Source of the DNA: Gemmatales bacterium
GTDB lineage: Bacteria > Planctomycetota > Planctomycetia > Gemmatales > HRBIN36
NCBI GenBank assembly: GCA_041640595.1
Contig: JBEPZY010000001.1
Span: 384,001-448,000 of the forward strand
DNA: 64,000 nt
Direction: 5' to 3'
The notes beneath the pieces are model-generated. The model did no database searches and was not told where the DNA came from. It saw only the letters and a list, made by a program, of their open reading frames with translations. This document shows positions 1 to 64,000 of this stretch, piece by piece; the stretch's first letter is position 1; the number at the start of each line of letters is the position of its first letter. A program made the position numbers and the translations under genes.

Positions 1-686
1 ATCCAGGACTTGTCCAGGCCGCTGCGTAATTCTGACTCTAAACCTAGCTTACGCGCTAGTTCGAATAGATGATCGGCTTGTGGCGAACTGGTAAACATAA
101 TCGCATGTATCTGTTCGGAGGCCAGTCGCCGAATTAAGTCGGTAATCATCTGGGTGTCGCTGGCAGGAGTATAGATGTATGGCATGACTTCATAGACTAA
201 AGCGCCGCGCGACTCTAAATATTGTCGCAATTCAGGATTTGGCTGGCCGTAAAGTGTAACACCGATGCACTTGCCCTTTATATCTTGGTTATCCAAGAAG
301 GAAATGACCCCTGCAGTGGTGGGATTAGCCGCTTGATAATCTGTCTCCAGACCGAGAGCACGCAAGGCTTGCACCGGTTTGGGGCCGCGCGTCAACTTTC
401 TGGTTTGCGCCAGTGCCTGAAGAAATGCCTCACGTAATCCCTCGTGTTCAGCAAAGCTCACCAGCCGACGCACAGCTTCGCCAGTCATCAGAATAACCAG
501 GTCAAATTCTCCGCCCAGGAGTCGGCGAAGCCAGGCAAGTATTGAGTCGCGGTCAGGGTTATCCACGATGGCTACCATGGGACAGCGATAGGTGACCGCC
601 CCTGCTTCCTCCAGGAGTTCCACTAAATCGTCAAGCTGACGGTGCTCGAGGACAGCCACGGTGAGACCGGCCAAGGGTTTATTCAT
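1..686 (-). CDS. hemD: Uroporphyrinogen-III synthase (HemD family), 3' end runs off the window
   Basis: Not in the ORF track because it has no stop in the window. Hand translation from ATG 686 gives MNKPLAGLTVAVLEHRQLDDLVELLEEAGAVTYRCPMV...FDLVILMTGEAV...TRGPKPVQAL...IMFTSSPQA, which matches the HemD pattern. Confidence 0.85.
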   Translation of the reverse strand, partial: MNKPLAGLTVAVLEHRQLDDLVELLEEAGAVTYRCPMVAIVDNPDRDSILAWLRRLLGGEFDLVILMTGEAVRRLVSFAEHEGLREAFLQALAQTRKLTRGPKPVQALRALGLETDYQAANPTTAGVISFLDNQDIKGKCIGVTLYGQPNPELRQYLESRGALVYEVMPYIYTPASDTQMITDLIRRLASEQIHAIMFTSSPQADHLFELARKLGLESELRSGLDKSW

Positions 687-742
687 CTCGGATGTCTCCC
701 ACGTTCATCTCCATGTTGTTTCGTTGGCTGGCACCTGGGGTT

Positions 743-2518
743 TTACAATTGGAGCCATTCCTGCCGCACCACATCGAAAACACCACGGGCGGTCAATTTG
801 AGTTCAGGGATCACTGGCAACGCAAGAAAAGAGAGAGCCCCAAACGGACATGCCAGAGTACAGCCCAGCGATTGAGCGGCTCGGCGGACGGCGTGCAATT
901 GCTCGCAAACAGTTTCTGCCCGTTCCAGGGATAGGAGCCCGGCAAATGGTAGTGGCAGGCGCTCGACGAGCCGGCCTTCCCTGACCACAGCAAATCCTCC
1001 GCCTACTTCGGCGATCGCTTGCACCGCCTGAAGCATATCTGAGGGATTTGTGCCCGTCACGATGATGTTGTGAGAATCGTGGGCCACGGACGAAGCCAAA
1101 GCTCCGTGTCGCCGGAAACCGAAGCCGCTAACCAGTCCCAGGCCAATCCTGCCACTGGCGCGATGGCGTTCGATACTGGCGATAACGGCAACGTCTTCGT
1201 CGGGGCTAAACACCCATTCGCCATTCTGTAAACGAACACAGCGTTGCTCCCGGCGTGTGATCAGTTGACCTGGAACGACACCGATCACAGGGCAGGTGCT
1301 GGCTGTGGGGCGCAGGCGAAAAACATTTTCATCCAATCGCGGCAAATGAACGGTGTTTTCCGCCCGGACCGTTTGGACTTCTTCCGGCCCAAGGTATTTT
1401 CCTTCGTGGGCCACCAAGCGACCGTTTTTATATACCTGCCAAACGTGAAGTTCCGACAAATCGTCAACAATCACTAAATCAGCTCGGTAACCCGGGGCAA
1501 CTGCTCCCCGGTCAATCAAACCGTAGTGTTGGGCCGGTACCCAACTTACCTGTCTGATCGCGACTTCCGGACGTACCCCGGCTTTGACGATTTGGCGCAG
1601 CAGGCGATCCAGGTGCCCCCAGCGTCGCAGGTCGTCGGGCAGGATATCGTCCGTTACCAGAGTCCAGCGATCTCCTAGTTCTCCGTCGAGGATGAGCGGC
1701 AACAGCGTATCGAGGTTATGGGCAATGGAACCGTCGCGGACCTGTACCAGCATGCCCAATCGCGCTTTCTGTCGGGCTTCCTCCACACTGGAAGATTCGT
1801 GGTCGGCTCGCATTCCCGCTGCAACATACGCTTGCAGCGCCTTTCCCACAACGCTGGGTGCATGCCCGTCTATCACTCGCCTGGCGTGTTGCGCGGCCAG
1901 GATTTTTTCAAGCATGTAGGGCTCAGCCTTCCAGACGGCAGGCATGTCCATTACTTCCGCCAAGCCCAAGATTCGAGGCCGTTTCAATAACTCCTCGATA
2001 TCTTCAACGCCGATGATCGCCCCGGCATCCTCCCACGCCGTTGCTGGCACACACGAAGAAGCCATAAAGAACACGTCAAGGGGCAGGTTTTGGCTGGCTT
2101 TGATGAGCAAGTCAATACCGTGGACGCCCAGAACGTTTCCGATTTCATGCGAGTCGGAAATAATCGCTGTGGTACCGTGGGGTACGACTAGCCTTGACAG
2201 TTCGCTGGGCAGCAGCAAAGTGCTTTCCAGGTGCATGTGCGAATCTATCCAACCGGGGGCAACGTAGCGACCGCCAACGTCTATAACCTCCTTTGCCGAC
2301 CAGTTTTCCTGACCGACACCTGCAATCCAGCCATCTGCGATGATGATACTTGCTGGTTCTACGCGCGCAGTGAAAACGTTGACTACCTGAGCATTGACCA
2401 GCAACAGGTCGCCTGGTTCTTCACCGAGCCCCACACGTATTCGCCTTTGCAGCTTTGGCAAATCCACGGCGGTTTCAGACATTTCACGGTAGGCATCTGC
2501 CGGCCAGGTTGCACTCAT
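743..2518 (-). CDS. ade: Adenine deaminase
   Basis: DSHMHLES, DSHEIGNV, DGHAP, ADHE, TDD and SSVAHDSHN motifs; 591 aa. Confidence 0.95.
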   Translation of the reverse strand: MSATWPADAYREMSETAVDLPKLQRRIRVGLGEEPGDLLLVNAQVVNVFTARVEPASIIIADGWIAGVGQENWSAKEVIDVGGRYVAPGWIDSHMHLESTLLLPSELSRLVVPHGTTAIISDSHEIGNVLGVHGIDLLIKASQNLPLDVFFMASSCVPATAWEDAGAIIGVEDIEELLKRPRILGLAEVMDMPAVWKAEPYMLEKILAAQHARRVIDGHAPSVVGKALQAYVAAGMRADHESSSVEEARQKARLGMLVQVRDGSIAHNLDTLLPLILDGELGDRWTLVTDDILPDDLRRWGHLDRLLRQIVKAGVRPEVAIRQVSWVPAQHYGLIDRGAVAPGYRADLVIVDDLSELHVWQVYKNGRLVAHEGKYLGPEEVQTVRAENTVHLPRLDENVFRLRPTASTCPVIGVVPGQLITRREQRCVRLQNGEWVFSPDEDVAVIASIERHRASGRIGLGLVSGFGFRRHGALASSVAHDSHNIIVTGTNPSDMLQAVQAIAEVGGGFAVVREGRLVERLPLPFAGLLSLERAETVCEQLHAVRRAAQSLGCTLACPFGALSFLALPVIPELKLTARGVFDVVRQEWLQL

Positions 2519-3099
2519 GGCATCTCCTCAGCTGCACGGGCGTTGAATGTTTCGCATTGAGACGAATTTTGAGCAGGGATATAACCGATAAAATCCAGTT
2601 CGCGGTAAGCTTCTGCCCAGTCAATGCCATAACCGACCACAAATTGGTCGGGGATACGGAAGCCGACGAAATCTATTGTCACCTCTACCCGTCGCCGTGC
2701 CGGTTTGTCGAGCAAAGCGCACACACGGAGGCTGGCCGGTTGTTTTTTCCGCAAATGTGCCAACAACCATGCGGTGGTTAGACCAGTGTCCACGATGTCT
2801 TCTACTACCAGGACATGCCTGCCTGCCAGAGGAATGCTCGTATCAAGCTCGAGCCGCACCTGCCCACTGGTTTCGGTGCTCTCACCATAACTGGAAAGCT
2901 TGACGAAGTCGCATTGCAAAGGAAACCGCAGCTCTCGTACCAAGTCGGCGAGAAATACAAACGCTCCCTTCAGTACGCCTACTAGAACGGGGTGCTTGCC
3001 CGCGTATTCACTGCGTATTTCGCTCGCCAACTCGCTGATACGCTGGTGAATTTGCTCCGGCAATAGTAAACGTTGTACCGCGTTGTGCTTGTGTTCCAT
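2515..3099 (-). CDS. hpt: Hypoxanthine phosphoribosyltransferase
   Basis: VLKGAFVFLADL, VVEDIVDTGLT PRPP loop, FVVGYGID. Start set at MEHKH (3099); 4-bp overlap with ade. Confidence 0.95.
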   Translation of the reverse strand: MEHKHNAVQRLLLPEQIHQRISELASEIRSEYAGKHPVLVGVLKGAFVFLADLVRELRFPLQCDFVKLSSYGESTETSGQVRLELDTSIPLAGRHVLVVEDIVDTGLTTAWLLAHLRKKQPASLRVCALLDKPARRRVEVTIDFVGFRIPDQFVVGYGIDWAEAYRELDFIGYIPAQNSSQCETFNARAAEEMP

Positions 3100-3285
3100 G
3101 GTCTCCCGCCCACCAATGCCTAGCACCGCTCGCCGGTTCACTGTTCAGAGGTTACCCAGCCACCGGCCACTCCCTCTATTTTCAGCTTATGGCGCAGATG
3201 CGTTGCCGAACATCGGCTCTGCGGTATGACACGGCGAGCAAGGAGGATACGTTTGCAAGCGGCCGAACAATGAGCTAGTCTTACC

Positions 3286-3750
3286 ATGGGAAACACTACT
3301 CATCGCTTGGTGCCTCGTGATTACGGTTTCGCGCGAGGGGAGCAGAAACCACGAATCGCCCGGGGTTTGAGCGTGGAAAACAAGGAAAGTGCTTTCGAGC
3401 AATTGTCGGAAGCAGCGGCAGTCCAGTCAACCAAGCGGGATCGCCGGGCTTACCAGCGCAAACCGCCGCGTGGCCGGTGTCAGGTAAAATTGTTTCGCGG
3501 TACTCTCGGTTTGGGGCGAAACCTTGCCTTGGAGCTGCTCGATGTTTCCTTGAGTGGTGCGAGGATTCGGGTTGAAGAAAAGCTGCGGCCAGGTGAGGAT
3601 GTTCAATTGCACCTCCTGGGACAGGGACACTTGCGCCCCGTAAAAATATTGGCCAAAGTGGTCTGGTGCCGCGCGGAAGCCGAGGGCGCTGTCGTTGGAG
3701 TGCACTTTGATAAAATGCTGGCGTATCTCGACTTCCTGCACATTACTTAG
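3286..3750 (+). CDS. PilZ-domain c-di-GMP-binding protein
   Basis: RxxxR (RRAYQR) and DxSxxG (DVSLSG) motifs, plus AKVVWCR and VGVHF; start uncertain. Confidence 0.85.
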   Translation: MGNTTHRLVPRDYGFARGEQKPRIARGLSVENKESAFEQLSEAAAVQSTKRDRRAYQRKPPRGRCQVKLFRGTLGLGRNLALELLDVSLSGARIRVEEKLRPGEDVQLHLLGQGHLRPVKILAKVVWCRAEAEGAVVGVHFDKMLAYLDFLHIT

Positions 3751-3810
3751 GTTTGACCTCCCACTGCGTTGACGGGTATCCGGACAAGTGGGTAGTGGCC
3801 AGCTAACCAG

Positions 3811-3840
3811 TGGACAGTGGCCACGCTATCCATATATACT
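3811..3840 (+). promoter_or_regulatory. Candidate sigma70 promoter upstream of nuoA
   Basis: TGGACA-N18-TATACT. Confidence 0.4.
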
Positions 3841-3855
3841 GAAAATTGCAAAGGC

Positions 3856-3881
3856 ACCTCGGCTTTTGCCGGGGTTTTTTT
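3856..3881 (+). terminator. Intrinsic terminator-like hairpin
   Basis: ACCTCGGC-TTTT-GCCGGGGT followed by a T-run. Confidence 0.55.
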
Positions 3882-3891
3882 CGGCCCAACT

Positions 3892-3909
3892 TTGTGAAAA
3901 AAATCACAA
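3892..3909. promoter_or_regulatory. Rex-type (or CRP-family) operator upstream of nuoA
   Basis: TTGTGAA-AAAA-ATCACAA is one mismatch from the Rex consensus TTGTGAA-N4-TTCACAA and contains a perfect TGTGA-N6-TCACA. Confidence 0.65.
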
Positions 3910-3924
3910 AGTCGCTGACCAGCT

Positions 3925-4311
3925 ATGGAAACTACCCTTCAATTGTGGCTGCCGGTGCTTCTGTACCTCCTCTTCCTCCTGGCGTTTGTCGCTGGGGTGC
4001 TACTTGTTGCGCATTGGCTGGCTCCACCACGTCATCGCCCGATAAAAGACATGCCGTACGAGTCCGGCATGGACCCTCTGGGCAATGCCCGACAACGCTT
4101 TGACGTCCGGTACTACCTGATCGCCGTTCTCTTTTTGCTGTTCGACGTCGAAATCCTTTTCTTATACCCGTGGGCAGTAGGTGCCCATAGTGCGAATGGC
4201 TTTCCGGCAGAGCTGCGAAACTTGGCTTTCGTAACGTTGCTTGTTTTTCTAGCCTTGCTGGTGATAGGGTACGTTTACGAGTGGGCCAGAGGAGGATTCC
4301 GATGGCGCTAG
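3925..4311 (+). CDS. nuoA: NADH-quinone oxidoreductase subunit A
   Basis: PYESG and [15 protein letters not shown] motifs; 3 TM. Confidence 0.97.
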
Positions 4312-4940
4312 GCTTGCCTGAGAACGTTTTCATTGCGAATTTAGATAAACTGGCTAACTGGGTGCGGGCTAACAGCCTGTGGCCGATGCCCTTTGCCACT
4401 GCTTGTTGTGGCATTGAACTGATGGCTGTGGGGGCTTCACGCTACGATATCGCCCGTTTTGGTGCAGAAGTGATGCGATTCAGTCCGCGCCAATGTGATT
4501 TGATGATCGTGGCCGGACGTATCGTTATGAAAATGTTGCCGGTGCTGCAACGCATCTGGTTACAAATGCCCGAACCGAAATGGTGTATCTCCATGGGTGC
4601 GTGTGCTTCCAGCGGTGGGGTCTTTGACACTTATGCTGTGGTGCAGGGAGTGGATCGCTTTATTCCTGTTGACCTGTACATTCCCGGTTGCCCACCACGG
4701 CCTGAACAGCTTATCCAGGCAGTGCTGGACTTGCAGGAACAAATTAAAAAGACGGGAACGCTGCGGGGAAAAGAATTTCAGGAACGAACCCAACCGCGGG
4801 CACCTCGACTTTTGCAAGCGGAACCGACCGACCTTATCGTCGCCCCTGGTGATTTTTCTACCGCCACTGCCCGCTGGCCGGGCGATGATAAGTATCCCTT
4901 GCGGCCAGGCTCACGCCTGCCGCTGCCCCAGGTGAACTAG
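4302..4940 (+). CDS. nuoB: NADH-quinone oxidoreductase subunit B
   Basis: [28 protein letters not shown]; start set at MALGLPE. Confidence 0.97.
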
Positions 4941-5007
4941 CTGGGGCAGGCCTCCTGCATTTCGGCAAACCAGCAATCAGGCTCTTCTCGCAGGTCAGGA
5001 GTCTAAT

Positions 5008-5520
5008 ATGGCTGGAATATCCTTTGAAGACATTGTGCAACATCTCCGCCGCCAAACAGGTAGCGATCAACTCGAACTGAGCACTTTTCGTGACAATGTT
5101 CGTTTGGTTGTGCCCCGAGAGCACCTTTATTCGGCACTGGAATTTCTGAAGGAAGCTTGCGGCTTCGACATGTTGATAGATATCACGGCTGTGGATTATC
5201 TTTACTACCCCGATGCCAGTCACCGTTTTGGCGTCGTGTATTGCCTGCTAAATACTGCAACGGGTCAACGCTTGATCGTCAAGACATATTTAGACGAGCC
5301 TGATTTAGTGGTTCCCTCTGTTTTTCCGCTCTGGAAAGCTGCTGATTGGCTGGAACGAGAAGTTTATGATATGTTTGGCATTGTCTTCGAAGGGCATCCA
5401 GACCTGCGGCGTATTTTGATGCCTGAGTGGTTTAACGAGTATCCATTGAGGAAGGATTACCCGCTTCGAGGACGGGGTGAACGGCACGATTTTCCAGTTA
5501 TCACACGCGCGGAAAGCTGA
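5008..5520 (+). CDS. nuoC: NADH-quinone oxidoreductase subunit C
   Basis: [26 protein letters not shown] and PLRKDYP. Confidence 0.97.
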
Positions 5521-5536
5521 CTACGGATAACTGGCC

Positions 5537-6763
5537 ATGCCACTCGAATTAGTCGAAACCTGGGACGAACAAACTGACACCAGACAATACTTGTGGACGC
5601 TCAATTTCGGCCCTCAACACCCGGCCACTCATACCACTTTACGCCTTATCCTTACATTAGAGGGCGAAAAAGTGGTCCAGGCTGTTCCCGACATAGGTTA
5701 TCTTCATAGCGGTTTTGAAAAACTCGGCGAGGATTTGAACTATAATCAGTATGTTACCATTGTGGATCGTATGAACTATATCTCCCCCGTTGCCAACGAA
5801 ATTGCCTGGCATCATGTCGTTGAAAAATTGCTCGGCATCGAGATAACACCGCGCTGCAAGTATATCCGAACCATCCTTGCTGAACTCGCTCGTATCAGCG
5901 ACCATTGCCTCAACATTGGAACGGCCGCACTAGATTTAGGTGCTTTCACACCTTTCCTCTACGCATTTTATCAGCGAGAACTTATTTACGACATTATCCA
6001 GGAGGCTTCAGGACAGCGTTTTCACCCAAGCTACACCCGTGTAGGCGGTCTGATGTATGATGTTCGGGATGAATGGATTCGCAAAGTACGGGAATTCACG
6101 CGTGCATTTCCGAAGGCTCACAGCGACATCCACCGCTTGCTGACAAGGAATCGTATTTTCGTCGAGCGGACAAAAGGAATTGGGGTTTTACCCCGTGAGT
6201 TGGCCATTAATCTTGGTTGTACCGGACCGGTTGCACGGGCGAGTGGAGTAGTCCGCGACCTGCGCAAAGATGAGCCCTATTTAGCATACGGCGAGTTACG
6301 GGATACTTTCCAGGTTGTCTGTGCCAGTGGCGGGGACTGTTATGCTCGCTACTTAGTTCGCATGGAAGAAATGCTGGAAAGCCTGCGAATCATCAAAGCC
6401 GCCATAGAAAACTTACCTTCCGGTCCTGTCAACATAGATGTCGAGTCTAAAGAAGTTTTGCCGCCTAAGCCGGAGACCTGGCGTAACATCGAGGGCCTTA
6501 TCCAGCATTTCGAATTAATTATGACCAACCGTGGATTCAAGACACCTCGGGAGGAAGTTTATGGGGCGATAGAATCTCCGAATGGAGAGCTTGGATTCTA
6601 TATCGTCGCGGATGAGACTGATAGACCGTATCGTTGTCGTACTCGACCACCGTCCTTCGTGCATTTTGCCGTGTTCCCTTACCTGGCAGTCGGTCACCAG
6701 CTAAGCGACATGGTCGCTATTTTGGGTAGCTTGAATATTATCGCCGCGGAGTTAGATCGATAG
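5537..6763 (+). CDS. nuoD: NADH-quinone oxidoreductase subunit D
   Basis: NFGPQHPATH, GYLHSGFEK, DRMNY, terminal ELDR. Confidence 0.97.
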   Translation: MPLELVETWDEQTDTRQYLWTLNFGPQHPATHTTLRLILTLEGEKVVQAVPDIGYLHSGFEKLGEDLNYNQYVTIVDRMNYISPVANEIAWHHVVEKLLGIEITPRCKYIRTILAELARISDHCLNIGTAALDLGAFTPFLYAFYQRELIYDIIQEASGQRFHPSYTRVGGLMYDVRDEWIRKVREFTRAFPKAHSDIHRLLTRNRIFVERTKGIGVLPRELAINLGCTGPVARASGVVRDLRKDEPYLAYGELRDTFQVVCASGGDCYARYLVRMEEMLESLRIIKAAIENLPSGPVNIDVESKEVLPPKPETWRNIEGLIQHFELIMTNRGFKTPREEVYGAIESPNGELGFYIVADETDRPYRCRTRPPSFVHFAVFPYLAVGHQLSDMVAILGSLNIIAAELDR

Positions 6764-6772
6764 GAGGGATTT

Positions 6773-7273
6773 ATGGCGGTGCTCAGCGAAGATATGCAGC
6801 GGGAGATTATGGCCTTCACACAGTGCTATGCTACGAAACAGGCCGCACTTTTACCATCGCTGCATTTAATTCAGGAGCGTTTTCGTTGTGTGCCCTTGAA
6901 GGCGATAGAAGAGCTGGCAAAGTTGCTCGACCTGCATCCTGCGCAGGTTTACGATGCTATGAGTTTTTACGGTTTTTTCCGCGGTGAAGATCGCCCACTT
7001 GGGAAATATCGTGTCTGGGTTTGTCGTAGTTTGCCTTGCATGTTGCGGGGTGCGGATGAGCTGCTGACAGAAATTTGTCGGCATTTAGACATCGAACCTG
7101 GAGAAACCACCCCCGATGGTTCCATTACGCTTGAAGTGGCCGAATGTATAGGTGCTTGCGAAGTGGCTCCATGCGTGCTTGTGAACGACGAATGTAAGGG
7201 CAACCTGACGTCCGAAAGCGCACTTCACTTGCTGGATGAACTTCGCCGTCAAGGAGGCGAAAATGGAATTTGA
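6773..7273 (+). CDS. nuoE: NADH-quinone oxidoreductase subunit E
   Basis: CRSLPC...CIGAC 2Fe-2S ligands. Confidence 0.95.
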   Translation: MAVLSEDMQREIMAFTQCYATKQAALLPSLHLIQERFRCVPLKAIEELAKLLDLHPAQVYDAMSFYGFFRGEDRPLGKYRVWVCRSLPCMLRGADELLTEICRHLDIEPGETTPDGSITLEVAECIGACEVAPCVLVNDECKGNLTSESALHLLDELRRQGGENGI

Positions 7274-8597
7274 ACCAGTGCTATTGCGCAATGTTGGCAT
7301 ACCAGGCATCCAGCACCTCGAAGTATATCAATCTCGGGGCGGTTATCAAGCTTTGCGACACGCGCTTGAAATGACGCCAGAACAGGTTGTGCAACTTGTC
7401 AAGGATTCCGGTTTGCGTGGCCGGGGAGGTGCTGGCTTTCCTACCGGCGTTAAGTGGGGATTCATACCTAAGGGACATCCCGGCCCTATCTATCTCTGCG
7501 TGAATGCCGATGAAAGCGAGCCTGGCACTTTCAATAATCGCATTTTGATGGAGGAAGATCCTCATCAGGTGTTGGAAGGGACGATTATTGCTGCTTACGC
7601 AATTCGGGCGCGGGTAGCCTATATTTATCTCCGCTACGAGTATGGTCGTTGTTATCGTGTATTGAAGCAGGCCATTGCTGAACTTTATTCAAATCACCTT
7701 TTGGGAGAGGCCATTCTAGGCAAGAAAGGGTTCGACTTAGACATTTATATTCACCGCGGGGCTGGGGCTTACATTTGCGGCGAGGAAACAGGCTTGATTG
7801 AAAGTTTGGAAGGCAAACGAGCCTGGCCGCGTATCAAGCCGCCTTTTCCGGCTGTGCAGGGACTCTTTCAAAAACCTACTATTGTCAACAATGTCGAAAC
7901 GCTGGCTTGCGTCAAACACATCGTGGAGCGAGGGCCCCAATGGTTTCGGTCTATCGGTGTACCGCCGGATCCAAATAACCCACGCGATGCCGGCAGTTTT
8001 GGCCCTAAACTGTACTGCTTGAGTGGCCATGTCAATCGCCCTGGCTGTTACGAGTTACCGCTGGGTATTACCGCTCGGGAATTGATCGAAAAGTACGGTG
8101 GTGGGGTATGGAAAGGACGCAGGGTTAAGGCGATTATTCCTGGTGGACTTAGCATGGGGTTCATGACAGCTGACGAACTGGACACCCCTTTAGATTTCAA
8201 TGGCCCCACACGTGTTGGTTGTCTTGGCCTCGGCACCGCAGCGGTTATCGTCTTAGACGACCTGACCAGCATGGTAGAGGCTTTATATAACTCCTGTCGG
8301 TTTTTTGCTCATGAATCGTGCGGTCAATGTACCCCTTGCCGGGAAGGCACCGCCTGGATGGCGAAAATACTCGCACGCATCCGTCGAGGTGAGGGGCATA
8401 TGCAGGACCTGGATATCCTACTGGAGATTGCCAACGGCATCGGCATCATTCCAGGTACTACTATTTGTGGTTTAGCTGATGGAGCTGCCTGGCCAGTTAA
8501 GACGGCACTGACTAAATTCCGTGCCGAGTTTGAAGAATATATCAGGAATTCGAGGCACCAAAAAACTCGCCGAACCGAGGTTCGAACAGTCCTTTAA
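7263..8597 (+). CDS. nuoF: NADH-quinone oxidoreductase subunit F
   Basis: GLRGRGGAGF, NADESEPGTF, GAGAYICGEETGL, ESCGQCTPCREG; start set at MEFEP. Confidence 0.97.
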   Translation: MEFEPVLLRNVGIPGIQHLEVYQSRGGYQALRHALEMTPEQVVQLVKDSGLRGRGGAGFPTGVKWGFIPKGHPGPIYLCVNADESEPGTFNNRILMEEDPHQVLEGTIIAAYAIRARVAYIYLRYEYGRCYRVLKQAIAELYSNHLLGEAILGKKGFDLDIYIHRGAGAYICGEETGLIESLEGKRAWPRIKPPFPAVQGLFQKPTIVNNVETLACVKHIVERGPQWFRSIGVPPDPNNPRDAGSFGPKLYCLSGHVNRPGCYELPLGITARELIEKYGGGVWKGRRVKAIIPGGLSMGFMTADELDTPLDFNGPTRVGCLGLGTAAVIVLDDLTSMVEALYNSCRFFAHESCGQCTPCREGTAWMAKILARIRRGEGHMQDLDILLEIANGIGIIPGTTICGLADGAAWPVKTALTKFRAEFEEYIRNSRHQKTRRTEVRTVL

Positions 8598-8622
8598 CAA
8601 GACCCATGCGGAGGGTAAATCT

Positions 8623-9267
8623 ATGTGCGGGCATCTAAATTCTGTTGATCTACGATGGGCAATGGCTGCTATGCTGGCAGGTGTTATAGGTTGTGGGGGC
8701 TCGTCTGGCGGGCCTTCTCAGATCGCCGGGAAAGCGAGTTCCGACCAATATCCCACTCAAAAACCCGATAGTGCCGTACCCGCAGCTTCCACAGTTCCAC
8801 TGTTTCCCCTCCCGTTACCACTCCCCGATAAACATGGTCCTTCCGAGACGCCTAGTGTTTCCACTGCGTCTTCGGTATCAGTCGCACCAACTTCATCCTC
8901 GCATCCGACTAACACTCGCCCCGTTGGGCCTTTTGGGGTTCGCCAAATTACTTTAGGCCTAAACGACTTGCGCCAAGCCGGAGCACTGTTACTTGCGTAT
9001 TATAGTGAAAACAACGGCTGGCCGCGCAACGATGTGGAATTGCAAACCGCTTTGCGCGAAATGCCGTATGTATATAAAGCTATTCAGTCGGGCGATTATA
9101 TCTTTGTCCCAGCTAAGAATCCTAATCTAGCGCCAGGGGCGCAGACGGTCATCATTTATGAAAAACTGCCAGATAAATCAGGAATTCGGCTGGTATTATT
9201 TGGCGACGGCTCCGTGAAACGAATGTCTCTAGGCGAATTCAACCAGCTTAAGCTGCCAATGCCATAA
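8623..9267 (+). CDS. Putative lipoprotein with Pro/Ser-rich linker and DUF1559-like C-terminal domain, inserted in the nuo operon
   Basis: Hydrophobic stretch ending VIGC (lipobox-like), followed by NDLRQAGALLLAYYSENNGWP and VLFGDGSV motifs; GGAGG upstream. Confidence 0.65.
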   Translation: MCGHLNSVDLRWAMAAMLAGVIGCGGSSGGPSQIAGKASSDQYPTQKPDSAVPAASTVPLFPLPLPLPDKHGPSETPSVSTASSVSVAPTSSSHPTNTRPVGPFGVRQITLGLNDLRQAGALLLAYYSENNGWPRNDVELQTALREMPYVYKAIQSGDYIFVPAKNPNLAPGAQTVIIYEKLPDKSGIRLVLFGDGSVKRMSLGEFNQLKLPMP

Positions 9268-9288
9268 CTGTGAGGAATTGTCCCAGCC

Positions 9289-10944
9289 ATGGCCATTATT
9301 ACCATCAATGGTCGCGATATAGAGTTTGGCGAGCAGGAAAGCCTAAACTTGATCCAGGCAGCGCAACGAGCCGGTATAGAAATTCCGCATTACTGCTGGC
9401 ACCCTGCTCTCAGCGTGGTAGCAAGCTGCCGTATGTGTCTGGTTGAGGTAGGCGAGAAGCGCGCCGATGGTTCAGTAGCCATGCAGCCCCGCTTGGTGCC
9501 AGCTTGTCAAACACCAGCTCGCCACGGAACAGTCGTCATCACCAATAGTCCTAAGGTTAGGGCCGCGCAGGCTGCGACTTTAGAGTTCTTGCTACTTAAC
9601 CATCCCTTAGACTGCCCAGTGTGCGACCAGGCGGGCGAATGTTGGCTCCAGGATTACAGCTATAAATACGGCCGATCCCGCAGTCGCCTTCGCGATGAAA
9701 AACTCATTCGCCCCGACAAAGATTATATTGGCGAGCAAATTGTTCTTTTTACCGACCGTTGTATCATGTGTACCCGGTGTGTTCGCTTTACTCGCGAAAT
9801 AAGCGGCACGGCAGAATTGCAAGTTATCCGCCGGGGTGATCATGCCGAGATTGACGTATTCCCGGGCAAACCTTGCAATAACAAGCTCGCAGGCAACGTA
9901 GTGGACATATGCCCTGTCGGTGCCTTATGTAGCAAAGACTTCCTTTATAAGCAGCGAGTGTGGTTCCTCAAACAACAAAAATCGGTCTGCCCCCATTGCT
10001 CGACGGGTTGCAGCGTCTGGATTGACTGGAATAAGAACATCGTGTACCGCATTCGTCCCCGTTATAACCCTCAAGTGAACGGTCACTTCATTTGCGACGA
10101 TGGCCGTTTTGGTTACCACCACATTAATAGTAACGAAAGATTGCGTCTGCCAATGCAGCGGCAGGGTAGTGCCTGGGTGCCGACGAGTTGGCCGGAATGG
10201 AAACAAGCATTTTTAGCATATTTAGAGCGTATTTCTCGTCAAGATGGCGGCAATTCCTTGGCATTGATACTATCCCCTTGGCTGACACTGGAAGAAACCT
10301 GGTTGGCGATTCAGGTCGTGAAATCGTCATGTCCTGAGACCAGACTAATAATGGGGCCGGTTCGCGATTCTGGTGCAGACGATCTTTACCCGAAAGGTCC
10401 GCGTGGTGAGCCGCCTCTCCGCGAGCGTGCAAAGTTCATAATTCATGGAGAAAAAGCTCCGAACCGAAAAGGTGTTGAACTATTAATTCGGCATTTTCAG
10501 AACGAGACCTTAACATGGGATCAAGGCATGGATATGATTGCTAGTGGAACGGTCCGCGATGCAATTTTCATAGACGCGGATCCTATATATGATCTCTCCA
10601 ATGGTGAAATTAGAACTCTAGGTCAGCTTAATACGTTCATTGCTTGGTCTCTTTTCAAGAAAAATGGCTTGGACATTATCCCCCACTGGCTTATTCCCGC
10701 CACTAGCTTTGCTGAGAAGTCTGGAACGTATGTCAACTGTCAAGGTGTTGCGCAATCAGTGCGGCCTGCTATTACGCCTTATGCGAACATTTGGCCCGAA
10801 GCACGATTTTTTTGGGAAGTGCTGGGACGTGCCGGGCTGTTCCAACCTGCCTCAATTCGACGGGAAATGGCTACGGCTATTGCATCGCTTAAGCCCCTTG
10901 CCTGCGATGACCTTGGAGAATATGGAATACGTCTCGATATCTGA
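9289..10944 (+). CDS. nuoG: NADH-quinone oxidoreductase subunit G (short form)
   Basis: CWHP..SCRMC, HPLDCPVCDQAGEC, CIMCTRC, CPHCSTGC. Confidence 0.93.
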   Translation: MAIITINGRDIEFGEQESLNLIQAAQRAGIEIPHYCWHPALSVVASCRMCLVEVGEKRADGSVAMQPRLVPACQTPARHGTVVITNSPKVRAAQAATLEFLLLNHPLDCPVCDQAGECWLQDYSYKYGRSRSRLRDEKLIRPDKDYIGEQIVLFTDRCIMCTRCVRFTREISGTAELQVIRRGDHAEIDVFPGKPCNNKLAGNVVDICPVGALCSKDFLYKQRVWFLKQQKSVCPHCSTGCSVWIDWNKNIVYRIRPRYNPQVNGHFICDDGRFGYHHINSNERLRLPMQRQGSAWVPTSWPEWKQAFLAYLERISRQDGGNSLALILSPWLTLEETWLAIQVVKSSCPETRLIMGPVRDSGADDLYPKGPRGEPPLRERAKFIIHGEKAPNRKGVELLIRHFQNETLTWDQGMDMIASGTVRDAIFIDADPIYDLSNGEIRTLGQLNTFIAWSLFKKNGLDIIPHWLIPATSFAEKSGTYVNCQGVAQSVRPAITPYANIWPEARFFWEVLGRAGLFQPASIRREMATAIASLKPLACDDLGEYGIRLDI

Positions 10945-10968
10945 TCCCGCATATTAAGGAAGAACAGG

Positions 10969-12093
10969 ATGAACTGGGCAACTGTAGCATTGATTATTTT
11001 TGTCCTCAGCTTCTTACAAGCAACCTGTGCGTATCTTATCTATTTAGAGCGCAAGGTGGCAGCATGGGTGCAGGATCGTAAAGGCCCTAATCGAGTCGGC
11101 CCATGGGGGCTTTTCCAACCTATTGCGGATGGGCTAAAGTTTTTGTTCAAAGAACAAGTGGTGCCAGGCCATGTGAATTTGGTTCTATACTTCGTTGCCC
11201 CGAGCATTGCAGTGGTAACTACTAGTCTTGCTTTTGCAGTGGTACCCTTCGGCCCAACAGACGTACCAGACCAGGCAGGATTGCGATATGTCATTGCGCC
11301 CAATATTGATATCGGTTTGCTCTTTATCTTTGCCATTAGTAGTCTCAATGTCTATGCGATCATTTTGGGGGGGTGGTCATCTAACAATAAGTATAGCCTG
11401 TTAGGAGCATTGCGTTCAAGTGCTCAAATTATTAGTTACGAGATCCCGCTGGCCCTAACAGCCCTGGGAGTTATCTGCCTGGCTGGAACCCTGAACCTAG
11501 AGAAGATTCTTAATATGCAAGCACAGGCTGGCCTGCGAGGCTGGTTTATTTGGTATCAACCCCTTGGTTGGTTGCTATTTTTTGTCTGTGCTTTGGCGGA
11601 AAGCAATCGCCTGCCTTTTGACCTGCCTGAGGCAGAGCAGGAACTAGTCGGCGGTTACCACACGGAGTACAGCGGCTTGAAATTTGCCCTATTCTTCTTG
11701 GGCGAATATACACATGTGATAACTGTTAGCTTTCTGCTTTCCATCCTGTACTTCGGTGGATGGCATTTCCCCGGTATCGCAGAGTACGACGTTCGTTATC
11801 CAGGGGCTGTGCTTGTTAAGGTGTTAGTGCTTTGGATCAAGGCGGCAATCTTCATACTTCTAATCATGTTAGTTCGCTGGACATTGCCGCGCTTTCGTTT
11901 CGACCAATTGATGCACCTGGCCTGGTTGGGCCTTACTCCTTTGGCCCTACTTAACCTGCTTACGGTTATTCTCGTTCAACACTTTGAGCTAGATTACTGG
12001 TTATTGCCCGTCTTCGCTGTGGCCGTTTTAGTTGGCTTCGCTCTTCTCATATCCCGTGAGGTCACAAAAGTACCAGCTACGAGTGAGGTGTAA
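10969..12093 (+). CDS. nuoH: NADH-quinone oxidoreductase subunit H
   Basis: ERKVAAWVQDRKGPNRVGP and NRLPFDLPEAEQELVGGYHTEYS. Confidence 0.97.
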   Translation: MNWATVALIIFVLSFLQATCAYLIYLERKVAAWVQDRKGPNRVGPWGLFQPIADGLKFLFKEQVVPGHVNLVLYFVAPSIAVVTTSLAFAVVPFGPTDVPDQAGLRYVIAPNIDIGLLFIFAISSLNVYAIILGGWSSNNKYSLLGALRSSAQIISYEIPLALTALGVICLAGTLNLEKILNMQAQAGLRGWFIWYQPLGWLLFFVCALAESNRLPFDLPEAEQELVGGYHTEYSGLKFALFFLGEYTHVITVSFLLSILYFGGWHFPGIAEYDVRYPGAVLVKVLVLWIKAAIFILLIMLVRWTLPRFRFDQLMHLAWLGLTPLALLNLLTVILVQHFELDYWLLPVFAVAVLVGFALLISREVTKVPATSEV

Positions 12094-12094
12094 A

Positions 12095-12685
12095 ATGCCC
12101 ATCGCCAAGTCTGAAATCAAATGGGTAGATGAACGTCCAATGAGGGCCTGGGAAGCGATGTACTTGCCAGCCATTTTGGAAGGTCTAAGGACAACCGTGC
12201 GACACATGTTTGCACCGAAAATCACTTTAGAATTTCCTGAGCAAAAGCCTCAGCTGCCTCCACACTACAAAGGTGTGCACCGCCTTAATCGCGACGAGCA
12301 GGGGCGCGTACGCTGTGTTGCTTGTTATCTATGCGCAACTGCTTGCCCTGCTCACTGTATAGACATCGTAGCTGCTCCCTCTCCATGGCCCGACAGAGAA
12401 AAGTATCCCGAGGTCTTCGTAATTGATGAGCTACGATGTATTTATTGTGGCATGTGTGAAGAAGCTTGTCCAGTGGATGCTATTGAGCTTACCACACTTT
12501 ATGATTTGACTGGTTACTCCCGTGAGGAAATGCTTTTTGACAAGGAGAAACTATTAGCAATCTATGACTATACGGTGAGCAAAGGAACGGAAACGATTAG
12601 GACTACGCGGGGCTCGCTTGGGCCTGCTTCGGAAATCATAGCCCAGGACCACACGATTTCGGCATTCTCGGATGATCGGCTCTAG
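12095..12685 (+). CDS. nuoI: NADH-quinone oxidoreductase subunit I
   Basis: CVACYLCATACP and CIYCGMCEEACP; start set at MPIAK. Confidence 0.97.
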   Translation: MPIAKSEIKWVDERPMRAWEAMYLPAILEGLRTTVRHMFAPKITLEFPEQKPQLPPHYKGVHRLNRDEQGRVRCVACYLCATACPAHCIDIVAAPSPWPDREKYPEVFVIDELRCIYCGMCEEACPVDAIELTTLYDLTGYSREEMLFDKEKLLAIYDYTVSKGTETIRTTRGSLGPASEIIAQDHTISAFSDDRL

Positions 12686-12724
12686 GCTGTACCGGGGGAA
12701 ATGGGCAACAGGGTGTAGCTTACT

Positions 12725-13816
12725 ATGCCAGTGCAGGAAACGCTACGTCATCCATTCTGGCTAACCACGGCTTTTATCCTATTGGCATTTCTAGGGCTAT
12801 ATTGGAGTCTAACATCCACTAGGCGCAAAGGAATGATTCTAGGTTTGTCGCTCGCATTGGTAGGGCTAGGCGTACAGGGCATGTTTCTACTCTGGGTCAC
12901 AACTGGGCTGCCCTGGGTCGATGTTGGCACGCTTATCTTTGCTGGACTAGCCTGCGGTGCAGCTTTTCTAATCATCGCTGTTCGAGATCCTCTTTACGCT
13001 GCTTTAAGTTTCGCCGTTTGCATCGTAGCCATAAGCGGCCTATTCCTGGTCTACTCAGCCGAGTTTGTAATGGCGGCGACCATTATCATATATACGGGGG
13101 CGATAGTAGTGACTTTTCTGTTCGTAGTTATGTTGGCAAGGCAAGCTGACCATTCTACCTATGATTTTGTTCCGCGGGAGCCTGTACTAGCATGTATTGG
13201 CGGGTTTCTTCTTTCGACTGGCCTCGGAATGCCCCTTTTTCAAATGGCGGCTGGGGGCAACTTACAATACAAAATTGACGGTATAGAGTCTGCGAACGGG
13301 AAAATTGCGGAACGGGAATTGGGCAAGCTGACGAAACAAGCCTTGCGCTCATTGCAGCCTATCAAACATGCAATCCGGGAAACTTTGCCAAAAGAGAAAA
13401 TTATTCGCCTTTTGATGGATGGCACCGCTGATATTCCGTCCCTCATGGATGTGATGGATAAGATCATCGGACGAGAATGGGTGAGAAACGGCTTTCTGCA
13501 ACGAAAACTGAAGGAGCTAAGGGCTGCTTACGACCAATTGGCCGGCACGCTTGCGCTAGAACCTGTGGACTACGATAAATGTGAAAGCCTGGTTTCGGCA
13601 TTAGAGCACCTGATAAATAATCTGAATGAGACAATAACTGGCCACTATGTTCTAACAAAAACCGACGTTAGATCGTCAACGCGTGGCATAGGCCAGGCCT
13701 TGTATAGCTACTTTTCCGTGCCGATCCAGTTAGCGGGTTGGCTTCTATTACTTGCGACTGTGGGAACATACTTAATAGGCGCGTCAGGGCAGCAACTTGC
13801 GACTAGGAGAGGATAG
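12725..13816 (+). CDS. nuoJ: NADH-quinone oxidoreductase subunit J, enlarged
   Basis: AEFVMAATIIIYTGAIVVTFLFVVML core and IGQALYSYFSVPIQLAG last helix; position between nuoI and nuoK. Confidence 0.9.
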   Translation: MPVQETLRHPFWLTTAFILLAFLGLYWSLTSTRRKGMILGLSLALVGLGVQGMFLLWVTTGLPWVDVGTLIFAGLACGAAFLIIAVRDPLYAALSFAVCIVAISGLFLVYSAEFVMAATIIIYTGAIVVTFLFVVMLARQADHSTYDFVPREPVLACIGGFLLSTGLGMPLFQMAAGGNLQYKIDGIESANGKIAERELGKLTKQALRSLQPIKHAIRETLPKEKIIRLLMDGTADIPSLMDVMDKIIGREWVRNGFLQRKLKELRAAYDQLAGTLALEPVDYDKCESLVSALEHLINNLNETITGHYVLTKTDVRSSTRGIGQALYSYFSVPIQLAGWLLLLATVGTYLIGASGQQLATRRG

Positions 13817-13817
13817 C

Positions 13818-14177
13818 GTGTACGCTTTAGGATTATGGTCTTCGATAATCTTATTCGTGGCCGGAGTCCTGGGATTTATTGTGCGGAGGAACGCTATTGT
13901 AATGGTCCTGTGTGCAGAGTTGGCTATACAGGGTGCCACCCTCAACTTTATTGCTGGGTCAGCCAAACATCAGGATTACGGGGGACAGATTTTCGCTATT
14001 TTCATAATCACGATTGCCGCTTGCGAAGCAGCACTTGCGCTCATGCTGATATTGCAAATGTACAAGCGTAAAAATACGCTAGACATTTCGGTGTGGTCGG
14101 AACTAGGAGAAGAGCCTTATTTCGGAGAGGAACAGAGTTCGAGGCACATGCCAATTCTCCGTAAACCGGATAACTAA
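13818..14177 (+). CDS. nuoK: NADH-quinone oxidoreductase subunit K
   Basis: RRNAIVMVLCAEL and GQIFAIFIITIAACEAALAL; GTG start after AGGAGG. Confidence 0.95.
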   Translation: MYALGLWSSIILFVAGVLGFIVRRNAIVMVLCAELAIQGATLNFIAGSAKHQDYGGQIFAIFIITIAACEAALALMLILQMYKRKNTLDISVWSELGEEPYFGEEQSSRHMPILRKPDN

Positions 14178-14240
14178 TACGCCCTCGGAAACAAACAGAC
14201 GAATACAAGGGCTTGCTGCCAAACACTGTCGGGATTTTTT

Positions 14241-16208
14241 ATGCTTGCTGTGGAACAGGGATTGGTCTGGAATATAAATCACATCGGGTACTGGTTAATT
14301 CCTTTGGGGCCGCTATGTGGCCTACTGGTGTGCGCTGGGCTTGCATTTAGCAGTCAGCTTAGCGTTCGTCGGCTCGCGCACTGGCCATGCGTGCTGGGTG
14401 TTCTTGTCGCGTTTCTTGGCTCTATCATGGCTGTGCTCAATGTACTGCGTGAACCTCAGCATATAGCTATCTTTCCAATTTATACGTGGATTGCTACGGA
14501 CGGTTTTCGTATAGGGGTGAATTTATATTACGATTCATTGTCTTGTGTAATGGTTTGCCTGGTTAGTTCAGTCAGCTTATTGGTGGCTGTCTATTCAACT
14601 GGCTACATGAAAGATGACGAGGGATATGGCCGATATTTCACAGTCATGTCACTTTTCGTGTTTAGCATGGTCATGCTGGTTTTGTCGGATAACTATTTGA
14701 CAATGTATATGTTCTGGGAGGGAGTGGGACTATGCAGCTACTTGCTTATTGGCCATTGGTATGAACGCCCCGCTGCTAGTGCAGCTGCACTAAAAGCCTT
14801 CTTAGTTAATCGAGTTGGTGACCTGGCTTTCATGCTGGCGATATTGCTGATCTGGATAAACTGCGGAACCCTGCAATTAGTTGGTGTCTGGGTAGCGGCG
14901 GCTGGATTAGCTTGGCCTACAACCGTGCTTATATGTTTGCTTTTGTTAGGCGGGGCGAGCGCTAAATCAGCTCAGTTTCCTCTTCATGTGTGGTTGCCGG
15001 ACGCTATGGAGGGGCCAACCCCTGTAAGTGCGCTGATTCACGCAGCCACCATGGTAACTGCTGGCGTGTATCTTTTGGCACGAAGTTCGTTTCTGTTAGC
15101 CGGTGCGCCAGAAGCCCAGGTTGTGGTTATGGTCATTGGCATAACTACCGCCCTACTGGCCGCTCTCATGGCGATTACTCAGTACGACCTAAAAAGAGTG
15201 CTCGCTTATTCGACGATAAGCCAGTTAGGATTAATGTTTACCAGTCTTGGTGTAGCTGGTTACTCCGAGCAGATTTTGCCGGTAGCTGCCTCAGCAGCAA
15301 TTTTTCACCTGTGTATGCACGGATTTTTCAAGGCCCTTCTCTTCCTATCGGCCGGCAATATTATGCACGCGACGCATGGCATTATTGATATGCGTTTGTT
15401 AGGCGGCTTAAGGCGAAGCCTTCCGTATACCCATGCTTGCTTTGCGATAGGAGGGCTTGGCCTTGCAGCGATACCACCTTTGGCGGGATTTTGGAGTAAA
15501 GAAGCGATACTTGAAGCCATGGTTTTCGCTGCTCAGAAAACGCAGCATTGGGGAATTTGGTCGGTGATAAGCTGCTATTACCTCACTGGTTTGTTGACGG
15601 CTTTTTACATCACGCGGGCTTATGTACTGACATTTTGGGGTGAAATAAAACTGGATACCGAAACAGCTCAACACGTCCATGAACCATCTAAGATTATGGC
15701 GGCTCCGGTCCTGCTGCTCGCCCTGGCCACTCTAGTGTTAGGCGTTGTCCTTGGGCCGACAGGCCTGTTTCAGAAATTCCTGCATCTGTCAGAACCATTT
15801 GGTCCGGTAATTGGTAATCACCACAGTTCTATAGCGTGGATATTAGTGAGCATTGCAGTGGCATTGTCCGGGGCAGTGTTCGCTGCATACACATATGGGT
15901 CGGCTCCTGGTCTGCGTACGAAACTGGTAAGGTGGCTGGGCGTGGTTTATATCCTTAGCGCCGGCAGGTTTTTTATTGATGAATTCTACCGCTTCGCTAT
16001 AGTTAAGCCTAGCCAGCTATTAGCTGCGATTGCTGAATGGTTAGATAAACTTATAGATGGATTGATAGACCTAACTGGCTGGCTGGTGTGGTCAATGGGA
16101 CGCTTATTGCGGCCCATGCAAAATGGCCAAGTGCAGTTTTACGCGCTTGCCATGTTGCTGGGCTTGGTTGTTTTCTGCCTAGTGCTGGTCAGCAAATGGG
16201 GTGGATGA
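14241..16208 (+). CDS. nuoL: NADH-quinone oxidoreductase subunit L
   Basis: WEGVGLCSYLLIG and KSAQFPLHVWLPDAMEGPTPVSALIHAATMV. Confidence 0.97.
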   Translation: MLAVEQGLVWNINHIGYWLIPLGPLCGLLVCAGLAFSSQLSVRRLAHWPCVLGVLVAFLGSIMAVLNVLREPQHIAIFPIYTWIATDGFRIGVNLYYDSLSCVMVCLVSSVSLLVAVYSTGYMKDDEGYGRYFTVMSLFVFSMVMLVLSDNYLTMYMFWEGVGLCSYLLIGHWYERPAASAAALKAFLVNRVGDLAFMLAILLIWINCGTLQLVGVWVAAAGLAWPTTVLICLLLLGGASAKSAQFPLHVWLPDAMEGPTPVSALIHAATMVTAGVYLLARSSFLLAGAPEAQVVVMVIGITTALLAALMAITQYDLKRVLAYSTISQLGLMFTSLGVAGYSEQILPVAASAAIFHLCMHGFFKALLFLSAGNIMHATHGIIDMRLLGGLRRSLPYTHACFAIGGLGLAAIPPLAGFWSKEAILEAMVFAAQKTQHWGIWSVISCYYLTGLLTAFYITRAYVLTFWGEIKLDTETAQHVHEPSKIMAAPVLLLALATLVLGVVLGPTGLFQKFLHLSEPFGPVIGNHHSSIAWILVSIAVALSGAVFAAYTYGSAPGLRTKLVRWLGVVYILSAGRFFIDEFYRFAIVKPSQLLAAIAEWLDKLIDGLIDLTGWLVWSMGRLLRPMQNGQVQFYALAMLLGLVVFCLVLVSKWGG

Positions 16209-17880
16209 AATGATAGATCGAGTCATTGCATTGTGGATGTCGGAGTCCCCGAATTTACTTGAAATTTTTATGTGGATGACCCTATTAGCTCCTCTAATTG
16301 CATGCGTAGCGGTCGTGATAACGGGTGAAAGAAGAAGTGCTTTGATTCCCTGGGTCTCTCTATTCTTCGCCCTGATAACCTTTGTCGGTGCCTGCGGCAT
16401 GTTCGTGACCTATAGGGTTTTGATCGAACATAGGCTCTGGTCGAAGCAGCAATCAGCATCGCCTATATTGCTTTTTGAGCAAGACCTGCTTAAACTTGGG
16501 TCAGAGGCCAATTTTCTACATTTCCGGTGCTTGTTCGGGGTAGATGGTATTAGCGTGGCCCTGATATGGTTAGTTTCGGTATTGGGAGTAAGTAGCATCT
16601 TGATTTCAATGAAGACAATACGTAACAGGATCGTGGAATACTATGCATTGGTGCTCGTCATGCTGACTGCGTGTGTCGGGTTTTTTCTCTCGTTCGATTT
16701 ACTCCTCTTCTATTTGTTCTTCGAGTTTACGTTGCTTCCAATGTTTTTCCTTATCGGTATCTGGGGTGGGCCGGAAAGAAGGTATGCGGCAGGTAAGTTT
16801 TTCATATACACGTTCGTTGGAAGCTTGATTGGTTTGGTGGCGTTGCTGGCATTTGTAGTGCAAGTCCACAGCCTCGCCAAAGAGCTGCATTTAGGTATGG
16901 AATTTCGACAGGGTAGTTGCTCCCTTGTTGACCTAGCTGCCATTAGTAGGGATATCACTCACCAAAGCCTACGTGATGCTGCGGTTCTGACTAAATGGAG
17001 CGGTTTGCAAATCTGGGTGTTCTGGGGTTTGTTTCTGGCCTTTGCCATCAAGGTGCCTTTGGTGCCGTTGCACACCTGGCTGCCTTTGGCTCACGTGGAG
17101 GCGCCTACTGCGGGAAGTGTTTTTTTAGCAGGAATCCTTTTGAAGCTCGGTACCTATGGCTTTCTCAGGGTTTGCCTGCCTCTTTTGCCAACAGCGACAT
17201 TGCAATACGGAACCACCGTAATACCTATATTAGCCTTGGTGGGCATAATTTACGGTTCATTTTGCGCTGCCGGTCAGATAGATATTAAGCGACTGATTGC
17301 GTATAGCTCTATCGCGCACATGGGCTTTTGTATGCTAGGGATGATGTCACTCAACACTACCGGCTTGTCTGGCAGCGTGTTGGAAATGGTCAATCACGGC
17401 TTATCTACCGGGGGACTATTTTTGTTGGTCGGCATGTTATACGATCGTTATCATTCGCGTCTAATGGGACAGTTTGGTGGGCTGGCAAAAAGGCTGCCGA
17501 TATGGGCGTTCTTTCTAATATGGCTAAGCATGGCGAGCATTGCCTTGCCCGGACTGAATGGTTTTATTAGCGAGACTTTGTGCTTAGCCGGAATGTTTCG
17601 CGTTTCACCTATGTATGCGGTTCTGGGAGCAGTGGGTATTATCCTTGGCGCCTGGTATATGTTGGAGATGATACGTAAGGTTGTGTTCGGACCACTGCGA
17701 GAGCCAGAGCAGCCACACGATGAGGCTGAGGCAGTGCAGGACTTGAACATGTACGAGTGGTTAGCCATCGCTCTACCGGCTATACTTTGCTTAGTACTCG
17801 GTTTATATCCGAAGGCGATTTTTGATATTATCCGGCCCGATGTGCAGGCGCTTGCGTCCCTTTTCGAATCTCTTCGCTAG
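16201..17880 (+). CDS. nuoM: NADH-quinone oxidoreductase subunit M
   Basis: KVPLVPLHTWLPLAHVEAPTAGS and KRLIAYSSIAHMG. Confidence 0.97.
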   Translation: MDEMIDRVIALWMSESPNLLEIFMWMTLLAPLIACVAVVITGERRSALIPWVSLFFALITFVGACGMFVTYRVLIEHRLWSKQQSASPILLFEQDLLKLGSEANFLHFRCLFGVDGISVALIWLVSVLGVSSILISMKTIRNRIVEYYALVLVMLTACVGFFLSFDLLLFYLFFEFTLLPMFFLIGIWGGPERRYAAGKFFIYTFVGSLIGLVALLAFVVQVHSLAKELHLGMEFRQGSCSLVDLAAISRDITHQSLRDAAVLTKWSGLQIWVFWGLFLAFAIKVPLVPLHTWLPLAHVEAPTAGSVFLAGILLKLGTYGFLRVCLPLLPTATLQYGTTVIPILALVGIIYGSFCAAGQIDIKRLIAYSSIAHMGFCMLGMMSLNTTGLSGSVLEMVNHGLSTGGLFLLVGMLYDRYHSRLMGQFGGLAKRLPIWAFFLIWLSMASIALPGLNGFISETLCLAGMFRVSPMYAVLGAVGIILGAWYMLEMIRKVVFGPLREPEQPHDEAEAVQDLNMYEWLAIALPAILCLVLGLYPKAIFDIIRPDVQALASLFESLR

Positions 17881-17894
17881 GGAGGGCAGCAACA

Positions 17895-19403
17895 GTGCAA
17901 TCTGTTTATCAAACATTCACAGAAAACTGGATAATCATTTTGCCGGAATTGCTGCTACTTGGCGTGGCAGCCTTGAGCGTGCTAGGTGGCTTATGGGTCA
18001 GGTCGAGGGATGTTTGGGCAGTTATCTGCCTAACGGGGCTAATTGTCGGCATGCTGATACTGGTTACAAAAATTCCATCGCAATGGCCCTCGCAGTGGAT
18101 ACCCTCAGCAAGCTTGTTCATGACTGATGAGCTGAGAGTGGTATTGAGAGGATTTAGTTTTTTTACGGGCATGGTTTTATTGCTTCTGTGTTGGACGCAG
18201 GCCAGACAGGATTACTCGCCGGAGTTTTATGCCTGTTTACTAGGGGCAATTGCAGGGATAGGGATGGCTATTGCTGCTTATGACTTGGTCGCGCTATTCC
18301 TGGCATTAGAAACAGTAAGTATCCCTACCTATATTGGGCTCTATATCTTACGTCGTGACAACCCCGGCCTGGAAGCAACTGTGAAGTACTTTCTTTTGAG
18401 CATTTTCTCTTCGGGTATCTTTCTCTTCGGAACCAGTTTGCTTTACTTTGAAGCTGGTAGCACCAATTACTTGCGAATTCAGTTAGCTCTGGCACAAGGG
18501 GCTGACGCTTCGACCCTAATACTGAGTGGCGTTTTGGTCATAGCCGGGTTGAGTTTCAGGCTTGCAGCGGTGCCGTTTCATTTTTATGCACCTGATGTAT
18601 TTGTTGGTACTCATCCGGCGGGAGCTGCTTTCCTGGCTGTTGTGCCTAAGATCGTCGGTGTTATCAGCATAATGCAGTTGCTAACGGAAATCTATAGCAG
18701 CGCAGCGAAAGTCTCACCAGCTGAAGTCAGTGTGCTTCAGGTTTTATTGGTGGCTTTAGGAATTCTGGCTGCGGCCAGCATGGTGCTGGGTAATATAGCT
18801 GGTTTACTACAGACTGAACTGTACCGGCTGCTCGCCTATTCGAGTATTGCTCACGCAGGCTATATGTTAGTGGGTCTGGCGGCGGGAAGCGATGGCACTC
18901 CGGTATCTGGTTACCAAGCAGTCGTTTTTTACCTGGGAACTTACCTTCTTATGACAATTGGTACCTTCGCAGGCCTGTTGTGTGTCAGACAGGATGGGAA
19001 GCTGCTGGCTTACATTGACGAGCTGTCGGGATTGGCTCAGGTGAGACCGGGATTGGCGTTATTGTTAGCGGTGGGCCTGTTTAGTTTGGTCGGCTTACCG
19101 CCTACAGCAGGTTTCTGGGGCAAAGTGAATTTGTTCTTAGCAACCTGGTATGCTCCAGGAGGTCGGAGTTTGTTACGTTTTCTGGCCGTTTTTTTAGCAA
19201 TCAATGCCGCTGTAGGGGCCTGGTATTATTTGCGGGTGATCGGAATTATGTACCTGCGACAGCCGATTAAACCGTTTGACAAGGTGAATGACTGGCCAGC
19301 TTTGCTCGCCTGCTCGGTGTGTACAGTATTGACGGTGGTGTTATTTTTCGTGCCTGGCTTGTGGTGGAAGCCTATCGAAAACGCTTTCGGCATGATTCGC
19401 TGA
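17895..19403 (+). CDS. nuoN: NADH-quinone oxidoreductase subunit N
   Basis: EATVKYF, VPFHFYAPDVF, RLLAYSSIAHAGY, GLPPTAGFWGK. Confidence 0.97.
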   Translation: MQSVYQTFTENWIIILPELLLLGVAALSVLGGLWVRSRDVWAVICLTGLIVGMLILVTKIPSQWPSQWIPSASLFMTDELRVVLRGFSFFTGMVLLLLCWTQARQDYSPEFYACLLGAIAGIGMAIAAYDLVALFLALETVSIPTYIGLYILRRDNPGLEATVKYFLLSIFSSGIFLFGTSLLYFEAGSTNYLRIQLALAQGADASTLILSGVLVIAGLSFRLAAVPFHFYAPDVFVGTHPAGAAFLAVVPKIVGVISIMQLLTEIYSSAAKVSPAEVSVLQVLLVALGILAAASMVLGNIAGLLQTELYRLLAYSSIAHAGYMLVGLAAGSDGTPVSGYQAVVFYLGTYLLMTIGTFAGLLCVRQDGKLLAYIDELSGLAQVRPGLALLLAVGLFSLVGLPPTAGFWGKVNLFLATWYAPGGRSLLRFLAVFLAINAAVGAWYYLRVIGIMYLRQPIKPFDKVNDWPALLACSVCTVLTVVLFFVPGLWWKPIENAFGMIR

Positions 19404-19485
19404 TCGGATGGAATTAATGTAGTCAGGCGGAGGGCTGATGGACGGATAGCGAATTTTGGACCAACCTTTGTTAGTCGGGCTGGAA

Positions 19486-20805
19486 CTAAGCAGTTTTCCG
19501 CTGCGCCACAAGGGTTTTGTCGAATAAAGGTTCTTCGCCGCGCACGACTTTGTCTGTTACCACAAAGCGCCCTTTATGCTCTAACTCGGGAAGATAAAAC
19601 ATGATGTCCATCATCAGCTCATCAACGATGGCACGAAGGCCACGGGCACCTGTATCCTTTTCTTTCGCTTTGCGAGCGATTTCGTGCAAAGCTGCTTCGG
19701 TGAACACCAGCTCCGCACCTTCCATTTCGAAGAACTTCTGGTACTGACGAACAAGCGCGTTCTTCGGCTCAGTCAAGATGCGAACCAGGGCATTATGATC
19801 GAGTGGCTCGAGGGGGGCGATAATAGGTAGGCGGCCAACGAATTCGGGGATCATGCCGAATTCTATTAGATCATCGCTGGTAACTTTGGACAGCAATTCT
19901 CCAAGGCTATGTTCGCGGGCAAGGGGATCGGAACCAAACCCAATAGTTTTCTTGCCAATACGGCGAGCAATGATGTTTTCCAAACCAACAAACGTGCCGC
20001 CGCAAATAAAGAGAATGTGTGTGGTGTCCACCTGGATGTACTGCTGTTCTGGGTGTTTGCGACCGCCTTGCGGGGGAACATTGCTAATGGTACCTTCCAG
20101 CATCTTCAAGAGCGCTTGCTGAACGCCTTCGCCACTCACGTCTCGGGTAATGCTGACATTGTGGTGGGTTTTGGCGATTTTATCAATTTCGTCAATGTAA
20201 ACGATACCACGCTGGGCAGCCTCAATGTCAAAGTCGGCAGCATGCAGCAATTTCAAAAGCAGATTTTCCACATCCTCACCAACATAACCTGCCTCGGTTA
20301 ACGTAGTGGCGTCGCCAATGGCGAAGGGAACATCGAGAATCCTGGCAAGAGTGCGAGCAAGTAACGTTTTTCCACTACCGGTCGGGCCGATCAACAGAAT
20401 GTTGCTTTTGTCTAGCTCTACGTCGCTACGTCCGCCAGACTCGTACAGGTTGATGCGCTTGTAATGATTATGCACGGCCACAGAAAGAACTTTCTTGGCG
20501 TACTCTTGCCCGATGACATATTCGTCGAGTTTTTGTTTAATTTGGCGCGGGGTGGGAATGTTGCGGAACAGGCCCCGAGTTTGACCACGTCGGCGTTTTT
20601 CCTGCTCGATAATGGACTGGCACAATTCGACGCACTCTCCGCAAATGAAGACATCGCCCGGACCCTCTACGAGTGGCCCAACGTCGCGGTAGCTTTTTCT
20701 GCAAAAAGAGCAAAACGCGTTCCGGTTGCGGCTGGAACCCGAGTTGCGGCGTCCACCATTGCCTGCGTCACGACCGGACATGAAATCTCCTTCGTCTTTC
20801 ATCAT
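19486..20805 (-). CDS. clpX: ATP-dependent Clp protease ATP-binding subunit ClpX
   Basis: CSFC/CGEC zinc finger, [27 protein letters not shown] loop; start may be 20781. Confidence 0.98.
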
Positions 20806-20954
20806 GGCTGGCCTGGTTTGCTTTGTTGGTAGCTCTGTGGTAGGGGGTGGCGTAATTCTGCCGGCTGATACTAGCTAAGACGGGATAGTGAAATCACTCG
20901 ATTTTACCGCCAGAACTTCCTGTAATCAAGCAAATAGCCGTTCCCAGCCGACTT

Positions 20955-21467
20955 TTATTTGGGCGGCGAATCGCTATCGTTCTTTTGTTCCTTGTCCTGG
21001 GGTTGACCAGTATTTTCGGACGGTACGGACTCGGTGTAAGTTTCCGATTCGAGAATGGGTAACTCTTCCGGCGAAGGTTCGGTCTGGGCGGGTAATCCCT
21101 GTGTGGGTATTGCTTCTCCTGCAAGCCGTCCAACCAGCAAACGGCGAACCCTTGCGAATTCTTCGGGGCTCATCTCGCCGCGTCGCAATGCTTCCTGAAA
21201 TTCCTCAAGCAGTTCACGGTCGGCCTCTTTGCGTTGCTGGCTTCGGAGATATATTGCACGTGCTGCCGACAAGACCACCACGGCCAGACAAATCGCTGCT
21301 AACAGGAGTATCCAGAGCCAAAATAGTTCCTGCACTGCCTGGCCTTGTTCCGATGCTAAGCCGACCAGGCTTGATATTGCCCAGCTGTGCACCAACCCGG
21401 ATTTTTGCATCATGGCTACAATTCGATTATACAGCAAAGCCGGGCCAGTTGCTACCAGCCAGGTCAT
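20955..21467 (-). CDS. Small membrane protein with SHOCT-like helix pair and acidic tail
   Basis: One TM (LFWLWILLLAAICLAVVVL) then EALRRGEMSPEEFARVRRLL; ATGA overlap with the scpA stop; alternative start 21413. Confidence 0.65.
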   Translation of the reverse strand: MTWLVATGPALLYNRIVAMMQKSGLVHSWAISSLVGLASEQGQAVQELFWLWILLLAAICLAVVVLSAARAIYLRSQQRKEADRELLEEFQEALRRGEMSPEEFARVRRLLVGRLAGEAIPTQGLPAQTEPSPEELPILESETYTESVPSENTGQPQDKEQKNDSDSPPK

Positions 21468-22216
21468 GCCGATACCGCAGTTGATTCGGCCGGTGCAACA
21501 CGGCTGATCCAAATGTCGCCGAACAGAGTTTCCTGTTCGACCGTGACCTGACGGGTCCGAATCAATTCGAGCAAGCCGAGGAAAAAGCCTACCAACCGGC
21601 CCCGGGTATGCGGTGGTTCGAAAATCTCGCGAAACGGCAGACGCGATGTGGTGGCCAGCCGTTGCAGAATTCGGGAGATGAACACCTGGGTGGGGGTTTC
21701 ATCAAAAACGATTCGGTGCGGTTGCACAGCAAGGGTCTCGCGCATCAGCCGGCAGAACGCACTGACCAGGTCCCAGATTTCCACTGCACGGATCGGCTCA
21801 CCGCTGGGATCACGATCCTGGTTTGGTTTTTCATGCACTCGCCTGGCAAACCGCGCAGCCTGCTGATGCACCTGCTGCTCAATCCGTTGAGCTGCCTCTT
21901 TGAATTTTCGGTATTCAATCAGTTGGCGTACCAAATCGAGGCGTGGGTCAACGTCTTGCTCATCGTTCTCTTCGTCGCGGGGCAAGAGCATACGGCTCTT
22001 GATTTCCATCAGTGTGCTGGCCAGGACGACAAATTCGCCTACACGCTCCGGGTCAAGCATGCGTAACATCTCGAGGTACTGCAGATACTGGTCGGTGATA
22101 CGCGCGATGGGAATGTCGAAGATATCCACCTCTTCTCGCTCGACCAGATAAAGTAACAGGTCGAGCGGGCCGCGAAAGATGTCCAGTTCGACCAGATAAT
22201 CATGCGTGGGAACCAT
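21464..22216 (-). CDS. scpA: Segregation and condensation protein A
   Basis: FRGPLDLLLYLV, DIPIARITDQYL, IKSRMLLP, FLGLLEL...EQETLFGDIWI; start set at MVPTH. Confidence 0.95.
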   Translation of the reverse strand: MVPTHDYLVELDIFRGPLDLLLYLVEREEVDIFDIPIARITDQYLQYLEMLRMLDPERVGEFVVLASTLMEIKSRMLLPRDEENDEQDVDPRLDLVRQLIEYRKFKEAAQRIEQQVHQQAARFARRVHEKPNQDRDPSGEPIRAVEIWDLVSAFCRLMRETLAVQPHRIVFDETPTQVFISRILQRLATTSRLPFREIFEPPHTRGRLVGFFLGLLELIRTRQVTVEQETLFGDIWISRVAPAESTAVSA

Positions 22217-22217
22217 T

Positions 22218-23093
22218 TCAGCTGGCAAGCAGCACCTTGCGGACGGTGGCACCGATCTCGGCCGGGCTGTCGGCAACGGTGACACCGGCGGCCTTTAAAG
22301 CAGCAATCTTACTGGCAGCAGTTCCTGCACCTCCGGATATAATCGCTCCAGCGTGTCCCATCCGTTTACCAGGTGGCGCCGTGCGGCCAGCAATGAATGC
22401 CACCACTGGTTTGGTTATGTACTGGCGAATGAAAGCAGATGCTTCCTCTTCCTGATTGCCGCCAATTTCTCCGATAAGCACGATGGCCTCGGTCTGGGGG
22501 TCGTTCTCAAACATACGCAGCGCGTCAATAAAACTGGTACCGTTGACCGGATCCCCTCCCAGGCCGACACAGGTAGATTGTCCTAGCCCCAGTTGCGTAA
22601 GCTGCCAGACGGCTTCGTAAGTAAGAGTACCACTGCGACTCACGATCCCAACATTACCGGGCCGGTGAATGTAACCAGGCATAATGCCGACCTTACATTG
22701 GCCCGGCGTTATGACGCCAGGGCAATTGGGCCCAATGAGGCGACATTGTGGCTTATGTCGGAGTTGCTCCATCACCCTAACCATATCGAGCACGGGAATT
22801 CCCTCGGTGATCGCAATGATCAAACGAATGCCAGCATCGGCGGCTTCCAGGATCGCGTCAGCCGCTGCTGGTGGCGGTACGAAAACCATGCTGGTATCGG
22901 CTCCGGTTTTTCGCACAGCTTCGTGAACCGTGTTGAATAACGGAAAACCATCTTTGCTGGTTCCGCCTTTGCCGGGTGTAACGCCGCCCACGATTTGTGT
23001 CCCGTACTCCCGACATTGCTGAGAATGAAATAATCCGGCTTTCCCCATGCCCTGCGTAATTACTCGCGTATGTTTATCCACCAGGATGCTCAT
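22218..23093 (-). CDS. sucD: Succinyl-CoA ligase subunit alpha
   Basis: [22 protein letters not shown]. Confidence 0.98.
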
Positions 23094-23203
23094 TGCTTGC
23101 CTCGCTTCGGATCAATTGACCGCACAAAGCAGCGGATCTTCGGGTTGAAAGAGTCTGAGGGTCGGGTTAGCTATGCATTTGACGATTCGGGGTTACATTG
23201 CGC

Positions 23204-24403
23204 CTAGGAAGAAGCGGTGTTTGCGGCAGCGACGGCTTTTTTCGCAGCCTCGCTGAGAGTTTCGGCAGTGATAATGTTCAGACCACTTTCTTTCAGGAGT
23301 TGCCGGGCCAGTTCGACGTTGGTTCCTTCCAGCCGCACAATGAGCGGTACGCGGAAACCTACTTCCCGAGCGGCGGCGATGATGGCTGCCGCTATGGTGT
23401 CGCACTTCATGATCCCGCCAAAGATGTTGACCAGTACGGCGCGGACATTCGGGTCGCTGAGCAAGATGCGAAAAGCCTCGGTGACTTGTTCCTGGCTAGC
23501 TCCGCCGCCAACGTCCAGAAAGTTAGCAGGTTCGCCGCCGTGGAGTTTGATGATGTCCATGGTGGCCATGGCCAGACCAGCACCGTTGACCAGACAGCCA
23601 ATATTACCATTCATGCTGACGTAACTAAGCCCCGCCTGCTTGGCTCGCCATTCCCGCGGGTCTTCTTCGTCCAGGTCACGGAGCCGCTCAATTTCGGGAT
23701 GGCGGAACAAAGCGTTGTCGTCAAAGTTGATTTTGGCGTCCACAACAAGAACGCGACCGTCGTCTGTTACGGCCACCGGGTTAATTTCGGCAAGACTGCA
23801 GTCTTTTTCGATGAAGACTTTAGCCAGTGCGGAGACCAGCCTTTCCGCTGCTGGCACCTGATCGTTCTGGAAACCGAGTTCGTATGCGAGGCGACGAGCC
23901 TGGAACGGTGCTAGTCCGCGGTCAGGAGAAAAGGGCACGCGCAAAATACTTTCCGGATTCCGGGCCGCTATTTCTTCAATGTCCACTCCACCTTCAGCAC
24001 AGGCCATCAAAACCGGACATCCGCGACCGCGATCCACCACGGCACCAAGATAAACTTCCCGACGAATCTCGACAGCCTCCTGTACCAGGACTTTGCGAAC
24101 GCGCTGACCAGAGGGTCCCGTCTGGCGCGTTACCAGTGGAAAGCGGAGCATTGTTTCGACAACATCCCGGCATTCGTCAACGTTATGCACAATTTGCACA
24201 CCCCCGTAGGGCCTATCGCTACCAGCAAACCGGCCTTTTCCGCGACCGCCAGCGTGTATCTGCGCCTTGATGACCGCCCGTTGTCCGCCGAGACGCGCGA
24301 ATGCTTCCAGGGCACTCTCGACACTCTCCGCGACGAATCCGGGTACCACCGGAGCACCCGCTTGAGCAAGCAGCTCTTTCGCCTGGTATTCGTGAATTTT
24401 CAT
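23204..24403 (-). CDS. sucC: Succinyl-CoA ligase subunit beta
   Basis: MKIHEYQAK, GGRGKG, NGAGLAMATMD, NFLDVGGGA. Confidence 0.98.
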   Translation of the reverse strand: MKIHEYQAKELLAQAGAPVVPGFVAESVESALEAFARLGGQRAVIKAQIHAGGRGKGRFAGSDRPYGGVQIVHNVDECRDVVETMLRFPLVTRQTGPSGQRVRKVLVQEAVEIRREVYLGAVVDRGRGCPVLMACAEGGVDIEEIAARNPESILRVPFSPDRGLAPFQARRLAYELGFQNDQVPAAERLVSALAKVFIEKDCSLAEINPVAVTDDGRVLVVDAKINFDDNALFRHPEIERLRDLDEEDPREWRAKQAGLSYVSMNGNIGCLVNGAGLAMATMDIIKLHGGEPANFLDVGGGASQEQVTEAFRILLSDPNVRAVLVNIFGGIMKCDTIAAAIIAAAREVGFRVPLIVRLEGTNVELARQLLKESGLNIITAETLSEAAKKAVAAANTASS

Positions 24404-24818
24404 GCCATTTCCTTTGTGGTGTGTGCCAGACAGCAAAGCCTAATTCGATTGTGTCGAGCGCAATGGTATTTCCTTCCGGCCGGGTCAGATGATAGTTCGG
24501 AGGCGACCATGCCGGCCAGCATGAGGTTCGCGCCTTTGCGAAAAGTGTATTGCCAAAGCCGCCCTCTTGGTAGTTCCTATTCGGTTGCTCACCATGACGA
24601 AGTTGTCTTTCTTGTGGGCGACCGTGTCGTCCCGAAACAATGGGTCGGTCTATCCAGGATTTCGCTCAACCTGGGCAAGAAGGAGAGCCGGACAGGATCG
24701 TTGCGTGAAGCTGGGTTTGCCCAAGCGTTTGGCTCCGCATGACTTTGAACCGACGGTGCGGCTTGCCGTCTTATCCAGGGCAGCGTAGGTTTTCTTAGGA
24801 ATTCTCACGTGGGAGATA

Positions 24819-27677
24819 ATGAGCATGGCTGCGCAGGTACACGTCTGTCCACAGTGCCAACGACCCAACCCATCTGAGGCCACTTACTGTTACTATGACG
24901 GGGCAATTCTAATTTCGACCGCGGCAATGGGCTACGGCCCGGTGAACGTGGCCAGTTTACCTTTTCCTCGGCCGTTCGTTTTTCCGTCCGGTCGCATGTG
25001 TCGCACTTTCAATGAACTAGCGATGGCTATTGTTCAGGAGTGGCAGGCTGCCCGCGACTTACTGGTGGGTGGCTTTTTCGAGTCGTTTCTTGGCGGAATT
25101 GGCCGTGCCGATCTAGCACTGGCTGCACGCCAGGCTGCGCAATTCCCCGACGCCGACCGTGGACTGGACCAGCTGCTGGGGCGATTGCCTTCGGACTCGG
25201 AAGTGATCCGCCCCGCCAAGCTTGCTGCCGAGCCGTTACAGGTCAATCTCGGCACAATGCAAATCGGCCAGGACAATCGTTTCGAGTTGCACCTGGCCAA
25301 CCAGGGAATGCGCTTGCTCTATGGTACTGTCTCAGTAACGAACACCCCCTGGTTAGTGCTGGGTGAAGCCCCGGGCGTGCAAGAGAAAGCTTTCAAGTGC
25401 GAGCGAGAGCTGGTCATCCCGGTGCAGGTGGTGGGCCACAAGCTGCGGGCCAGTTTGAAACCGCTCGTCGGAAAAATCGTCATTGACTCCAACGGCGGCA
25501 AGGCAGAAGTAACCGTTACTGTTCAGGTGCCAGTCAAGCCTTTCCCCGAAGGTATCTTGCAGGGTGCACAAACACCACGCCAGTTGGCTGAACGAGCGTT
25601 CAAACAGCCAAAAGAAGCGGCCGTTTATTTCGAGACCGGAAAGGTAAAGGAGTGGTACGAAGCAAACGGTTGGACATACGGTGTGCAAGGGCCTCCGGCC
25701 AACGGACTGGCAGCAGTTCAGCAGTTCCTCGAGGCCTGCGGCTGGACTACTCCACCTCGCGTCGAATGCGAAACGCGGGAAGTGCAGCTGGAAGGACCAG
25801 TTAACGGCAAACTCGAGTTCAGCGTTCGTGTCAAGGGCTTGGATCCCAAGCCGGTCTTTGCCTGGGCAGTGAGTAACCAGCCCTGGTTGGTGCCCGGTAA
25901 AGCACATTGTGCTGGCCGAATAGCCACCGTACCGGTTACGATCCCACAAATTCTTGCGCCGAGCAATGGCGATCGGCTTCAAGCGGAACTCACGGTAACC
26001 AGTAACGGGCGGGCCAAATTTACTATTCCGGTTACCGTTCGAGTTTCAGGGTTCGTACCTCCGCCCCCGCCGCAAGCCGCAGCACCGTCGGCATCCGTTG
26101 CCGAAGCAACGCCCGGCATGCAAATTCCAGAGCCGGTCGCAGCTGCGGAATCAAGTTCAGCAGCGGAGAGTTCGCCGTTTGCCTTCGGCGAAGCGTCTTT
26201 GTCCGAATTGTCGGGTGCCCGAGGACGTTCTGCGAGCGAAGGCGTCTCTTTGCTCGACGAAGAGCAGGTTGCCTCTGTTCCAATTCGGCGACGCTCAGAT
26301 TACGGCTGGATCCATCTGTTGCCGTTGGCTTTGCTGCTTGTGATTCTGGCAAGTTTGGTGGTTGTGGACATTTTCCGGCGACCGGGAGCGATTCACGCAA
26401 CAGACAAACCGCCTCTCGAAGCCAACGTCGAGAAACAGGAGCTGCTGGATGATACGCCCTATCTCCGCATTAGGTTCAATTCCAATCAGGGGTACCGCCA
26501 GCGTTTTGGCATCGTCATCCCCGGTGGACAGGGTAACCCGGACAAAGCCCTGACTTTTATGGATCGCGATTTTAAAGGGCGATTGAGCAACCCGGGTAGA
26601 ACAAGCAACTTGTGCATCCGTTACGACGGCAAGGACTTTTTGTTTGGGCGGCGAGGGGACGGCCAGCCGAGCGTAATTCACGTGCGCGCTCACAGCGACC
26701 GTAAAGCCGAGGCTCAAGCAGACGGCTACATGCCGGTTGAACAGCCAGTCGCTGGTGAAAAGCATCATGTTTATCGCAGTGTCTTCATTTATAGCGACGA
26801 GAATCAGCGTGACCCTGAAGGCGATCCGGTCGGGATTCGTGTAACTCAAGAGGTGTCCTTGCGGCGCTCAGATGTGTCCCGGAAATACGAGGTCGTTCTG
26901 GTTCGTTTCGTTGTCGAAAATACCGGTTCCAAACCACATCGCGTCGGCTTACGGTACATGCTGGACACGTTTATCGGCAGCAACGATGGCGTGCCCTTCC
27001 TTGTTCCGGGTCAGGATCGCTTGATTCAGGACAAAGCGGAATTTCGAGGCCAGGATATTCCGCAGTTCATACAGGCTCTGGAAAAAGCTGACCTGCAAAA
27101 TCCCGGAACGGTTGCCCACCTGATGTTGCAGCTTCCGGGCTCGCGTTATGAGCCGCCAGAGCGAGTCGTAATCGCCGCCTGGCCGGATAGTAAATTGGGC
27201 GGACGATGCAGGGGGCATTCTACGGAATGGGAGCCCGATTTTCATCCCATCACCAAGACTTCGGATTCGGCTGTGTTTATTTACTGGGCAGAGAAGGAGT
27301 TGTCCCCCGGAGAAAAACGCGAGATGGGCTTTGCTTACGGGCTAGGACAACTTTCGCCGAGCCTCGCTGCTGGCGGCAAGACGCAGCTGGCCATGAGTGT
27401 CAGCGGTGCATTACGCAGAGGCAGCGATTTCACCGTAACCGCATACGTTGCCAACTCGGAGCGTGGTCAGCAAATTGAAATTCGCTTGCCGGAAGGATTC
27501 CGTCTGGTTCGGGGAGAGCCCAGGCGAAGTGTGCCAGCGGTGTCCGGTTCCTATGTTCCGATTAGTTGGCGCGTACGGGCGCCCGACCGACTGGGTGAGT
27601 TTGAAATCGCGGTGCAATTGGGCCAGCTTCAGCAAGTGCAAAAAATCCGAATTGCAGACAAGAGTTTCCTCGATTAG
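24819..27677 (+). CDS. Large single-pass membrane protein (zinc ribbon, two helical+Ig/BACON-like repeats, TM, beta-rich C-terminal region)
   Basis: CPQC..N...A.YCYYDG; repeated PWL..G and SNG beta-strands; Pro/Ala linker; TM WIHLLPLALLLVILASLVVV. Confidence 0.7.
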   Translation: MSMAAQVHVCPQCQRPNPSEATYCYYDGAILISTAAMGYGPVNVASLPFPRPFVFPSGRMCRTFNELAMAIVQEWQAARDLLVGGFFESFLGGIGRADLALAARQAAQFPDADRGLDQLLGRLPSDSEVIRPAKLAAEPLQVNLGTMQIGQDNRFELHLANQGMRLLYGTVSVTNTPWLVLGEAPGVQEKAFKCERELVIPVQVVGHKLRASLKPLVGKIVIDSNGGKAEVTVTVQVPVKPFPEGILQGAQTPRQLAERAFKQPKEAAVYFETGKVKEWYEANGWTYGVQGPPANGLAAVQQFLEACGWTTPPRVECETREVQLEGPVNGKLEFSVRVKGLDPKPVFAWAVSNQPWLVPGKAHCAGRIATVPVTIPQILAPSNGDRLQAELTVTSNGRAKFTIPVTVRVSGFVPPPPPQAAAPSASVAEATPGMQIPEPVAAAESSSAAESSPFAFGEASLSELSGARGRSASEGVSLLDEEQVASVPIRRRSDYGWIHLLPLALLLVILASLVVVDIFRRPGAIHATDKPPLEANVEKQELLDDTPYLRIRFNSNQGYRQRFGIVIPGGQGNPDKALTFMDRDFKGRLSNPGRTSNLCIRYDGKDFLFGRRGDGQPSVIHVRAHSDRKAEAQADGYMPVEQPVAGEKHHVYRSVFIYSDENQRDPEGDPVGIRVTQEVSLRRSDVSRKYEVVLVRFVVENTGSKPHRVGLRYMLDTFIGSNDGVPFLVPGQDRLIQDKAEFRGQDIPQFIQALEKADLQNPGTVAHLMLQLPGSRYEPPERVVIAAWPDSKLGGRCRGHSTEWEPDFHPITKTSDSAVFIYWAEKELSPGEKREMGFAYGLGQLSPSLAAGGKTQLAMSVSGALRRGSDFTVTAYVANSERGQQIEIRLPEGFRLVRGEPRRSVPAVSGSYVPISWRVRAPDRLGEFEIAVQLGQLQQVQKIRIADKSFLD

Positions 27678-27783
27678 GCGGTAATCAAGTGCGACCGTGC
27701 TCGCAATTGGCGAGGCCCATGCTGGTGCAACGGCATATTTCTGACTCCGAGGATAGTACCGGAGTCGGATTCCCTGACGCGGT

Positions 27784-28092
27784 TCAAACACGCTGGCGAG
27801 CGAGTTCGGCTTTAGCGCGTCGCAGCACCTCGTTCAGGTGCTCCAGCAAAAAATCACTGAGCAGCAAAGCCTCTTCTGCGTTTTCAAACAATTTATCCAG
27901 CGAGTTTTTGAGAGCCTGAACAGTAGGGAAGCGGCTCTTTTTGCGAGTGGGTCGGCTGACTTCGTGGAAATCCGCCAGGGTGGTAAACAGTCCCGCATGA
28001 AAATGTTCGCTTAACTCGCGGGCACATTTCTCAGACTGGGTCAATAATTCCTGCAAGGTCATGCGGTTAATCGGTTTCGGCGGTCGTTTCAT
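27784..28092 (-). CDS. Hypothetical helical protein
   Basis: 102 aa ORF with protein-like helical composition in otherwise unoccupied space. Confidence 0.7.
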   Translation of the reverse strand: MKRPPKPINRMTLQELLTQSEKCARELSEHFHAGLFTTLADFHEVSRPTRKKSRFPTVQALKNSLDKLFENAEEALLLSDFLLEHLNEVLRRAKAELARQRV

Positions 28093-28295
28093 GGCCAGCT
28101 CCGTGGAACTGGATAGTTTTCAAAACAATTCCGGTTCGCCAACCCTCCGCGCTGGTTGCAGGGCACCGCAGTCGTTTGTATTATACACTTATTCCGGCGA
28201 ATGGTGCAACGGGAACAGACAACCGAAGCCGGCATTGCTAGCCTCGGTCGCAAAATCCAGCAGCTAGGTGTTACGGAAATTTTTGGACAGCAGCT

Positions 28296-29084
28296 ATGCG
28301 TATTCTGATCCTGGCGGACATACATGGCAACTGGCCAGCACTGCGAACTATCCGTGAGCCTCATGATCTTTGTGTGTTCCTCGGCGACCTGGTGGATTAC
28401 GCTCTGAATCCTGGTCCGTGTGTGGATTGGGTTCGGCAATACTGTCAGATTGCAGTACGCGGTAACCATGACCACGCCGCTGCTCAGCGAGCGCAGACCA
28501 ACGGAAGGAGTGGTTTCAAATATCTCAGTGGTTTGACCCGCCAGATAACGTGGGAGAAGTTGAATCGTGAACAATTGCGGTTTTTAGGGACTTTACCGAC
28601 GATGCGCTGGGCGACGCTGGACCACCGGCGATTCTTGTTCGTACATGCTACGCCCACCGACCCGCTTGATGAGTACGTTTACGACGACCCAGAGGCCTGG
28701 GCACGCCGACTGGAACGAGTTGAGGCAGATGTGATTTGTGTCGGCCACACTCACATTCCTTTTGTCCTGCCTGTTGGTAACAAATTGGTAATCAACCCAG
28801 GAAGCGTCGGCCAACCGCGGGATGGCGATCCTCGCCTTTCTTACGCCATCTGGCAAGATGGCCGCGTCGAAATCAAACGCCTGGAATACCCGGTCGAGGA
28901 AGTGATCGCAGAGATTCAGGCAAGCTCGCTGCCCGATCTCGCCAAGCGACTCTCCATAGAGGCATTTCGTACCGGGGCCGGTGTCCTGAACGGGGTTGAT
29001 CAAAACGAACCGAAGATAAGCAGCAGTGAAACAAATAGCCCGGTCGCTGTTGTTGGGGCAGCTAATGACAGTGCTCGCGGATGA
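28296..29084 (+). CDS. Calcineurin-like metallophosphoesterase (YfcE/MJ0912-type)
   Basis: DIHGN, GDLVDY, GNHD, GHTH, NPGSVGQPRD. Confidence 0.93.
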   Translation: MRILILADIHGNWPALRTIREPHDLCVFLGDLVDYALNPGPCVDWVRQYCQIAVRGNHDHAAAQRAQTNGRSGFKYLSGLTRQITWEKLNREQLRFLGTLPTMRWATLDHRRFLFVHATPTDPLDEYVYDDPEAWARRLERVEADVICVGHTHIPFVLPVGNKLVINPGSVGQPRDGDPRLSYAIWQDGRVEIKRLEYPVEEVIAEIQASSLPDLAKRLSIEAFRTGAGVLNGVDQNEPKISSSETNSPVAVVGAANDSARG

Positions 29085-29233
29085 GCCGTGTTACAGCCGA
29101 CGACGCCGTAGTCCATACTTTACCGGGAGAGTCGTCCCTCGTACCGGGCAATTCGTGAACGCGAATATTTCAGTGGCGGATTCCTTGTGATTCAAGGTTG
29201 GCAACGAACAGCGGGTTGCAGTAGAACAGCCCG

Positions 29234-30280
29234 CTACTTTGGGGGCGACCGATGTGAACGGGCATCTTGGTTTCCGCTACGGGAGCGCAGCTTTTCCAAA
29301 AATCGCATCAAATCAGAGGGTAATTCCGACCGAAAGCTCAGCCAAACGTCGCGGGTGGGATGGGTGAAGCCCAGCTCAGCTGCGTGGAGTGCCAGGCGCG
29401 GTGCACCGCTGCGATCCGGGATGGGTTCTCCGAACAGCGGTTTGTTGTACACTGTCTCTCCGCAGAGTGGATGTCCAAGCTCGGCCAGGTGAATGCGAAT
29501 CTGGTGAGTGCGGCCCGTTTCCAGCCGACATTCGACCAGCGTGTAATCGCCTAAACACTCCAGCGGTTTCACATGCGTAATGGCAAGTTTTCCGACTCGC
29601 GGTAAGGTAGTACTCCCTCGGCGACCATCGCCCCGATCCCTGACCAGTCGGGAAACAATGGTGCGGGGTTGAACGAGACCGTGGGCAATGGCCAGGTAAA
29701 CACGGTGAATGCTGTGCTTGCGGAATTGCATACCGAGTTTTCGCTCAGCCTCAACAGTGCGGGCAAACACCATCAGTCCGGACGTATCGCGATCCAGCCG
29801 ATGCACCGGACGTACTGGCGGCAACGTGCCGCGAGTCCCTCGTCCTTCATGCTCGGCGAGAAGACGAGGCAATAACTCGGCCACAGTTGGTTCGTAAACC
29901 CGTTCCTCTTCAGGGTGGCGGACCGCATTGATACCTGGAGGTTTCTCGATAACAACGACCTGAGAATCCAGGTGTCGGATGACTATATTCGGCTTTGGTC
30001 GCTTTGCGCATACTGCTTTGGTTAATATTTTCACCACGTCGGTGGGTAGCAGTCGGCGTGCGGGATCGCGGCAAACTGCACCGTTGACAAGCACCCGCCC
30101 AGACTCGATGATTTGTTTGGCCTTCGACCAGCTAACTTGGGATTGCCAGACTCGCAAAGCCGCGGCCAGGGTTTTTCCGACCAGGTCCGAACGAACGTGA
30201 TAGACCGATTCGCCTTGTTTTTGCGCCTGCGGCTTGTTATCCGCAGGGAAAAACTCTCCTGTCATGGAGGGCATTCTCAT
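29234..30280 (-). CDS. RluA/RluD-family pseudouridine synthase with S4 domain
   Basis: HRLDRDTSG, GRTHQIRIH, LHAAELGF. Confidence 0.95.
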   Translation of the reverse strand: MRMPSMTGEFFPADNKPQAQKQGESVYHVRSDLVGKTLAAALRVWQSQVSWSKAKQIIESGRVLVNGAVCRDPARRLLPTDVVKILTKAVCAKRPKPNIVIRHLDSQVVVIEKPPGINAVRHPEEERVYEPTVAELLPRLLAEHEGRGTRGTLPPVRPVHRLDRDTSGLMVFARTVEAERKLGMQFRKHSIHRVYLAIAHGLVQPRTIVSRLVRDRGDGRRGSTTLPRVGKLAITHVKPLECLGDYTLVECRLETGRTHQIRIHLAELGHPLCGETVYNKPLFGEPIPDRSGAPRLALHAAELGFTHPTRDVWLSFRSELPSDLMRFLEKLRSRSGNQDARSHRSPPK

Positions 30281-30557
30281 CCGGTTGTAAAGGCCCCTTT
30301 GCCGGAACCGAAATGCTCCGCTCGATTACGCAATAGTGCAGGAGCTAGCTGGCCAATGTAGTGGCAATTGTTCTGGATCACCTGCCTGGCCAAAGACTGA
30401 ACTAAGCTCCCAATTCGCCAGGGCATTATACGCACCGGCGGAATGGACAGCCTGCGGAAGTGAGGAACCAGAACGAGTATCCGTAGCCGGAACCATTCCA
30501 GTTTCTGTTGCAAGTAGCTGAGCCGACTTTCAGACTGGTAAGCTGATGTGCCCGCTG

Positions 30558-31754
30558 TTAGTCTGACCGATGCTTCAAAGCCGTGTAAACCTGCGATGCC
30601 GCCTGCTTTAGCCGATTCAGAGTGTCTGTCCAATCCTTTCCTCGTGCAAGGATGGTCAGGATCGGGTACCTGCCCGGTATGAAGGCATCCTCATGTGGGA
30701 CATCAGCGATGGCAATATCCGAAAGCAAGCCAGCCGGTGTAAGTATGGGGCCTATCTCAGCAATGTACCGCAATCGGAACTGCAATGCGAAAGGTGCATA
30801 AAGAATAGCTTTGCCGACGCAGCACGAATCACCTCCTGTCATAAGCGGGGCTCGCTGACAGTTGAATTGTCTCAAAGGACTGGACTGTTCGTCTGCCATG
30901 AAGACCGCAGCATGGGCAGAAAACCAAGGCCAGGCCGACGCCAGTTCCAGCACTTCCAGGGAAGCTGGATAACGAGGATTGATCTCCACTAGCCACGGCG
31001 TTTCGTCCTGCAAAACGAAATCCACGCCGAACACCCCGCGCAGTCCGAAATAACTGGTCAATGTTTCGCCGAGACGACGTAATCGCTCGGCCAACGGCGC
31101 AGCGCATCGAAGCGGTCCGAGGTTTCCACACCACTGAAACTCACGAGCCTGTAACCACCGACAGCCCAGCAGTTGTCGCGTAGCTCCCAGCCAGAAGCAA
31201 CTTCGACCGTCCGCTAAAAACACTGACGATGCAGGCATCCCTGGGATATAACGCTGGTAGTAACGAACCTGGCCGCGGAGACGCTGACCATACCAACGCA
31301 TGACGCCGCTTTCCGTTTTAGCCAACCACGTGCCATCTCGGGGCAAGCCTTCGGGACTTCGAGACCACTCCGGAAAAGGTAAACCAGCCTGGATAGCAGC
31401 CCGGGCGAGTTGAGCCGGATCACGCACGGCTCGCGCTACGGTTGCGGGATTGGCCCAAAGTGGCCATGCTTCTTGTATCTCGGCTAATACCCGAATGTAA
31501 CGCTCTAGCCGACCCGTGTACAGAACTGGCGCTGCTCGTTCGGATTTTCGTAGCCACTGGATTAGGCCCTCTGGATATTGAGAACGCTGGATTCTGGTAA
31601 CTGGTGCCCAGGCCTGCAAGTCGCGGTCTGCGAACAAGTCAGCACACTGTGGATACCATCCGGCCCGGATGGCGGCAAAAGCTAGAGCCCGGACGCTGGC
31701 ACCAATCAGAAGGACTCGTTTATCGCTGCCATATTCGATCATGGAGCCGACCAA
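30558..31754 (-). CDS. ATP-grasp domain protein (COG2232-like)
   Basis: GASVRALA..A, DLFADRDL, GVFGVDF, EINPRYPAS, GKAILYAP, ADVP. Confidence 0.8.
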   Translation of the reverse strand: MVGSMIEYGSDKRVLLIGASVRALAFAAIRAGWYPQCADLFADRDLQAWAPVTRIQRSQYPEGLIQWLRKSERAAPVLYTGRLERYIRVLAEIQEAWPLWANPATVARAVRDPAQLARAAIQAGLPFPEWSRSPEGLPRDGTWLAKTESGVMRWYGQRLRGQVRYYQRYIPGMPASSVFLADGRSCFWLGATRQLLGCRWLQAREFQWCGNLGPLRCAAPLAERLRRLGETLTSYFGLRGVFGVDFVLQDETPWLVEINPRYPASLEVLELASAWPWFSAHAAVFMADEQSSPLRQFNCQRAPLMTGGDSCCVGKAILYAPFALQFRLRYIAEIGPILTPAGLLSDIAIADVPHEDAFIPGRYPILTILARGKDWTDTLNRLKQAASQVYTALKHRSD

Positions 31755-32280
31755 TGGTTCTTCGCCACCAAAAGCGGTTTAAGTGTTCTGCCCGTCGTTT
31801 TATCAACCGATGGAAACCGGTGGTCGCTGATGTTTTCGCTGAAAACTTTGGCCCTGGAAGAACGCCGGATTCTGCAAACAATGGCTCTTGCCTCAGCCCT
31901 TGTTCGGAGTCATTTGGTAAGTTGAAGGTATGTCGGAATAACGCATGGCAAAACCACCTCTGCTTGCGAACCAAATGATAAAGGGTCAATTTTCTCGACG
32001 GCTACGGTGATTTGTTTAGTCCTGGCGAAATTTTTATCGGGCACTTGACGGCCCAATTGCGGGTGGTTTGAATAACGTTGTCGCCCGTTCCACCGAGAGG
32101 CCAGCTGAACACCAACGGACTCAATCCCGGTTCGCCAGACTGAGCGATTCGGCTTGGGCGAAGAGCAGCCGCGCACGGATTTCGTCGGCACAACTCCGTT
32201 CACCCTCAGTTTACTGGGTTGGCCTCTTTGTGGACGGTGCCCGCTAGGATCACTCGCCAAACAGCAACTGGAGGTGTCCC

Positions 32281-33789
32281 GTGACCACGGCGAATCCGAA
32301 CTGGGTCGGGCACGAACTGGGTGGACGTTATAAGGTGCGTAAACTGCTGGCTAAAGGCGGTATGAGTCTGGTGTACCTTGCGTTTGACCCGAAGGTCGGA
32401 AGAGAGGTGGCGATCAAGACTCCCAGACCCAACTTATTGTACAGCGACGAGTTTCGCAAACGCTTCGACCGTGAGATTCGTGCCTTGCAAGCTCTAACCC
32501 ATCCGAACCTGGTGGACATCTTTGATCTGGGCGAGCATGAGGGGATGCCTTATGCAGTGCTTCGGTATCTACGTGGTGGAACGCTGCGACAGCGAATCAA
32601 TTCGAACCAAGCCAATTCCAATTTGCCACTGCTGACCAGTCCGGATTCCGTTCTCGTCTGGCTGCCGGCGATTGCTGATGCTCTTGATTACCTGCACAAC
32701 CATAACTACCTGCATCGAGACGTCAAACCTGAAAACATCCTTTTTGACCAGGATGATCACCCGTATCTGAGCGACTTCGGGACAATAAAAGTGCTGTATG
32801 ATATGCAGCTTAGCTCTGAGCCAGATAGTTGTCTGACTGAACTCGGACAGGCGATCGGCACGCTGCCGTATATGCCGTATGAGGTGCTAACCAGGGGCCA
32901 GTTGTCGAGGCAGGTTGACCAGTATGCACTGGCGGTAACTGTATATGAGGTGTTGTCGCGCAAATTGCCGTATCAAGGAAGAAATCCCGCCGAACTGGTT
33001 TTGCAGCAGCAGAACGGCCCGCCGGAACGACTGGATCGCTGCGCGGGGGTTGACCCATTAGTGGCGGATGTGGTCGAAAAAGCACTATCGCTTGACCCAG
33101 GACAACGCTTTGGGTCATGCCGGGACTTTGCGGCAGCTTATGCGAACGCCTTGAAATGTCGGGTATCGTTTGCGGATTTTTCGTCTCAGTCTCCTGGAAC
33201 CCGCAATAATGCGGAAGATCAACCACTTACCGTTATGGAACCGCCTCGGCCTGTTATTGCCCTACCATCTTCGCAGGAAAGACACACTCCGGTTTCGCCT
33301 GCAACACCTCAGTACATCAGGCTGACCGATACCTCTCCGGACAATCAGGAGCCGCCAAGTTCGGTACCACCTGCCGCTAATTTGCGTTCTACTAATTCCC
33401 CTCCTCCGCCTCCGGCAAGTAAATCAGCTGACGTTTACCCAACCGGTACTTGCTTGCCCGAAGCCACAGACAAATCGCGCTCGAGCAGTCCAGGTGCGCC
33501 GTTTTCATTGCCTGGTAATGTTGCGGGTATATCTAGCGGCCACGGTTCGCATCGTTCCTTGATTTGCCCGATATGTCACATGCGGTTTGAACCTCTTTCG
33601 GATAGCAGCTTCGTGCTGTGTCCATATTGCCGAGTGCCTGTGCTGGTGGGTTCCCAGCCTGCACGACCAATTCTTCTCCGCCGGGCACGAAGGCAGGACG
33701 CTCTTCTAATCACTTCTTTGCTGATTTTGAGCCTGTGTGGAATTGTTGGGTTGCTGATCCTGATGTTCTTGGTACTTAGGGTGTATTAG
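32281..33789 (+). CDS. Hanks-type Ser/Thr protein kinase with Pro-rich linker, zinc ribbon and C-terminal TM
   Basis: GGMSLVY, VAIK, HRDVKPENIL, DFG; CPIC/CPYC; C-terminal hydrophobic helix. Confidence 0.93.
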   Translation: MTTANPNWVGHELGGRYKVRKLLAKGGMSLVYLAFDPKVGREVAIKTPRPNLLYSDEFRKRFDREIRALQALTHPNLVDIFDLGEHEGMPYAVLRYLRGGTLRQRINSNQANSNLPLLTSPDSVLVWLPAIADALDYLHNHNYLHRDVKPENILFDQDDHPYLSDFGTIKVLYDMQLSSEPDSCLTELGQAIGTLPYMPYEVLTRGQLSRQVDQYALAVTVYEVLSRKLPYQGRNPAELVLQQQNGPPERLDRCAGVDPLVADVVEKALSLDPGQRFGSCRDFAAAYANALKCRVSFADFSSQSPGTRNNAEDQPLTVMEPPRPVIALPSSQERHTPVSPATPQYIRLTDTSPDNQEPPSSVPPAANLRSTNSPPPPPASKSADVYPTGTCLPEATDKSRSSSPGAPFSLPGNVAGISSGHGSHRSLICPICHMRFEPLSDSSFVLCPYCRVPVLVGSQPARPILLRRARRQDALLITSLLILSLCGIVGLLILMFLVLRVY

Positions 33790-34181
33790 TCCGCGGTACG
33801 TTGGTGCGCTGCTTCAACTGGACTTGCGATTATTCTTGTATAATTTTTCCGATGCCCTCTTGCCACGGACATGAGCATTGCTAAAATCAACCGACGGAAA
33901 TCGCCGTATCGAATTAACCGAGAGGCACATGCAACTGCAAAGACCCACGAATAGAAACCGTGCGATTTGCTGGGCCTCAGGTTTCACCTGAGTTGCCGCT
34001 TGTTGAACGGCGTGCCCGTAGTTTAGTTGCTCAACGACCGCCCTGAAAGGTGTCCTAATCGGGCGTGGATTGCGCTTCTAGGCCGCCCCTTGAACGGGCG
34101 ACAGTAATCCGGCGGAACATGAATCCAATTACTTTCTAGCTTGAAATCACAATCTCACCACAAGAAGAGGAGGACCTAGCA

Positions 34182-34781
34182 ATGATGCGATATGCTTTCG
34201 TGGCATTTCTGCTGACGGGATTGCTAACACTCGCCGAGGCTGGGCAATTCAACAAAAAGCTCAACATCGGCGACCCTTGTCCAACTTTCAAGGACTTGGA
34301 GGGCGTGGATGGAAAGAAGTATTCACTGGACGACTTCAAGGACAAAGATGTCCTGGTGATAGTGATCACCTGCAACCACTGCCCCATAGCGCAGGCTTAC
34401 GAAGATCGCATTATTCAGTTCACCAAGAAGTGGGCCAGCGGGCCGGATAGCAAAGTGGCTGTGGTGGCCATTAACGTCAATAATCTCGAGGCGGACAAGT
34501 TGCCGGCTATGAAAATCCGTGCCCGCGAAAAAGGCTTCAATTTCCCCTATTTGTACGATCCGTCGCAACAAATTGGCCGATCTCTCGGCGCAACGGTAAC
34601 ACCCGAATTCTTCGTCTTCAATAAAGCACGCAAGCTGGTGTACATGGGGGCTATGGACGATAGCAACAGTAACCCGAAAGTCAATTACCTGGAAGCCGCC
34701 GTCGAAGCTGCCTTGAAAGGTGGAACGCCGGCGGTTAAGGAGACTCGGGCTCGTGGCTGTACGGTGAAGTACGATAACTAG
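34182..34781 (+). CDS. Secreted thioredoxin-fold protein (AhpC/TSA, PRX-like)
   Basis: Signal peptide, CNHCP, FPYLYD, TPEFFVF, GCTVK; GAGGAGG RBS. Confidence 0.92.
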   Translation: MMRYAFVAFLLTGLLTLAEAGQFNKKLNIGDPCPTFKDLEGVDGKKYSLDDFKDKDVLVIVITCNHCPIAQAYEDRIIQFTKKWASGPDSKVAVVAINVNNLEADKLPAMKIRAREKGFNFPYLYDPSQQIGRSLGATVTPEFFVFNKARKLVYMGAMDDSNSNPKVNYLEAAVEAALKGGTPAVKETRARGCTVKYDN

Positions 34782-34847
34782 CCGCCCGGGTTACTGCGAA
34801 ATAAGTCACCTGCCCAACTCTATACAAGCATGACGCTCTGTCGCCCC

Positions 34848-34879
34848 AGGGGCACATCACGAGTGCCCCTGTTTATTTT
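34848..34879 (+). terminator. Intrinsic terminator between convergent genes
   Basis: AGGGGCAC-7 nt-GTGCCCCT then GTTTATTTT. Confidence 0.6.
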
Positions 34880-35526
34880 GTACCCGCTTTTTGTGGACCG
34901 CTTACTGGTGGTGCCACAGGCTGCCAGATTTCGCCGTGGGTACGGCTCAGCCAGCTCCAGCAACGTTGCAAACTTTCTACAGGCAGACCGATCACATTGC
35001 TTACACTGCCTTCGAGCACGGTTAGGAATGGGTCGTTTTGTTCCTGGATTGCATAAGCACCTGATTTACCCTCCCATTGTCCGCTGTCGAGATAGTTCTC
35101 CAGCTCGGTGTCGGAAAGTTGTCGCATGAAAAGTCGGCTTTTCTCCTGCCACATGATTTGCCAGTTCTCGGGACAGAACCAGAGGCAGACGCCGGTCCAG
35201 AGTTCATGTTCCGTATTGCTGAGTCGGCGTAAAATCCGTCGGGCATCGTCGCGGTCGCGGGGTTTGCCGATAACTTCGCCGGCGTGCCAGCCGACAGAGT
35301 CCGCAGCCAGCACGACGCCGTAGCTGACGCGAGATGCTACCGCAGCTGCTTTCTGCCACGCCAGGTCGGCGACGAAGCGTCGGATATCCGTAACGTCGGT
35401 GCCGTCGGGTTCCTCAATGTTAGGCGGGATGACCTCGAATTGAAACCCTGCCCGCTCTAAAAGCTCCCGTCGAGCCGGGGAGCTGCTTGCCAGAATCAAG
35501 GGACGTGGCCACTGACCGCTTTGCAT
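34873..35526 (-). CDS. maf: Maf-family nucleoside triphosphate pyrophosphatase
   Basis: LILASSSPARRELL, GKP, KSGAYAIQ, NVIGLP. Confidence 0.95.
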   Translation of the reverse strand: MQSGQWPRPLILASSSPARRELLERAGFQFEVIPPNIEEPDGTDVTDIRRFVADLAWQKAAAVASRVSYGVVLAADSVGWHAGEVIGKPRDRDDARRILRRLSNTEHELWTGVCLWFCPENWQIMWQEKSRLFMRQLSDTELENYLDSGQWEGKSGAYAIQEQNDPFLTVLEGSVSNVIGLPVESLQRCWSWLSRTHGEIWQPVAPPVSGPQKAGTK

Positions 35527-35861
35527 GGGTTAGCCCCGTTACTATGTTGGACAGTCGTGTGCGTTTGTGGGCATTATTGTTAGCCATACCGGCGTACGAC
35601 GCAAGGGTAGCAGCCAAACAAACCGTTTCATTACTGGAGAAAGCGTGGTCAATACTTTGTACAATCTGATGTGTCGAACAACTGCCCGCGGTAAGTGATG
35701 CTCGCCCAGGCAGCAGACAAAAGCGGCAATTCTCTGGCTTTTGCCGGATACTTCTTTCGCACTCATGGACGCTGAGCACTTCGGGAGCAAATCGCCACGA
35801 GCATTCGTCCCACTGGTACGGTCATCATTGCGGGGCTCGATCTCGATTACGGTTTCGGGCT

Positions 35862-38800
35862 ATGGAAGCTAACCAGGTCGACAGAAGGACAATTTGGCAA
35901 ACCCGCCTTCGGGCAATTGAACCAGCTGCGCTCCTCGTGGATGCTCTATTGTTGCGGCGAGTGGCGAGGACGGCCCAGGCGGTTTCCATGTTCTCCGGGC
36001 GCGTGCCCCACAGTACTGTGCTGGTTCTTTCCAGGGAGCGTTTGCTCGACCTGACCACCGAAGTTGAACTGGGGGTTCAAAACTCTGGCGAATTGCCGGA
36101 GCAGGTGGCTTTGCTGGCCTGGCCGGGAGATGAGTACGAAGAAAGCGTGGTCGCCCGCACAATCGCCGGACGGTTGCTACATGCGTGGACACATCTGCGT
36201 TGGCTATCGTTGCCCGGGCTGCCTCAATGTCTGCGTCAGCGATTGTGGCAGCTTGGTCAATCCGAATGGGAAGAAATCCTCGCCGTGGCCGCGCAGGATC
36301 GCTGGCTGGCGAGGCGTGTATCCGAGGAGGAGTTGGTCTATCGTGAATTCGTGGCATACTGGTGGGAGCTTCGTCTGGTCTATCCCGAGCGGTTACCGAT
36401 CTGGTTTCCGACATTGGCCCGTCAAATCGAACGAATTGATAACGTCGTGTCGCAGGATATAGATGGCCGGCCTTGGCGAGAACGTCTCTGCCTGGCCGGT
36501 CTGCTTCCGAACAGTCAGGACGAATCCCATTCCGGACATGCAGCAGTGGTTTCAGTCCAGCAAGAGTTGCAGGAGCCTCATTCTGCGTCGCGGCAGGAAA
36601 CCGTCCGCATGGATTTTGAGTTACCGGCGCAGACTGAGGATACTCTTCCAGCCTTAGCCGTTCCGGACGAACCGACCAACGGGGCCAGTCGGCACTGGAA
36701 CAAAATCGCACGGTTGGTGCAACGAGGCAATTTCGTGCGAGCCGCTCGTTTGTGCTGGCTTTACGCTCAGCAAGCGGAACCTGCAAACCGTACCTGGTGG
36801 CAGCAACAAGCACGATGCCTAATCGGCCAGCTTGCAGAGCAGCTTACTAACTCCCTGAGTTCAGACGGGAATGATGCAGAACATTTCGCCGCCATAAAAA
36901 ACGCCTGGCACGAAGCACTCTGGCCTTTGCTCGCTCCGGCGACTTCAGGATTGTTTACCCAGGAGGCAAGACTGCTTTACGATCTGCAGCGCGTTTGTGA
37001 AGATGCTCGGCGGGGACTTTATGTTGTGGATGTGGCTGGCTGGTTACGCACTTGGGGACAGCTCGCCTGGCGCAGGGAACAGCCGTTTTTGCAACAATTT
37101 CTAATCTTGCGACACTTGCGAGCTGCGCTTCGCCGTGTTCCGCTATGCTCGCTTTCGGAAGAGGCTCGCCAATCGCTAAGCTATCTGCTCGAATCCGCTG
37201 TTGAGCAACAAGAGAAACGTTTGCGCAATGCGGTTGCGATTCCGATTCGCCAGGTGCTTGAAGAAGTCGGACTGATCCCCCACAACCTGGCAGAGCAAAT
37301 CGAGCAGGAACGTGTCGTTCAAACTCTCGCTGACCGCATTGTGGAAACCGGACACCTGAACATCGGACAGCTACGCGATGCCATCTCCGCTAATCAACTA
37401 AAACTCCGGGACCTCCAGGGTCTCGGCGAGTGGTGGAATGGAGACCAACTGCTGGCCGCGGACAAGAAGTTATCACTAAGACTTGACGGAGTATATCGCC
37501 GGGGTGAAGTTTATTTGCGCTGGTTCCAGCGACTAAGTTCCATCTTTTTTGGCACTTGCCTTGGACGCTGGTTCAGCTTATTTGTTGCCTTACCTTTTGG
37601 CGGAGCTTACTTGGTTTTGGCAGGACTTGATCACATTCTTCTGCATCCCTTAGGGCACTGGTTGGGAGTGGAGATTAGCTTTTCGGGATTGTGGGGTATA
37701 ACGTTATTCGGTCTATTTCTGCTTGGCGTTATCAATTTTCCCCAATTTCGGGAGCACGTAAAACGGGTACTGCGAGGGATTGGTAGTGTCCTGCGCGTGT
37801 TATTCTGGGATATTCCGCGGTGGCTCATGAGCTGGCGGATTTTATGGTATCTGTGGCATTGGTCTGGCTTCGTTTTCTTCAGGAGATATTTGTTTTTGCC
37901 ACTCCTTCTGGGATTAGCCACTTACGGTTATTGTTCGACACTAAATACCAGTAGGTTCTGGTCAGTAACATCGGTAACGGTTGCGTCAGTTAGTGGGTTG
38001 GCGCTTACGGCAACACGCGAGGGCCGTATCCTTTTAGCGACACTTGCCGATTATTTCGCTTGGACCTTACGCTATCTGAGCATAGAATGGATAGTCCTGA
38101 GTTTCAACTGGATTGTGGAGTTATTCCGCAGCTTAGTTAACTCGCTTGAGCAGGTGCACTATCGTATGGATGAGTGGTTGCGCTACCGGGGAGGTCAAAA
38201 CAGGTTCCAGCTTGCAGTAAAAGCCGTGCTCTCCTTATTTTGGTCGGTTATTGCCTATATCCTGCGGTTCACGGTGTACCTGCTCATCGAGCCACAAATC
38301 AATCCCATTAAACACTTCCCGGTAGTTACAGTGTCGCACAAACTGTTACTGGCAACGATTCCGTTTTTCCGCGACGTAGTGCTCTTGATTACCGGTATGG
38401 AGCCTACACCTGCGAACCAGGCTAAAGCAGTGGCCCTGGTCACTTCGGTGATCTGGGCGATTCCTGGTATCTTCGGTTTTCTCGCTTGGGAGTTGAAAGA
38501 GAACTGGCGACTATATGTAGCCAACCGGGCCAAAAGATTATTACCCTTGCGTATAGGCAGTCACGGGGAAACTATCCCTCAGCTTTTGCGTCCCGGGGCC
38601 CATTTTGGTACACTTCGCAAACTATTTCGCCGCTGGCGACGCTGCTATTCTGATGCTGCTCAAGTCCCGCCATTACTAACAACACGGCGCATTGAAGATC
38701 AAATGCATCATATTGCCAGGGCCATTGAGTCCTTCTTTCACCGGAATTTCATCTTTTTGCTCAATCGCGTTCCTGCCTGGAGCGGTTCTCTTCCAGAGGT

Positions 38801-39599
38801 GGCTGAGGTGCGACTCGGTGTTAGCACCATTCAAGTAGTATTGCGTTGTGAGCACGTTTCCTCTAAGCAGAAAGAAGTTGAAACGGAGGACAATTCTGCT
38901 GTCGTTACTTTTAGTCTCCAGGGGGGCTGGATTGTTGCCCGCTGGGAGAAGTCTGGTTGGCTAGCCCAGTTAAGCTCTGAACAGACAGAAATCCTGTGTA
39001 AAGCTCTGGTCGGCTTATATCACTGGGGAGGCGTCGAGGTTGTTGCCGAACAACTCGATAATCTCGTAGCCTCTATAGAAAATCTTGCTCGAAATCGAGT
39101 GGCCATCCAAATAGTAGCCCAGGAAGCTAAAGTTGATGACTCTGCTATCACATCGTCAGCGCCGGCCTTTCAACCGAAATTAGCTGAGAGTGCAGACGAT
39201 CTAATCATCCTACCGACTGGCAAAAATACGCCCATTCAATCTAGAGTCGCGTATGTTGCAGAAGGAGAGAAAAATTTGTGCTTAGCCTGGTGGCTGGCCT
39301 GGCGGGGACTGCATCTGTATAACATGGCCAGTCCGGGGCAGGGGGTTTTTTACAGGTGGCAGGATCAAAATACGATTAAGCCAAAGAGAACCAATCGCTG
39401 GTTCGAGCCGGGACAGAGCGTCTGGCTCAGCCGGCTGCATTCAAGTGATCGGCCAGGGGAAAATAACGTCCCCTGGCCCGTGCTTAGCCCCCAGCATATC
39501 TGGTTCGCCGCATTTCCACTTTCATGGGATGAGTGGTCTGCCTGGTGGAGTAGGTACAATTGTCACGAGTCTCAGGAGCAACCCAATCCGTTCGGCTAA
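35862..39599 (+). CDS. Large hypothetical polytopic membrane protein (1245 aa)
   Basis: Long helical N-terminal half, several TM segments, EPQINPIKHFPVVTVSHK motif. Confidence 0.8.
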   Translation: MEANQVDRRTIWQTRLRAIEPAALLVDALLLRRVARTAQAVSMFSGRVPHSTVLVLSRERLLDLTTEVELGVQNSGELPEQVALLAWPGDEYEESVVARTIAGRLLHAWTHLRWLSLPGLPQCLRQRLWQLGQSEWEEILAVAAQDRWLARRVSEEELVYREFVAYWWELRLVYPERLPIWFPTLARQIERIDNVVSQDIDGRPWRERLCLAGLLPNSQDESHSGHAAVVSVQQELQEPHSASRQETVRMDFELPAQTEDTLPALAVPDEPTNGASRHWNKIARLVQRGNFVRAARLCWLYAQQAEPANRTWWQQQARCLIGQLAEQLTNSLSSDGNDAEHFAAIKNAWHEALWPLLAPATSGLFTQEARLLYDLQRVCEDARRGLYVVDVAGWLRTWGQLAWRREQPFLQQFLILRHLRAALRRVPLCSLSEEARQSLSYLLESAVEQQEKRLRNAVAIPIRQVLEEVGLIPHNLAEQIEQERVVQTLADRIVETGHLNIGQLRDAISANQLKLRDLQGLGEWWNGDQLLAADKKLSLRLDGVYRRGEVYLRWFQRLSSIFFGTCLGRWFSLFVALPFGGAYLVLAGLDHILLHPLGHWLGVEISFSGLWGITLFGLFLLGVINFPQFREHVKRVLRGIGSVLRVLFWDIPRWLMSWRILWYLWHWSGFVFFRRYLFLPLLLGLATYGYCSTLNTSRFWSVTSVTVASVSGLALTATREGRILLATLADYFAWTLRYLSIEWIVLSFNWIVELFRSLVNSLEQVHYRMDEWLRYRGGQNRFQLAVKAVLSLFWSVIAYILRFTVYLLIEPQINPIKHFPVVTVSHKLLLATIPFFRDVVLLITGMEPTPANQAKAVALVTSVIWAIPGIFGFLAWELKENWRLYVANRAKRLLPLRIGSHGETIPQLLRPGAHFGTLRKLFRRWRRCYSDAAQVPPLLTTRRIEDQMHHIARAIESFFHRNFIFLLNRVPAWSGSLPEVAEVRLGVSTIQVVLRCEHVSSKQKEVETEDNSAVVTFSLQGGWIVARWEKSGWLAQLSSEQTEILCKALVGLYHWGGVEVVAEQLDNLVASIENLARNRVAIQIVAQEAKVDDSAITSSAPAFQPKLAESADDLIILPTGKNTPIQSRVAYVAEGEKNLCLAWWLAWRGLHLYNMASPGQGVFYRWQDQNTIKPKRTNRWFEPGQSVWLSRLHSSDRPGENNVPWPVLSPQHIWFAAFPLSWDEWSAWWSRYNCHESQEQPNPFG

Positions 39600-39681
39600 T
39601 ACCTGTTTGACTTAGCCCACTGCATTGTGATGGCGATTAGTATGCTTTCAACTTGCCTCGAAATCTGTCGGATACCTATAA

Positions 39682-39945
39682 TCAAGCCGTGCGTTTGATG
39701 TAATGAATATAGACACGTTTCTGATTAGTATCAGTGGTTTCTTCTTGTTTCACGAGTTCGATGTTTTTTGCTGTCTGAGCCCACCCCTTGAAGTCGTTCA
39801 CAGAACCGGGATCAGTAGCGATGACCTTTAATGTCTGTCCAACTTGCAGTTGGTTTATCTCCTGACGAGCGCGAATGATGGGTATCGGGCATTGAGCACC
39901 CCGTACATCCAGTTCACGGTCAGCATGAATAGTGCTTTCTTGCAT
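39682..39945 (-). CDS. tusA: TusA-family sulfur carrier
   Basis: LDVRGAQCPIP and ATDPGS..DF..W. Confidence 0.92.
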   Translation of the reverse strand: MQESTIHADRELDVRGAQCPIPIIRARQEINQLQVGQTLKVIATDPGSVNDFKGWAQTAKNIELVKQEETTDTNQKRVYIHYIKRTA

Positions 39946-40005
39946 GGCATTCCTCCTTTTGTCTTCGTCTTGACTGATTTAGGTTCTGATAGTTAGTGAT
40001 TGCGA

Positions 40006-41190
40006 TCAAGTCTTGTAAGCTGTAGCCAGAGCGCAGACATTCTTACCAAGCTCAAGTTCTTCTATACGGTCTGCGTCGGCGGCCAGTAATCCCAGGTTGA
40101 CGCGCTTGATGTCAACATATTGAGGAGGAAACTGAGGCAGGCTGCTCAATATGTGGTTCCGGAATTCCGATTCCGTGTAGGTTCGCAAGTCAGCATTGGT
40201 TCGTTTCAGCTCACCCAAGGTCGCGGCAAAGAGACCGTCGGCACGAGCTTCCTGCGGCCTGCTATAGTGGCCAGGCAACACGATTGTATCATCAGGCAAG
40301 GTCAATAAGCGTGTATAGAGAGACTTGTAATGTAAAGGTGTCCAGGTTTCTGCCCGTCCCCCAAGGTCAGGCCGCGCTATACTTTGCAGGAAGATACTAT
40401 CGCCACTGAAAAGATAACGCCGATCCGAGCTTTCCAAGAAAAGGGCAGTGTTACCTAGGGTATGTCCCGGAATATGCAAAACCGTTAGTTTAGCACCATT
40501 CAGGTCAAACTGCATTCCATCCTTTAGCATCTCGTAAGCAAAGGTTGCTGGTAATACGTCCATAGGATGAATACCGTCATAGGGATGGAGATAATAGGGA
40601 GCGCTTGTGATCTGGGACAGCTTGACACCGCCGCTGACGTGATCCGCGTGGGCATGCGTATCAATGATGGCTGTTACCTTGAGGTTTTTCTGACCGATAA
40701 AGTCCAGGATTTTGTCGGTGTGTCTGGGTGGATCGATAACAACTGCTTGATCAAGACCAGGACCGTAGGCGATGATATGATGCAGACAACCTCGGGCCAC
40801 ACGGTCAAACTGGTAGATGTGGAGCCAGCTCGAGGACTCCGGAAGCTCCTGGACCTGATAATAACTTCCCCAGGCGAGCATTCCTCCTTCCAAATTAGCT
40901 GCTTGAAAACCGCGTGGACGCAGCACCTCGTTTACCACCCATGCAGAGGAACCACCCTTGGCGCAAACCGCGACGATTAGTCGATCCTTGGGTAAACCTT
41001 GAATCGCGTTGTCCGGGTCTTCAACAAAGCGGAAATAAGGCACATGCTTTACTTCCAGCGGATGTCGGCTCTCGATGCGCCATCGTTCGAATTCCTCTTG
41101 ATTGCGCACATCCAGCAGAACGAACGTATCGCCACGATCCAGCATGAGTTTTAATTCATGCGTCTTTACAGTTGCTTGTTGGGTGGGCAT
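40006..41190 (-). CDS. Rhodanese + MBL-fold persulfide dioxygenase-like fusion (YrkH-like)
   Basis: LDVRNQEEF, active-site CAKGGSS, THAHADH, PGHT, RPDL, PGH, C-terminal NVC. Confidence 0.9.
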   Translation of the reverse strand: MPTQQATVKTHELKLMLDRGDTFVLLDVRNQEEFERWRIESRHPLEVKHVPYFRFVEDPDNAIQGLPKDRLIVAVCAKGGSSAWVVNEVLRPRGFQAANLEGGMLAWGSYYQVQELPESSSWLHIYQFDRVARGCLHHIIAYGPGLDQAVVIDPPRHTDKILDFIGQKNLKVTAIIDTHAHADHVSGGVKLSQITSAPYYLHPYDGIHPMDVLPATFAYEMLKDGMQFDLNGAKLTVLHIPGHTLGNTALFLESSDRRYLFSGDSIFLQSIARPDLGGRAETWTPLHYKSLYTRLLTLPDDTIVLPGHYSRPQEARADGLFAATLGELKRTNADLRTYTESEFRNHILSSLPQFPPQYVDIKRVNLGLLAADADRIEELELGKNVCALATAYKT

Positions 41191-41233
41191 GTCTTGACCT
41201 CCTTATGCTCTAATGCTTTAGCCTCCGGTGATA

Positions 41234-41836
41234 TCAGATAAATAGGGTTGCTTTACTCTTAGTGGCATCAGCCAGGAATGTTGCAACTCCGCCAGTTTCC
41301 AGACCTGGTTGGAGTTCTTCCGGCTTGATGCCCATAACATCCATGCTCATCTGACAAGCCACCATTCTGACGCCAAGATCGCGTGCAAAAGCGATGAGTT
41401 CGCTTAGTGAAGAAATATTCCGCTGGCGCATTTGTCGTTTGAGCAGGCGCAGGCCTAAACCAGCAAAGTTTAGGCGCGACAAGCTAAGCTCCTCAGCGCC
41501 AGCCGGTGTCAGCAAGGTAAATGCCTTTTCTAAAAGTCCTTTTCCGCGCAAGCGCCGATTCTGCCGTAACACTCCTAAGCCCCAGAAGGTGAAAAACATG
41601 CTGACTTGCAAGCCCATAGCGGCGGCGCCCGTGGCAATGACGAAGGCGGCCAAAACACGGTCATAGTCGCCGCTCATCACAACGATAGAAATTCGCGGCT
41701 CGGGCATATCGCGTTCGAGATTTTTCTGCCGTTGCTCCAATTCCAGCACCCGATTTTCTAAATCGTGAAGCCGCTGGTAAAGCTCCGTCGTTTCCTGAAG
41801 TGCCTCCTGCTCAGTCACGGTCACATGGTTACTCAT
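41234..41836 (-). CDS. DsrE2/YrkE-family sulfur-transfer protein
   Basis: SGDYDR..A.FVIA.GAAAMG, FFTFWGL, ACQMSMDVMG, TLFI terminus. Confidence 0.9.
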   Translation of the reverse strand: MSNHVTVTEQEALQETTELYQRLHDLENRVLELEQRQKNLERDMPEPRISIVVMSGDYDRVLAAFVIATGAAAMGLQVSMFFTFWGLGVLRQNRRLRGKGLLEKAFTLLTPAGAEELSLSRLNFAGLGLRLLKRQMRQRNISSLSELIAFARDLGVRMVACQMSMDVMGIKPEELQPGLETGGVATFLADATKSKATLFI

Positions 41837-41891
41837 GGCTATTTCCTCCTTTGAAAGTTAGAGGCCGCTTATGGCGATACCGATGGTAGGC

Positions 41892-42206
41892 TCATTCATC
41901 GGGATTCCACAACAAGCCGCCCAGCCACGCTCCGACTATCAACGTGGTGGTGGCTATATGTGGAATGACACACAGACCAGGAACTAGCGAGGCTTGCAGC
42001 CACAAAGTGGAAGAAGTCAGTACGCCAATGATCGCTCCGGCGAGACTGGCCAATGCCGACACCTGGATTACTTGTGAAAGGCTGCTTCGCCGATGCTGTT
42101 CTTCAAGTACCCGCTCCGCTTCTGCATAGGGCGTGTCTTTGCGCAGATAAAATCTGGTAGCTCGCTGACGGGGCATTGCTCGTTCAACTATTACTAGGGA
42201 GCTCAT
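41892..42206 (-). CDS. Small hypothetical membrane protein (2 TM)
   Basis: AGGAGG RBS; two hydrophobic segments; first gene of the sulfur cluster. Confidence 0.7.
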   Translation of the reverse strand: MSSLVIVERAMPRQRATRFYLRKDTPYAEAERVLEEQHRRSSLSQVIQVSALASLAGAIIGVLTSSTLWLQASLVPGLCVIPHIATTTLIVGAWLGGLLWNPDE

Positions 42207-42248
42207 GGCCTATCCTCCTATTCGTTGAGAGTCTTTCCCTCGCAACTG

Positions 42249-42278
42249 AATAGACGCGCAAAACTGCAAGAGGTTACA
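42249..42278 (-). promoter_or_regulatory. ECF-sigma-type promoter for the sulfur cluster
   Basis: Minus strand reads TGTAAC-N16-CGTCTATT (AAC...CGT consensus spacing). Confidence 0.6.
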
Positions 42279-42359
42279 AAGTTTTTTGTGCGACCTGTAA
42301 CACTAAGTTATTGCGAAAATCGAACGCATAAACCTACCTTCCCAGGTAACCAGCTCAAG

Positions 42360-42432
42360 TGGAGCCGACGGGACTCGAACCCGTAACCTCAGCATTGCGA
42401 ACGCTGCGCTCTCCCAATTGAGCTACGGCCCC
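42360..42432 (-). tRNA. tRNA-Ala (anticodon CGC); CCA not encoded
   Basis: GGGGCCGTAGCTCAATTGGGAGAGCGCAGCGTTCGCAATGCTGAGGTTACGGGTTCGAGTCCCGTCGGCTCCA; G3:U70 identity pair. Confidence 0.97.
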
Positions 42433-42820
42433 ATTTCGCTATACCGATGGAAAAATTATAGCTGCTTGCAAGCCAGAAGTTACTCAAGCCGCAATTCTGC
42501 AGCTGCCTTGATGCCTTTTTGCTGGTTCTGGTCCAGGCTCATTGTGGCGTGCAAAGCTGGCCTGAGCGAATCGGCGAGAGCCTGGCAGATGGATTATAGC
42601 CCCACCGAAAATGGGGAGCAAGAAGTGCGTACCGGCCAAAATGAAATTTGTCCTGGCGAATTTGATCCGCGGTTCGTACCGGCCTTTGTGGTGGGCCAGT
42701 GTATGGCGGAGTTGCGACTCGATGGTGGAAATCTTTCGACATGTGGCGGCATCAACCAGGTTCGCTTGGGGTTGTTAAACCCCGGTGGCCCTAGAATCGT
42801 CCACAACCACCAGGCACCAA

Positions 42821-44431
42821 TTAAGCCTGGTCTTGGACGATTGGTAAACTCAGGCGCCGTTGGTACAAGGAGCGAGAACCGTTAGAAAAGCTGCTTTCGC
42901 GATCCTCGTAAGCGGGATTCGGTTGTTCAGCACTGTTGTCGTGTGCGCGGGAACCGAGCAACGTGATCGGCTCGAGCAGCATCCCCTGTTTGGTTTTCTC
43001 GCCGTTGTCAGCCAGCACTGGGCTGGAGAGTCTTCCAAAAAGCGTGTAGGGGCTGGCATCTTCAATGAAAACCTGAACGAATTCGCCAATGAGATTCTTT
43101 GGGCCGTCGAAGACCACAATATGATCGGTACCGGTCCGACCAGTAAGTTGCAGCCAGTCCGATGCCTGACCAGCATCGTGTCCAGTCTGGTTGGAAAGTT
43201 TGTAAGCCCACTTGCTGGGGCCTTCCACGAGGATTTCCACCGTCTGACCGATAAAGCGGCGGTGGTCAGCCAGGCTTACCTTGGCCTGGATGGCAAGCAA
43301 ATCGTTGTTGCGGCGGCGTTTGACTTCCTCGGGAACATCGTCCGGATAAAGCTCAAACGCTTTCGTACCGGGACGAGGGCTGTATTTGAAGATGTAACTG
43401 TTTTTGAAGCCGGCATGAGCCACCAAGTCACAGGTTCGCTGGAAAGATTCTTCTGTCTCTCCGCAAAAGCCGACGATGAAATCACTGCTGATAGCCACGC
43501 CGGGGATGGTTTCGCGGCAGCGGGCGAGCATATCGCGGTAAAAAGCGACCGTGTACATCCGTTTCATTCGGCGGAGAATAATGTCGCATCCGGACTGTGC
43601 GGGCACGTGCAGGTAGCGGCAAACTTTCGGGAGATCGCGTACCGCCTGCAACAGGTCATCGGTCATATCTCGCGGGAAGTTAGTGATGAATTTGATGCGG
43701 CGAATGCCAGGAATGTCGTGGAGCCGATAGAGCAAATCGGAAAGGCGCACCATTCGCCCGTCGCCAAAACGGTAGTGGTAACTGTTGACCGTCTGGCCCA
43801 CCAGGGTGACTTCTTTACAACCCTGGTCAGCCAGGAAGCGCACTTCTGCGACAATTTCATCGGGGTGTCGGCTCTGTTCCGGTCCGCGAACGCTGGGCAC
43901 GATACAGTAAGTGCAAAACTTATCACAGCCGAACTGGGTGCGGACATAGGCCTGGAACCGGTTCGTCCTCAGCTCTGGCTCGCGGAGTGGATCGTAGCTT
44001 TCGAAACTGCGTTCGACTTCGGGGCGATGAGCATCAGCGCGGCCCAAGCTGACAGCCAGTTGCGGCTGCCTGGTGCGTTCGACTTCTTCCAGGAGGTAAA
44101 GAAGTTTCCCCAGCTGGCCGGGCCCGCAAATGATGTCCACGTGGGGTGCCCGTTGGCGGATCAGCTCCTGATCCTTCTGAGCCATGCAACCTAACACGCC
44201 GATGATTTTGTGAGGATGGCGCTGCTTGTGTCGGCGTAACTGGCCTAGAGCGGAATAGATTTTGTCCTCGGCGTGCTGGCGAACACTGCAGGTGTTGAAC
44301 AAGATGACGTCGGCTTGTTTCGGGTCGGCAACCAGCTGGTAGCCGGCTTTGCGCAGAGTGGCAGCGACCAGCTCGCTATCGAGCACGTTCATCTGGCAGC
44401 CGACCGTCTCCAGAAACACCTTCTTGCTCAT
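42821..44431 (-). CDS. miaB: tRNA-2-methylthio-N6-dimethylallyladenosine synthase MiaB
   Basis: GCQMNVLDSE, NTCSVR, GCMAQ, CDKFCTYC, DFIVGF, TRAM domain. Confidence 0.97.
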   Translation of the reverse strand: MSKKVFLETVGCQMNVLDSELVAATLRKAGYQLVADPKQADVILFNTCSVRQHAEDKIYSALGQLRRHKQRHPHKIIGVLGCMAQKDQELIRQRAPHVDIICGPGQLGKLLYLLEEVERTRQPQLAVSLGRADAHRPEVERSFESYDPLREPELRTNRFQAYVRTQFGCDKFCTYCIVPSVRGPEQSRHPDEIVAEVRFLADQGCKEVTLVGQTVNSYHYRFGDGRMVRLSDLLYRLHDIPGIRRIKFITNFPRDMTDDLLQAVRDLPKVCRYLHVPAQSGCDIILRRMKRMYTVAFYRDMLARCRETIPGVAISSDFIVGFCGETEESFQRTCDLVAHAGFKNSYIFKYSPRPGTKAFELYPDDVPEEVKRRRNNDLLAIQAKVSLADHRRFIGQTVEILVEGPSKWAYKLSNQTGHDAGQASDWLQLTGRTGTDHIVVFDGPKNLIGEFVQVFIEDASPYTLFGRLSSPVLADNGEKTKQGMLLEPITLLGSRAHDNSAEQPNPAYEDRESSFSNGSRSLYQRRLSLPIVQDQA

Positions 44432-44943
44432 GGCAACACCATTATACCGGACAAGAGCAGGGAGAGGTTATTCACGTTGCCGCCAGGAACCACTGGTCTG
44501 GACAGAACGCTGCGGATTGGCTACATGGCCGACCACTCTGGCGACGCTCGCCCGGATGCAGGGATGACGGGCCGGCTGCTGAGCGTGGAAAACAGGTCCG
44601 AATACACCGGTAACGCTGCGGGGACGGAGTTTCACGCATCAGCGCCGAGGCCGGTTCGCACGAGTTGGGAATTTCCTGCATTTCCGCGGCGGCACTTGCC
44701 GATAACAGCTGCGGGGAAAAATTCGCCTTGCCATAACGGGGGACTATCCGGGGTACAGGCGTGCTGGCGCTTTTCGAGCCGGTGAGTAGGGGAATGCGGC
44801 TGGGCGCGAGTGTGCGCCAAGCAGCATCTGCCTAGGGGAACAGGTGCTGCTCGCCGCTATGTCCACCGAGGCAGGACAGCGTCCGCCAAATTCTCCGGTC
44901 GAAGCGCTGGTTCGCCTGGGGGCTCGGGGTCAGGGAGGATGGA

Positions 44944-45720
44944 ATGGCCACCCAGGTTACGGAAGACATTCAGCAGCTTTGGCGCGAATACCGTGCTCAT
45001 CCCAGTATCGAACTTCGCAACCGGCTCATTGAGCATTATCTACCGCTGGTGCGGGTAAATGCCGAACGCATCTGGGCACGGTTACCGGATGGAGTTGACC
45101 TGGATGACCTGATTAGCGCAGGGATTTTCGGGTTGATGGATGCGATTGAATCGTTCGACCTGGAACGGGGCGTCAAATTTGAGACCTACTGTGTGCCACG
45201 CATTCGCGGGGCTATTCTCGATGAACTGCGAACCATGGATTGGGTACCACGCCTGGTGCGTTCCAAAGCGAGTAAGCTGGAAGAAGCCCGCAAAGAACTG
45301 GAAGCCAAGCTCGGCAGGCCACCCCGGGAAGAAGAGTTGGCCGAACATCTGGGGCTGAGCGAAGAGGAGACCCACGCCCTGGTTCAGGAAACCAATGCCG
45401 TCAGTCTGATTAGCCTGGATAAGAAATGGTACGAGACGGACAGTTACAAGGACGTCCGCGAGGTGGACATTCTGGAAGATAAAAAAGCTGAGGATCCCAC
45501 CCGCCGGCTCCACAACCAGGATTTGCTCAAGCTCATCACCCGGGGACTTAATCGCAATGAACGTTTGATTCTCATCCTGTACTACTTTGAAGAAATGACC
45601 ATGAAGGAAATCGGGCAGACGCTCGACCTGAGCGAAAGCCGCGTCAGTCAGATGCATTCCGCGATTATTGCCCGTTTGCAACAAATGTTGGCGGACCGTA
45701 AAACAGAACTGTCGAATTGA
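44944..45720 (+). CDS. fliA: FliA/WhiG-family sigma factor
   Basis: DDLISAGIFGLMDAI, KFETYCVPRIRGAILDELR..DWVPR, SESRVSQMH. Confidence 0.93.
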   Translation: MATQVTEDIQQLWREYRAHPSIELRNRLIEHYLPLVRVNAERIWARLPDGVDLDDLISAGIFGLMDAIESFDLERGVKFETYCVPRIRGAILDELRTMDWVPRLVRSKASKLEEARKELEAKLGRPPREEELAEHLGLSEEETHALVQETNAVSLISLDKKWYETDSYKDVREVDILEDKKAEDPTRRLHNQDLLKLITRGLNRNERLILILYYFEEMTMKEIGQTLDLSESRVSQMHSAIIARLQQMLADRKTELSN

Positions 45721-45733
45721 GGGCCTGAATTGC

Positions 45734-46255
45734 ATGCCTCGCTGGCCTTGCGGGATTAGTTGGGTTTGGTGGTGTACGCTTTTGGGATGCACAACGGCCG
45801 TCTTCAGTGCAGAGCCGACTTCCTGGCTTGGTCAGGCTCAACACTGCCCAGCGGTTCCCGACCAGATGCGTCCACCGGTGCGGTTGTTTACCCAGCTCCA
45901 GGAGCCGCCACAGGAAGCTGGTGTGTTCAGCCGACCATCACCGAGTTTCCATCCGGCGACGCAATCACCAGCAAGTTTCACGACCGCTCCACCGGCTCCA
46001 TCCATTAGCCTGGCCCCATTCTGTCCGCCCACGGTGAAACTGAAGGCATTCGTGCCACCTTGTGTGTCCACGTTCCAGATTCATACCCCACCAGCGACGT
46101 GGACGGTCATGCCACCACGGCCGGGCATTCGACTGTTGCAGGTATGCGATGCTCCTACTCATCACGGTGCGGCGATGCAGCGGGGAAACGTTACATTGGT
46201 TCACCAACCGCAGCCTCTGCCGCCGGTTCACATTCCACAATGTCTGCCCCGCTAA
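45734..46255 (+). CDS. Pro-rich hypothetical protein, possibly secreted
   Basis: Signal-like N-terminus directly after fliA; low complexity; weak support. Confidence 0.4.
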   Translation: MPRWPCGISWVWWCTLLGCTTAVFSAEPTSWLGQAQHCPAVPDQMRPPVRLFTQLQEPPQEAGVFSRPSPSFHPATQSPASFTTAPPAPSISLAPFCPPTVKLKAFVPPCVSTFQIHTPPATWTVMPPRPGIRLLQVCDAPTHHGAAMQRGNVTLVHQPQPLPPVHIPQCLPR

Positions 46256-46332
46256 GGCGTTTATCGACTTTGTAACGGACGATAATACAGCTGTGGTGGC
46301 TCTAAATCAGGCAGTTACGTCAAGGGCATTGC

Positions 46333-46827
46333 TTATTCCGGCGGCAGGAAGGGCTCGCGACCATAACGGCGTCGAATGCGGTTGAGCATTTCAAGAATAC
46401 GTGGCTGGGCCAAGAACCGTTTTTCCAGGTAGCGTTTGCCAGGAAATTGCATCAGCATCAGACCAAGAATGATCGTCAGCAGTCCCTGACCTGGGACGCC
46501 CGGAAGGCTCAGGATCACACCAACAACCACCAGCAACAGCCCCAGCAAGTTTCGCACCAGGGCAATGACAATCCTGGTCGGGAAACTGCCTGCACTGGTA
46601 CCCGGCCGATTATGTTCGGGCGGGTCGCGGAAGTAATCCGCCGGCAGTTTTAGTACGACCCAGACCACCGTGGCCAGACTGACAACGAACGACACCGCAA
46701 ACACGCCCAGCCCGATAAGCACATCCCACCAGGAGCTTGGCAGAACATAGTCTGTCCAGTCGGCCGGCTGGACGTACCAAAGTTTGCCGGTCCTGCTGAC
46801 CTCAACCAGGAGCGGGTGGCTGCGCAT
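46333..46827 (-). CDS. Membrane protein (PGPGW-like)
   Basis: LPADYF, LPGVPGQGLLTI, FPGK; start uncertain. Confidence 0.75.
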   Translation of the reverse strand: MRSHPLLVEVSRTGKLWYVQPADWTDYVLPSSWWDVLIGLGVFAVSFVVSLATVVWVVLKLPADYFRDPPEHNRPGTSAGSFPTRIVIALVRNLLGLLLVVVGVILSLPGVPGQGLLTIILGLMLMQFPGKRYLEKRFLAQPRILEMLNRIRRRYGREPFLPPE

Positions 46828-46927
46828 GGGCTCAGGACGTTTATGTTCTGTTGTCTCCGCCCTGTTCTGGGTGCCTTGCAGGTGCTATTGTAAAAGAAGC
46901 CTCAAAGACCCACAAAAGGAGCTGCTT

Positions 46928-47908
46928 ATGTCTGGCCCAGGTGCTTCGGAGAAAGTCCGTGTGAGCGGAATGGCTGAATACACCCGTCGTGAATGGCTGC
47001 AGCTAACCGGTACGGCGGTGCTGGCCGCTTCCGGAACCCTGGCTGGTGGAGGCACGGTTGGCTTACAGGCTATCGAACCCATTCAGCGGGTCGGAAAGCC
47101 TTATTTTCGGCTGAGTCTGGCCGGTTACAGTCTGCGGGACCACTTTAGTGGCAAGCGGCAGCCAGCGATTTCGCTGGAGGACTACGTGGACTTAGCAGCC
47201 CAGTGGGGCTTTGACGCGGTAGAGCCGACCGCTTATTACTTCAAAGACACGTCGCCTGCCTTTCTGGCGCGGTTGAAAGGGCGTTGTACCCGGCTTGGTC
47301 TGGACGTGAGCGGCGGAGCAGTGGGCAACAATTTTTGCGTGGCCGACCCCGCAGCTTTGAAAAAACAAATTGCCGATGTCAAGGCGTGGATCGAACGCTA
47401 TTCAGTCCTGGGTGGCAAGACGATTCGCATTTTTGCCGGGAGCGTCCCCAAAGGCGACACTGAGGAAAACGCCCGGCGGCGGTGTATCGAAGCGATCCAG
47501 GAATGCTGTGACCATGCCGCCCGCTATGGCATTTATCTGGCCCTGGAGAATCACGGGGGCATCACCAGCACACCCCAGCAAATGCTGGCTATTGTCCGGG
47601 AAGTCAAACACGAATATTTCGGCGTGAATCTGGACACCGGCAATTTTCACGGCGAAGACCCCTATCAGGAACTGGCCCAAATCGCGCCCTATGCCGTGGT
47701 TTGCCAGGTCAAAACCGAAATCACACGTACACAGAGTGGCAAACGGCAACCCCCTGAACCAGCCGACCTGCAGAAAATCCTTGGCATTCTTCGGGGCGTG
47801 GGATATCGCGGTTATATCTCCCTTGAATACGAGGCTGCTGAGGAACCGATGAAGGCGATTCCGCGCTATGCCCAGGAACTCCGCCGACTGATAACGGAGA
47901 AGGTGTGA
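46928..47908 (+). CDS. Tat-exported sugar phosphate isomerase/epimerase (TIM barrel)
   Basis: TRREWL twin-arginine motif; LALENHGG, NLDTGNF, SLEYE; AAGGAG before 46928. Confidence 0.88.
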   Translation: MSGPGASEKVRVSGMAEYTRREWLQLTGTAVLAASGTLAGGGTVGLQAIEPIQRVGKPYFRLSLAGYSLRDHFSGKRQPAISLEDYVDLAAQWGFDAVEPTAYYFKDTSPAFLARLKGRCTRLGLDVSGGAVGNNFCVADPAALKKQIADVKAWIERYSVLGGKTIRIFAGSVPKGDTEENARRRCIEAIQECCDHAARYGIYLALENHGGITSTPQQMLAIVREVKHEYFGVNLDTGNFHGEDPYQELAQIAPYAVVCQVKTEITRTQSGKRQPPEPADLQKILGILRGVGYRGYISLEYEAAEEPMKAIPRYAQELRRLITEKV

Positions 47909-47968
47909 TCCTTTTGAGATATGCGATTCATCGTATTGCGCGGGTGAACGACCTTGTGCGACCACGCT

Positions 47969-49240
47969 TCAATTGTGGGGCTGCGCTGAGCGAGTCGGCT
48001 GACCGATAGCGCTGGTAACGTAATTTTCCAGCATGGCGAACTGACGGAAGAAGTCATGTTCCTGGACGCCCATAGGGTTTTTGAAGAAACAGGCAAGATG
48101 CCGCAGGATGCCCTTTTCGCCTCGACGTTGGGCTAGTAAGGCCAGGCGTGCGAGATCAATCACCAGCGGTGCCGCCAGAATTGAATCGCAACCTTGCCAG
48201 ACGAATTGCAAAATCATTTTCACCCCCAGAAAACCCTGGAAGTGAATGTGATCCCAGGCGGTTTTCCAGTCGTCAAGCGACTCGATGTACTCGATGCTGA
48301 CCAGGGTTTGGGGTTTATAGCCAAGGATGTGGGCCAGCACCTGATCTTTGGTGCGAATCTTCGACTCCTTATTCCGTGGGTCGTTGAGCACCAGACCGTC
48401 GCGGTTGCCGAAAATGTTGTGCCCAACCCAGCTGAGTACGCGTAGATGACGGTGGGCAAACATCGGCGCCAGGACGGTCTTGAGTAAGGTTTCGCCGGTT
48501 TTACCATCCTGACCGGCAACAGCTGCTCCCTGTTGTTCGGCAAATTGAATGGCCGCCGGGAAGCTCGCGCCGAGCGACGGGGTGAAATTGACGTAGGGCC
48601 AGCCCAATTCAATGGTGGCTAAAGCATAAATGCTGCTGGCTGGGAGCAACACATCGGTACGGCGTTCCGCCAGACGTTCAGCTAACCGTGGCCAGCTCTG
48701 GTGGACTTCCGTTGTCGAAAATGGCGGTTCGGTCGAGGCTACATTCACCACCACCACCTGATCAAGTTGGTGGGTCTGACGGAAGTTCTGCAAATCCTGT
48801 TGCACGCGCTGGATGGCCTGACGTGGCGTTTCATGGCGAGGCAAATTGGGGAGATCAGCAAGCGCCGCAATCGTTTCCCCCACATGCAGCAAGGTTCCCG
48901 GACGAATGTTAGCCGACCATGCTTCCAAATCTTCGCGGCAGCCGGTCAGCCATTCGCTGGAAAAAATCCCCGCCCGCTGATGTAGCTCCAGGGCCGTTTG
49001 CTGCCAGGTAGTTTGCCGGATGTCGTGTCCGCCCAGGACGAACGCTTCCGGCGCGTCCAGGTCCAGCTCGCGGAATAACGGTAAGGCAGTAACCAGGCCG
49101 GTGGCGTCTATCAAACCGCGTCGCCAGGCAGATAGGCCAACCGCTACGGTAGTGCCGACTCCGCCCAGAGCACCGATGAGCCATAAGCCCACTCGCCGTC
49201 GCGAGGTACTTATCTGATGAGCAGACCGCTGCGCTGACAT
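47969..49240 (-). CDS. ino1: myo-Inositol-1(3)-phosphate synthase
   Basis: GALGGVG, VNVASTE, GQDGKTGETLLK, NIFGNRDG, DWKTAWD, CDSILAAPL; start set at MSAQR. Confidence 0.92.
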   Translation of the reverse strand: MSAQRSAHQISTSRRRVGLWLIGALGGVGTTVAVGLSAWRRGLIDATGLVTALPLFRELDLDAPEAFVLGGHDIRQTTWQQTALELHQRAGIFSSEWLTGCREDLEAWSANIRPGTLLHVGETIAALADLPNLPRHETPRQAIQRVQQDLQNFRQTHQLDQVVVVNVASTEPPFSTTEVHQSWPRLAERLAERRTDVLLPASSIYALATIELGWPYVNFTPSLGASFPAAIQFAEQQGAAVAGQDGKTGETLLKTVLAPMFAHRHLRVLSWVGHNIFGNRDGLVLNDPRNKESKIRTKDQVLAHILGYKPQTLVSIEYIESLDDWKTAWDHIHFQGFLGVKMILQFVWQGCDSILAAPLVIDLARLALLAQRRGEKGILRHLACFFKNPMGVQEHDFFRQFAMLENYVTSAIGQPTRSAQPHN

Positions 49241-49432
49241 TACCTTTCCTTTCCTGTTGCATATTGGGGTGAACTCTGTATTTATCCTACCAGCAGGCTG
49301 ATTTGACAACGGTGGCAATTTGTCGGTGCAATTGGCCGGCTTGTAAATTGCTACCCGAAAACACGGACCGGCGCGCCTGTCGCAAAGGCTCCCCAAAAAT
49401 ACAGACGATTGGCCAACCGCAGATAAACCGCT

Positions 49433-50278
49433 ATGCCACGCCCGATTATCACGCTGACCACCGACTTCGGGGAGGATTCCGCCTACGCCGCCGCGCTCAA
49501 AGGAAGCATACTGAGCGTTTGTCCCGAAGCCCAATTGATAGACCTGAGCCATAGTATCCCACCGCAAGACGTGGTGCATGCCGCCTTTTTTCTGAGCGAA
49601 GCTGTGCCCTGGTTCCCCGCGGGGACGATTCACGTGGTCGTGGTGGATCCTGGTGTGGGTACAAGTCGTCGGTTGCTCTATGTGGAATGGCCCGAAGAGA
49701 GCGGCGAACTTCAACCCGCCATCGCAATGCAGCGGTTGCTGGCACCGGACAACGGCGTGTGTACGTTGCTCTGGCGGCGTCGGCCAGCGTTACGCATCTT
49801 GGAAATTAGCAACTCGCGTTATTTCCGCCCGGTCGTTAGCAGCACGTTCCATGGCCGGGACATTTTTGCTCCTGTGGCTGGGCATTTGGCCAACGGCCTC
49901 GATCCAATCGAACTGGGCAACGCCGTCACGGACCCGGCTCAGCTCCCCTTTCCGCAACCACAACGAGAAGGCGACCGGGTGCGATGTGAAGTGGTGTTCG
50001 TGGATCATTTCGGCAATCTATTGACCAACATGCACCGCGATGATTGGCCCGGCCTTGCGATTGTCGAGGTTGAGGTACTCGGTATCCGACCGCGTTGGGT
50101 TCGCACCTACGGCGAGGCCTCGCCGGGTGAAGTCGTGGCTTTATGGTCGAGTGGCGGCTGGCTGGAAATTGCCGTGGTGCAGGGCCATGCGGCCCATCGG
50201 CTCAACCTTGGACGCGGTGTACCGGTGCTGGTAACACTTGCCCCAACCGCAGGCTCCAGGGATGCCGAATCGTCCTGA
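49433..50278 (+). CDS. DUF62 SAM hydroxide adenosyltransferase (chlorinase/fluorinase family)
   Basis: TLTTDFG, VVDPGVG.SRR, PDNG, STFHGRD, DHFGN; the Asp-Arg-His set points to the hydrolase type. Confidence 0.92.
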   Translation: MPRPIITLTTDFGEDSAYAAALKGSILSVCPEAQLIDLSHSIPPQDVVHAAFFLSEAVPWFPAGTIHVVVVDPGVGTSRRLLYVEWPEESGELQPAIAMQRLLAPDNGVCTLLWRRRPALRILEISNSRYFRPVVSSTFHGRDIFAPVAGHLANGLDPIELGNAVTDPAQLPFPQPQREGDRVRCEVVFVDHFGNLLTNMHRDDWPGLAIVEVEVLGIRPRWVRTYGEASPGEVVALWSSGGWLEIAVVQGHAAHRLNLGRGVPVLVTLAPTAGSRDAESS

Positions 50279-50406
50279 CGCCTTCACTTTGACTTTCGGC
50301 ACACGAAAGCGCATTTCGACGACTCGGGAATACTGAATCACAATGAGGCCTCCCAATAACAGCGCTCCGGCGGGCCTGACGGTCTGCTTTCCCAGGAGGT
50401 TCGCGA

Positions 50407-51735
50407 ATGTCTGAGCAGTATCAGCCACAATCCACGTTTCGCTGGCGTGTTGCTGCCATGACTTTGCTGGTGCTGCTCAATCTGTTCAATTACATTGACC
50501 GCTACGTGGTGGCAGCCGTCGAAGCGGAAATCGCCAGTACGTTTTTTCCACCCGACCAACCGCAGGAGTTTGTGAAGACTCGCATGGGTTTGCTGATGCC
50601 GGCTTTCATGGTTTCGTATATGGTCGTGGCTCCGGTGTTTGGCTGGCTGGGAGATCGCGTATCTCGATGGTGGTTGATAGCACTGGGAGCACTACTCTGG
50701 ACACTGGCCAGTGGCGGTTCCGGTTGGGCCTGGTCGTATGCCTCTTTGTTTGTCACTCGTTGCCTGGTAGGCGTAGGCGAAGGGGCCTACGGGCCGGTAG
50801 CGCCAACGGTGATTGCAGATCTATATCCGACAGCTCAGCGCGGACGAGCTTTGTCGCTTTTTTATGCCGCTATTCCTGTGGGAAGTGCACTGGGCTACCT
50901 GTTAGGCGGGACTATGCTCTGGTTGACTGGCAACTGGCGGTGGGCCTTTTATACTGTTGTTCCTCCAGGTCTAGTGTTGACGCTTTTGTGTCTGTTGATG
51001 CCTGAAACGCGGCGGGGCCAGGCTGACCGCTTCACGGGTGGCGATACCGACGCCGAAGCCGCGACAATTCGGAAAATACACTGGCGAGACTATCTGGTTC
51101 TTGCGCGAATTCCCTCTTACGTGCTCTGCACGCTGGGGATGACCGCGATGACTTTCGCCGTGGGCGGCATTGCCTTCTGGATGCCACGCTATTTAGCCCT
51201 GGAGCGACAGGCCGCTTCGCTCGACGAGGTCAACATAATTTTCGGCGCCATCATCGCTGCCAGCGGACTATTAGCCACTCTTGCAGGCGGCTGGCTGGGC
51301 GATGTTGCTCAGCGTTATTTCCGCGGTGCATACTTTGGTGTATCGGCTGGCGGAATGTTTTTAGCCTTGCCCCTCTTCCTCGCTTCGTTGTGGTTGCCGT
51401 TCCCGTCAGCCTGGGCTTTTTTGGCGGGCAGCTGCTTTTTCCTGTTCCTGAACACCGGCCCCACCAATGCGGTGCTGGCTAACGTAACCCACCCGGCCAT
51501 CCGAGCTTCTGCTTTCGCTATCAACATTTTTATCATTCACGCCCTCGGCGATGTGCTTTCCCCCGCCGTCATCGGATACGTAGCCGACCTTGCGAATTTG
51601 CAGGTCGGGTTTTTGCTGGTAGCTGGTTTCATCGGTCTGAGCGGCTTGGTGTGGCTGATTGGGGCCAGGTTTCTCGACGCGGATACCCGTTTGGCACTGA
51701 CGCGCTTTCAGTCCGTGATCGAGTGCAAATCGTGA
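50407..51735 (+). CDS. MFS transporter (Spinster-like)
   Basis: NLFNYIDRY, GWLGDR, RCLVGVGE, about 12 TM. Confidence 0.92.
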   Translation: MSEQYQPQSTFRWRVAAMTLLVLLNLFNYIDRYVVAAVEAEIASTFFPPDQPQEFVKTRMGLLMPAFMVSYMVVAPVFGWLGDRVSRWWLIALGALLWTLASGGSGWAWSYASLFVTRCLVGVGEGAYGPVAPTVIADLYPTAQRGRALSLFYAAIPVGSALGYLLGGTMLWLTGNWRWAFYTVVPPGLVLTLLCLLMPETRRGQADRFTGGDTDAEAATIRKIHWRDYLVLARIPSYVLCTLGMTAMTFAVGGIAFWMPRYLALERQAASLDEVNIIFGAIIAASGLLATLAGGWLGDVAQRYFRGAYFGVSAGGMFLALPLFLASLWLPFPSAWAFLAGSCFFLFLNTGPTNAVLANVTHPAIRASAFAINIFIIHALGDVLSPAVIGYVADLANLQVGFLLVAGFIGLSGLVWLIGARFLDADTRLALTRFQSVIECKS

Positions 51736-52124
51736 TGGCAAACCCGTGTTCGGTCGGCTTTGCCTGGACATGCCGTCGAGGTGCCTACGGCATCATTCCG
51801 CAATCCATACTGATTGGGACAACACTCGGTAGTTAGGTTGGGCCGAGTGATTCCGCCAGTATTTCAGGATTCGTGCTGCATTCATTCTGCTCCTCGTGTA
51901 ATAAACAGCACCGCTTGCCTAAAGCGCACTTTCGGACTAAGCTGCGATTGGGGCCGGACTTCAGACCGCTGGGCTGGCCATAAGCCGAAACTGGCTGGTG
52001 TATAATTTGTAAAGAAACGGTGTGCCGGCCCTAGCGCTAGCCAGGAAGAACGAGTCGGCCAGGTCGCCATCACGGTGTTCATTATTCGGCACCTCGTGTC
52101 GAGCGCCTAGGCGAGAATCGAACG

Positions 52125-52934
52125 ATGTCTTTTGCATTGTCTATTGGCCAGAAGTCAGATATTGGCAACTACCGCGAGAATAACGAAGACCGTGTTCTCG
52201 TTTCGCAGGTGCAGGAAAACGGTCGCTGTCAGTTATTGGCCTGTCTGGTGGCGGACGGCATGGGAGGTCAGCTGGCAGGTGAGAAAGCCAGCGAAATGGC
52301 CACGGATTTAATCTGGCAGGAACTTCAAAAGGGTTATGGCCAGGTGCAGAATGTTGAGCAAGTCAAGCAGCTTATCCGCCAGGCAGCGGTTCGCGCCAAC
52401 GAAGAGATCATGGAGCTCGGGCAGTTTCACCGCGAATACAGCAACATGGGCACCACCATTGTGTTGGCGGTCTGGTTACCACCGCTACGGGACGATTGTC
52501 TGTTCATAAGCTGGCTGGGCGATAGCCGTGCCTACCTTGTACGCGATCGCAAAATCGAATGCCTGACGGTTGACCATTCCATCGCTCAGGCGCTGGTCGA
52601 AGCCGGGGTCTTATCAGCCGAAGAAGCTCGCGTTCATCGCTTTCGCAACCGGTTGTGGAAATACCTCGGCACGAAGGAAGTAGCAGACGGGCCCGACGTC
52701 AAAGTCGTGTATTTGCGGCCAGGTGACCGCTTCCTACTGTGCACGGACGGCCTGACCGGGGTGGTCGAGGACGAAAAACTCGCCGAGGTTATTGCCGCCA
52801 ACACAGACCCGCAAAAAGCTGCCGAAGACCTGGTTAAACTGGCCCTCGATTGCGACAGCAAGGACAACGTTTCTTGCGTCCTGATTTACGTAGAAGAAGC
52901 GCCGGCCCCGGTAGCCTACATCCTCGGCAACTGA
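52125..52934 (+). CDS. PP2C-family Ser/Thr phosphatase
   Basis: RENNED, VADGMGG, MGTT, GDSRAY, LCTDGL, DNVS. Confidence 0.95.
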   Translation: MSFALSIGQKSDIGNYRENNEDRVLVSQVQENGRCQLLACLVADGMGGQLAGEKASEMATDLIWQELQKGYGQVQNVEQVKQLIRQAAVRANEEIMELGQFHREYSNMGTTIVLAVWLPPLRDDCLFISWLGDSRAYLVRDRKIECLTVDHSIAQALVEAGVLSAEEARVHRFRNRLWKYLGTKEVADGPDVKVVYLRPGDRFLLCTDGLTGVVEDEKLAEVIAANTDPQKAAEDLVKLALDCDSKDNVSCVLIYVEEAPAPVAYILGN

Positions 52935-53246
52935 CTTGGCTTGCGCAGTATCAGTAAACTTTCTATGTTACAAGAATCTTATCAGACCCCTTGCAACCTC
53001 CCTATTTTCCAATAAACCGAGTTTAGCCGGATTAACCGATTGGCCGAAGTTTTCCAAAGGGCGCAGCGTGCGTATTTAGAGTGTAGCTGAACATGGGCAG
53101 TCCAGAAGCGATCGGCCGCGTTCTTGACGCTGCCCGGCCGGTCCTCCAAAGCATTCGGTCTGCTGCATCTCCCCGACCTTGCTGAGCACAGCGCGAAATT
53201 GGCGCTTGGGTCTTCAGGACTCGCATCTATCAAAGGAGGTCCGCAC

Positions 53247-53948
53247 ATGTCTGCTCTTAGGAACGCTTTTCTGCGCGTAGAACGGCTGGAAGACCGTGAC
53301 TTGCCCGCAGGCACGGTCACAGCGGCTTTTGCCGCAGGCACCCTTACCCTGACCGGGGATGCGCAAGCCAACAACCTGGAAGTGCGCATCGACAACGGCA
53401 ACGTTACGCTCAAAGGTAAAGGTACGACCATCGCCGGCGGAACTAGCTTCGCTGGCGTCAATGACATTGTCATTAATCTTGGCGACGGCAACGACCGCGT
53501 AACCGTTCGCGGACGCACCTTGGCCGGCAACCTCACTATCGATCTCGGCAACGGCAACGATCATGCTCAGCTCAAGAAGCTTTCGGTTACCGGCAATGTG
53601 TCGGTCACTGGCGGCGCTGGAAATGACCACGTGAAAATCGAAGATCACGTTTTCGTCGGCGGCAACGTTACCGTTACGACCAACGACGGCAACGACCACG
53701 TGGGCATCGAAGAGCTCCACGTAACCGGCACTACCAGCGTGGACACCGGGCTGGGCAACGACAAAGTCGAAATTGAAGAAAGTCAATTCAGCGGTGCCGC
53801 CACGATTCTACTGGGCGACGGCAATGACCGTATCAAGCTGGAAGATGTCAGCTTCGCCGTGGCCAGCACTGTGGATGGCGGTAACGGCACGGACAAGCTC
53901 AAACGAGAAGACGTGTCCGGCCCTGTCAATTACCTTAACTTCCCGTAA
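53247..53948 (+). CDS. Secreted GxGND-repeat (beta-roll/beta-helix) protein with planctomycete extracellular motif
   Basis: LRVERLEDRDLPAG; seven ~22-aa repeats containing GDGND/GNGND; AAGGAGG RBS. Confidence 0.85.
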   Translation: MSALRNAFLRVERLEDRDLPAGTVTAAFAAGTLTLTGDAQANNLEVRIDNGNVTLKGKGTTIAGGTSFAGVNDIVINLGDGNDRVTVRGRTLAGNLTIDLGNGNDHAQLKKLSVTGNVSVTGGAGNDHVKIEDHVFVGGNVTVTTNDGNDHVGIEELHVTGTTSVDTGLGNDKVEIEESQFSGAATILLGDGNDRIKLEDVSFAVASTVDGGNGTDKLKREDVSGPVNYLNFP

Positions 53949-54016
53949 CCCGCTATAGGCGGCCGGCTTCCGAAACGACCACTACCATGGGCTGTGGCGC
54001 CAGTGCGGGGATGCGC

Positions 54017-54544
54017 TTAGCTGCTTGATGTACCCCCTTGGCGCCTCAGCCAAAGCTGCTGGATCTTTTCTTGCAAAGCCAGGATCGTGCTCAGTGAACG
54101 CGCGTAAAGTCGTAGCGCTCGTGTGCCCGCGCTGCATAGCTGCTGCGACAAATTCGCCAACCATTCTCCTAATGGCATAACTTCTTCGTCGGGCTCTAAA
54201 GGCACCAGACCTTTTGGCAACAGCACTTCGCTGACGCGCGGCTGGCCGCTCAGGCCGACCAATTTTGGCACGCGCGTGTGGCACATATCGAGATAAACCG
54301 GCTCTAAGTCATGACGAATGCGTGTAAATAACTCGACCACCGAACCACCGTGCGCCCGTACGAAGTCCGGGTCCGCTTTCATCACTTCCTCGACCACTTC
54401 AATCATAGCTGCCCACTGCCTGAGTCCTCCCGCCCATTGCTCTACGCGGCGCATCCAGCGATAATAGTCGAGCAAGCTATCCTGAGCCTGGCGACTCAGT
54501 TGCCCTGCCATCGCATAATGGTACTGGAACGTTAGCTTGTCCAC
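54017..54544 (-). CDS. Hypothetical helical protein
   Basis: 175 aa, co-oriented, 48 bp downstream of the Lon-CARF gene. Confidence 0.65.
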   Translation of the reverse strand: MDKLTFQYHYAMAGQLSRQAQDSLLDYYRWMRRVEQWAGGLRQWAAMIEVVEEVMKADPDFVRAHGGSVVELFTRIRHDLEPVYLDMCHTRVPKLVGLSGQPRVSEVLLPKGLVPLEPDEEVMPLGEWLANLSQQLCSAGTRALRLYARSLSTILALQEKIQQLWLRRQGGTSSS

Positions 54545-54592
54545 CTGCTTCAGCGACTAAGTGCCTATGTTTTTCAAACCCATCTCTCGTTA

Positions 54593-55972
54593 CTAGGGAC
54601 GTCGCTGGTTATAAAGTATCCATTGTTCTGTAAAGGGCACGACCATCTGCCTCTTGCGTTCGTGCCGCAAGTACAGGAGTCGGTGTTCCGGCTGCGCCAC
54701 TCGCAGCGCCAGAGTCAGGGTCATTTCCTTAGTGCCTGGCGTGAGATCAAGCCCGACCAACTCGGCAGGCACACCCTGGACAAACGTGTGGACTTCCCGT
54801 TCTAACTCTCGCAACAATTCATCCGTGCTTTTATAAATCTTCCAGATAACCTCGCAGGGCCTTTGTGCCGATGCTCGCATCTCTTCTAGTTCGCGCATTG
54901 CAGCTCGCTTATCACTGGTTGCCAGTACCAGGCATCGGCTTGCTCCGATGCTTTCAATGGCGATGTGAACTAACTCCGGATTATCGCTTAATATGGTAAC
55001 CAGGTGGGAAATGGTCCCATTCTTTTCCTGCCATTGCTGCCGGAGCCGTTCGATAACTCGGGGGAGTAATTGCTGGCGATAGTATTGCTTAGCACGATCG
55101 GTATTCCGACTATAGAGCCGCTCGTAATAGGCTTGCAAGTATTTTATCGGACCGTCTGGCGGAGGCGGCACTTCCAGTTCTAATAAGCACGGGCGCAATG
55201 CTTCCACCGGATCAGATTTGCCCTGCGGCAAGCCTTGAATGGTAAGCAGCGATTGCTCCGGCAACAATTGCCTGGCGTATTCGATTTGACTTTCGGGTAC
55301 AAAGAAAATCTTAACGCCACTCTGTGGCAAACTGGCCGCTCGGAGTTTTTCTTCGAGACAACCGACTGCATCTATACCGCTGCCGTCGTTCCATTCGGCG
55401 GTGATCCATACGTCATGTCGTAGGGAAGGTGCATTGTTTTCCTGAGTCTGGCGTATCTGTTCCGCAGCAATTAGGCTCGCACATAACCAACCCCAACCGG
55501 AACTCGGCGATAACTGTAATTCGGCAGCGAGTGCATGCAGAAAGTCTTGGTCGCTGATGCGCACCGCCAGTTGCAATCCCCATCGCGAAAAATCCGAATT
55601 GTTCCTGAAATCATCGGACGGAACGTGAACGAGTTTTTGACGGATATTTTCTGCGAGTTGTCGCACACGGTCGGGCAACCGCGAGTCGTCGGCCTTTCCC
55701 CAGGCCCACTGCAGAGGTAGCAGGAATGCTTCCCGAAGCGTGGGAAACTGACGGGTATCAGTCAAAGCGTACAAAATGGCACAACCGTTAGGGCGGGGTT
55801 CTAAACTCCAGCGCGCGGACCTTACTAAGTCACCACTCGCTTTTGCTAACACCTCCGGGCGCAACCACCAGTAAGCTAGGTCTCCCAATCGGTGAGTTAG
55901 CCACAGGCATTCGTGTTGCGTCAACTCATCAGGAGGCTTCCTGAGCCGATGGAGAATCAGTTCCTGACTCAT
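54593..55972 (-). CDS. Lon-type Ser-Lys protease domain fused to C-terminal CARF domain
   Basis: SPSSGWGWLCASL...LRHDVWITAEW...VGCLEEKLRAA...GVKIFFVPESQ (Lon proteolytic pattern); HLVTILSDNPE...LVLATS...LDLTPGTKEM...LLYL (CARF pattern). Confidence 0.8.
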   Translation of the reverse strand: MSQELILHRLRKPPDELTQHECLWLTHRLGDLAYWWLRPEVLAKASGDLVRSARWSLEPRPNGCAILYALTDTRQFPTLREAFLLPLQWAWGKADDSRLPDRVRQLAENIRQKLVHVPSDDFRNNSDFSRWGLQLAVRISDQDFLHALAAELQLSPSSGWGWLCASLIAAEQIRQTQENNAPSLRHDVWITAEWNDGSGIDAVGCLEEKLRAASLPQSGVKIFFVPESQIEYARQLLPEQSLLTIQGLPQGKSDPVEALRPCLLELEVPPPPDGPIKYLQAYYERLYSRNTDRAKQYYRQQLLPRVIERLRQQWQEKNGTISHLVTILSDNPELVHIAIESIGASRCLVLATSDKRAAMRELEEMRASAQRPCEVIWKIYKSTDELLRELEREVHTFVQGVPAELVGLDLTPGTKEMTLTLALRVAQPEHRLLYLRHERKRQMVVPFTEQWILYNQRRP

Positions 55973-57095
55973 GGTGCAATGCCTCCACTAAGTCGGGTGG
56001 AATTGATTGTAAATCTGCCTCCCAGACCTCGCGCGAACTGCCCACAGCCAAACAAGGGGGCTTACCAGATTCGAGCGCCTGCAAGAGACCATCGCTCGGA
56101 AACCAGGCTTTGCCCTCGGCGCTGATCTTGCTTTCTAAGTCGGCTAACCAAACCGGTTGATTGCTTAAGCCCAGCGCCGGTTCGCCTGCTCTGGTCATAA
56201 ATACTATTTCAATTTGTTCCGGCCTTTTATCCTGAACGAGCACGCAATGGGCCTCGTACTGGCGATCGGGCGAAACCCAGCGAATGATAACTGGTTGCCC
56301 CGCTGGCGCAGCAGCTACCCGGGCGCGCAACGTCATCAGCAAGAGTAGTTTCAGAGCCGCTAATTGGCGCTCCTCCTTATCGGTAACTGCCCGGGCTACT
56401 GCTTGCCAGATTCCAGCCGACGGCATCCGCTTCAGCGCTTCCTGCATGGATACCTGCGCTACTTCCGACAGTAACCCGCTCAGCCACCACGGCATCAGCC
56501 CCTGATGATCCTGGGTCAAAAGAATTCGCCAGTTTTCAATCAACGGGAGGTGCGCCACGGTGCTGAGGATTTCTAAGTTTTCAGATTGCTGCAATGCCGT
56601 GTCCAACTGCTCTACTTTTTCGGTTAATGCCTGCAACGAGCTATCGTATTCCTGCCACGAAATTTCCTGGTCACCATACGCCTCTAACAAGGCCTCATCC
56701 ACGGCAATATAAGCGGCGTGAATGTCCATCCGATCCAGGAGTAAACGAACGCACAACTCATCGCGCTCTATGGGTTCATCGGTGCTGTCCCAATCATGTG
56801 CGAGGGTTTGGGCACGTTTGGCAGCATCGTCAATTAAGGCATGCAGGGCGGTCATTGCCGCCTTAGCTATAGGTAAGGGCAGGGCGCCGTCCTCATCGCC
56901 CAGGTCCGCGCCGAACAACCGGCAATAACCTAGCGCAATGGCCGCTCGTAACGCCGATGCTTGATGTGCCGGCGTCAGCGGAACCCCGGCCAGTATTTCA
57001 TGGAGTTCCTGCTGCGCCAGGATTTCGTTCAGCTCCTGAACGTAGATAGCCAGCACATCATTATTGCGAGCGAAAATTTCCGTGGTCATAATCAT
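55929..57095 (-). CDS. Hypothetical protein, putative anti-sigma factor / protease substrate
   Basis: Start reassigned to ATG 57095 (AAGGG upstream); helical N-terminal region, Ala-rich linker, beta-rich C-terminal domain; overlaps the Lon-CARF start. Confidence 0.6.
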   Translation of the reverse strand: MIMTTEIFARNNDVLAIYVQELNEILAQQELHEILAGVPLTPAHQASALRAAIALGYCRLFGADLGDEDGALPLPIAKAAMTALHALIDDAAKRAQTLAHDWDSTDEPIERDELCVRLLLDRMDIHAAYIAVDEALLEAYGDQEISWQEYDSSLQALTEKVEQLDTALQQSENLEILSTVAHLPLIENWRILLTQDHQGLMPWWLSGLLSEVAQVSMQEALKRMPSAGIWQAVARAVTDKEERQLAALKLLLLMTLRARVAAAPAGQPVIIRWVSPDRQYEAHCVLVQDKRPEQIEIVFMTRAGEPALGLSNQPVWLADLESKISAEGKAWFPSDGLLQALESGKPPCLAVGSSREVWEADLQSIPPDLVEALHHESGTDSPSAQEAS

Positions 57096-57126
57096 GTCCC
57101 TTACTAATTGCGTAATTTTGGCGACA

Positions 57127-57867
57127 TTACTTCGTCGTGGTCGAATGTTTGCCGTTTTCCGAATCTTCCAACGGGTCGGGCAACGTCCATCGCCGTTGCC
57201 TGAGTTTAATACGCGGCCGCCTGGTCGTCGGTGACAACATTTCCGCGGCTGGCCATTCGGGCAGCGCGCCCCGCCACACTGGAAGAGGAGCACTCGTGTC
57301 GAAGCCCCAGTTCTCCGGTTGCACGAAGCGGATTTTTTCATCCGTCGGCATAAAAAAGCGCCTGGCTCCACCTTGTTCCCTAATGGGAGCGTAACGCCAA
57401 ATATAGGTGTGAGCAACATGACGCCACCGACGATGCGGCGGGTGAAGATTAGGGCGGTCGGGATAATAGCAGGTTACCAGATGTGCCCGGCTATCGTCGT
57501 ATTTGGACTTGAGCACGAAAATGGCCCCAGTAGGCAGAATAGCTATCCAGGCATGACGGCTTAATCCAATCCGTTGCAGTAATACCAACGGACGATTCAG
57601 CGATTCGCGCAGTGCCCCACCGAATAACTGCTCCAGTCGCCCCAGGGTCTCATCGTTTAAGTCTGACTCGCCGTGGTACCATTGGACTAAGCGGTCGCAA
57701 AGCTCCTGCGTCAGCCATTCGGCCCACGGTCCATCGCATCGAGAGATGTGGCGCTGAACAATATGGGCCAGGCATTGCTGCAATAGGATCACCGTACAGC
57801 GCTTGCCGCGTGGGGCATCTGGATCACGGGGATCAGGTAGCTTGTCCCATATCAGGAAGATCGCCAT
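57127..57867 (-). CDS. Hypothetical protein, possible BECR-fold ribonuclease
   Basis: HIVQRH and LVTCYYP motifs; overlaps the 3' end of the sigma gene. Confidence 0.5.
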   Translation of the reverse strand: MAIFLIWDKLPDPRDPDAPRGKRCTVILLQQCLAHIVQRHISRCDGPWAEWLTQELCDRLVQWYHGESDLNDETLGRLEQLFGGALRESLNRPLVLLQRIGLSRHAWIAILPTGAIFVLKSKYDDSRAHLVTCYYPDRPNLHPPHRRWRHVAHTYIWRYAPIREQGGARRFFMPTDEKIRFVQPENWGFDTSAPLPVWRGALPEWPAAEMLSPTTRRPRIKLRQRRWTLPDPLEDSENGKHSTTTK

Positions 57868-58639
57868 GACCGTGCTCCCTAGCCAGTTCGCGAATGCAGC
57901 GGAGTTTCATTAGCCATTCGAGACGCCGTTTCCATATCACACATAAATGATTCTCGGTCAGCCCGGTCACCTCGGCTAACACTTTGAGGCGCTCTTGCTT
58001 ATTGTCTAAGCTTAACATTGCAGCTGGTGGAAACGGCCAGGGCCACCCCACTTCTAAAACCCATTGCTTCCACGTGTTTTCCGGTATCTTACACCATAAG
58101 CCGGAAAGCACCAGCATAATGATGCGATCGCGCAGAGGTCGCCAACTGGACACCCGGCTCAAGTCCTCCTCACAAAAGGGAAGTTGGAATAGCGACAACG
58201 CCTTGGGCATAACTGCCACCGACTCACCGCCAAGCCATTCGAGAACGTCAAGGCCCTCGTTCTGGACTCTTTCAGTAACTTGCTGGGATAATCTCAGGTT
58301 GCTTAATGCGGTTGGCCGTCGGCGCTGTTGATCATGAAGAAAGTTGCGGGCGACACGCTTCGCCCAGCCCACAAATCGGCCTCTGTGAGGATCGAATCTT
58401 CCTTGTAATAGTTTCAATATGACGTGTTGTGCCGCATCCTCTGCTAAAGATTCATCGTTGAGATTCATAACCGTCGCAGCCAACTGTCGCCGCGCTATAA
58501 TTGCTACAATCCCTGTCAGTCGCTCGATTGCTTGAGCTCGCAACGTTTCGGGTTGGGTGTTATCAAGGATTAGTGCGACTAACGCTTCCGGGTCAGCATT
58601 TACCAGATCATCAGGGGACGGTGCTTGCGATTCCGGCAT
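57833..58639 (-). CDS. ECF-type sigma-70 family factor
   Basis: Sigma2: AEDAAQHVILKL...FDPHRGRFVGWAKRVARNFLHDQQRRR. Sigma4-like HTH: LAEVTGLTENHLCVIWKR. GGGGAG RBS. Confidence 0.85.
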   Translation of the reverse strand: MPESQAPSPDDLVNADPEALVALILDNTQPETLRAQAIERLTGIVAIIARRQLAATVMNLNDESLAEDAAQHVILKLLQGRFDPHRGRFVGWAKRVARNFLHDQQRRRPTALSNLRLSQQVTERVQNEGLDVLEWLGGESVAVMPKALSLFQLPFCEEDLSRVSSWRPLRDRIIMLVLSGLWCKIPENTWKQWVLEVGWPWPFPPAAMLSLDNKQERLKVLAEVTGLTENHLCVIWKRRLEWLMKLRCIRELAREHGHGDLPDMGQAT

Positions 58640-58879
58640 AAATCAACTCCCCGTGGTGTGAAAGCCACCAGATGCAATTGTTGCCTTAGGTACCGATATT
58701 CCGGATCGCCGTTCGCCCAAGCGGCAAAGCCGTTAGCAGGAGAAACAAGTTCCGCTATCCAATGAAAAAGCGCATCATTGGCTTCGCTATGGACTCGGCA
58801 TGTCGTTGGCAGCCAATGCTTCCGGCCACCCATTGCATGTCGCCGACCACTTATTTGATCGCAGATGCGATAGCGCTGG

Positions 58880-59809
58880 TTAGGCAGCGTATTTTTTCCG
58901 CATGGTATCTATAAAGCGCTTGCAGTCGGCGGTGACCGTCCAGGCGTCCGGCCAGAAGCATAGATCTATGCACCACCAATCCGAGGGAATATTAGCACGC
59001 AGAAGGGCGGGGATTACCTCGTCCCAATTAATCAAGCCCTTGCCGAACGGTGCATGGGTGCTGGTTTCGTCGTTGCCTTGCTCATCTTTGTGACAGGTGC
59101 CGTCGGAATCTATTAGGTGAAGGTGTGTGATCTTTCCCTTGAGTTTTTCGATTAGTTCCAGCACACCGCCTTTAAGGGTTTCCTTTTCACCGGGCTGGCG
59201 TGCTCCAACAACGCTGACCATATAAGCGTGGCTGGTGTCGAACAATACGCCGAAATTCGGATTGCCAAGGCTTCGCACCTCGTCCACTATCGAGACGATT
59301 TCCGAGGGCTTATTGAAAGCGAAGCCAGGCTCAAACTCCCAGGCGACGCGCATGCCCCGATCGGCAGCAATCTTGGCGCATTTATCCCATGCCTTGACGA
59401 TGCGTTCACGGCCGAGGCGTGGATCGAGACCGGTTTTTTGAAAGATATCCGGGGGCTCTAGAGTATCTACGCGAATCAGGTCAATGCCTAAATCTTCTGC
59501 GAACAGCACATTGCGGGCAAATTCGGCTATGTAAGGTCCGCTGTCAGGAACACTGATCACTTTGTGCATCCAGAGGTTGGCGGCCAGCCCGGAAAACTCC
59601 AGTCCATGATCCTGCACTTCCTTGCGCAATGCATGCCGCTTTTTCTGCGTATCGTATTGATCGGGATTAGGGTGCGGCGGAAAACCTCCCAATTCTACGC
59701 CATCAAAACCCATATCTTGCAATTTGTGTAAGACTGTGTGGAAATCAACGGGGTTTGTCTTATAGGGACCAAGCACGTAAGCCCAGCTGCCAATCGAGAT
59801 TTTCTTCAT
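58880..59809 (-). CDS. Sugar phosphate isomerase/epimerase (xylose isomerase-like TIM barrel)
   Basis: GFDGVEL, WEFEP, FDTSH, HLHLIDSDG, HAPFGKG. Confidence 0.9.
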   Translation of the reverse strand: MKKISIGSWAYVLGPYKTNPVDFHTVLHKLQDMGFDGVELGGFPPHPNPDQYDTQKKRHALRKEVQDHGLEFSGLAANLWMHKVISVPDSGPYIAEFARNVLFAEDLGIDLIRVDTLEPPDIFQKTGLDPRLGRERIVKAWDKCAKIAADRGMRVAWEFEPGFAFNKPSEIVSIVDEVRSLGNPNFGVLFDTSHAYMVSVVGARQPGEKETLKGGVLELIEKLKGKITHLHLIDSDGTCHKDEQGNDETSTHAPFGKGLINWDEVIPALLRANIPSDWWCIDLCFWPDAWTVTADCKRFIDTMRKKYAA

Positions 59810-59909
59810 GCGTCGCCTCCTTTGAGTTCATCACCTGTTGTGGTGCAGATCATTACCCATGTCGAGCATCAATCCGGTCTTTATTTCAGTCTCATGCACC
59901 AAGTTTTGA

Positions 59910-61238
59910 CTATCTGGCAAGTCGCTTATGATCGCCGACATTGGGAGCATCAGGATTTGTGTCGGGGCCGAAATAGCGCAAGGTCACCAGGGGTTCCGTG
60001 CCGGTATTTTCAAAGACGACACCAGCGCGTGCGGCATCGTAGGTAACAAAGACTTCGTCGGCGGTGAGTTCACCGAAGCGGATCATAGCCGGGGTTTCAA
60101 GCTCTAAGGTGCCGATACGTCCTCGACCTTGCACGGTGATCAAGCCATAGGCTCCGTTATCGCGGATGGTAACACGAACACCGGGTTGAATAGTTAGTTC
60201 TTTGGCAGTGAAAAGCTCCTGCCCATCTACGCGACCGTAAACGACCCAGCGATCTATATATCCTTCGCTAGCCGTGTCGGCGACGGGGATGGGTTCTAAG
60301 TAATGATGGTCTTTAAAATAGGGATCAACGTTCGCTTCCCAATCCAGCTGCTCGACTAAATAATCTAAGTCCTGGTGCTTATCGGGCGGCACGTCCTTGA
60401 CAAGTAAGTCCCAGGGGACATAGCGTCCTTCGACCATGGATTGATACATGGCAAAAACGTCGGAGCCCCATTGCGGTTCGTAAGTAACAAGCGAGCCCGG
60501 CGCATGCAGGATACAGGGAGGAACAAGCCAGCCGGTGCCGGGTTGCAAGCGGTAGGCTTTGCTGTAATTCAAAATGCCGTTGTCGCCTTCGTTCCAGCGT
60601 TCTAAGCATCGGCGGATGTCTTCCTTAGTGGTTCCTGGCTCTAAGCCAAAGAAGGTGTAGGGGAAATTATTGCCGATGCTATTCAATTGCGGCGGAAAAT
60701 AATAAGCTTCGGGTTTACCCTGCTGGCCGACGAGTGCGGCTTGCTCATTGTTCTGGTGCATATGATGCGGAATCGGGCCGAGGTTATCGAAAAATTTGCT
60801 GTAAACTGGCCAGCGATGATACTTGTCCCACATCGGCTTGCCGATAAACAAGGGGCCTTCGAGTTCGATAGCTTCTTTCAAGGTAACGAATTTGCGGCCT
60901 TGATAAACGATGTAACTAAGTCCTTCGTCCCAGGGTGCGCCTTCGTTGGCGGCGGGGGTGGTGGAAGCGAACCAGCGTTCGTCTATTCCGCCACGGTGTG
61001 CTCCCAGGGCGTAATAATCGTTGGGATGAAGTTTGAGACGCTTGCCGGGCATCAAGAAAGAGCGAGGCACCCAGGTCGGAGCCAATCGAACAATACCGTT
61101 GCCGGCCTCAACAATTTCCCGAATTTGCTGAGAGGTAACCGCGGGCCGGCGAACGTTGTCCATCAGTCGAGGTGATGAGGCTTTTCGAGAACGGGCAGGT
61201 TTCTTGCGAGCAGCAGTGCGAGTAGTTTTGCGTGCCAT
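59910..61238 (-). CDS. Cupin-fold protein, class I phosphomannose-isomerase-like
   Basis: ERWF, KFFD..PIPHHMHQ, KPEAYYF, LHAPG, EPQ..SD; start set at MARKT. Confidence 0.7.
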   Translation of the reverse strand: MARKTTRTAARKKPARSRKASSPRLMDNVRRPAVTSQQIREIVEAGNGIVRLAPTWVPRSFLMPGKRLKLHPNDYYALGAHRGGIDERWFASTTPAANEGAPWDEGLSYIVYQGRKFVTLKEAIELEGPLFIGKPMWDKYHRWPVYSKFFDNLGPIPHHMHQNNEQAALVGQQGKPEAYYFPPQLNSIGNNFPYTFFGLEPGTTKEDIRRCLERWNEGDNGILNYSKAYRLQPGTGWLVPPCILHAPGSLVTYEPQWGSDVFAMYQSMVEGRYVPWDLLVKDVPPDKHQDLDYLVEQLDWEANVDPYFKDHHYLEPIPVADTASEGYIDRWVVYGRVDGQELFTAKELTIQPGVRVTIRDNGAYGLITVQGRGRIGTLELETPAMIRFGELTADEVFVTYDAARAGVVFENTGTEPLVTLRYFGPDTNPDAPNVGDHKRLAR

Positions 61239-61407
61239 GGGATGTATCTCCGTGGTTGCGGGTACACAAAGCCGGGACAAAATCCCCCGGATTATGGTCG
61301 CATTATAGCAAAACTACCAGAGCTGAAACAAGGCGGAAATGGCTGTAAATTACCCGGCGGCTAACGGTGAGACTGCGAAAGTTATCTCGATGGACATCGG
61401 TCCAGAT

Positions 61408-63135
61408 TCAGGTAGAACGGGCATCCTGACGCAACTGGCGACGAAGAACCTTACCCAGGAAGTTTTTGGGCAGCTGACGGACGACCTGAAACTTACGGGG
61501 ACGCTTGTGTTTGGCGAGATGCTCCTGGCAGAAGCTATCGAGTTGCTGCAGGTCGAGGCCATCGCGGGGAACGACATAGGCGACCACAATTTCACCTCGC
61601 ATGGGGTCGGGTTCACCGACTACCGCAGCTTCGGCAACGTGTGGGTATCTTAGCAGCACCTCCTCCACTTCCGCTGGATAGACCAGGAAGCCGCTGGTCT
61701 TGATGATATCCCGCTTGCGATCCACGATGGTGAAATAACCGTCGGCATCGCAGCGAGCGAGGTCGCCGGTGTAAAGCCAGCCGTTGCGGAGTGCCAGGGC
61801 GGTTTCGTCGGGATTCCGCCAGTAGCCGAGCATCACCTGCGGACCGCGAACCACTAATTCCCCTACCTCGCCGATAGGCATTTCTCGGTCACCGCTGATG
61901 GGATCAACAATGCGGGCATCTGTATCGGGAAGCGGAACCCCGATGGTGCCGGGGCGGATATGTTCCGGTAGCAGCGGATTAGCATGAGTAACAGGGCCGG
62001 CCTCAGTCAAGCCGTAGCCTTCGATGATCCCCTGGGCACCGTATTGGGCGAATTCGTCGCGTACTGCCGGGTCTAAAGCGGCGGCTCCGGAGATTACTGT
62101 ACGCAGGCAGCTCAGGTTGGGACGAGGTCGGTTGCTCGGCCAATTGCGGAGCACTCGATTGAGTGCTGCGAGCATGGCGGGCACGGCAGGGAAAATGGTC
62201 GGCCGCCAGCGTTCGATTATCTGCAACGTAGCGAACGTTTGAAACCTGGGGTGCAAATGGATCGTCGCTCGCATGGCCATACCGGCCAGTGCACAGACGG
62301 TCAGACCATAAGCGTGAAAGAAAGGTAACACGCCGAGGATACGTTCCTCGCCGTCGCGCGCCAGACTCCAGGCCCGCAGTTGCCAGGCATTGCAAAGCAG
62401 GTTGCGGTGTGAGAGCATGACGATTTTCGGTGAGCCGGTAGTGCCACCGGTGGGCGCCAGTACGGCGACTTCTTCAAGTGCAACGGACTGGCCAACACTA
62501 TTTCGGGGGGCGTATTCGAGTAGGTTGCTGAATGGCCGAACCGGACCACGAGAGACAAAGTGGAAATGTCCCTGCTTGCGCAACCGTTCGAAGCGATACA
62601 GCACGCTTTTCAGTATCGGCAGGCGCTCGGCAAGGGAAACTACAAAGACGTGCTCCAGGAGCTGATTTTGTAAAGCCGTAGCCAGGTTGGGCAGCAGAAG
62701 ATCGAGAGTGATGACGTGGCGGCAATCGGTCAGCCGCAATAAACGTTCAATCTCTTCCGGCACCAGCAAAGGACTGAGCTGGACAATCCGACCGCCGGTT
62801 GCCCATACCGCAAAAAGGGCCACCAGATATTCCGGTAAATTCGGCAGCAAAATACCGACTGCTGTGCCCTGTTTTACGCCGCAGTGTTCAAGTCCGTGAG
62901 CGGCCCGGCAAACCTGTTCGTAAACCTGGCGGTAGCTGACCCGCTGCTCGAAAAGGGTGCAGGCAAGGTGGTCTGGAAGCTGAATGGCTGCCTGGGCCAG
63001 CAGGCGTGGCAATGGTTGATCCGGGTAAGTCAGCGAAGCAGGAACGCCCGGAGGATAAAACCGTAACCAGGGCCGCGCAGCCTCAAGGCTTGCGTCAACA
63101 GTGCCGTTATTGAAACTAGCTGGCTGATGGGTCAT
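61408..63135 (-). CDS. Long-chain-fatty-acid--CoA ligase
   Basis: TGGTTGSPK, EGYGLTE, GWLYTGD, DRKRD, LPKNFLGK; start set at MTHQP. Confidence 0.93.
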   Translation of the reverse strand: MTHQPASFNNGTVDASLEAARPWLRFYPPGVPASLTYPDQPLPRLLAQAAIQLPDHLACTLFEQRVSYRQVYEQVCRAAHGLEHCGVKQGTAVGILLPNLPEYLVALFAVWATGGRIVQLSPLLVPEEIERLLRLTDCRHVITLDLLLPNLATALQNQLLEHVFVVSLAERLPILKSVLYRFERLRKQGHFHFVSRGPVRPFSNLLEYAPRNSVGQSVALEEVAVLAPTGGTTGSPKIVMLSHRNLLCNAWQLRAWSLARDGEERILGVLPFFHAYGLTVCALAGMAMRATIHLHPRFQTFATLQIIERWRPTIFPAVPAMLAALNRVLRNWPSNRPRPNLSCLRTVISGAAALDPAVRDEFAQYGAQGIIEGYGLTEAGPVTHANPLLPEHIRPGTIGVPLPDTDARIVDPISGDREMPIGEVGELVVRGPQVMLGYWRNPDETALALRNGWLYTGDLARCDADGYFTIVDRKRDIIKTSGFLVYPAEVEEVLLRYPHVAEAAVVGEPDPMRGEIVVAYVVPRDGLDLQQLDSFCQEHLAKHKRPRKFQVVRQLPKNFLGKVLRRQLRQDARST

Positions 63136-63205
63136 GCAGACCGGCTCCACGGAGTTTGTGATACCACTCAATTTTACGTGATTTCTGGTGAAGCCGGGCG
63201 ATTAT

Positions 63206-64000
63206 TCACTTCCCCGCGACAACATGGGGCGGAGTGCCGCGAGCGTAAATCTGATACGATCGGCCGGCGTGTTTGGCCTGACCAACAATGGCCAGGGGCA
63301 GGGGGCCGGTCGGCAGGTTATTCGGTAGCTTCAGGGTGATTTTCGCTTCCTTCTGGCCGCGAGGAATCTTGGCACTGGCAGGCGCGGCGAGAATTACAGG
63401 CTGATTCGGGGCTGGCGGTGGAGCGACCGCGAAAATTTGCACTTCGTCCTCAAATCCTGCTTGCCGATCTACCTGGACTATCGCCTCCAAACCGGTTTGG
63501 CCCCGCGGCAATTTCTCGGCACCGTACTTGACGTGAAGCAGAAACGGCGGGGGGTCAGTTATGCTTACTGCCAGCGAAGTCAACAGGTGCCTGGGAGGAA
63601 ATGGAGTGTTGCCGAACAGCGTACTGAGAGGTTCGCTCATGGTGACAGGCACGGTGATTTCGGCGGATTCCGTTTTGCCCTGGGCCAGCAATTCAAGTGA
63701 CCAGGCGTTTGGCTGGGAGTTGGCGGGTGCGCTCAGCAACAGCAGTCCGACGTTTTGCTCACCGGTCAGAATGGTTTCCCCCTGAACCTGCTGGGGAGAT
63801 ACCGCCTTGACCTGCACAGGACCAGCGTATCCAGAGCGCGAGACGCGCACAAAGCAAACTCCGACACCGCCAGCGGGAATGTCCACCCGGTCCTGCAACA
63901 CTTCCACGCGAAATGTCGGTTCGGCGGGTTTGATGACGATGCGGTAAGTTTCTTCCGGCCCGCCAGCATAATGCAAATGTTCCACCAGTAGAACCAACTC
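63206..64000 (-). CDS. C-terminal part of a large secreted PPC (pre-peptidase)-domain-type protein; 5' end outside the window
   Basis: Frame is open to the window edge; VEHLHYAGGPEETYRI followed by Ig-like repeats (V.R.GY.GPV, V.R..GFEDEV). Confidence 0.65.
   Translation of the reverse strand, partial: ELVLLVEHLHYAGGPEETYRIVIKPAEPTFRVEVLQDRVDIPAGGVGVCFVRVSRSGYAGPVQVKAVSPQQVQGETILTGEQNVGLLLLSAPANSQPNAWSLELLAQGKTESAEITVPVTMSEPLSTLFGNTPFPPRHLLTSLAVSITDPPPFLLHVKYGAEKLPRGQTGLEAIVQVDRQAGFEDEVQIFAVAPPPAPNQPVILAAPASAKIPRGQKEAKITLKLPNNLPTGPLPLAIVGQAKHAGRSYQIYARGTPPHVVAGK

Follow-up and report, generated by a model that had tools for sequence, protein, structure and literature searches.

The locus described here encodes a 459-residue protein (Lon-CARF) in which a Lon protease domain is followed by a C-terminal CARF domain, raising the question of what such a protein would sense, what it would cleave, and whether it serves type III CRISPR-Cas immunity. 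The ORF was found as predicted within the window, the whole 64-kb stretch of DNA that was analysed, and closes, as its last functional gene, a tight operon that otherwise comprises, in order, genes for an ECF-like sigma factor, a 246-aa protein, and a 388-aa partner protein (Table 1), with the genes overlapping or separated by 31–44 nt. We consider it very likely that Lon-CARF is a CARF-Lon effector protease linked to type III systems, and assign a probability of roughly 0.6 to a complete relay running from Cas10 through cyclic oligoadenylate (cOA), the CARF domain, the Lon domain, and the partner to the sigma factor.

Table 1. Positions in the window of the operon genes, their domains and motifs, and a flanking ORF.
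Feature	Position	Strand	Basis
ECF-like sigma factor, 268 aa, first gene of the operon	57833..58639	(-)	Pfam Sigma70_r2, E 2e-8, aa 55-108
246-aa protein between sigma factor and partner	57127..57867	(-)	family without known match
388-aa partner, candidate protease substrate and sigma holder	55929..57095	(-)	synteny, AF2 architecture
Partner Ala261-Ala263 in RVAAAPAG, candidate cleavage site	56307..56315	(-)	Ala-Ala pair, low pLDDT, CCaCalpT analogy
Partner C-terminal beta domain, aa 268-360, candidate docking domain	56016..56294	(-)	conservation
Lon-CARF protease gene, 459 aa plus stop codon, ATG start	54593..55972	(-)	PADLOC PDLC01981 match, AF2 model
Lon-CARF N-terminal helical part, aa 1-52	55817..55972	(-)	AF2 helices 2-10, 19-36, 39-45, 47-52
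Lon proteolytic domain, aa 53-269	55166..55816	(-)	fold, family profile, conservation
Ser158, candidate dyad residue in Lon domain	55499-55501	(-)	
Lys209, candidate dyad residue in Lon domain	55346-55348	(-)	
CARF sensor domain with N-terminal helical extension, aa 273-459	54596..55156	(-)	fold and profile matches
CARF motif DLTPGTK, residues 409-415	54728-54748	(-)	
175-aa ORF, C-terminal leftover of ~730-aa M48-peptidase gene	54017..54544	(-)	tblastn

The Lon and CARF domains

Lon-CARF matches the PADLOC profile PDLC01981 (CARF_m2--CARF_LON) end to end, with residues 3–455 aligned against profile positions 3–407 of 408 (E = 1.7e-106, 355 bits), and is thus a full-length member of the predicted CARF-Lon effectors, a family of 1008 clusters (50% identity) at E ≤ 0.001 and 450 clusters at E ≤ 1e-30. 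In the AF2 model (pLDDT 89.7, pTM 0.86) the 459 residues are wholly taken up by a helical part, a Lon domain, and a CARF domain. The original prediction, made from the sequence and its ORFs, had proposed an ATPase-less Lon domain with a C-terminal CARF sensor, and the profile, fold, and conservation evidence supports this assignment. The peptides that it quoted lie where it placed them (SPSSGWGW with Ser158, LRHDVWITAEW, VGCLEEKLRAA with Lys209, GVKIFFVP, HLVTILSDNPE, and DLTPGTK at 409–415), and its codon coordinates for Ser158 and Lys209 agree with the ORF start. Of the checks that it named, structure prediction gave a single-chain model carrying both a Lon fold and a CARF fold, whilst HMM searches were divided, with Pfam returning no CARF match and no Lon_C match (PF05362, E ≤ 1), but the PADLOC profile and our family profiles matching.

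Residues ~53–269 of the model superpose on the protease domains of LonA, LonB, and LONP1 with Z scores of 15–16.3 and an rmsd of 3.0–3.3 Å over 171–181 residues, the matches including 6on2, 6x27, 3m6a, and 1rr9, so that the Lon domain is present as predicted, but the extent first proposed for it (~150–245) was too small. Its sequence likeness is visible only at the level of the family, with a 16-member profile finding 1z0e, the Lon protease domain of A. fulgidus, at E = 0.006, and a single-sequence search of PDB sequences with residues 100–270 giving no match. The profile alignment places Ser158 and Lys209 opposite the serine of “gdSAs” and the lysine of “vtqKieaA” in 1z0e, which we take to be the Lon catalytic residues. 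Both are present in 146/146 aligned family members (13 of 158 proteins, with lengths outside 400–520 aa, were left out of the conservation counts), and the invariance of this intact dyad argues for a working protease. Canonical LonA and LonB, which share the fold and the aligned dyad, differ in possessing an AAA+ ATPase module; in Lon-CARF there is no Walker A pattern and no match to any Pfam AAA family, in keeping with the predicted lack of Walker A/B motifs. By analogy with the SAVED-Lon protease CalpL, Lon-CARF is presumably a site-specific rather than a processive protease.

The predicted C-terminal CARF domain, with its Rossmann pattern and D-x-T-x-G-x-K signature, is confirmed by its similarity to T. 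thermophilus Csm6 (TtCsm6), with residues 273–459 matching the Csm6 CARF domain at Z 17.5 and an rmsd of 2.8 Å over 177 residues, and the family profile reaching Csm6 at E = 9.5e-6 with DLTPGTKEM aligned opposite DLTSGTKAM. TtCsm6 is the best sensor match in structure (among the matches listed) and in sequence, sharing the helical extension and the DLT(S/P)GTK motif, however it joins an N-terminal CARF domain to a HEPN RNase, whereas here a Lon protease precedes a C-terminal CARF domain. The Can2-cA4 complex matches at Z 14.0, and Can2, Can1, Card1, Cami1, Cad1, Csa3, and Crn1 together span Z 10–14. All PADLOC matches of Lon-CARF are to CARF families, those beyond PDLC01981 being weaker, and the NCBIfam model TIGR02710, a CRISPR-associated CARF protein, scores 16.6 bits, below its cut-off of 83.9. 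The DLTPGTK motif sits after the fourth strand of the Rossmann-like CARF fold, with Asp409 conserved in 144/146 members, Thr411 in 132/146, Gly413 in 143/146, and Lys415 in 126/146. As TtCsm6 and Can2, the nearest CARF structures among the matches listed, bind cA4, this is most likely the ligand. The sensor consists of one CARF unit of ~140 residues plus the helical extension and matches dimeric CARF proteins; we assume that it too would dimerise, since CARF sensors are usually homodimers, and dimerisation may, as first suggested, be what switches the protease on.

A protease effector with CARF at its C-terminus had been called unusual. The fusion is real, but it is less unusual than supposed, as it has a curated PADLOC profile and a section of its own, “CARF-Lon effectors”, in a 2022 review (PMC9704534), which describes bioinformatically predicted fusions. 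The CARF-Lon family is therefore an already predicted one; no biochemical tests of it were found in the literature searched, and its sigma factor and partner neighbourhood may already have been described in the original CARF classification.

The operon and a candidate substrate

The sigma factor, whose gene runs 35 nt into the next one, is recognisable only in region 2, with a match to NCBIfam sigma70-ECF (E = 3.4e-8) that lies under the model's cut-off, and a family profile (A4) that reaches ECF SigE structures at E = 2.5e-5, covering region 2 alone. Region 4 was detected neither by Pfam nor by the family profile against structures. A homologue of the sigma factor is present in 16 of the 18 related loci, the two exceptions (L024 and L033) being contigs that end just upstream, and the full four-gene cassette recurs in a complete genome (G330), the orthologue there matching PDLC01981 at E = 3.9e-152. 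Promoter and terminator patterns were no more frequent in the operon than in shuffled sequence. The 175-aa flanking ORF corresponds to the end of an M48-peptidase gene of the closest relatives, with tblastn using the L022 and L023 proteins (741 and 729 aa, Pfam Peptidase_M48 at aa ~125–387) matching only through residues 567–740 and 556–726 (window 54035–54586), and no other match anywhere in the genome. Of the 18 loci only these two closest relatives have the gene next to the cassette; it was therefore rejected as a core component, and the ORF probably does not belong to the core.

That the operon holds a sigma factor together with a conserved partner points to the likely output and the likely substrate of the protease. 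A gene of the partner family lies immediately upstream of Lon-CARF in 17 of the 18 loci, the exception being a cut contig. The start of the partner was taken as an internal ATG at 57095, since the upstream gene ends at 57127 and the N-termini of homologues agree with this choice. Its AF2 model (pLDDT 82.5) consists of helices at residues 2–262 and strands at residues 268–360, with a low-confidence linker at residues ~221–270 (pLDDT ~50; 47–64 in 10-residue blocks). The C-terminal beta domain is the sole part conserved in all 17 partners, with W273, P276, A282, L349, V351, and W358 invariant. It is likewise the only part held in common (33% identity over 97 aa) with the partner of a second Lon-CARF, a paralogue on contig C5 of the same genome, next to which a partner gene is found and a sigma gene is absent. 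That the partner is the sole gene also to accompany this sigma-less paralogue supports its assignment as the substrate.

Searches with the partner returned no match in Pfam, nothing at E ≤ 0.001 by Foldseek against the PDB, nothing below E = 0.65 by profile against PDB sequences, and no usable match in the Atlas, with a wide VIA search giving only generic three-helix or spectrin-like bundles (Z < 10, residues 69–206). Neither by sequence nor by fold did whole-protein queries detect a likeness to CalpT or an anti-sigma factor. Complex prediction of Lon-CARF with the partner scored 0.00, which, without controls, speaks neither for nor against binding.

The cut would probably be made in the RVAAAPAG linker, by analogy with CCaCalpT, which is cleaved in an LAAA motif just ahead of its C-terminal domain. 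Residues 258–265 of the partner have pLDDT values below 50, and an Ala-Ala pair lies 11–17 residues ahead of the invariant Trp273 in 14 of the 17 partners. The motif is weak evidence for the site, since such a pair turns up in 40% of the 30-aa windows across these Ala-rich proteins, and three of the 17 lack it at this position.

The 246-aa protein matches nothing in Pfam, PADLOC, NCBIfam, or the PDB sequences, and its Atlas matches (≤ 0.88) have no common family. Its ten homologues are all unnamed and without a Pfam domain. A recognisable homologue occurs in six of the 18 loci, and in G330. Possible further homologues are the ORFs of ~260–300 aa at the equivalent position in L027, L028, L029, L037, and L039, which show 10–16% identity to it.

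A cOA-activated protease might instead have the sigma factor or this 246-aa protein as its target, or drive dormancy or death by broad cellular proteolysis. The review PMC9704534 speculates along the latter line, suggesting for CARF-Lon either promiscuous proteolysis or a host-killing attack on essential proteins of the cell, and the 246-aa protein is likewise specific to the cassette and has a fold without known match, whilst we infer rather than observe that the partner is bound and cleaved. Nevertheless, we consider another substrate unlikely, as the partner is linked to Lon-CARF in far more loci than the 246-aa protein is, it alone accompanies the paralogue, and the characterised relatives (CalpL and the CHAT proteases) each cleave one dedicated protein encoded by a neighbouring gene. 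In contrast to the review's suggestion, a cassette with sigma factor and partner points to a specific signalling relay.

The connection with type III CRISPR-Cas

No cas gene was found among the 54 ORFs of the window scanned with Pfam, and no CRISPR array by repeat scan, with the nearest array ending ~61 kb away, so the effector would have to act in trans. As cOA is diffusible, effectors can act in trans in type III signalling. The genome to which the window belongs holds four Cas10 genes, cyclase-competent and each with the GGDD motif, as well as large CRISPR arrays. The association with type III systems also holds across the family, with a Cas10 palm domain present in five of six Lon-CARF genomes, compared with 76 of the 401 genomes of the phylum that were sampled, these six included, and type III effector genes lying in the flanks of at least six of the 18 related loci (L025, L027, L032, L034, L036, and L038). 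No type III effector gene was seen near the remaining 12 in a flank scan that covered 111 of 240 ORFs, with L029 carrying a Cas1 fragment. Furthermore, genome G135, from another planctomycete, encodes, within a type III-D operon, an 1118-aa protein that fuses Lon-CARF (residues 155–539) to a Cas10 (residues 564–1017) with GGDD.

The cassette could alternatively have become uncoupled from CRISPR in this genome, serving on the chromosome as a switch for stress or regulation that responds to another nucleotide or to a non-CRISPR signal. It lies here among housekeeping genes, and shares a xylose-isomerase-like TIM-barrel neighbour with its closest relatives L022 and L023, which suggests that it has been inherited vertically and stably at a distance from cas loci and, together with the 12 loci lacking a type III effector gene in the scanned flanks, speaks for such a switch. 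However, with four GGDD Cas10 genes in the same genome and a diffusible messenger, distance need not mean independence, and the fusion in G135, the frequency of Cas10 in Lon-CARF genomes, and a CARF domain that is closest, among the matches listed, only to CRISPR ancillary CARFs make uncoupling rather improbable, somewhat more so than a different substrate.

A role as a ring nuclease or cOA sponge turning off other CARF effectors, with a Lon domain that is non-catalytic or structural as in RadA and BrxL, would accommodate the match of those two Lon-like domains to the fold of the model (Z ~14), the solution of TtCsm6, the closest CARF among the matches listed, with A2>p and with cA4 (from the entry titles), and the alignment of Lys415 with TtCsm6 K137, a residue mutated in one solved structure, but is very improbable given the invariant Ser-Lys dyad and the conserved partner and sigma genes, for which a pure off-switch has no role.

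The proposed relay and its relatives

In the relay that we favour, one of the four Cas10 complexes would sense foreign RNA and make cOA, most likely cA4, which would bind the CARF domain, assumed to be dimeric. Binding would activate the Lon domain, which is independent of ATP, by switching on its Ser158-Lys209 dyad, allowing Lon-CARF to cleave a single dedicated substrate, the 388-aa partner encoded directly upstream, probably within the disordered Ala-rich linker between its helical N-domain and its beta C-domain. The cut, perhaps with subsequent breakdown of the fragment, would release the sigma factor, held until then by the N-domain of the partner and/or by the 246-aa protein, and so reprogramme transcription.

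This arrangement resembles that of the Calp systems of Sulfurihydrogenibium and Ca. Cloacimonas, of which the SAVED-Lon protease CalpL is biochemically characterised. CalpL has the same order of parts as Lon-CARF, namely an N-terminal helical part, proposed in CalpL as a protein-binding surface, a Lon domain that lacks the ATPase but has the Ser-Lys dyad, and a cOA sensor at the C-terminus. The likeness extends to the surroundings of the protease, with a partner built of an N-domain, a flexible linker, and a small C-domain, an ECF-like sigma factor next door, and type III loci nearby. The sensors differ, CalpL carrying a SAVED pseudo-dimer and Lon-CARF a single Csm6-type CARF, and activation by SAVED-stacking filaments is therefore not simply transferable; CalpL chains are not among the matches listed for the Lon-CARF model. 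The partners also differ in their N-domains. CalpT combines a MazF-like N-domain and a DUF2080 C-domain; the partner here has an N-domain modelled as all-helical, not MazF-like, and shows no sequence match to CalpT. Additionally, the 246-aa gene is extra here, and the cassette is distant from cas genes. The type III-E TPR-CHAT/Csx30/CASP-sigma system and SAVED-CHAT follow the same protease, inhibitor, and sigma factor logic, but with a protease of the caspase-like CHAT fold and another route of activation.

It is conceivable, if doubtful, that the cassette did not derive from Calp but came together independently as a relay of four parts. A CARF homodimer rather than a SAVED filament would then gate the Lon domain, and the substrate would be a helical, anti-sigma-like protein unrelated to CalpT and cut at a conserved Ala-rich linker. 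The 246-aa protein would help to hold or modulate a sigma factor without recognisable region 4, with the one relay, and a sigma-less paralogue with its own partner, listening in trans to four type III systems.

It has only recently been recognised that type III CRISPR immunity can act through relays from protease to sigma factor, and CalpL, with its SAVED sensor activated by filament stacking, is the only Lon-based relay studied so far. If the relay proposed here is real, its CARF version must couple ligand binding to proteolysis differently, presumably inside the dimer. With partners that are apparently unrelated to CalpT, this version is worth comparing with CalpL to learn how relays of this kind are constructed and change in evolution, and a clear candidate substrate and cut site make the mechanism directly testable with purified proteins. 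For annotation, four genes that would here be called “hypothetical” can be grouped as one CRISPR-linked signalling module.

Architecture of the Lon-CARF protein

By sequence and predicted structure, the product of the window gene (Lon-CARF, 459 aa) joins an ATPase-less Lon domain, with its catalytic residues intact, to a CARF domain of the Csm6 type. The original prediction placed the reading frame, its quoted peptides, and the codons of Ser158 and Lys209 correctly. The PADLOC profile CARF_m2--CARF_LON matches essentially the whole protein (E 1.7e-106; aa 3–455 over profile positions 3–407 of 408), with weaker matches to the PADLOC CARF families Csx1, CARF_HEPN, and CARF_PDDEXK over aa ~300–452. 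A Pfam scan of Lon-CARF matched neither Lon_C nor a CARF family and yielded only a sub-threshold SPAN match, with no AAA family; a search of the protein for a Walker A pattern also found none, in keeping with the predicted lack of an ATPase motif.

The AlphaFold2 model (pLDDT 89.7, pTM 0.86), computed from an alignment of the query and 15 of 16 homologues, with the partial 341-aa homologue P0015 excluded, superposes aa 273–459 on the CARF domain of T. thermophilus Csm6 (5fsh; Z 17.5, RMSD of 2.8 Å over 177 residues), and the CARF domain on the cA4 complex 8jh1 (Z 17.2). Further CRISPR ancillary CARF proteins match the model at Z 10–14, including Can2 bound to cA4 (7bdv, Z 14.0), Can1, Card1, Cami1, Cad1, Csa3, and Crn1. 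Residues ~53–269 superpose on Lon proteolytic domains (Z 15–16.3, RMSD of ~3.1 Å over ~175 residues), a larger domain than the residues ~150–245 assigned originally.

A profile of the 16 sequences searched against PDB sequences recovers Csm6 (E 9.5e-6) and the A. fulgidus Lon protease domain (E 0.006), with Ser158 lying opposite the Ser of 'gdSAs' and Lys209 opposite the Lys of 'vtqKieaA', which we take to be the catalytic Ser and Lys of A. fulgidus Lon. The CARF motif DLTPGTKEM aligns with DLTSGTKAM of Csm6, and the structure of the K137A mutant (8jbc) has Ala at this Lys. When 145 family representatives are aligned with the query (13 of 158 proteins excluded for lengths outside 400–520 aa), both Ser158 and Lys209 are present in all 146 sequences, bearing out the candidate dyad; on the CARF side, Asp409 occurs in 144, Gly413 in 143, Ser329 in 136, Thr411 in 132, and Lys415 in 126. 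Taken together, the profile, fold, and conservation evidence confirms the predicted fusion.

The architecture had been regarded as unusual; however, its sequence places Lon-CARF in the CARF-Lon family already catalogued by PADLOC, and it is therefore not a new architecture. A section of a 2022 review (PMC9704534) describes 'CARF-Lon effectors' as bioinformatically predicted fusions, speculated to kill the host. A metagenome profile search returned 1008 Lon-CARF family clusters (50% identity) at E <= 0.001, 450 of these at E <= 1e-30, and nearly all of 440–480 aa.

Conservation of the operon, its sigma factor, and its dedicated partner

Five ORFs run in the same direction, with Lon-CARF in fourth place. 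The first two overlap by 35 nt, the second and third lie 31 nt apart, the third overlaps Lon-CARF by 44 nt, and 48 nt separate Lon-CARF from the 175-aa ORF. The 388-aa protein directly upstream of Lon-CARF, hereafter the partner, starts at an internal ATG (57095), a position dictated by where the preceding gene ends and where homologues have their N-termini. The sigma family profile matches ECF SigE structures in region 2 only (E 2.5e-5), whilst the 246-aa protein has no match in Pfam, PADLOC, or NCBIfam.

Features of the Lon-CARF operon, its surroundings, and related loci (C, contigs of the window's own genome unless stated; L, fetched loci)
Feature	Location	Strand	Remarks
ECF-like sigma factor, 268 aa	window 57833-58639	-	Sigma70_r2, E 2e-8
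246-aa protein	window 57127-57867	-	no known family
Partner, 388 aa	window 55929-57095	-	
Lon-CARF, 459 aa	window 54593-55972	-	
175-aa ORF	window 54017-54544	-	M48-peptidase gene remnant
Region of the M48-protein remnant	window 54017-54586	-	
274-aa ORF	window 53124-53948	+	no family
952-aa ORF	window 24819-27677	+	no Pfam family at E <= 0.001
1245-aa ORF	window 35862-39599	+	no Pfam family at E <= 0.001
Lon-CARF paralogue with its 456-aa partner	L021:8546-11324 (C5, ~101.5-104.3 kb)	+	
247-repeat array	C1 359748-377916		
Reverse transcriptase + Cas1	L040:16905-19618 (C1)		alongside the array
CARF-PD-DExK effector, 488 aa	L042:4537-6003 (C1, ~12.5-14 kb)	-	Can2/Card1-like; type III-D-like locus
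Cas10 (Cmr2)	C8		III-B operon adjoining I-B system and 190-repeat array
Cas10 (Csm1)	C23		
Cas10, 816 aa	C3		III-D operon
Cas10, 614 aa	C1, ~21 kb		III-D-like operon with CARF-PD-DExK effector
Lon-CARF–Cas10 fusion, 1118 aa	L045:6828-10184 (C1 of G135, ~361.8-365.2 kb)	-	type III-D-like operon

Scanning species-representative genomes with a peptide pattern gave 73 matching stretches, 18 of which encode a relative; 17 of these 18 loci are titled as Planctomycetota-type, the remaining one being a bin labelled Alcaligenaceae. The operon with its sigma factor and dedicated partner is conserved. Profile searches detect a sigma homologue in 16 of the 18 loci, with 11 of the 16 positives belonging to the training set of the profile and five being new matches (E 5e-39 to 5e-6); in the two loci without it (L024 and L033) the contigs end just upstream. 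The partner lies directly upstream of Lon-CARF in 17 loci, split into two ORFs in L031 and L038, the contig of L024 being cut. The 246-aa protein is recognisable in six loci, its place elsewhere held by a different ORF of ~260–300 aa and uncertain homology. The complete genome G330, of the same class, carries the full four-gene cassette.

The 175-aa ORF is a remnant, the C-terminal end of an M48-peptidase membrane protein of ~730 aa. In the two closest relatives (L022 and L023) the gene is complete, encoding downstream of Lon-CARF proteins of 741 and 729 aa with Peptidase_M48 at aa ~125–387. Only their last ~175 residues are matched in the window or the rest of the genome, and the first ~555 codons, peptidase domain included, were found in neither. 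As the M48 gene is confined to these two loci, it is not counted as part of the system.

Beyond this remnant lies the 274-aa ORF, with ~22-aa repeats bearing G-N-D-x-V motifs and three 26-nt direct repeats 66–69 nt apart (53619, 53688, and 53754), possibly encoding a beta-helix-type secreted or surface protein. Two further large ORFs of the window are listed in the table.

The partner as candidate substrate

The partner model (AlphaFold2, pLDDT 82.5) comprises an all-helical N-domain, of high confidence to about aa 220, and a beta-rich C-terminal domain (aa 268–360), joined by a segment (aa ~221–270) with pLDDT around 50 (47–64 in 10-residue blocks, falling below 50 at aa 258–265). Conservation across all 17 partners is limited to the C-terminal domain, in which W273, P276, A282, L349, V351, and W358 are invariant. 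No sequence or fold relative was found for the partner or the 246-aa protein.

A second Lon-CARF (31% identical) is encoded on contig C5 of the same genome, preceded by a 456-aa gene whose product shares only the C-terminal beta domain with the partner (33% over 97 aa), and BLAST detected no sigma homologue among the ORFs of a 22-kb region around this second copy. This indicates that the partner is the constant companion of the protease. The two-gene module adjoins what look like flagellar genes.

In 14 of 17 partners, the invariant Trp is preceded at a distance of 11–17 residues by Ala-Ala or Ala-Ala-Ala, which in the window's partner is A261–A263 of RVAAAPAG. In the Ca. Cloacimonas system, CalpT is cleaved within LAAA just before its C-terminal domain, exposing a degron (10.1101/2024.05.08.593097), and the analogy with the partner is suggestive. 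As 40% of random 30-aa windows in the same partner proteins contain Ala-Ala, the cut site is best regarded as a candidate.

Type III CRISPR association and a putative signalling relay

The window surroundings of Lon-CARF are housekeeping genes (the nuo operon, clpX, sucCD, and others), with no cas gene among 54 window ORFs scanned with Pfam and no CRISPR array in the 64 kb. The genome nevertheless contains at least four Cas10 genes, all four with GGDD, a motif that marks them as cyclase-competent. The 247-repeat array on the same contig ends ~61 kb from the Lon-CARF gene and ~6 kb before the window start; the reverse transcriptase alongside it stands alone. With a CARF-PD-DExK effector in addition to its Lon-CARF proteins, the genome therefore has several effectors expected to respond to cyclic oligoadenylate (cOA), which could share one signal pool.

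The Lon-CARF family is associated with type III systems. Type III effector genes occur in the fetched flanks of six of the 18 loci (L025, L027, L032, L034, L036, and L038), a minimum as 111 of 240 flanking ORFs were scanned, and a Cas1 fragment lies in the flank of L029. Among 401 genomes sampled from the phylum, six, including the window's own, carry Lon-CARF and 76 the Cas10 palm domain; all but one of the six carriers also have Cas10, and the one without it (G082) is 75% complete. This co-occurrence is supportive, not conclusive, given small numbers, related genomes, and a Pfam Cas10 model that also matches control E. coli. The strongest single CRISPR link is a protein of the planctomycete genome G135, combining Lon-CARF (aa 155–539; PADLOC E 1.4e-25) with Cas10 (aa 564–1017; E 6e-53; GGDD at 871), and thus placing cOA synthase and cOA-sensing protease in a single protein chain. 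Neither the sigma nor the partner profile matches any of the three genes upstream of the fusion.

By analogy with the CalpL/CalpT/CalpS relay and CARF effectors in general, we infer that cOA made by Cas10 would bind a CARF homodimer of Lon-CARF, with cA4 the most likely ligand, since the structurally closest CARF proteins bind cA4. The ligand would switch on the Lon protease, which may then cut the partner in its linker, freeing a sigma factor that would be held by the N-domain of the partner or by the 246-aa protein. In contrast to the SAVED pseudo-dimer of CalpL, the sensor of Lon-CARF is a single CARF domain, and the filament mechanism of CalpL can therefore not be assumed.

No biochemical study of a CARF-Lon protein was found in the literature searched, with all experimental work concerning SAVED-Lon CalpL, and we regard the family as a whole as a so far uncharacterised version of the Calp relay. 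It offers a clear candidate substrate and candidate site, an unfamiliar set of partners, and a relative fused to Cas10.
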